From positions 3,495,033-3,515,032 of the forward strand of contig MU006089.1 in assembly GCA_010093705.1 (NCBI GenBank): a DNA stretch of 20,000 nt, read 5' to 3'. The position numbers and the translations under genes were made by a program. The notes under the pieces are model-generated. The model did no database searches and was not told the origin of the DNA. It saw only the letters and a list, made by a program, of their open reading frames with translations. Source of the stretch: Patellaria atrata CBS 101060 (lineage: Eukaryota). Of this stretch, positions 1-20,000 are shown piece after piece. Each line of letters opens with the position of its first letter. The stretch's first letter is position 1.

Positions 1-951
1 TCTGTAGGTGATACTCTCCTGACCACATACTAGTACTCCACTTGGTCCATCAGTGCCACCCGGGACTTGGAAGAGCAAGTTGGCTGTTCGATCCACAGCA
101 TCGCTCCATTTCCGTACTACATGATTTAATCCGAGATCTAATTCGTAATAGACAAGCTGCTTTTCAATATCTCGATAAGCTTGACCAGTGTAATCTTGGT
201 CAGATTCAGTGTAGTCTACTTCGAGGGCTGCCCATGCTGGATTTTCATAGCCGGTATCTAAGGCGGCTAATGCGAATACAAGAGCACCAGGTTTATGCGC
301 CTCCAGTGGCGAGGATATGCGCACCTCCTTCTGACCATCCCTGTTTAGCACATAGACCAGTTTGTTCTTCTCGACGGAAGCGAGCATACAGGCTCTCCCT
401 TTTGGATCCGATGCAAGGTATTCTCCTGGTATAACTCGACGAACTCCAGATTTGCCGTATGTTTCCATACCTATTCTGTTCAACTTGAGCTTTTCGGGGT
501 CGTACTCGAGAAGTGCTATCCGTCCGGAGTCGGATGAGACTATGATAAAGTCTATTTTCTATCAGCACAGATTCATGAAATTTCCATAATCAGTTCCCAA
601 TTTCCACTAGGGGATGCAGCGGGAGTAACAGGCGGAACGTCGTGCTGTCGGACATGCTTCATGAATCACTAAATGAAACTATAATACATTGCGCGGTTTG
701 AACATACCTTTGGTGCTACCAGCAATCCTAAACGGAGATATGGACCTGATGATACCGAATACATTGTGTGTTAAGATGGTGGTAATTTTCCCGCTCGAAG
801 GGTCGAGTCGAAATAGTTTTAGTATCGAGCCAGTCGCAGAAAGAAGCTGCTGTTCCTTCGTCCCAGCAAACTGACCAAGAATAGTTATTGTAGAAGATGA
901 AGGAGGTTGCAGCGTCAACGAGTACATAAACATATTAGACGTCGTCGCCAT
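1..951 (-). CDS. RSE1: Pre-mRNA splicing factor Rse1/SF3B3 (U2 snRNP SF3b), 5' part; exons 951-708 and 551-<1 (runs off window)
   Basis: The N-terminus [17 protein letters not shown]...[10 protein letters not shown]...[18 protein letters not shown] is followed by intron 707-552 (GTATGT...GCTGAT...TAG). Exon 2 reads [12 protein letters not shown]...[27 protein letters not shown]...SSPLEAHK...[14 protein letters not shown]...[14 protein letters not shown], which are characteristic Rse1 sequences. Confidence 0.97.
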
Positions 952-1303
952 GATGGGTAGGTCTATGGCCTTTAGGGCCTGTCAGTTATTCTATGAAGGT
1001 CCTCTTGCGACCGGCGGCCGCTCAGAAATCGAATTGCGTCAAGCAATGGAGGTTCAGGTGATATGGGGGGCACAAAGGAGCGCGTCGAGGTAGAGTAGGA
1101 GGAAAGGCGTTGGGAGAAGCCAGTAGTTGTGTGGTTATAGTTATGTTGTTGGAGAATTTCTGATGCTCGGGAGAAGCTTCAGAGAGCAAGACGCCTTGGC
1201 AAAAGTACTGTATAGGAACACCAACGAGTTTCACTACATTAACGCAAAACATCTACTTTCAGGCATCACCAGCTTGATTAAGGGGGATTTCGATTGCAGC
1301 AGT

Positions 1304-2882
1304 ATGCGGCCATCTTATACCTGCCAGAGATGCTTAACATCTCTTAGGAAAGGTTTAGGAACGAAGCCCAATCCAGTGTCCTATACTCCAGTCACCGCAA
1401 GAAGATGGATGTCGGCGCCAGTCAATTCGGTATCGAGCACAAAAACATCTGATACCCATCCCACTGGAGGACGATCAGTCTCATCGGCGGTCCAAGGGAG
1501 GTCAACAGCTTATCCTTCATCTCACATACATGCATCTGGCCATGCTCTACCTCACGATCGTGAACATCGAATTCTGGAATCGAATAACTTGTTTCACTCA
1601 TGGTCGAACTCACCCATTCCCAAAATCCGACAACGCGCCGCATTCACGAAGCAGTATGCGCACTGCCCACACCCTAGCCATCAAGCAACCCGCACCGCCA
1701 TCAATCCTGATGATCCCGAATTACGAAAGCCCAAAACCGGTGGTCAAGCACCAGCACACGTAAAATATGAGTGTCCAGACTGTGGTATACCTGTTTATTG
1801 CTGCGAGGAACACTATATGGATGACTACGAAGCACACTTGGAGATTTGCGACACCTTGAGGGAGATAAATGAAGATGACCACGATCTCTCATCCGGTCGC
1901 TTCTTCCCCGAGTTCACATATCCGCCCAGGAACATGGAAGAGCAATTGGTAAACTTTACTAATTGGGATACGCTCCTCTATTCTCGAGAGTTCGCAGCTA
2001 TAAATCAGGAACGGAGCTTGAGGCAGGCAACACGACTCCTAACCTATCCGCTTACCATTGGAAGCGTTCTACACGAGTTAAGTCCCTACAATATCCGTCG
2101 TGGCGGTCGTCTGACCGTGGAAGGTTTGAAGAGTTTGAGTGGTGCGTGATAATCGTCCGCTGTTTGATCGAATCTCAACTAATTACTTAGCCCTACGGTA
2201 CACTGTTCATCCACCACGTACAGGTGCAGGGAAGGACATTAAAGGCCTACGGATGAATCCACCCCCTGTGCGGATATTTATTCTCGGCGCCCGTGCCGAG
2301 TCTTCACTCCCACGCGACGTCTGGGTCCAGCTAACCCACCTGTTCCATCGGGTGCAATTCCATCTCATCTTCATCGGCCCTGAATCCATGATGAATCGAG
2401 ACGCCGAATTTCCCCTTCCGGAACGCACTCCTTTAAATCCTTTCGGTGCCGTAGTGGAAGATCGGATAGATCCACAGCTGAAAATCAGCACGTTCGTAGA
2501 GTACTACCACACATTACATAAAGCAAACCTATTTTATCCCTACGATCCATATTTTGACTGTTTCGTGTTGTTCCATCCTGGACTTGGACATCCCGCATCT
2601 TCTCATGAATGGGAAGAGACGCTTCCTCTACTCCTTGAGACTAAAGTCCCGATTATTGCAACTGGTTATACGGAATGGGATATGCATCGTGACCTAAACT
2701 GGGTAAAGGAGAAGGTGGGCGGAGAGGTGGATCTACTGCTTGAACCTGGAGAAAATATTTTTAGGAGTTTGAGATGGGACCTCAACGATTTGGATCCACA
2801 AGATATCAGTTGCGGAAACTGGGGATTGTGGGCCTTTAGAGGAAAGAGATACGAGGCGACACAAAAGGAGAGTGAACAATGA
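1304..2882 (+). CDS. MSS51: Mitochondrial COX1 translational activator/assembly factor Mss51; exons 1304-2141 and 2191-2882 (~509 aa)
   Basis: The N-terminus is Arg/Ser-rich, like a presequence. It has the zf-Mss51-like segment CPDCGIPVYCCEEH...HLEICDTLREINEDDHDL.SGRFFPEF, then NWDTLLYSREF and TYPLTIGSVLHELSPY. The C-terminal part has IFILGARAESSLP, FHPGLGHP and PGENIFRSLRWD. Intron 2142-2190 (GTGCGT...CTAAT...TAG) joins the two ORFs in frame. An in-frame upstream ATG at 1163 makes the start slightly uncertain. Confidence 0.95.
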
Positions 2883-3260
2883 TACACGAAGGATATGTAA
2901 AATGGTAGTGTATGTTAACTAGACAGTTACTTAATCACATGTACAGTACTTCGGTAACCCAAGATGGCGCTGAAACAAGTGGATAGATCCACAAACTTTC
3001 AATTGAAAATCATCCTTGTGGATAATATGGAGTAAAACTGATCGGCGAAGACGGTTGGACGCTCCCAGTATGGTTTACACTTTACCAACAGAGAATAGCC
3101 GAGTATCCGAATACCAGGTAAAGTTCTTCATCTCACATCACTCTAGTCTGTTCCCGCTAATCTTTCACATCATAGTTGGTCTAGGTACAGGAGGTGGTAG
3201 CGGGATAATAACCTCTAGAAGGCAACCCCCACGATCGTTTAGTTGGTGCACAACTTCACA

Positions 3261-4082
3261 TTAGGCCTTGATAATATCAAGATCTAAAGGTATCGGGATC
3301 TTCGTAAGAGAACATAGATAGCCAGTTTCTTATAGTTGTAAGTAGAAATACGGTAGTTCTCGAAGCTCCTTGTACTCTGATGTGGTCACAGATTTATCTT
3401 GTGCATTATACCAGTTAAGTCTATGGCGGTAAACTCAGACGAGAGGTAAACACTCAAATAGGGGTCCCCTTTCAGTACTGCATCTATCCTCCCGTGGTAG
3501 CATTCCTCGCGTACGATACGGCCACTCAAACCAAGTCTCTAACATCTCTGTATAGACACTTAATCGCTCTACATTCGCGCTCAGTTCGGTAACGCTCCCT
3601 GTACAGAGAATTTCAAAACGTACGGATGAATCCCCGAACATACCTAGGTCTTGACTATACAGATAGCTCGTACTGTATAGTTTACAATTCCAGAAGTTAT
3701 TCGACACCCGTATGGATGCTCGTGGAATGCTAACTGTCATGGGGGAGATGTTACGAATCATTGCTACGCTCCTACCTAGCACTACCGCAGGTGAATGGTT
3801 AATCAATAGGTTTTTCCAACCATTCTCAGCTCTGCGCAATAGCTTGTCAAAGGTTTCCTGTCTAGTCCTGTTGTTCTACAGGCATTCCAACTCACACCCA
3901 GTCCAGCTAAAGATATAAGAGGCCATTTCCCGACGACAAACCTCCTCTACATCATTGAATGATGTAACCTATTCTAGATTACCCTTGTCAACAATCACTG
4001 CGATAGAATAGTAGGTGCTCTACCAACGTCGTTTACGTCCAATTGATGAGGAACGATCAAGCTCAAAATAGGGGTTGTATTA
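3261..4082 (-). pseudogene. Probable degenerate (possibly RIP-mutated) coding remnant of unknown family
   Basis: The frame of ORF 3435-3839 extends over about 272 codons (4079-3264) with only 5 internal stops: TAG 4020, TAG 3969, TAG 3876, TGA 3435 and TAA 3330. The translation is protein-like (e.g. WTGCELECL*NNRTRQETFDKLLRRAENGWKNLL), but the family was not recognised. Confidence 0.4.
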
Positions 4083-4184
4083 ATACACTACGTCCACCTT
4101 TCTATTACATTACATCACATGTACGCATCAACATCGAGCTTAGTAGTCAGTACTGCAGAAGGATTCGACAGCCGAACCACTGAT

Positions 4185-5103
4185 CTACATAGCATACGCC
4201 AACATGGCAATCATCGCGAAAAGGCCCATCGCAGCAGGTTCGGCGCGAACGCCAGCACCGTCGAACTCGGACGGTGTGGGAGTCGGAACAGAATCGGTCT
4301 AAAGAAAAGGTAAATGTCAGTCACAAACGCGCGTCACATAAACAATTCAACTCACGGTGTTGGCGGGATGAGTGTAAACAGCAGTGCTGGTGACGAAGCT
4401 CTCAGACGGGACGACCGGTGCCGAAGAACCGCCAGTAGGATAGGCAGAATGTACTCCCGAAGTGACAATCTCTGTACTGTGTCCAGAAGGACTTACAGAA
4501 GACGGCACACCGGTAGTCTCAACCGCAGTCTCCTCAGGGGCGGAACTTGGCGTCTCAGTCTCGACCGGAACAGATTCTGAACCTACCGGAGTCGTCTGGA
4601 TAGTCGTCTCGGCGGGAGGTTGTGGGCTGTCGGTCGTCTCTTCAGCTGGTGGTGGTGGGCTGTCGGTCGTAGTCTCTTGCGTGGGCGGTGGAGTGGGAGT
4701 CGGTGTCGGTGTCGGTTCCGGCTCCTCCTCCGCTGGCACGGGAGTAGGATCGAGACCGCACTCTCTAGCGGCACGGCTGACACTGTTGCCGTAGTACTGC
4801 CAGATGTCGTACTTCAGAGCGCACTGCATGCAGTCGTCGAAGTGATCCTGGAACTCCTGGTTCTCGCAGAAGCCTTCGGAGCGCGAGAGCGTGATAACGC
4901 CACCTGAGCCGGTATTAGACCTTGAAAGGAGGACAGAAATGCTACCTTGGCGATTGAAAGAGAGACATACCGCAATCCTCATGACATTCGTACTGAGGGG
5001 TTCCTGGGGCTTGACGTTTGTGCATAGGCACGAACTCAGGGAAGTCAAAAGCAGCAGCCAAAAGTGGCAGTGCCGACGCAAGGATTATAGCGAAGGAACG
5101 CAT
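4185..5103 (-). CDS. Secreted GPI-anchored cell-surface protein with 6-Cys N-terminal domain and Pro/Thr/Ser/Glu stalk; exons 5103-4971, 4903-4356, 4298-4185 (264 aa)
   Basis: The signal peptide MRSFAIILASALPLLAAA is followed by a KR (Kex2-like) site. The Cys domain reads PGTPQYECHEDCGGVITLSRSEGFCENQEFQDHFDDCMQCALKYDIWQYYGNSVSRAARECGL. A PT-repeat stalk leads to the GPI-type C-terminus FDGAGVRAEPAAMGLFAMIAMLAYAM*. Introns 4970-4904 (GTATGT/CTAAT/CAG) and 4355-4299 (GTGAGT/CTGAC/TAG) keep frame, and a TATA-like element lies near 5213-5218. Confidence 0.9.
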
Positions 5104-5482
5104 GTTGAGGAGTATATTCAAACGAGTGTAATCTCAAGACAGGAAGAGTATATTCTGTATAAGGTAGAGAGACAGAGCACGAGGGAGCCATGACAGTGGG
5201 AACATGCGAGTGTATATAAGCTTACGCGAAATTAAAGAGCTATGTCGGGCATATGTCGGGTTCCTGAAGAGCGTATGCGGTACGTAAAGAAGCATGAAGC
5301 AGGAAGCAGGAACCTTAGCGAGAAATAAGTCAGTTACAGGGGAAGTTTGGGGCGCTATTGAATCACTGGAATCTCATGGGAGAACACCATTCTACATTCT
5401 GTTCGTCAACTTCCGTTGTTGCTAAAGTTGCTATAAGTTTGAGCTCTTGGGGACAAGGGAGGACATCAAACGAAGGTTCGAG

Positions 5483-6126
5483 ATCAGATTAGATCGAATA
5501 AAAGATAAGCCGACATCGGGTCTTGGCTCCCAGTGTCCCACGCCATCCTCGACTTCTTCCTCACAATTTTCACAAAAGCAATCGAAACTCGCTATCCTAC
5601 TACTAATGACTCGGATTACTTGACTAAAGTGCTCTTCTTTCATTCAATTCTTCGGGGTTAGCCGAATCCAAGTGATATGATGGTTTGACCCTATTTGCTA
5701 ACACTGAAGCGCTACATTACCTTGGCCGCATTTGCCAACAACTAACAGCCTGTTCTCGATGCGTCTTTGCATCCAATTTCTCGTCTACACTTGTCTTCTC
5801 TTGCAATCTTCCCTGTCCGATAATTTATTGATCATCTGATAATCTTATCTGACAAGCCCTCCCATCAGCACGCTAGTCCCCAGTAACTTCATACTATCCA
5901 CTCTTTCTGCGAGGCTTTTTCTCTCCCTTGACCACAAGTCCCTGGTCGAGAATTTGGTTCGCTTCTTATCATGGGTTCCAGGAGGTTACAGTTTGTAAGC
6001 ATATTCATTTAAGCGGCTAGAGAATTGCCGTAGCGTTACTACCTTCTTGTTCTTGCATTCAACCTTTCCCTTGTTTGAGTTCAATATAGAACTGCATGAG
6101 CACTAACCAAAGAAACTCCTCGATAA
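5483..6126. promoter_or_regulatory. GATA-site cluster in divergent promoter, including SreA/Sre1-type extended dyad ATCTGATAA-tc-TTATCTGAC
   Basis: ATCTGATAA at 5834-5842 is an exact ATCWGATAA match, facing GTCAGATAA on the minus strand at 5845-5853. Further HGATAR sites lie at 5503-5508, 5818-5823, 5965-5971 (minus) and 6121-6126, with a near-match ATCAGATTA at 5483-5491. Confidence 0.65.
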
Positions 6127-6323
6127 AGTCCAACTGAACTACTCTCGCTCAATAGAAGGGATCCAGAGGAGCCCGCGGGATTGTATGTGCCTAGAACTTG
6201 GCTAGTTACCGTACTTAAAACAACATAGGTCCCACTGTCCTACATAACTATAGTTTCCTGCAATACATACCTAATCTTCATCTACCCCTCTACAAACTCA
6301 CCAGACTTACATTTAGTATAATC

Positions 6324-7156
6324 ATGCATTTCTCGAAACTTGCCCTCCTCGCAGCTGCCTTTACCCGTTATGCCTACGCTGACGAAGACGTTCCCGCTCA
6401 TGGTGAGGAAGAGTCAGAAGAAATGGGACCTATAGCTTTCATGTGGCCAGAGGATCGTGAATGGAGTGCTAGTGCAGATAACACGGCTCCATGCGGTTCC
6501 AGGGCAAACGTTGGCAATCGAACGGAGTTCCCTTTGAGTATATTACGAGATCTAAAACTTTTGGGTGTGAAGTACTAACCCATATCTAGCCCGAGGTGCT
6601 ATTGCTCTTGTAGCACAGGATGAAGCTTGGACGATCCAGGTTGCCATATCCTATGATAACAGTAAGTTATCTTTTACTCTTCGTGCACTACAACCGTTCA
6701 GGAGTGTTGAATGGGCCTATATCGATCAACTCACACACAAGTATCGCTTTCATTCACTAACAAAGCTTAGATCCACAATCCAACGATGACTTCCAGACCC
6801 TCATCTCAGAGCGGATCGGAGAGATTGACCCAGGACACGTATGCTACTCTGTTCCGGAGCCATCTCGTGATATTGTTGAGAATGGTGCGAACGCCACGAT
6901 CCAAGTCCGGTACACTTCCGACTTTGGCGGTGAGCAAAATAACGAGACCTTCTACGCATGCTCAGACATCACATATGTCAACCCGGCCCAGTTCACCATG
7001 CAGATCCCTTGCTTCAATGTCACTTCGGAGAACTTCACCGAGGCGCAGGATCCTGACCAGGAAGGCGCTGCTGGATTGCCGTACAACTCTAGAGTGTCCG
7101 CCATGACCGCTGGCGTCGTCACCGCTGTTGTACTGTTCGGCTCTTGGTTGATGTAA
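6324..7156 (+). CDS. GPI-anchored BIM1-like (X325/LPMO-like fold) protein; exons 6324-6537, 6590-6661, 6771-7156 (223 aa)
   Basis: The signal peptide is MHFSKLALLAAAFTRYAYA. The motifs AFMWPEDR...DNTAPCGS...NRTEFPL..GAIAL, ISYDNNPQSNDDF, GHVC, NGANATIQV and FYACSDITYV match my recollection of the BIM1-like domain. The tail is a hydrophobic GPI-type signal (GAAG...AGVVTAVVLFGSWLM*). Introns 6538-6589 (GTATAT/TACTAAC/TAG) and 6662-6770 (GTAAGT/CACTAAC/TAG) keep frame. Confidence 0.88.
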
Positions 7157-8449
7157 ATGATGGATGATGTAATGTATGGTGCATAGTCAGTCTTCGTCTC
7201 TTTACGCGGCAGAACCCGACTAGTAAAATAAGATGTCTTTGTATATCTCTTTAACCGTTATCTTGTAGCCTTGATGGTTGACTGGTCTTGAGAGCTCTTC
7301 AAAAAGCGAAATGTGCGAACTGTCGCTAATGGATGGTGTTTGGAACAGCTGATAGCCCATGAACGCCTCCATCTAGCAGCCCGGACGCGGATTTAAGTGT
7401 CCTTGACATGCGTACCCTTCATCGCGATGTCTCCATTTCTCACTTTCCGCTAACACACCTGTATTGACAAGTCAGATAAATTCCTGCCAACTCCTACAAG
7501 AAGTGCATAACTCTCTATTGTTTACATTCAGTTGTGGCTTTTATATGAACCTCAGCCGATCAAGCATTGTGTTTTCCTGACTGTTATCGAAGTGAGGAGT
7601 AGTCACCCGGTATCGTGTATTATATTCTTGATCCGCACGTATCCGAGTACAACGACTCCAGAGGAGTTCACAACTATCAAAAACCATTCATGGGACCGGA
7701 ATCCGTAGACGGATCTTATACTCTGAAGTGAGCCGAGTATTGTCAAAAACCGTCTAATATGGTGCGGTGGTAAGATCACCATAACGCACCCTTTACCTCG
7801 GGTCTTACGGCCATGATTTAGTCAAATTCCAAGAAATAGCTGGTGATGGAGCTTGCTAGCCCCAATCTCTCCTTCGCGGCGGTGGAAGCGAATTCGTCTT
7901 ATCCCAGAAACCTTGTTTGAACCTTTATTTCAACCAAGGGTTCAATTCTTGTTCGTGTCTCCTTTTTTATCAGTCAATATTAGTTACTTAATCATCCAAG
8001 TTCACAATATAAAGAAAGGAAAGTGTTCTAAAATGACCAGTTACCTGTTTAGTCTTTTCCAATTCTTAAGTGACTGATTATCATATCGATCCTCATGTTT
8101 CGTCCGTTAGTATTCCGACATCAGAATGCGAAATGCGATGGACACGACGCCAATTACAGTTTCCTTGAAGATCATCGGACCGCTAATGCTTTCATATCCC
8201 AAGTTTCAAAAACAAAGACTATTACTTTTTCAATCAGCAGGGTTTCTTATGTAAAATGTCAAGAACAACAACACGACCGGATAATGAGCATATATTGGAT
8301 AGGAAGGAGCATAAAGATTTTTTTTTCTCAAATTTCAAATTGACTGACAATATTCTCATCAGACAGGGGAAACCTTTGGACGGTGTGTGAAACCTAGATT
8401 GACAAGACCAATAGGAAAAGGTGTGACAATCGTTCACAATACCGCAGAT

Positions 8450-9702
8450 GTTACGATTCAGCTCACAACAAAGAATCGACTCATAGGGATTTTCAGTAAA
8501 TTCTTGTCGTTTGCTCTATTACAAGCCGGATGTCTTCCGCGACACTACGGCATGAGAAATGTTGGTAGATACTTTAGTCCAAAACCGTTAAAGGAACCGT
8601 ATTCGCAAGGTATAGGATTGAGGTAGCAACCTAGGCTTCGTCCAAAGACGAAGCTGTCATGGCTACATATGGTACAGTACCATTACAACAGCGTATCAAC
8701 TTCCAGCAGGGAAAGATTTTCCATACTGTTCAAAGTGGAAGCCGAGAGCGAAAGTAAGTTGAAGCCCCGGAGGAGATGTAGTTCACCAGTTCTGAATGCG
8801 GGATATAATTCCTCCGGCCATTGCAGTTGAGATATCATAGGTAGAACTAAGCAAAAGTGACCCAAATGTGAATAGTCCGTTGACTTATCACATGTTGTGG
8901 TGAACCTTGATTCGATATCAGATATCAGACGAGCGTACCAATAGAAATGCGGAAGCTCAACGGCGAACCCGTTCAGACCCGAAGCTGTGGGTGTGGAACC
9001 CGGGGGATTCCCATCCACGGCATCATCAGCTGCTGTAACAGGTGCATCTCACATTATGTCCTTGAGTTCTGAAATGCCATAGTAACTCATTGGGTGGATG
9101 AAATCAGAATAGAGATACTGCATAGCCGGGAATAACCGCTATTTGATGCAGATTCTAGAAATTTTCCAGCGATACTTTCCGATGTCTACTGTGCTGTACT
9201 GTGCGTACGGACGGAATATGTGTTGACGTGAATGAAAGTTTTGAGCTGAACTGCTGTGAAACAACGGAAGAGACATCCTATCATCCCCGGCCGTTACAGT
9301 CGCCCTTGTCCTCTTGGTTCCATCGTCCGGGTGAAACTGTTGATATCAAGAATATTTGCTGGGCCAATCCTGAAACGAGAAATAAAGATAGTTTTGACAT
9401 TTAGGATCAAGCTCCGAACGCTTCCTAATGCAAAACCTGTAGATTTTCTAGAAACTTGACCTAAATGGGAAATCCCATGCGAATCATATCACGATCGCAA
9501 AACTTCGCGATGCGATGGATCAAAATTTCATCCTCCTGATCCCACTTTCGAATTTTGCGGGACACATTGCGCATCGTCCAGGAACAGAATTACAGCACAT
9601 GGCATTACAGCGAGTCAGGTTAAGCAAGATTCGAATGCGATTAGGAATCTGTACGCGGAGCTTCCACTGAGAATTGAGCGGAAGTTGCAGTAATTGAGCC
9701 AT
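8450..9702 (-). pseudogene. Possible decayed F-box/LRR-type gene remnant(s)
   Basis: The ordered fragments MAQLLQLPL...LLNLTRCN (9702-9520), NLHQIAVIP/QYLYSDF (~9150-9100), WPEELYPAFRTGELHLLRGFNLLSLSASTLNSMENLSL (ORF 8683-9018) and GFGLKYLPTFLMP resemble fungal F-box/LRR proteins. They are broken by stops and frameshifts, and the boundaries are approximate. Confidence 0.3.
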
Positions 9703-9737
9703 AAATCCTCATATGCCATAATGCCAACGTCGTTGAG

Positions 9738-9752
9738 AAAAAAAAAAAAAAA
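9738..9752. repeat. Poly(A)15 tract
   Basis: 15 consecutive A residues read directly from the sequence. Confidence 0.9.
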
Positions 9753-12201
9753 GAACAATCCTCTAGTTCTAACGGTTTACTTTTTTTGTACGGTGGTCAG
9801 TCCGCTCCAAAAGTCCCGGAAAAGCAGTCAGGGAACCTGAAGATAGTACCTTACTAACCTAAGGTAACCCACTCTCCATAATATCTCATCCCGCACTCCC
9901 CCAACCCGTCAGCCCGTCTATCCCATCCGTCTCCAAAAAGGCAGTAAGAAAAGTTCCCCAAGCGCGCCAAAATCCTACGCACGCGTCCTCCGCCGAACCC
10001 TGTCCACCGGTCTCTACTCGGTACCACCACACTTTTGCGCTCCCCCACCTTCCAGGTTAGATGCTTTCCCCCTCTTTCCCCATCAACCCCACCACACGTG
10101 CACTGAACTTTGTCCAAAACACGTTCCTCGGTAAGAAAACTACCGACATCCGCATCCTCTACTCCGGATTTCCCCATATCCCCAAACAATACGCATAGAA
10201 TAATAAGGTACTATACTCTACTGTACCGTACCTTACCCTACCATCGTTATCTCAACACCAATGATTGCACGCAAAAAACCGTGGCGCCACCAACATGTTC
10301 CTCCGCCCCCATCATCTACATTCACACCCTTGCTCTACTTCACTACTCGTCCGAAGCACCGTTCTTAGATGGAGCGAGGGGCCGGGTGCAAGCATGACGG
10401 CTGAAACCGGAGTACCTTAAGGTAGTACTGTACAAGGTAGATATCACCACCTTATACTACTGTAGAACATGGGGAATTTTTGATGTGGGTGTCGTGGGGT
10501 TTGCAGAGGGGCAGAGAGGCGCGGGCCGCGCGGGACGAGAGCGCAAGAGCCAATGGGACAGAATCCGCGCCGGAGGGCGGGATTGACTAGGCGTTCGACG
10601 GTTTGCCGCGTCTGGTTTATTCGAGTTTAGCGGGCTCCCGGAGCTTGGTGTCGGCTCGATACCTAATAAGGTAAGGTAATAAGGCGGGGCTACCTTAATA
10701 AGGTGCTGAGGTATTTTAAAAGAATAGAGGGCTGAGGTGTGAGGTGAGAGCTTATTGTGCATACTGTACAGTAGTAACATTTGTGATGTATGATGTATTA
10801 TGTATGATCTTTTTTCTCATTTCTCCCGCCGGAGAGTGAATAATATTCCACTGGGTGCGCTTAAGCCTGGCTCTGTAGGGCTTCATCAAGAGACGGTTTG
10901 CGAATTTGCATACGCAGGGCAGGGCTCATGCACCACATGTAGCGTGTAAACTGCATTCGGGGAAACGGTAAGGATGCAAGTAAGGTTGTCAGAAGGTTGT
11001 CGGAAATAGTTTTCATGGAATTGGATTTTTGATTGGGTGCCTTTTTTTTTCCATTATACCATCACTTACGAGTTGCGCAGGCTTTTACCATGTCTTGGAT
11101 TTTTATCTGCTGAAGAATATGGGTCGCGTCGAAGCCGTCGGGATGGATGCCAGAGAAGGAACAGCTAGCTCTAGATGAAGGGAAGATGTTGGAACAAAGC
11201 TGCAAGCCTTAACTCCTCGGACTCCTAGAGAGGCACCAGAAGGCAGCGGAGGCTTACAAGCTATCGTAGCCTTCGTAGCTTTTAAGCGACTGGTCTTGTG
11301 TAAACCCTGGTTACAGGAAATTCCAATGAGCCGAAGGATTTCACCTGCATTTTCTTCTGATCTACTGAAGATCAGAGACGTTTATTCGCAAATCTCTTCC
11401 ATAAACATTATACGGTATGCTGTATGCGAGTCTTTCAATTTCGTGACTCATTACCATCCCTCTACATTCTGCAACGGGCTTTTGATACTCCGGGGAAGTA
11501 CAATATTCATAACCACGAATATCATTCCCCCCTACTGTAGAGATTAGATCAACGAAACCTGCTTCAAGCCTTTCTCGCTTCATAGTCCGGCTGCCGCCTC
11601 TTACGCACCTATCTGCACTGCTGCCCCTAGCACTGCAACGTGATTGAGGAAATTACACGATGCGCACATGCTGTACGAACAACACACTTGATACTCCATC
11701 GTGGATAGCGCATCCTACGGACACGATCCTGCTGTGTAAATCTTCAGCAAGTCGGGAATCACTACCCATTCACTGGAGCAATGAGATATGTTGAATGGAA
11801 CTATGCTTCGCTAGCAATCAGAGAGAGTAAGTTGGTAGAGCGTAGATGGAGAGAACCACGAAAAGCGAGATTGTGTATACTCGTAGAAGATCCTGATATG
11901 CAACAAATACGCTCTTCGGTGAAGGTTCCGGTCGTTTAGTTTTCATAGTACTGCAAATGCATTTCCTATGATGATGACGTAATGGTCATTTAAACCAACG
12001 ATTCCAGTCGTGGTCCCTGACCGTATAGTAGGGATCATCGTATCACCATACAGGATAACCAGAGTATATGTTCGAAGGTTGCGAATGAATGCCTCCAGGC
12101 CTAGAAGCATTCTTCTCGTATGGGTGAAGTGGCGAGATACCGTATGATTTTGCTCAGTTTATAGGCTGGTAATTCAACAATAGAATAGTTGGATAAGGGG
12201 T

Positions 12202-13109
12202 TCAAACGAGTATATGGTTCGTTTCCAGGGAATGATCCGCTTTTACTTCATGTCTTTTTACTTGGTTCAGTCCAACGCGGGTCTCGTTCTTCCCGTAAAC
12301 GATCATGATGCCATTGAGCAGAATACTGACTTCAAGTTCCCTCAGCTTCTTGCTATTGAAAACATCTAGGTCAATAGAAAGTAGTTCTCCAACGTTCGTG
12401 TGACCTCTCCCGGAACTGTCGTTTCTGGCTTTCTTAAACCAAGTTTCTGGACCGATGGGCATATGCAATATGACTTGCAACTCTTCGAGATCCGGTAGGG
12501 ATGATGCGAGATCTAGTATGGCTCGTTTCAAGATACTAGTTCTTTTGGCAGTCGACCACCACCAATTTGCGGCGGTGATATCAATGCTGAGCTGCCTTTG
12601 GATCTGGAGAATCGGTATTTGTAACCAGTTCGGGGGATGAAGAAGCTTCTCATCATCCTGCATGGCTATACGTACGCGAGCCGCATTGGCAAATCTACTC
12701 CAATGAGATCTAAAGTTTTGATTAAGGGTGCGGTGCAAGTGAGGGCCAGAAAAGCTTACCGGCTGACACTGCTTCGAGGGTCTCCAGATAAGTAAGTCTT
12801 GAACCATCGAAGGTATTCTGACCGGATTTGGTAATTTACAGCCAGAAGATTCATGTGAGGACAATGAGGATATTCAACCCATTGGATTAACCAAGGAGAA
12901 TGTCGGCCGAATAAGGTAGAAGCAGCTACTTTCTGTCTTGTCGGATTGAGGCTGCTATATATCTGATATCTTATCTCAACAGGGAGAGATAGGAATTGTG
13001 ACTCTGGAATGGAGTGCTCTGAAAGGGAACAGTCGAAGGCGACTGAGTGTATGATGTCCATGGTAGACAACTTGTCCCAAGGACAGTAAAGGCGGGGTGA
13101 AGACAACAT
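12202..13109 (-). CDS. Hypothetical protein with N-terminal F-box-like motif; exons 13109-12760 and 12709-12202 (~285 aa)
   Basis: The motif SQFLSLPVEIRYQIY...NLLAVNYQIRSEY is typical of fungal F-box-like/2EXR-type proteins, and LPDLEELQVIL occurs later. A 50-nt intron 12759-12710 (GTAAGC...CTTAAT...TAG) joins ORFs 12756-13169 and 12202-12864 in frame. There is an alternative ATG at 13061. Confidence 0.75.
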
Positions 13110-13417
13110 TGTTGAAGCATGAAACAACAGGAGTGGATGAAGTGCGGATGGATATTCGTCCCCCCTCAAATATCAAAGAGAAGGCCTAACTCATGATCGG
13201 CAGTGATTGGCAAGTGATCAGCGATGTGTAGTTTCGACCCGTGTGTTGGTAAAAAGTTCGGCTTGCAAGGCTTATCTGGCCGTCTCTTTGTGCGCGCCGC
13301 GTCACAGGTACTTGGGTGCGTTGATGCCCTTGTATGGAATGATGGTGGTGGTCGCCGTTACGGAAGCTTGGTAATGATAAACTCGATGGGAATTTTCTTT
13401 CATGTGTGTTATTTAGC

Positions 13418-13444
13418 TTGCAGGTTGCAGGTTGCAGGTTGCAG
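13418..13444. repeat. Tandem 7-mer repeat (TTGCAGG)x~4
   Basis: TTGCAGG TTGCAGG TTGCAGG TTGCAG lies in the intergenic region between the divergent F-box-like and RCM1 genes. Confidence 0.85.
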
Positions 13445-13729
13445 ATTTGCAAGAAGCATAAAGATATGCTGGAGGGACGTCAGGGTTGTTCGCGTAGAAC
13501 TAGAACGTCGTGTGCGTCTACCGTACCTAGTACTCTTTCTAGTCCACCCGTTTTTAAACACTCCGGTCAGATTTTGACCCCCGTACAATTATTTTATTTT
13601 CCCGCCTTTGCCAACGAAGAAAAGAAAAAAGAAAAAGAAGTGTACCAAGTGTAACCGTAGTACCGGTAGTGGGCGAGAAAGTGCCCAAACGTGGCCCGGT
13701 AATTGTGACGAATATCACTACCTAGAAAC

Positions 13730-15802
13730 ATGTCATTGTACTATGAAGCCGCATCATTGCTGGCTAACTCGGACTGCGCTGGAGGTTCTCTCAAGTCCCG
13801 TATTTACGGGAAACAAGGTTTGAAAAGTTCGTCAGCTGCAATCTACGCTCTTATCACGGAGGCTACAAAATGGTCCGTTGTTTTGAAGGAGGTGATTGAG
13901 AGAAGTGGTCTGCTCAAGGAGGAGAAGAAGGTATGTACAGTACTGCTTTCAAATTACTGTGCTCGGCCGGCCAATTTGTCTGACTTTATTCAATGTTAAT
14001 TTCTGATCCTAGCCTTGGCCATCATGGCTATGATCTTGTCTATATTAAGTGTTATAGAACTGGAGTTTTGCCACGTGTGTTTTCATGAGAGAGGAGAGGG
14101 CTGACCGTACTCCCAGCTTACTCCAACCCTCGCGCTTCTTCTGACTCACGACCTTCTACTCTCAAAAAAAGGAGTTGCTGCACCGGTAAAGCACCCTTTA
14201 AGGATTGCAATTAATAGACATAAAGGCCGTCTTGCCTCGGAGTTGACTCTCGCCCGTATACGACGCGGCTTTGGCACGCTCGAAACTTTTCGGAAAAGTG
14301 TTGATTCTGGCGCGTCGGCCGGAGATTCCACGGCAACCAGGGGTAGCTCTTCAGAAGAAAAAGAACACCCAAGATGGGTCAGAGTAAATACATTGAAGAC
14401 TACAACTCAAGAACAACTGAATAGCACCTTCGAGGCTTATAAGACCGTTGAAAGCTTGGTGGAGCTTTGCGCGGCCAGACCAGATGCGAAATGCATGCGC
14501 CTGGACCCCCATATCCCCGACCTATTGGCTCTTCCCCCACGCGCAGACGTGTCAAACACTAAAGCATACTTGGACGGGGATATTATCTTGCAGGACAAGG
14601 CGTCCTGTTTTCCTGCCTACCTGCTAGACGTGCAGCCTGAGGATGAAGATGTCATTGACGGTTGTGCGGCGCCAGGGAACAAAACTACTCATCTTGCAGC
14701 TCTTATTTTTGGCAGGAACGCGCCTACAAAGACTAATAGATCAGCAGCTAGCAAGCCCAGCAGCAAGAGACGGCAGATCATTGCCTGTGAAAGAGATAAG
14801 ACGCGCGCGACTGTGCTGGAGAAGATGGTTGCCCGCGCTGGTGCTTCCTCCTTCACCACCATCAAACCAGGCCAAGACTTCCTTAGGCTGGATACGAATT
14901 CCGCAGATGTGCAGAAAGTGGGTGCCATTCTGCTGGACCCCAGCTGCTCTGGCAGTGGCATCATCGGTCGAGATTACGCATCGGCCCTTCATCTTCCCAG
15001 TGTGGAATCAGCTAACAATCACACCACGACACACGTAAGTCAGAAACGAAAAAGGAGCCAGAAGCAACCCGTTATAGCAACTTCAACTGCTCGCGATCAC
15101 GATGAGTATCCTCGCATCGACGACGGTCCTATCAGAGATGGCCCCTCAGACCCACCACCCCCTGACGCTTCTGATCCTACGGACCCAGCAGTCAGGTCCC
15201 GGCTCGAGTCGCTCTCCGCATTCCAACTCCGCCTCCTTACTCATGCGCTGGCCTTCCCCTCCGTCACTAAAATTTCGTACTCCACCTGCTCCGTTCATTT
15301 CCTCGAAAACGAAGCAGTCGTCCTCCGCACCCTCCACTCCCCCATCGCCCGATCCCGCGGATGGCGGATCTTAGGTCGAGACGAGCAGATTGCGGGCATG
15401 CGGACTTGGAATGTGCGGGGTGATAGGGCTAGCTGTGAAGATTTTGACGTTGGAAATGACGGCGATGGTGGGGTAATGACGATGCAAGAAAGGAGAAAGG
15501 TTGCAGAAGCTTGTTTGAGGTGCGAGAAGGGTACGGATGAGGGAACAATGGGCTTCTTTGTTGCAGTATTTGTAAGGGATGAGGGAAATAAGGACCATGG
15601 CTCGAACGCAACTACTAAGCTAGCGAGTAAAGATGACAGTATGGGGGTTGACGAAGAAAATGGAGAAGAAGAGTGGCAGGGATTCAGTGACGAAGATGAG
15701 AATACCGTACCTGACCTATCGGGCGATGCATCTAATACAAATTCATCAAAGTACAGGTCGACGTCATCTAAACGGAAACGGAAGTCAAAACGTTCAAAAT
15801 AG
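13730..15802 (+). CDS. RCM1: 25S rRNA m5C methyltransferase Rcm1/NSUN5 (NOL1/NOP2/Sun family); exons 13730-13930 and 14117-15802 (~628 aa)
   Basis: The N-terminus is MSLYYEAA..GGSLKSRIY. Family motifs are LLTHDLLL, PRWVRVNTLK, LQDKASCFPA, DGCAAPGNKT (SAM binding), LLDPSCSGSG (motif IV), YSTCSVHFLENEAVV (motif VI) and GFFVAVF. Intron 13931-14116 (GTATGT...GCTGAC...CAG) keeps frame. Confidence 0.95.
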
Positions 15803-15950
15803 TATCAAGACTTAGTGATCAATAGCCTCAAAATATCTTCCGACATTTTTACTTTAACTGTGATCCGATGTAATTCGGTGGGTATAGGACAGATGGCCAG
15901 GAAAGCTCCAGAGGTCCATATGCGCAGCCGTAATTCTTTACGCACACTCC

Positions 15951-18441
15951 CTACCGATTCCCTCTTCTCCCACCCTTCTTTTGTCTCTCAACATGCCCCC
16001 TTAGGATTTTCCTTGTCTCTACTACACTCCTCTTCCCCTTCTTCTTCGCTTTCCCTAGGGTCATTAGGAAGTTCTTCTGACGTTCCTTCTCCTTGTTGGT
16101 CGTGCTCTTACCCTGCTCTCTCTTCTTCTCCTTTCTGATAGACGTCGTGCTGGAATGCTTCTCAACTTTGTCGCCCTTCGCACGCGCGATCTTTTCCTCC
16201 CTAGTAGCTTTATGAGACAGTGCAGCGAGGCCCTCAATTTCAGCTGCTGTAAGAGGATCGTCAGTATGTCTTACGGTGGTGTTAGAAGCCTTGCGACGAT
16301 TAGAGGGGAGTAGACAAGAGACGGAGGACTGGAGGCGAAGTTCTTGAAGTTTAACAAGATCGGTTGGCGTGAGTATTCGAGTTGTCGCTAGGGTCGAGAC
16401 CTTGGTAGGGTTATCGGTTTCGCCCGCGCTCTGGTTCTCCTTCTCAGATTTTGCTTCGTCAACCTTTGTTTTCTTCGATGGCCGTTTCTCATCTTCACTG
16501 TCGCTAATATCAATACCCTCCCCATCACTTTGAACATCGATCCATCCTCTGGAATCGTCACTTTCGTCTTCTTCAACATCCCATGCACCCCAGTCTTCCT
16601 CTTCCTCTTCGACATCTTCACCTTCCTCTGCCTCAGGAGGTAGGCCTATCTCGATTCTCTTCTTTCGTCTTTCCTCATCTTTCCACTTTTCGAGTAATTC
16701 TAGTCCTTCGATTTGCCCTACTTCCTCTTCACCATAACGCTTCTCTTTCTTTTCTCCAGACCGTAAGCCTAATGCCGCTTCCTTTCCCCTATCTCGTTTC
16801 TTGAGCATGTCTGCTCCTACATCCCTATACAAACTTAGGAGACCTTTTGCGGCCATCATAACACCTTTGTCTTTACTCTTACGATACATAACTAGATCTT
16901 GAAGCAGAGTCTCATTCATTGCTAACGGTTGTCTAGCGCAGATTTCTCGAATGGCGTTAAGACCCGCTGATACAACTTCGGCCGCCACGGCTTCTGATAC
17001 AAATTCATTAGCAATCTTCTGGATTAGCGGTTCAAGACTATCCGGTGGCACAAAGTTGTGAGTGGACTGAGCTAAGGACGCCAGGAAAGAAGTTACTGAA
17101 GGTTGCCGAGGAGTTAGGTATCTGGAGGAAAGTAAGTGACTAGAATGAATATTCGCAGAATGGAGAGATGAACTTGAGAAAGTATGAATATAAGCTGATG
17201 ATTGTCAGTTTATGTAAACCGACAAGCCTTGAGACGAGTTGTAAAACAAGCAGTTTCTGTTCAAGTTTCAAAGTAGATTTGGAATTCTGTAAATGTTTCG
17301 AAAAAAGCGATTCGGCAAAGCCTTGAGGATCATGGAGAAGATGGAATGCAGAAAAGTTTAGCAGATGCGGCTGATTCCTCTTTCTCTCTTTCTGATGAGG
17401 TTGGGTTAGCAGATAAACGGTAATCTAAGAAAAGAATTTTCACCTTTTTGACTGTAGCTGCAGCTTTTTTCAATCCTCTTTCCTTCTTTTTGGTCTTTTT
17501 ATTGATCCCTACTTGATGCCGTAATTGTCTCATGTCTATCTCTTCTTCGTCACTACTGTCATCCGCAGCTTCTTCACGCTCTTTATCGCCCCCTAAGAAG
17601 AATCTGACCGCTCCCGTAACGACCTTGTTATTATCCGCTAGACTAGCCTCTTTCATTATTTCGACGGTCTTAGAATCCGTCCAGATCTGACGTTTCCACA
17701 ACTCTCGCGTGATTTTGACTGCCCATAAAGCCTTTGGCGAAGATCGATCAGACGTAACTAGATTGAACATGACCGTCTGCATGGTACGGTTCAGCCGATG
17801 GTTTGTAGTCTTCGAATTTGAATTCCTAAGATCAGAGAGGATCTTTTGTAGTAGTAATGAACGGAGAGTCTTGCTAGAGGTTGAGATGAGAATTGGAAAG
17901 AGCGTATTAAGGAGCCTATTGGATATTAGCTTAGATTGAAGATTCTCCTTCTAGACCCTACACACACTGAAGAATCCACAATTTCCTTCTTACGCAAGAG
18001 CACTAAGCTACCTACGACCTTCTCCCGTAGCTCAGGCTCGAGACTCTCATGATGTAAGGTCAGTAATCCTATCAATTGATCCGGAAATTCTGCTGTTTCC
18101 GCAGGATAGCAGTCTGCCACATGCGCGATGAAGTCAATGAGGTCTCTGAGCGAAATAATCCCATTGTTGTTTCCGGAAGATGGGTTTTGGATGAACAAGG
18201 ACAACTGGTTACCATATGTAAGGTACTGGTTTTCGAAATCTTGCTTATAGGACCTAACTTGCGTCAAAACATTTGTAGAGGATTTTGAAGGACGTCTGCT
18301 TACTGTGGATCTCTACGTATTTTGTGCTGAAGATTGGCACTGACAATATTAGTTCGATTCGCAACGATGTGTGAGAGAGTTGTGGGCTTCTTACAGGTCA
18401 GCATCTATTTTCTCTAGTGCCGCTACCTTTCGTTTTCCCAT
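15951..18441 (-). CDS. SDA1: 60S ribosome biogenesis/export factor Sda1; exons 18441-18395, 18339-18304, 18253-17966, 17915-17444, 17391-17174, 17121-15951 (743 aa)
   Basis: The spliced product reads MGKRKVAALEKIDADLANLQHKIRRDPQSYKQDF...ELWKRQIWTD...RFFLGGD...LLHDPQGFAE...YLTPRQPSVT...GLNAIREICARQPLAM...KGVMMAAKGLLSLYR...KSTTNKEKERQKNFLMT. Five 50-55 nt GT-AG introns give an open frame totalling 2232 nt. Confidence 0.96.
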
Positions 18442-19670
18442 ATCGTCCAAAGATTTATACCCAGAGCTAGATACGTTCGTGTATTGGTGAGTAGCGAATC
18501 TCCTTTCGTAACTCTGCGTGTTGCTACTCGAAATTCTCTGAGCTCGGACCTAAGCACGAGCCATTCTAGACACTGATCTATTATCGATAAGATAAGATAA
18601 TCAATTCGAATAAAGCAATGATAAGTTAAAGTCAACCACAAACCTCTATACACCACTTCCAAAAGAGTATCAATAACGTTAGCGTGCAACGTAGAGTAAC
18701 TTTGGACTGCCCTGGTAAGCGAAGGGATGAGTTAGTATGCGTAGTCTCCCCGAATGATTGAATAATGTTCGGGCTATTCTAGCCGTAATTGTTGTGCGTA
18801 GAAATCTCTTCAACGGGAAACAGCTCGTCCCACAAATTTCGTAAAAGTCGTCAGATTCTAAACGTAGCGACCGCCCGTGTAAAGACATGCAAAGCATGGC
18901 CAAGAACAAGAGCTCATGGTCAGGTGTGTGCATACTTTACAGTATTTAGAAGTTGATCAATTAAGCTTCTTGTCCGCCCGAACTTACAAGTCTAGAAATT
19001 ATAGGCTCGCTTCAATTCAGGCTTTTTTCTCATCTAAACTCTGTTAAGCTTCGATTGGAAATGCAGACTGAAGCTATCAATACTTTAACAGGTTTGGTTT
19101 ATAGAAAGTAAAATTGCATCATCGCTAGGATTGATTTGGTCTCAGCGACCGTCTTTCCAGGTGGACGGGTTCTCATCGAGAATAACATGAATATATTGTT
19201 TTGTTTAGATAATGAATACTAAAGGAGAAAGTTCAAAGACATCATAAATTAAGATTAAGAGTGAGAAGATGGAATTACAGATTTCAGCTCCTAGGCACCC
19301 CACATGTAGCATAGGAAGGCAAGAAGGATTAAAGATATCAGCAGGATAATTTGTTCTGATGTTATCTCGGTCCACTTGGGTGTATAAGTACAGTACAACG
19401 TGGCTGGCGCAAATGGTATGCGAAGCCATAATCACTGAACGGTGAGATATGGTAAGGACATGATCAACCAAATAGAGGATAGTACTTCGCTCAGCGGCCA
19501 TAACAGTACGAAGGAGCGCAAGAATTTCTCAATGGGGCTATATTATTTTGTTTCAGTCTAGTTGAAGCGTGGTGACAACGTGTGAAATGCAATGAGTACG
19601 GAGAGGGTAGGAATATAAAAGAAAAGACACTTGAAAGCTCTATTTTGTTCATTACATAAGGAATATTATA

Positions 19671-20000
19671 ACGTAGGTTATAAGCGAGTCGCTAGTACAA
19701 GCGAGTCGCCAGCCCAACAACTTTCTACACCTCAACCATGTATTACTCAATCAAGCTATCAAGAAGCAGATATTATTCTTGCTATCTCCTCTATTGAGAA
19801 CAAGCAGATTAAGAGCGCTAACTGCGCTGCTTCAACGTACAATGTCCCTCGATCAACACTCCGTGACCGACGCGCTGGGAAGCTAACAAGACGTGATTGC
19901 TAGCTGAACTCTAAGAAGCTCACCCAGCTAGAGGAGGAGGTAGTAGTCAAGCATATACTACAGTTGGATACGCGTGGATTTTCGCCTACATACAATGCTG
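19671..20000 (+). mobile_element. Left end of Fot1/pogo-type (Tc1-mariner superfamily) DNA transposon, RIP-mutated
   Basis: A TA target site at 19669-19670 precedes a TIR beginning ACGT with an internal direct repeat AAGCGAGTCGC (19682-19692 and 19699-19709). The transposase N-terminus reads EADIILAI...SANCAASTYNVPRSTLRDRRAG...RRDC*LNSKKLTQLEEEVVVKHILQLDTRGFSP (HTH_psq followed by the start of the CENP-B HTH), with an in-frame TAG at 19901. Confidence 0.9.

Follow-up and report, generated by a model that had tools for sequence, protein, structure and literature searches.

The window, by which we mean the whole 20,000-nucleotide stretch of Patellaria atrata CBS 101060 that was analysed, contains two genes, A and B, arranged divergently around a common promoter of 1220 bp between the start codons (5104–6323). 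Gene A is located on the minus strand at 4185–5103, with exons at 5103–4971, 4903–4356 and 4298–4185 (stop included), and encodes 264 amino acids; its translation is 100% identical to an annotated hypothetical protein of Patellaria atrata (P0004). Gene B is located on the plus strand at 6324–7156, with exons at 6324–6534, 6590–6661 and 6771–7156 (222 amino acids), and both of its introns carry GT...CTAAC...AG signals. Each protein has a hydrophobic signal-like N-terminus, cysteines and a short hydrophobic C-terminal tail. An earlier note on this DNA had described a divergent pair of secreted, GPI-anchored, cysteine-containing proteins; the divergence, the 1220-bp promoter and the cysteines are found as described, and the signal peptides and GPI anchors were assigned by eye from signal-like and GPI-like ends. 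The outer neighbours are, as had been said, housekeeping genes (a Rse1-type propeller, Mss51, NSUN5 and SDA1). The decayed DNA in which the pair was thought to sit is less secure, as the window at 2.9–4.1 kb and 7.2–12.2 kb holds short frames without Pfam matches and nothing more. The sequencing runs found to contain the region are two, both of DNA, with contigs that span all of it without joints.

Protein A consists of the signal-like N-terminus, a propeptide-like stretch reaching to R30–Q31, a six-cysteine head, a Pro/Thr/Ser stalk (approximately residues 100–235) beneath this small head, and the GPI-like hydrophobic tail. The head (residues 31–100) is encoded at 4737–5013 on the minus strand and is split by the intron 4904–4970. 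The AlphaFold2 model of the head is a three-helix bundle (helices 36–50, 60–72 and 79–92), with pLDDT of 95–98 for the 10-residue blocks spanning 41–100 and 87 for the block 31–40. In all, 362 representative relatives of gene A were found, and the positions C40, H41, C44, C57, C69, C72, W79, Y82 and C93 are kept in 93–100% of 147 relatives. The six cysteines are probably all in disulfides. A profile search of P0004 and the 147 relatives identified no Pfam family for gene A, and Foldseek with the head model against solved structures gave no match at E ≤ 0.001. VIA-align returned generic helical bundles throughout (best Z 6.2, rmsd 3.2 over 63 residues). Judged by these comparisons, the head would be a new small domain family, which has no name yet and no Pfam entry.

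One relative of gene A, P0019, carries six tandem A-like domains in an adhesin-like protein of 1709 amino acids. This protein would suit a reading in which A and B are wall-remodelling, adhesion or stress proteins that take iron and pH merely as expression cues and bind no metal or heme of their own. The same reading would accommodate a head whose six cysteines are all tied up in disulfides, and a weak lead in a protein atlas to the appressorium wall family CAP22 (scores 0.75–0.76, below the acceptance bar). The invariant His, Tyr and Trp of the head argue against it.

Protein B has a signal-like N-terminus, a BIM1-like/X325 domain, a short linker and a GPI-like hydrophobic tail; seven homologues at other loci could be read to the 3′ end, and five of these close instead with a transmembrane helix and a basic tail. 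The earlier note had set a long-stalked protein beside a short, membrane-proximal partner, and this agrees with the stalk of about 135 residues in A and with the short linker and membrane anchoring (GPI-like or transmembrane) of B. The BIM1-like Pfam family PF20238 (X325) is matched by exon 1 (E 3.6e-10, profile positions 1–37) and by exon 3 (E 4.4e-16, profile positions 68–139), both above the curated cut-off of 27 bits. The B homologue of locus L019 aligns along the full length of the domain with the solved LaX325 (PDB 6ibh; E 6.4e-8). Bim1 had been named in the earlier note as an analogy; it is relevant, and more closely than an analogy would be, since B itself matches PF20238, within a clade without the copper brace.

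The copper histidine brace, which includes the N-terminal histidine, has been defined, with an Asp as the fourth copper ligand (PMC10952591). W41 of gene B aligns to W6 of LaX325, and the position of brace residue 1 therefore falls on G35–P36, which is invariant in the B clade; the N-terminal brace histidine is absent, and 3–15 variable residues lie between the signal-like segment and G35–P36 (cleavage site placed by eye). No histidine of the B clade lies opposite H25 or H49 of LaX325 in the alignment. Residues 38–53 of LaX325, including His49, which we take to be the second brace histidine, align solely to an in-frame intron of the L019 read-through frame and are absent from the spliced protein. 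The invariant Asp in the F-Y-A-C-x-D-I/V-T stretch of B is matched in the alignment by the Asp of the LaX325 stretch C-A-D-V-T. Further invariant positions of B are D44, D52, N53, a Q-D-E stretch, the His of G-H-x-C and the Tyr of F-Y-A-C-x-D. On this alignment, the B clade is a branch of the BIM1-like/X325 family that lost the copper histidine brace.

The fold model of B (mean pLDDT 49.8) was built from the L019 read-through frame, with a 19-residue intron-coded insert and a patchy 15-row alignment, and is too poor for a metal site in B to be placed. A search for longer, full-length B relatives gave 87 candidates, none at E ≤ 0.001. The predicted complex of the A head from Patellaria with the B domain from the L019 organism, a mixed-species pair, scored 0.28, below the mark of 0.34, and counts neither for nor against contact.

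Membership of the BIM1-like family raises the question of copper. The pair could scavenge copper, as Bim1 does with Ctr1, and its induction in iron starvation would then serve the copper demand of the ferroxidase in reductive iron uptake. Besides the family membership, the conserved Asp aligned to that of LaX325 and an HGEE-like stretch near the mature N-terminus of some B proteins (window, L002, L007 and L019) would be consistent with such a role, but the brace histidines are gone. Copper regulation is in any case not common to all members of the family, as one of the three BIM1-like genes of Pseudogymnoascus destructans is without copper response in passages of PMC12113139.

The earlier note had suggested looking in other species for the divergent pairing and for ferric reductase or transporter genes beside it. 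The pairing recurs. A scan of metagenomes with a 7-row alignment of the gene A family as query gave 28 loci, and at 16 of these a B homologue is located on the opposite strand, 0.8–1.5 kb upstream of A. The paired loci represent approximately 10 lineages whose promoters are mutually unalignable, with A–B intergenic regions of 761–1380 bp in the loci other than the window. The genes outside the pair vary between loci, so the pair alone is kept. Ferric reductase, permease and siderophore transporter genes do not recur beside the pair in the flanks of the fetched loci, which counts against a role in iron acquisition. No Ctr gene is located near the pair in the window or in the fetched loci, which is a further point against copper scavenging. 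Loci L025–L027 carry a distinct A subfamily that occurs solo, and B is thus not strictly required by A.

The promoter in the window contains an inverted pair of extended GATA sites at 5834–5853, ATCTGATAA on the plus strand (5834–5842) and GTCAGATAA on the minus strand (5845–5853), separated by a 2-bp spacer; this is the head-to-head pair that had been reported. It is a predicted binding site of an SreA-type iron repressor. A CCAAT box (5773–5777, plus strand) is located 57 bp from the pair. The four further HGATAR sites that had been counted in the promoter are present (5503, 5818, 5966 and 6121) and carry no signal, as HGATAR is at chance level in the window (64 observed, 68 expected) and the 1220-bp promoter has 6 where the density in the window would predict about 3.9. 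The extended motif ATCWGATAA itself occurs once in the 20-kb window where 0.47 are expected, and at least once in 69 of 200 shuffles, so that the window alone is compatible with chance. It is the other loci that give the pair its significance.

When these are compared, all 17 A–B promoters (the window and 16 others) have at least one ATCWGATAA in the middle of the promoter, and 6 of 10 non-redundant lineages have at least two exact copies. The density is 18 sites in 12,595 bp of promoter and 6 in 147,279 bp of flank, or 1.43 against 0.041 per kb (35-fold). By our own arithmetic from these promoter and flank counts, the chance of at least one site is approximately 0.05 for a single promoter and approximately 1e-13 for ten of ten independent lineages. 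An unbiased k-mer test ranked the ATCWGATAA motif first, and each of the top 7- and 8-mers is a fragment of it; otherwise hardly any 12-mers are common to the A–B promoters. ATCWGAT is found in 10/10 promoters and 17/111 control chunks, TCTGATAA in 8/10 and 5/111, respectively. Generic HGATAR stays at background in the A–B promoters, without enrichment, and it is therefore the extended site specifically that carries the signal. Six gene A loci that lack B (L018, L020, L025, L026, L027 and L028) also have the motif upstream. At L016, the 1.6 kb that precede the gene A match contain neither the motif nor B. The motif is enriched in the SreA regulon of Aspergillus fumigatus and fits the in vivo sites of the Ustilago maydis and Schizosaccharomyces pombe orthologues, according to passages of PMC2610380. 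The earlier note had read ATCWGATAA as the SreA/Sre1/Urbs1-type site, and this source bears it out.

The HGATAR core is common to all fungal GATA factors and the window alone gives no significance, so the sites might serve nitrogen GATA factors of the AreA/AreB type or have been kept by chance. We consider this very improbable, as the ATC extension is conserved in ATCWGAT and TCTGATAA, generic HGATAR is at background level, and chance retention in 10 unalignable promoters has only the small probability calculated above.

Other words in the promoters were compared in the same way. TGTGCTCA and TTTGCKCR, which we take to be Mac1/Cuf1-type copper-regulator consensus words, are found in 1/17 and 2/17 A–B promoters, respectively, and are not conserved; the window promoter has a single GTGCTCA, which is at chance level. 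With these words not conserved, the brace histidines lost and Ctr absent nearby, copper supply under iron control appears a poor explanation of the pair, and we give it little weight. A PacC-like core, GCCAAG, is located at 5522–5527 on the minus strand, with further copies at 5721–5726 and 6197–6202, and the related CTCTTGG at 5444–5450. GCCARG is presumably the PacC/Rim101 consensus; 3 of the 13 sites in the window fall in the promoter. Across loci, GCCAAG is found in 10/10 promoters and 63/111 controls, GCCAAGA in 9/10 and 27/111, and CCAAGAGA in 6/10 promoters and 4/111 control chunks.

Our data lead us to lean, though not strongly, towards genes A and B as a conserved, co-regulated cell-surface pair under SreA-type repression and induced by iron starvation, with iron acquisition as the most likely role. 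When iron is sufficient, a GATA repressor of the SreA/Fep1/Urbs1 type would be bound to the shared promoter, and both genes would therefore be expected to be on together in iron starvation. Alkaline pH may be an added input through the PacC-like sites. The disulfide-stapled three-helix head of A would be carried into the wall by its long glycosylated stalk, and the X325-fold domain of B, without the copper histidine brace, would be held near the membrane. We infer that the pair, with or without contact between A and B, captures an iron-bearing ligand (a ferric chelate, a siderophore or heme) or hands it on towards a membrane uptake system. As it is kept around a shared promoter with an invariable iron-repressor site, the pair probably adds a new component to the uptake of iron by fungi.

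The possibility that A and B are wall proteins cued by iron bears directly on this role. A metal site has been located in neither A nor B, and passages of PMC9258870 link Bim1/Cbi1, in addition to copper, to wall integrity. Two unrelated surface proteins are nevertheless strictly retained together under an iron-repressor site, as in known iron-capture pairs, and we regard a pair of wall proteins that merely respond to iron as unlikely, if less so than copper scavenging. The preferred role in iron acquisition also has a more specific form, which we put forward tentatively. This clade of X325/BIM1-like proteins may have exchanged the copper brace for another site, may now handle iron (a ferric ion, a ferri-siderophore or heme) and, together with the head of A, may form a two-tier relay from wall to membrane. 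Fungi would then have a third type of system for capturing iron at the surface, in addition to CFEM hemophores and FIT mannoproteins, and this relay, under SreA control, would occur widely among filamentous ascomycetes.

In many fungi, the uptake of iron determines growth and virulence. Few surface proteins are known to take part in it (the CFEM hemophores, the FIT mannoproteins, Shu1 and Cig1), and these have been studied most thoroughly in yeasts. Should the proposed role in iron uptake be correct, the filamentous ascomycetes would possess one more conserved protein pair at the cell surface that is controlled by the iron repressor. The X325 fold, hitherto tied to copper, would have a brace-less branch wired to iron, with consequences for the annotation of all BIM1-like genes, and the head of A would add a nameless small domain family with its 362 representative relatives.

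The pair can be compared with several known systems. With the SreA regulon of Aspergillus fumigatus it shares ATCWGATAA, and small clusters with shared promoters are common there (PMC2610380, in part). Section 11 of that paper discusses SreA regulon genes without an A–B-like pair among them, and no paper among the top-ranked full-text matches connects iron regulators with such a pair or with BIM1-like/X325 proteins. Bim1/Cbi1 of Cryptococcus neoformans and LaX325 (X325/DUF6595, LPMO-like) resemble B in PF20238, in the membrane anchoring predicted for B and in the Asp of C-A-D-x-T. Unlike them, B has no N-terminal histidine and no counterparts of H25 and H49, and the H49 segment is missing. Compared to Bim1/Cbi1, the A–B promoter has the iron-repressor motif instead of copper-regulator words, and the conserved partner of B is gene A, not a Ctr transporter.

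FIT1–3 of Saccharomyces cerevisiae and Shu1 of Schizosaccharomyces pombe are GPI-anchored surface proteins that are induced by iron starvation and retain siderophore iron or heme, as does the iron-starvation-induced Cig1 of Cryptococcus neoformans. The likeness to the pair, drawn from descriptions and with the induction of A and B predicted, is that of iron-starvation-induced GPI surface proteins; none of them, to our knowledge, belongs to a conserved pairing with an X325 protein. PMC12797982 describes Cig1 as a GPI-anchored mannoprotein, and the passages of that paper contain nothing on a shared X325 fold; Bim1, LPMO and AlphaFold are absent from its text.

The CFEM proteins Rbt5, Pga7 and Csa2 of Candida albicans form a relay from wall to membrane (PMC4183699 and PMC9635878, both in part). 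The pair resembles this relay in its small, helical, disulfide-rich head, in GPI proteins of different reach and in an iron-responsive GATA repressor, with the anchoring and regulation of A and B being predicted. CFEM genes also form divergent pairs with FRP genes (FRP1–PGA7 type). As regards the CFEM helical basket, the structure comparisons of the head gave the generic helical matches described above. CFEM (PF05730) gave no match for P0004 and matched 0/147 gene A relatives, as judged by the best 25 of 33 families at E ≤ 0.1. In contrast to CFEM, the head of A has six conserved cysteines rather than eight, and its partner is a protein with the X325 fold.

The gene A translation, 264 aa long, is 100% identical to P0004, a protein annotated as hypothetical in Patellaria atrata CBS 101060, and is read on the minus strand from three exons (5103–4971, 4903–4356, and 4298–4185). 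Gene B is located on the plus strand (exons 6324–6534, 6590–6661, and 6771–7156), encodes 222 aa, and has canonical GT, CTAAC, and AG signals in both introns. A 1220-bp interval separates the two start codons, and the products are predicted to be two anchored secreted proteins sharing one promoter. This promoter contains two extended GATA sites, ATCTGATAA (5834–5842, plus strand) and GTCAGATAA (5845–5853, minus strand). The divergent surface-protein pair with a GATA pair described in the earlier note is real. Housekeeping genes lie further out on both sides, namely an Rse1-type propeller (1–558), Mss51 (1127–2879), NSUN5 (14105–15800), and SDA1 (15954–18312). A 2EXR protein is encoded at 12.2–13.2 kb, and no transporter or reductase gene is found within the 20-kb window. 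Positions 7200–12200 hold only short frames (≤122 aa stop to stop), the four longest of which (118–122 aa) have no Pfam match; GC drops to 0.37 at 8001–8500. This stretch may be gene-poor or may carry genes of unknown families.

Judged from the window alone, the occurrence of the extended site ATCWGATAA is not beyond chance, because the expected number is 0.47 and at least one turns up in 69 of 200 shuffles; no exact copy other than the 5834–5853 site is present in the 20 kb. The four extra HGATAR sites reported for the promoter exist but are uninformative, since plain HGATAR is at chance level both in the window (64 seen, 68 expected) and in the promoter (6 sites, ~3.9 expected from window density).

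Scanning metagenomes with a gene A alignment of seven rows gave 28 loci (L001–L028), and gene B exons 1 and 3 served as tblastn queries for B homologues in them. A homologue is present in 16 (L002–L005, L007–L013, L015, L019, and L021–L023), always on the opposite strand and 0.8–1.5 kb upstream of gene A, which matches the arrangement in the window. Seven loci without B have just 14–1113 nt of upstream DNA (L001, L006, L014, L017, L018, L020, and L024); in five (L016 and L025–L028), tblastn detects no B homologue despite at least 1.4 kb. L025–L027 belong to a distinct gene A subfamily, with C-x-x-C-V-A-Q-P-D-L-S-Y-I-W and no R-Q stretch (L025:8619–9100 and L027:1837–2300); these two solo genes have ATCWGATAA ~170 bp upstream and no B neighbour, and the L025 gene adjoins a DUF4396 gene and a TMD0-type ABC transporter. 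Several of the 28 loci are near-duplicates, and ~10 independent lineages were counted with the pair. The divergent linkage, whose conservation the earlier note had put up for checking, is thereby borne out (16 of 28 loci, ~10 lineages). The outer genes vary by locus (gluconolactonase, Fig1/SUR7, ribosomal L17, eIF2B, patatin, GT90, MOSC, MFS transporters, and others), so the retained unit is the pair alone. At L009, the pair has a reverse transcriptase fragment (18169–18612; RVT_1, E 1.7e-21) at a distance of 8 kb.

All 17 A–B promoters (16 loci plus the window) carry one or more exact copies of ATCWGATAA, 340–740 bp from either start codon, and 6 of 10 non-redundant lineages have two or three. 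Across 11 loci taken as non-redundant, promoters contain 18 sites over 12,595 bp and flanks 6 over 147,279 bp (1.43/kb and 0.041/kb). At these densities, roughly 1 in 20 promoters would be expected to contain a site by chance, and the probability that 10 of 10 independent lineages are positive by chance, computed from the site densities, is therefore ~1e-13. This conservation is not residual alignment, because any two of the ten promoters have at most 11 of ~1000 12-mers in common. The GATA element that the earlier note had also marked for comparison is thus conserved in 17 of 17 promoters, and linkage and element together are conserved far beyond chance.

When every 6-, 7-, and 8-mer was compared without bias between 10 promoters and 111 flank chunks, parts of ATCWGATAA ranked top: ATCWGAT (10/10 versus 17/111), TCTGATAA (8/10 versus 5/111), CTGATAAG (6/10 versus 1/111), and GATCATCT (7/10 versus 4/111). 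The next-ranked word is GCCAAGA(GA) (9/10 versus 27/111; as CCAAGAGA, 6/10 versus 4/111). GCCAAGA(GA) / TCTCTTGGC includes a PacC-like core; the window promoter has three GCCAAG sites (5522–5527, 5721–5726, and 6197–6202) and a related CTCTTGG at 5444–5450. Copper-regulator words are not conserved in the A–B promoters. ATCWGATAA is also found upstream of gene A homologues with no detected B (L018, L020, and L025–L028), and none is found at L016. Just downstream of the A homologue, L019 has four more sites (11344, 11803, 11860, and 12425), and beyond them a gene (frames 12862–13422 and 13447–13827) whose product looks secreted. The product matches no Pfam family; Peripla_BP_2 (periplasmic-binding-protein) clusters are among its nearest feature-based neighbours in the atlas (score 0.91), a lead only. 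Next to the pair, this gene may be a third one under iron regulation.

P0004 matches no Pfam family, and the families listed for 147 aligned relatives are only stray low-complexity matches. Among 1.84 billion representatives, a profile search identified 362 relatives at E ≤ 0.001, of which 252 reach E ≤ 1e-10. Almost all measure 110–300 aa; the seven named ones are from Dothideomycetes, Eurotiomycetes, and Sordariomycetes. The conserved region spans residues 30–100. R30 is kept in 96% and Q31 in 90% of relatives, with 93–100% retention of C40, H41, C44, G45, C57, C69, C72, W79, Y82, C93, and P99. AlphaFold2 with the 147-row alignment predicts a head of three helices (36–50, 60–72, and 79–92), with pLDDT of 95–98 across the 10-residue blocks of 41–100 and 87 for 31–40, and a disordered stalk. 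Foldseek finds no match to the head at E ≤ 0.001, and VIA-align finds only generic helical bundles (best Z 6.2). P0019, a 1709-aa protein, has six tandem copies of a head-related domain separated by Ser-rich spacers; its end consists of Thr-rich repeats plus a hydrophobic tail, and it resembles a wall adhesin of the yeast type. In two database proteins, P0043 and P0045, an N-terminus of gene A type is fused to a mitochondrial-carrier-like C-terminus; both are probably merged models of neighbouring genes.

Gene B matches PF20238, the BIM1-like copper acquisition factor family (exon 1, E 3.6e-10; exon 3, E 4.4e-16), and its sole solved relative is LaX325 (6ibh). Nine exon 1 translations align with a variable stretch behind the signal-like segment and then an invariant Gly-Pro. 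W41 is opposite W6 of LaX325, and the residue 1 position of the gene B clade therefore has no histidine. The first intron of the L019 homologue is 57 nt and in frame, so the gene can be read as a single open frame. This frame matches LaX325 (E 6.4e-8) with residues 38–53, including H49, opposite the intron; the spliced protein has no counterpart of these residues, and H25 is unmatched. The clade has a single invariant histidine, in G-H-x-C, which is opposite a threonine of LaX325. Gene B is thus a family member by profile that fails the defining copper site, because PF20238 matches and the LaX325 histidines do not. An H-G-E-E-like acidic stretch directly follows the signal-like segment in four of nine homologues (window 6378–6425, L002, L007, and L019) and is absent from the other five; in L002 and L007, given the cleavage site placed by eye, its histidine would be the third mature residue. 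The L004 exon 1 (8585–8786) is split over two frames with weak matches (E 5e-5 and 4e-7), which may be a frameshift or an assembly error. In the window and L019 the product ends in a GPI-like tail; in 5 of the 7 homologues from other loci with a readable 3' end (L007, L009, L012, L015, and L021), a transmembrane helix is followed by a basic, cytoplasmic tail. The anchoring mode appears to have switched within the clade.

We propose that SreA would repress A and B jointly in iron sufficiency and that both would be induced in iron starvation, possibly reinforced by alkaline pH. The gene A protein, with a stalk of ~135 residues, would reach into the wall, and a short linker would place the gene B protein at the membrane, so the geometry would be that of a capture-and-hand-over system. 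Of the iron-regulated capture and relay module suggested earlier, the iron wiring is well supported by sequence comparison, and the capture and relay function is offered as a hypothesis. Iron regulation of the pair is on its own quite probable; that the pair also acts in iron acquisition we favour only slightly.

Among the top-ranked full-text literature matches, none connects iron regulators with BIM1-like/X325 proteins or with a pair of this kind. According to one study, ATCWGATAA is enriched 5.4-fold in promoters of 49 SreA-dependent Aspergillus fumigatus genes, plain HGATAR is barely enriched, and the in vivo sites bound by the orthologous factors (U. maydis sid1; S. pombe str1 and fio1-fip1) conform to the extended motif (PMC2610380). 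The same contrast between extended and plain GATA sites is seen for the A–B pair. For the copper family, Pseudogymnoascus destructans has three BIM1-like genes, one of which is reported to be unresponsive to copper (PMC12113139), and X325 proteins are reported to add an aspartate to the histidine brace (PMC10952591). Compared with LaX325, the gene B clade lacks the N-terminal histidine and counterparts of H25 and H49; the Asp of F-Y-A-C-x-D, a candidate counterpart of the brace aspartate, is kept.
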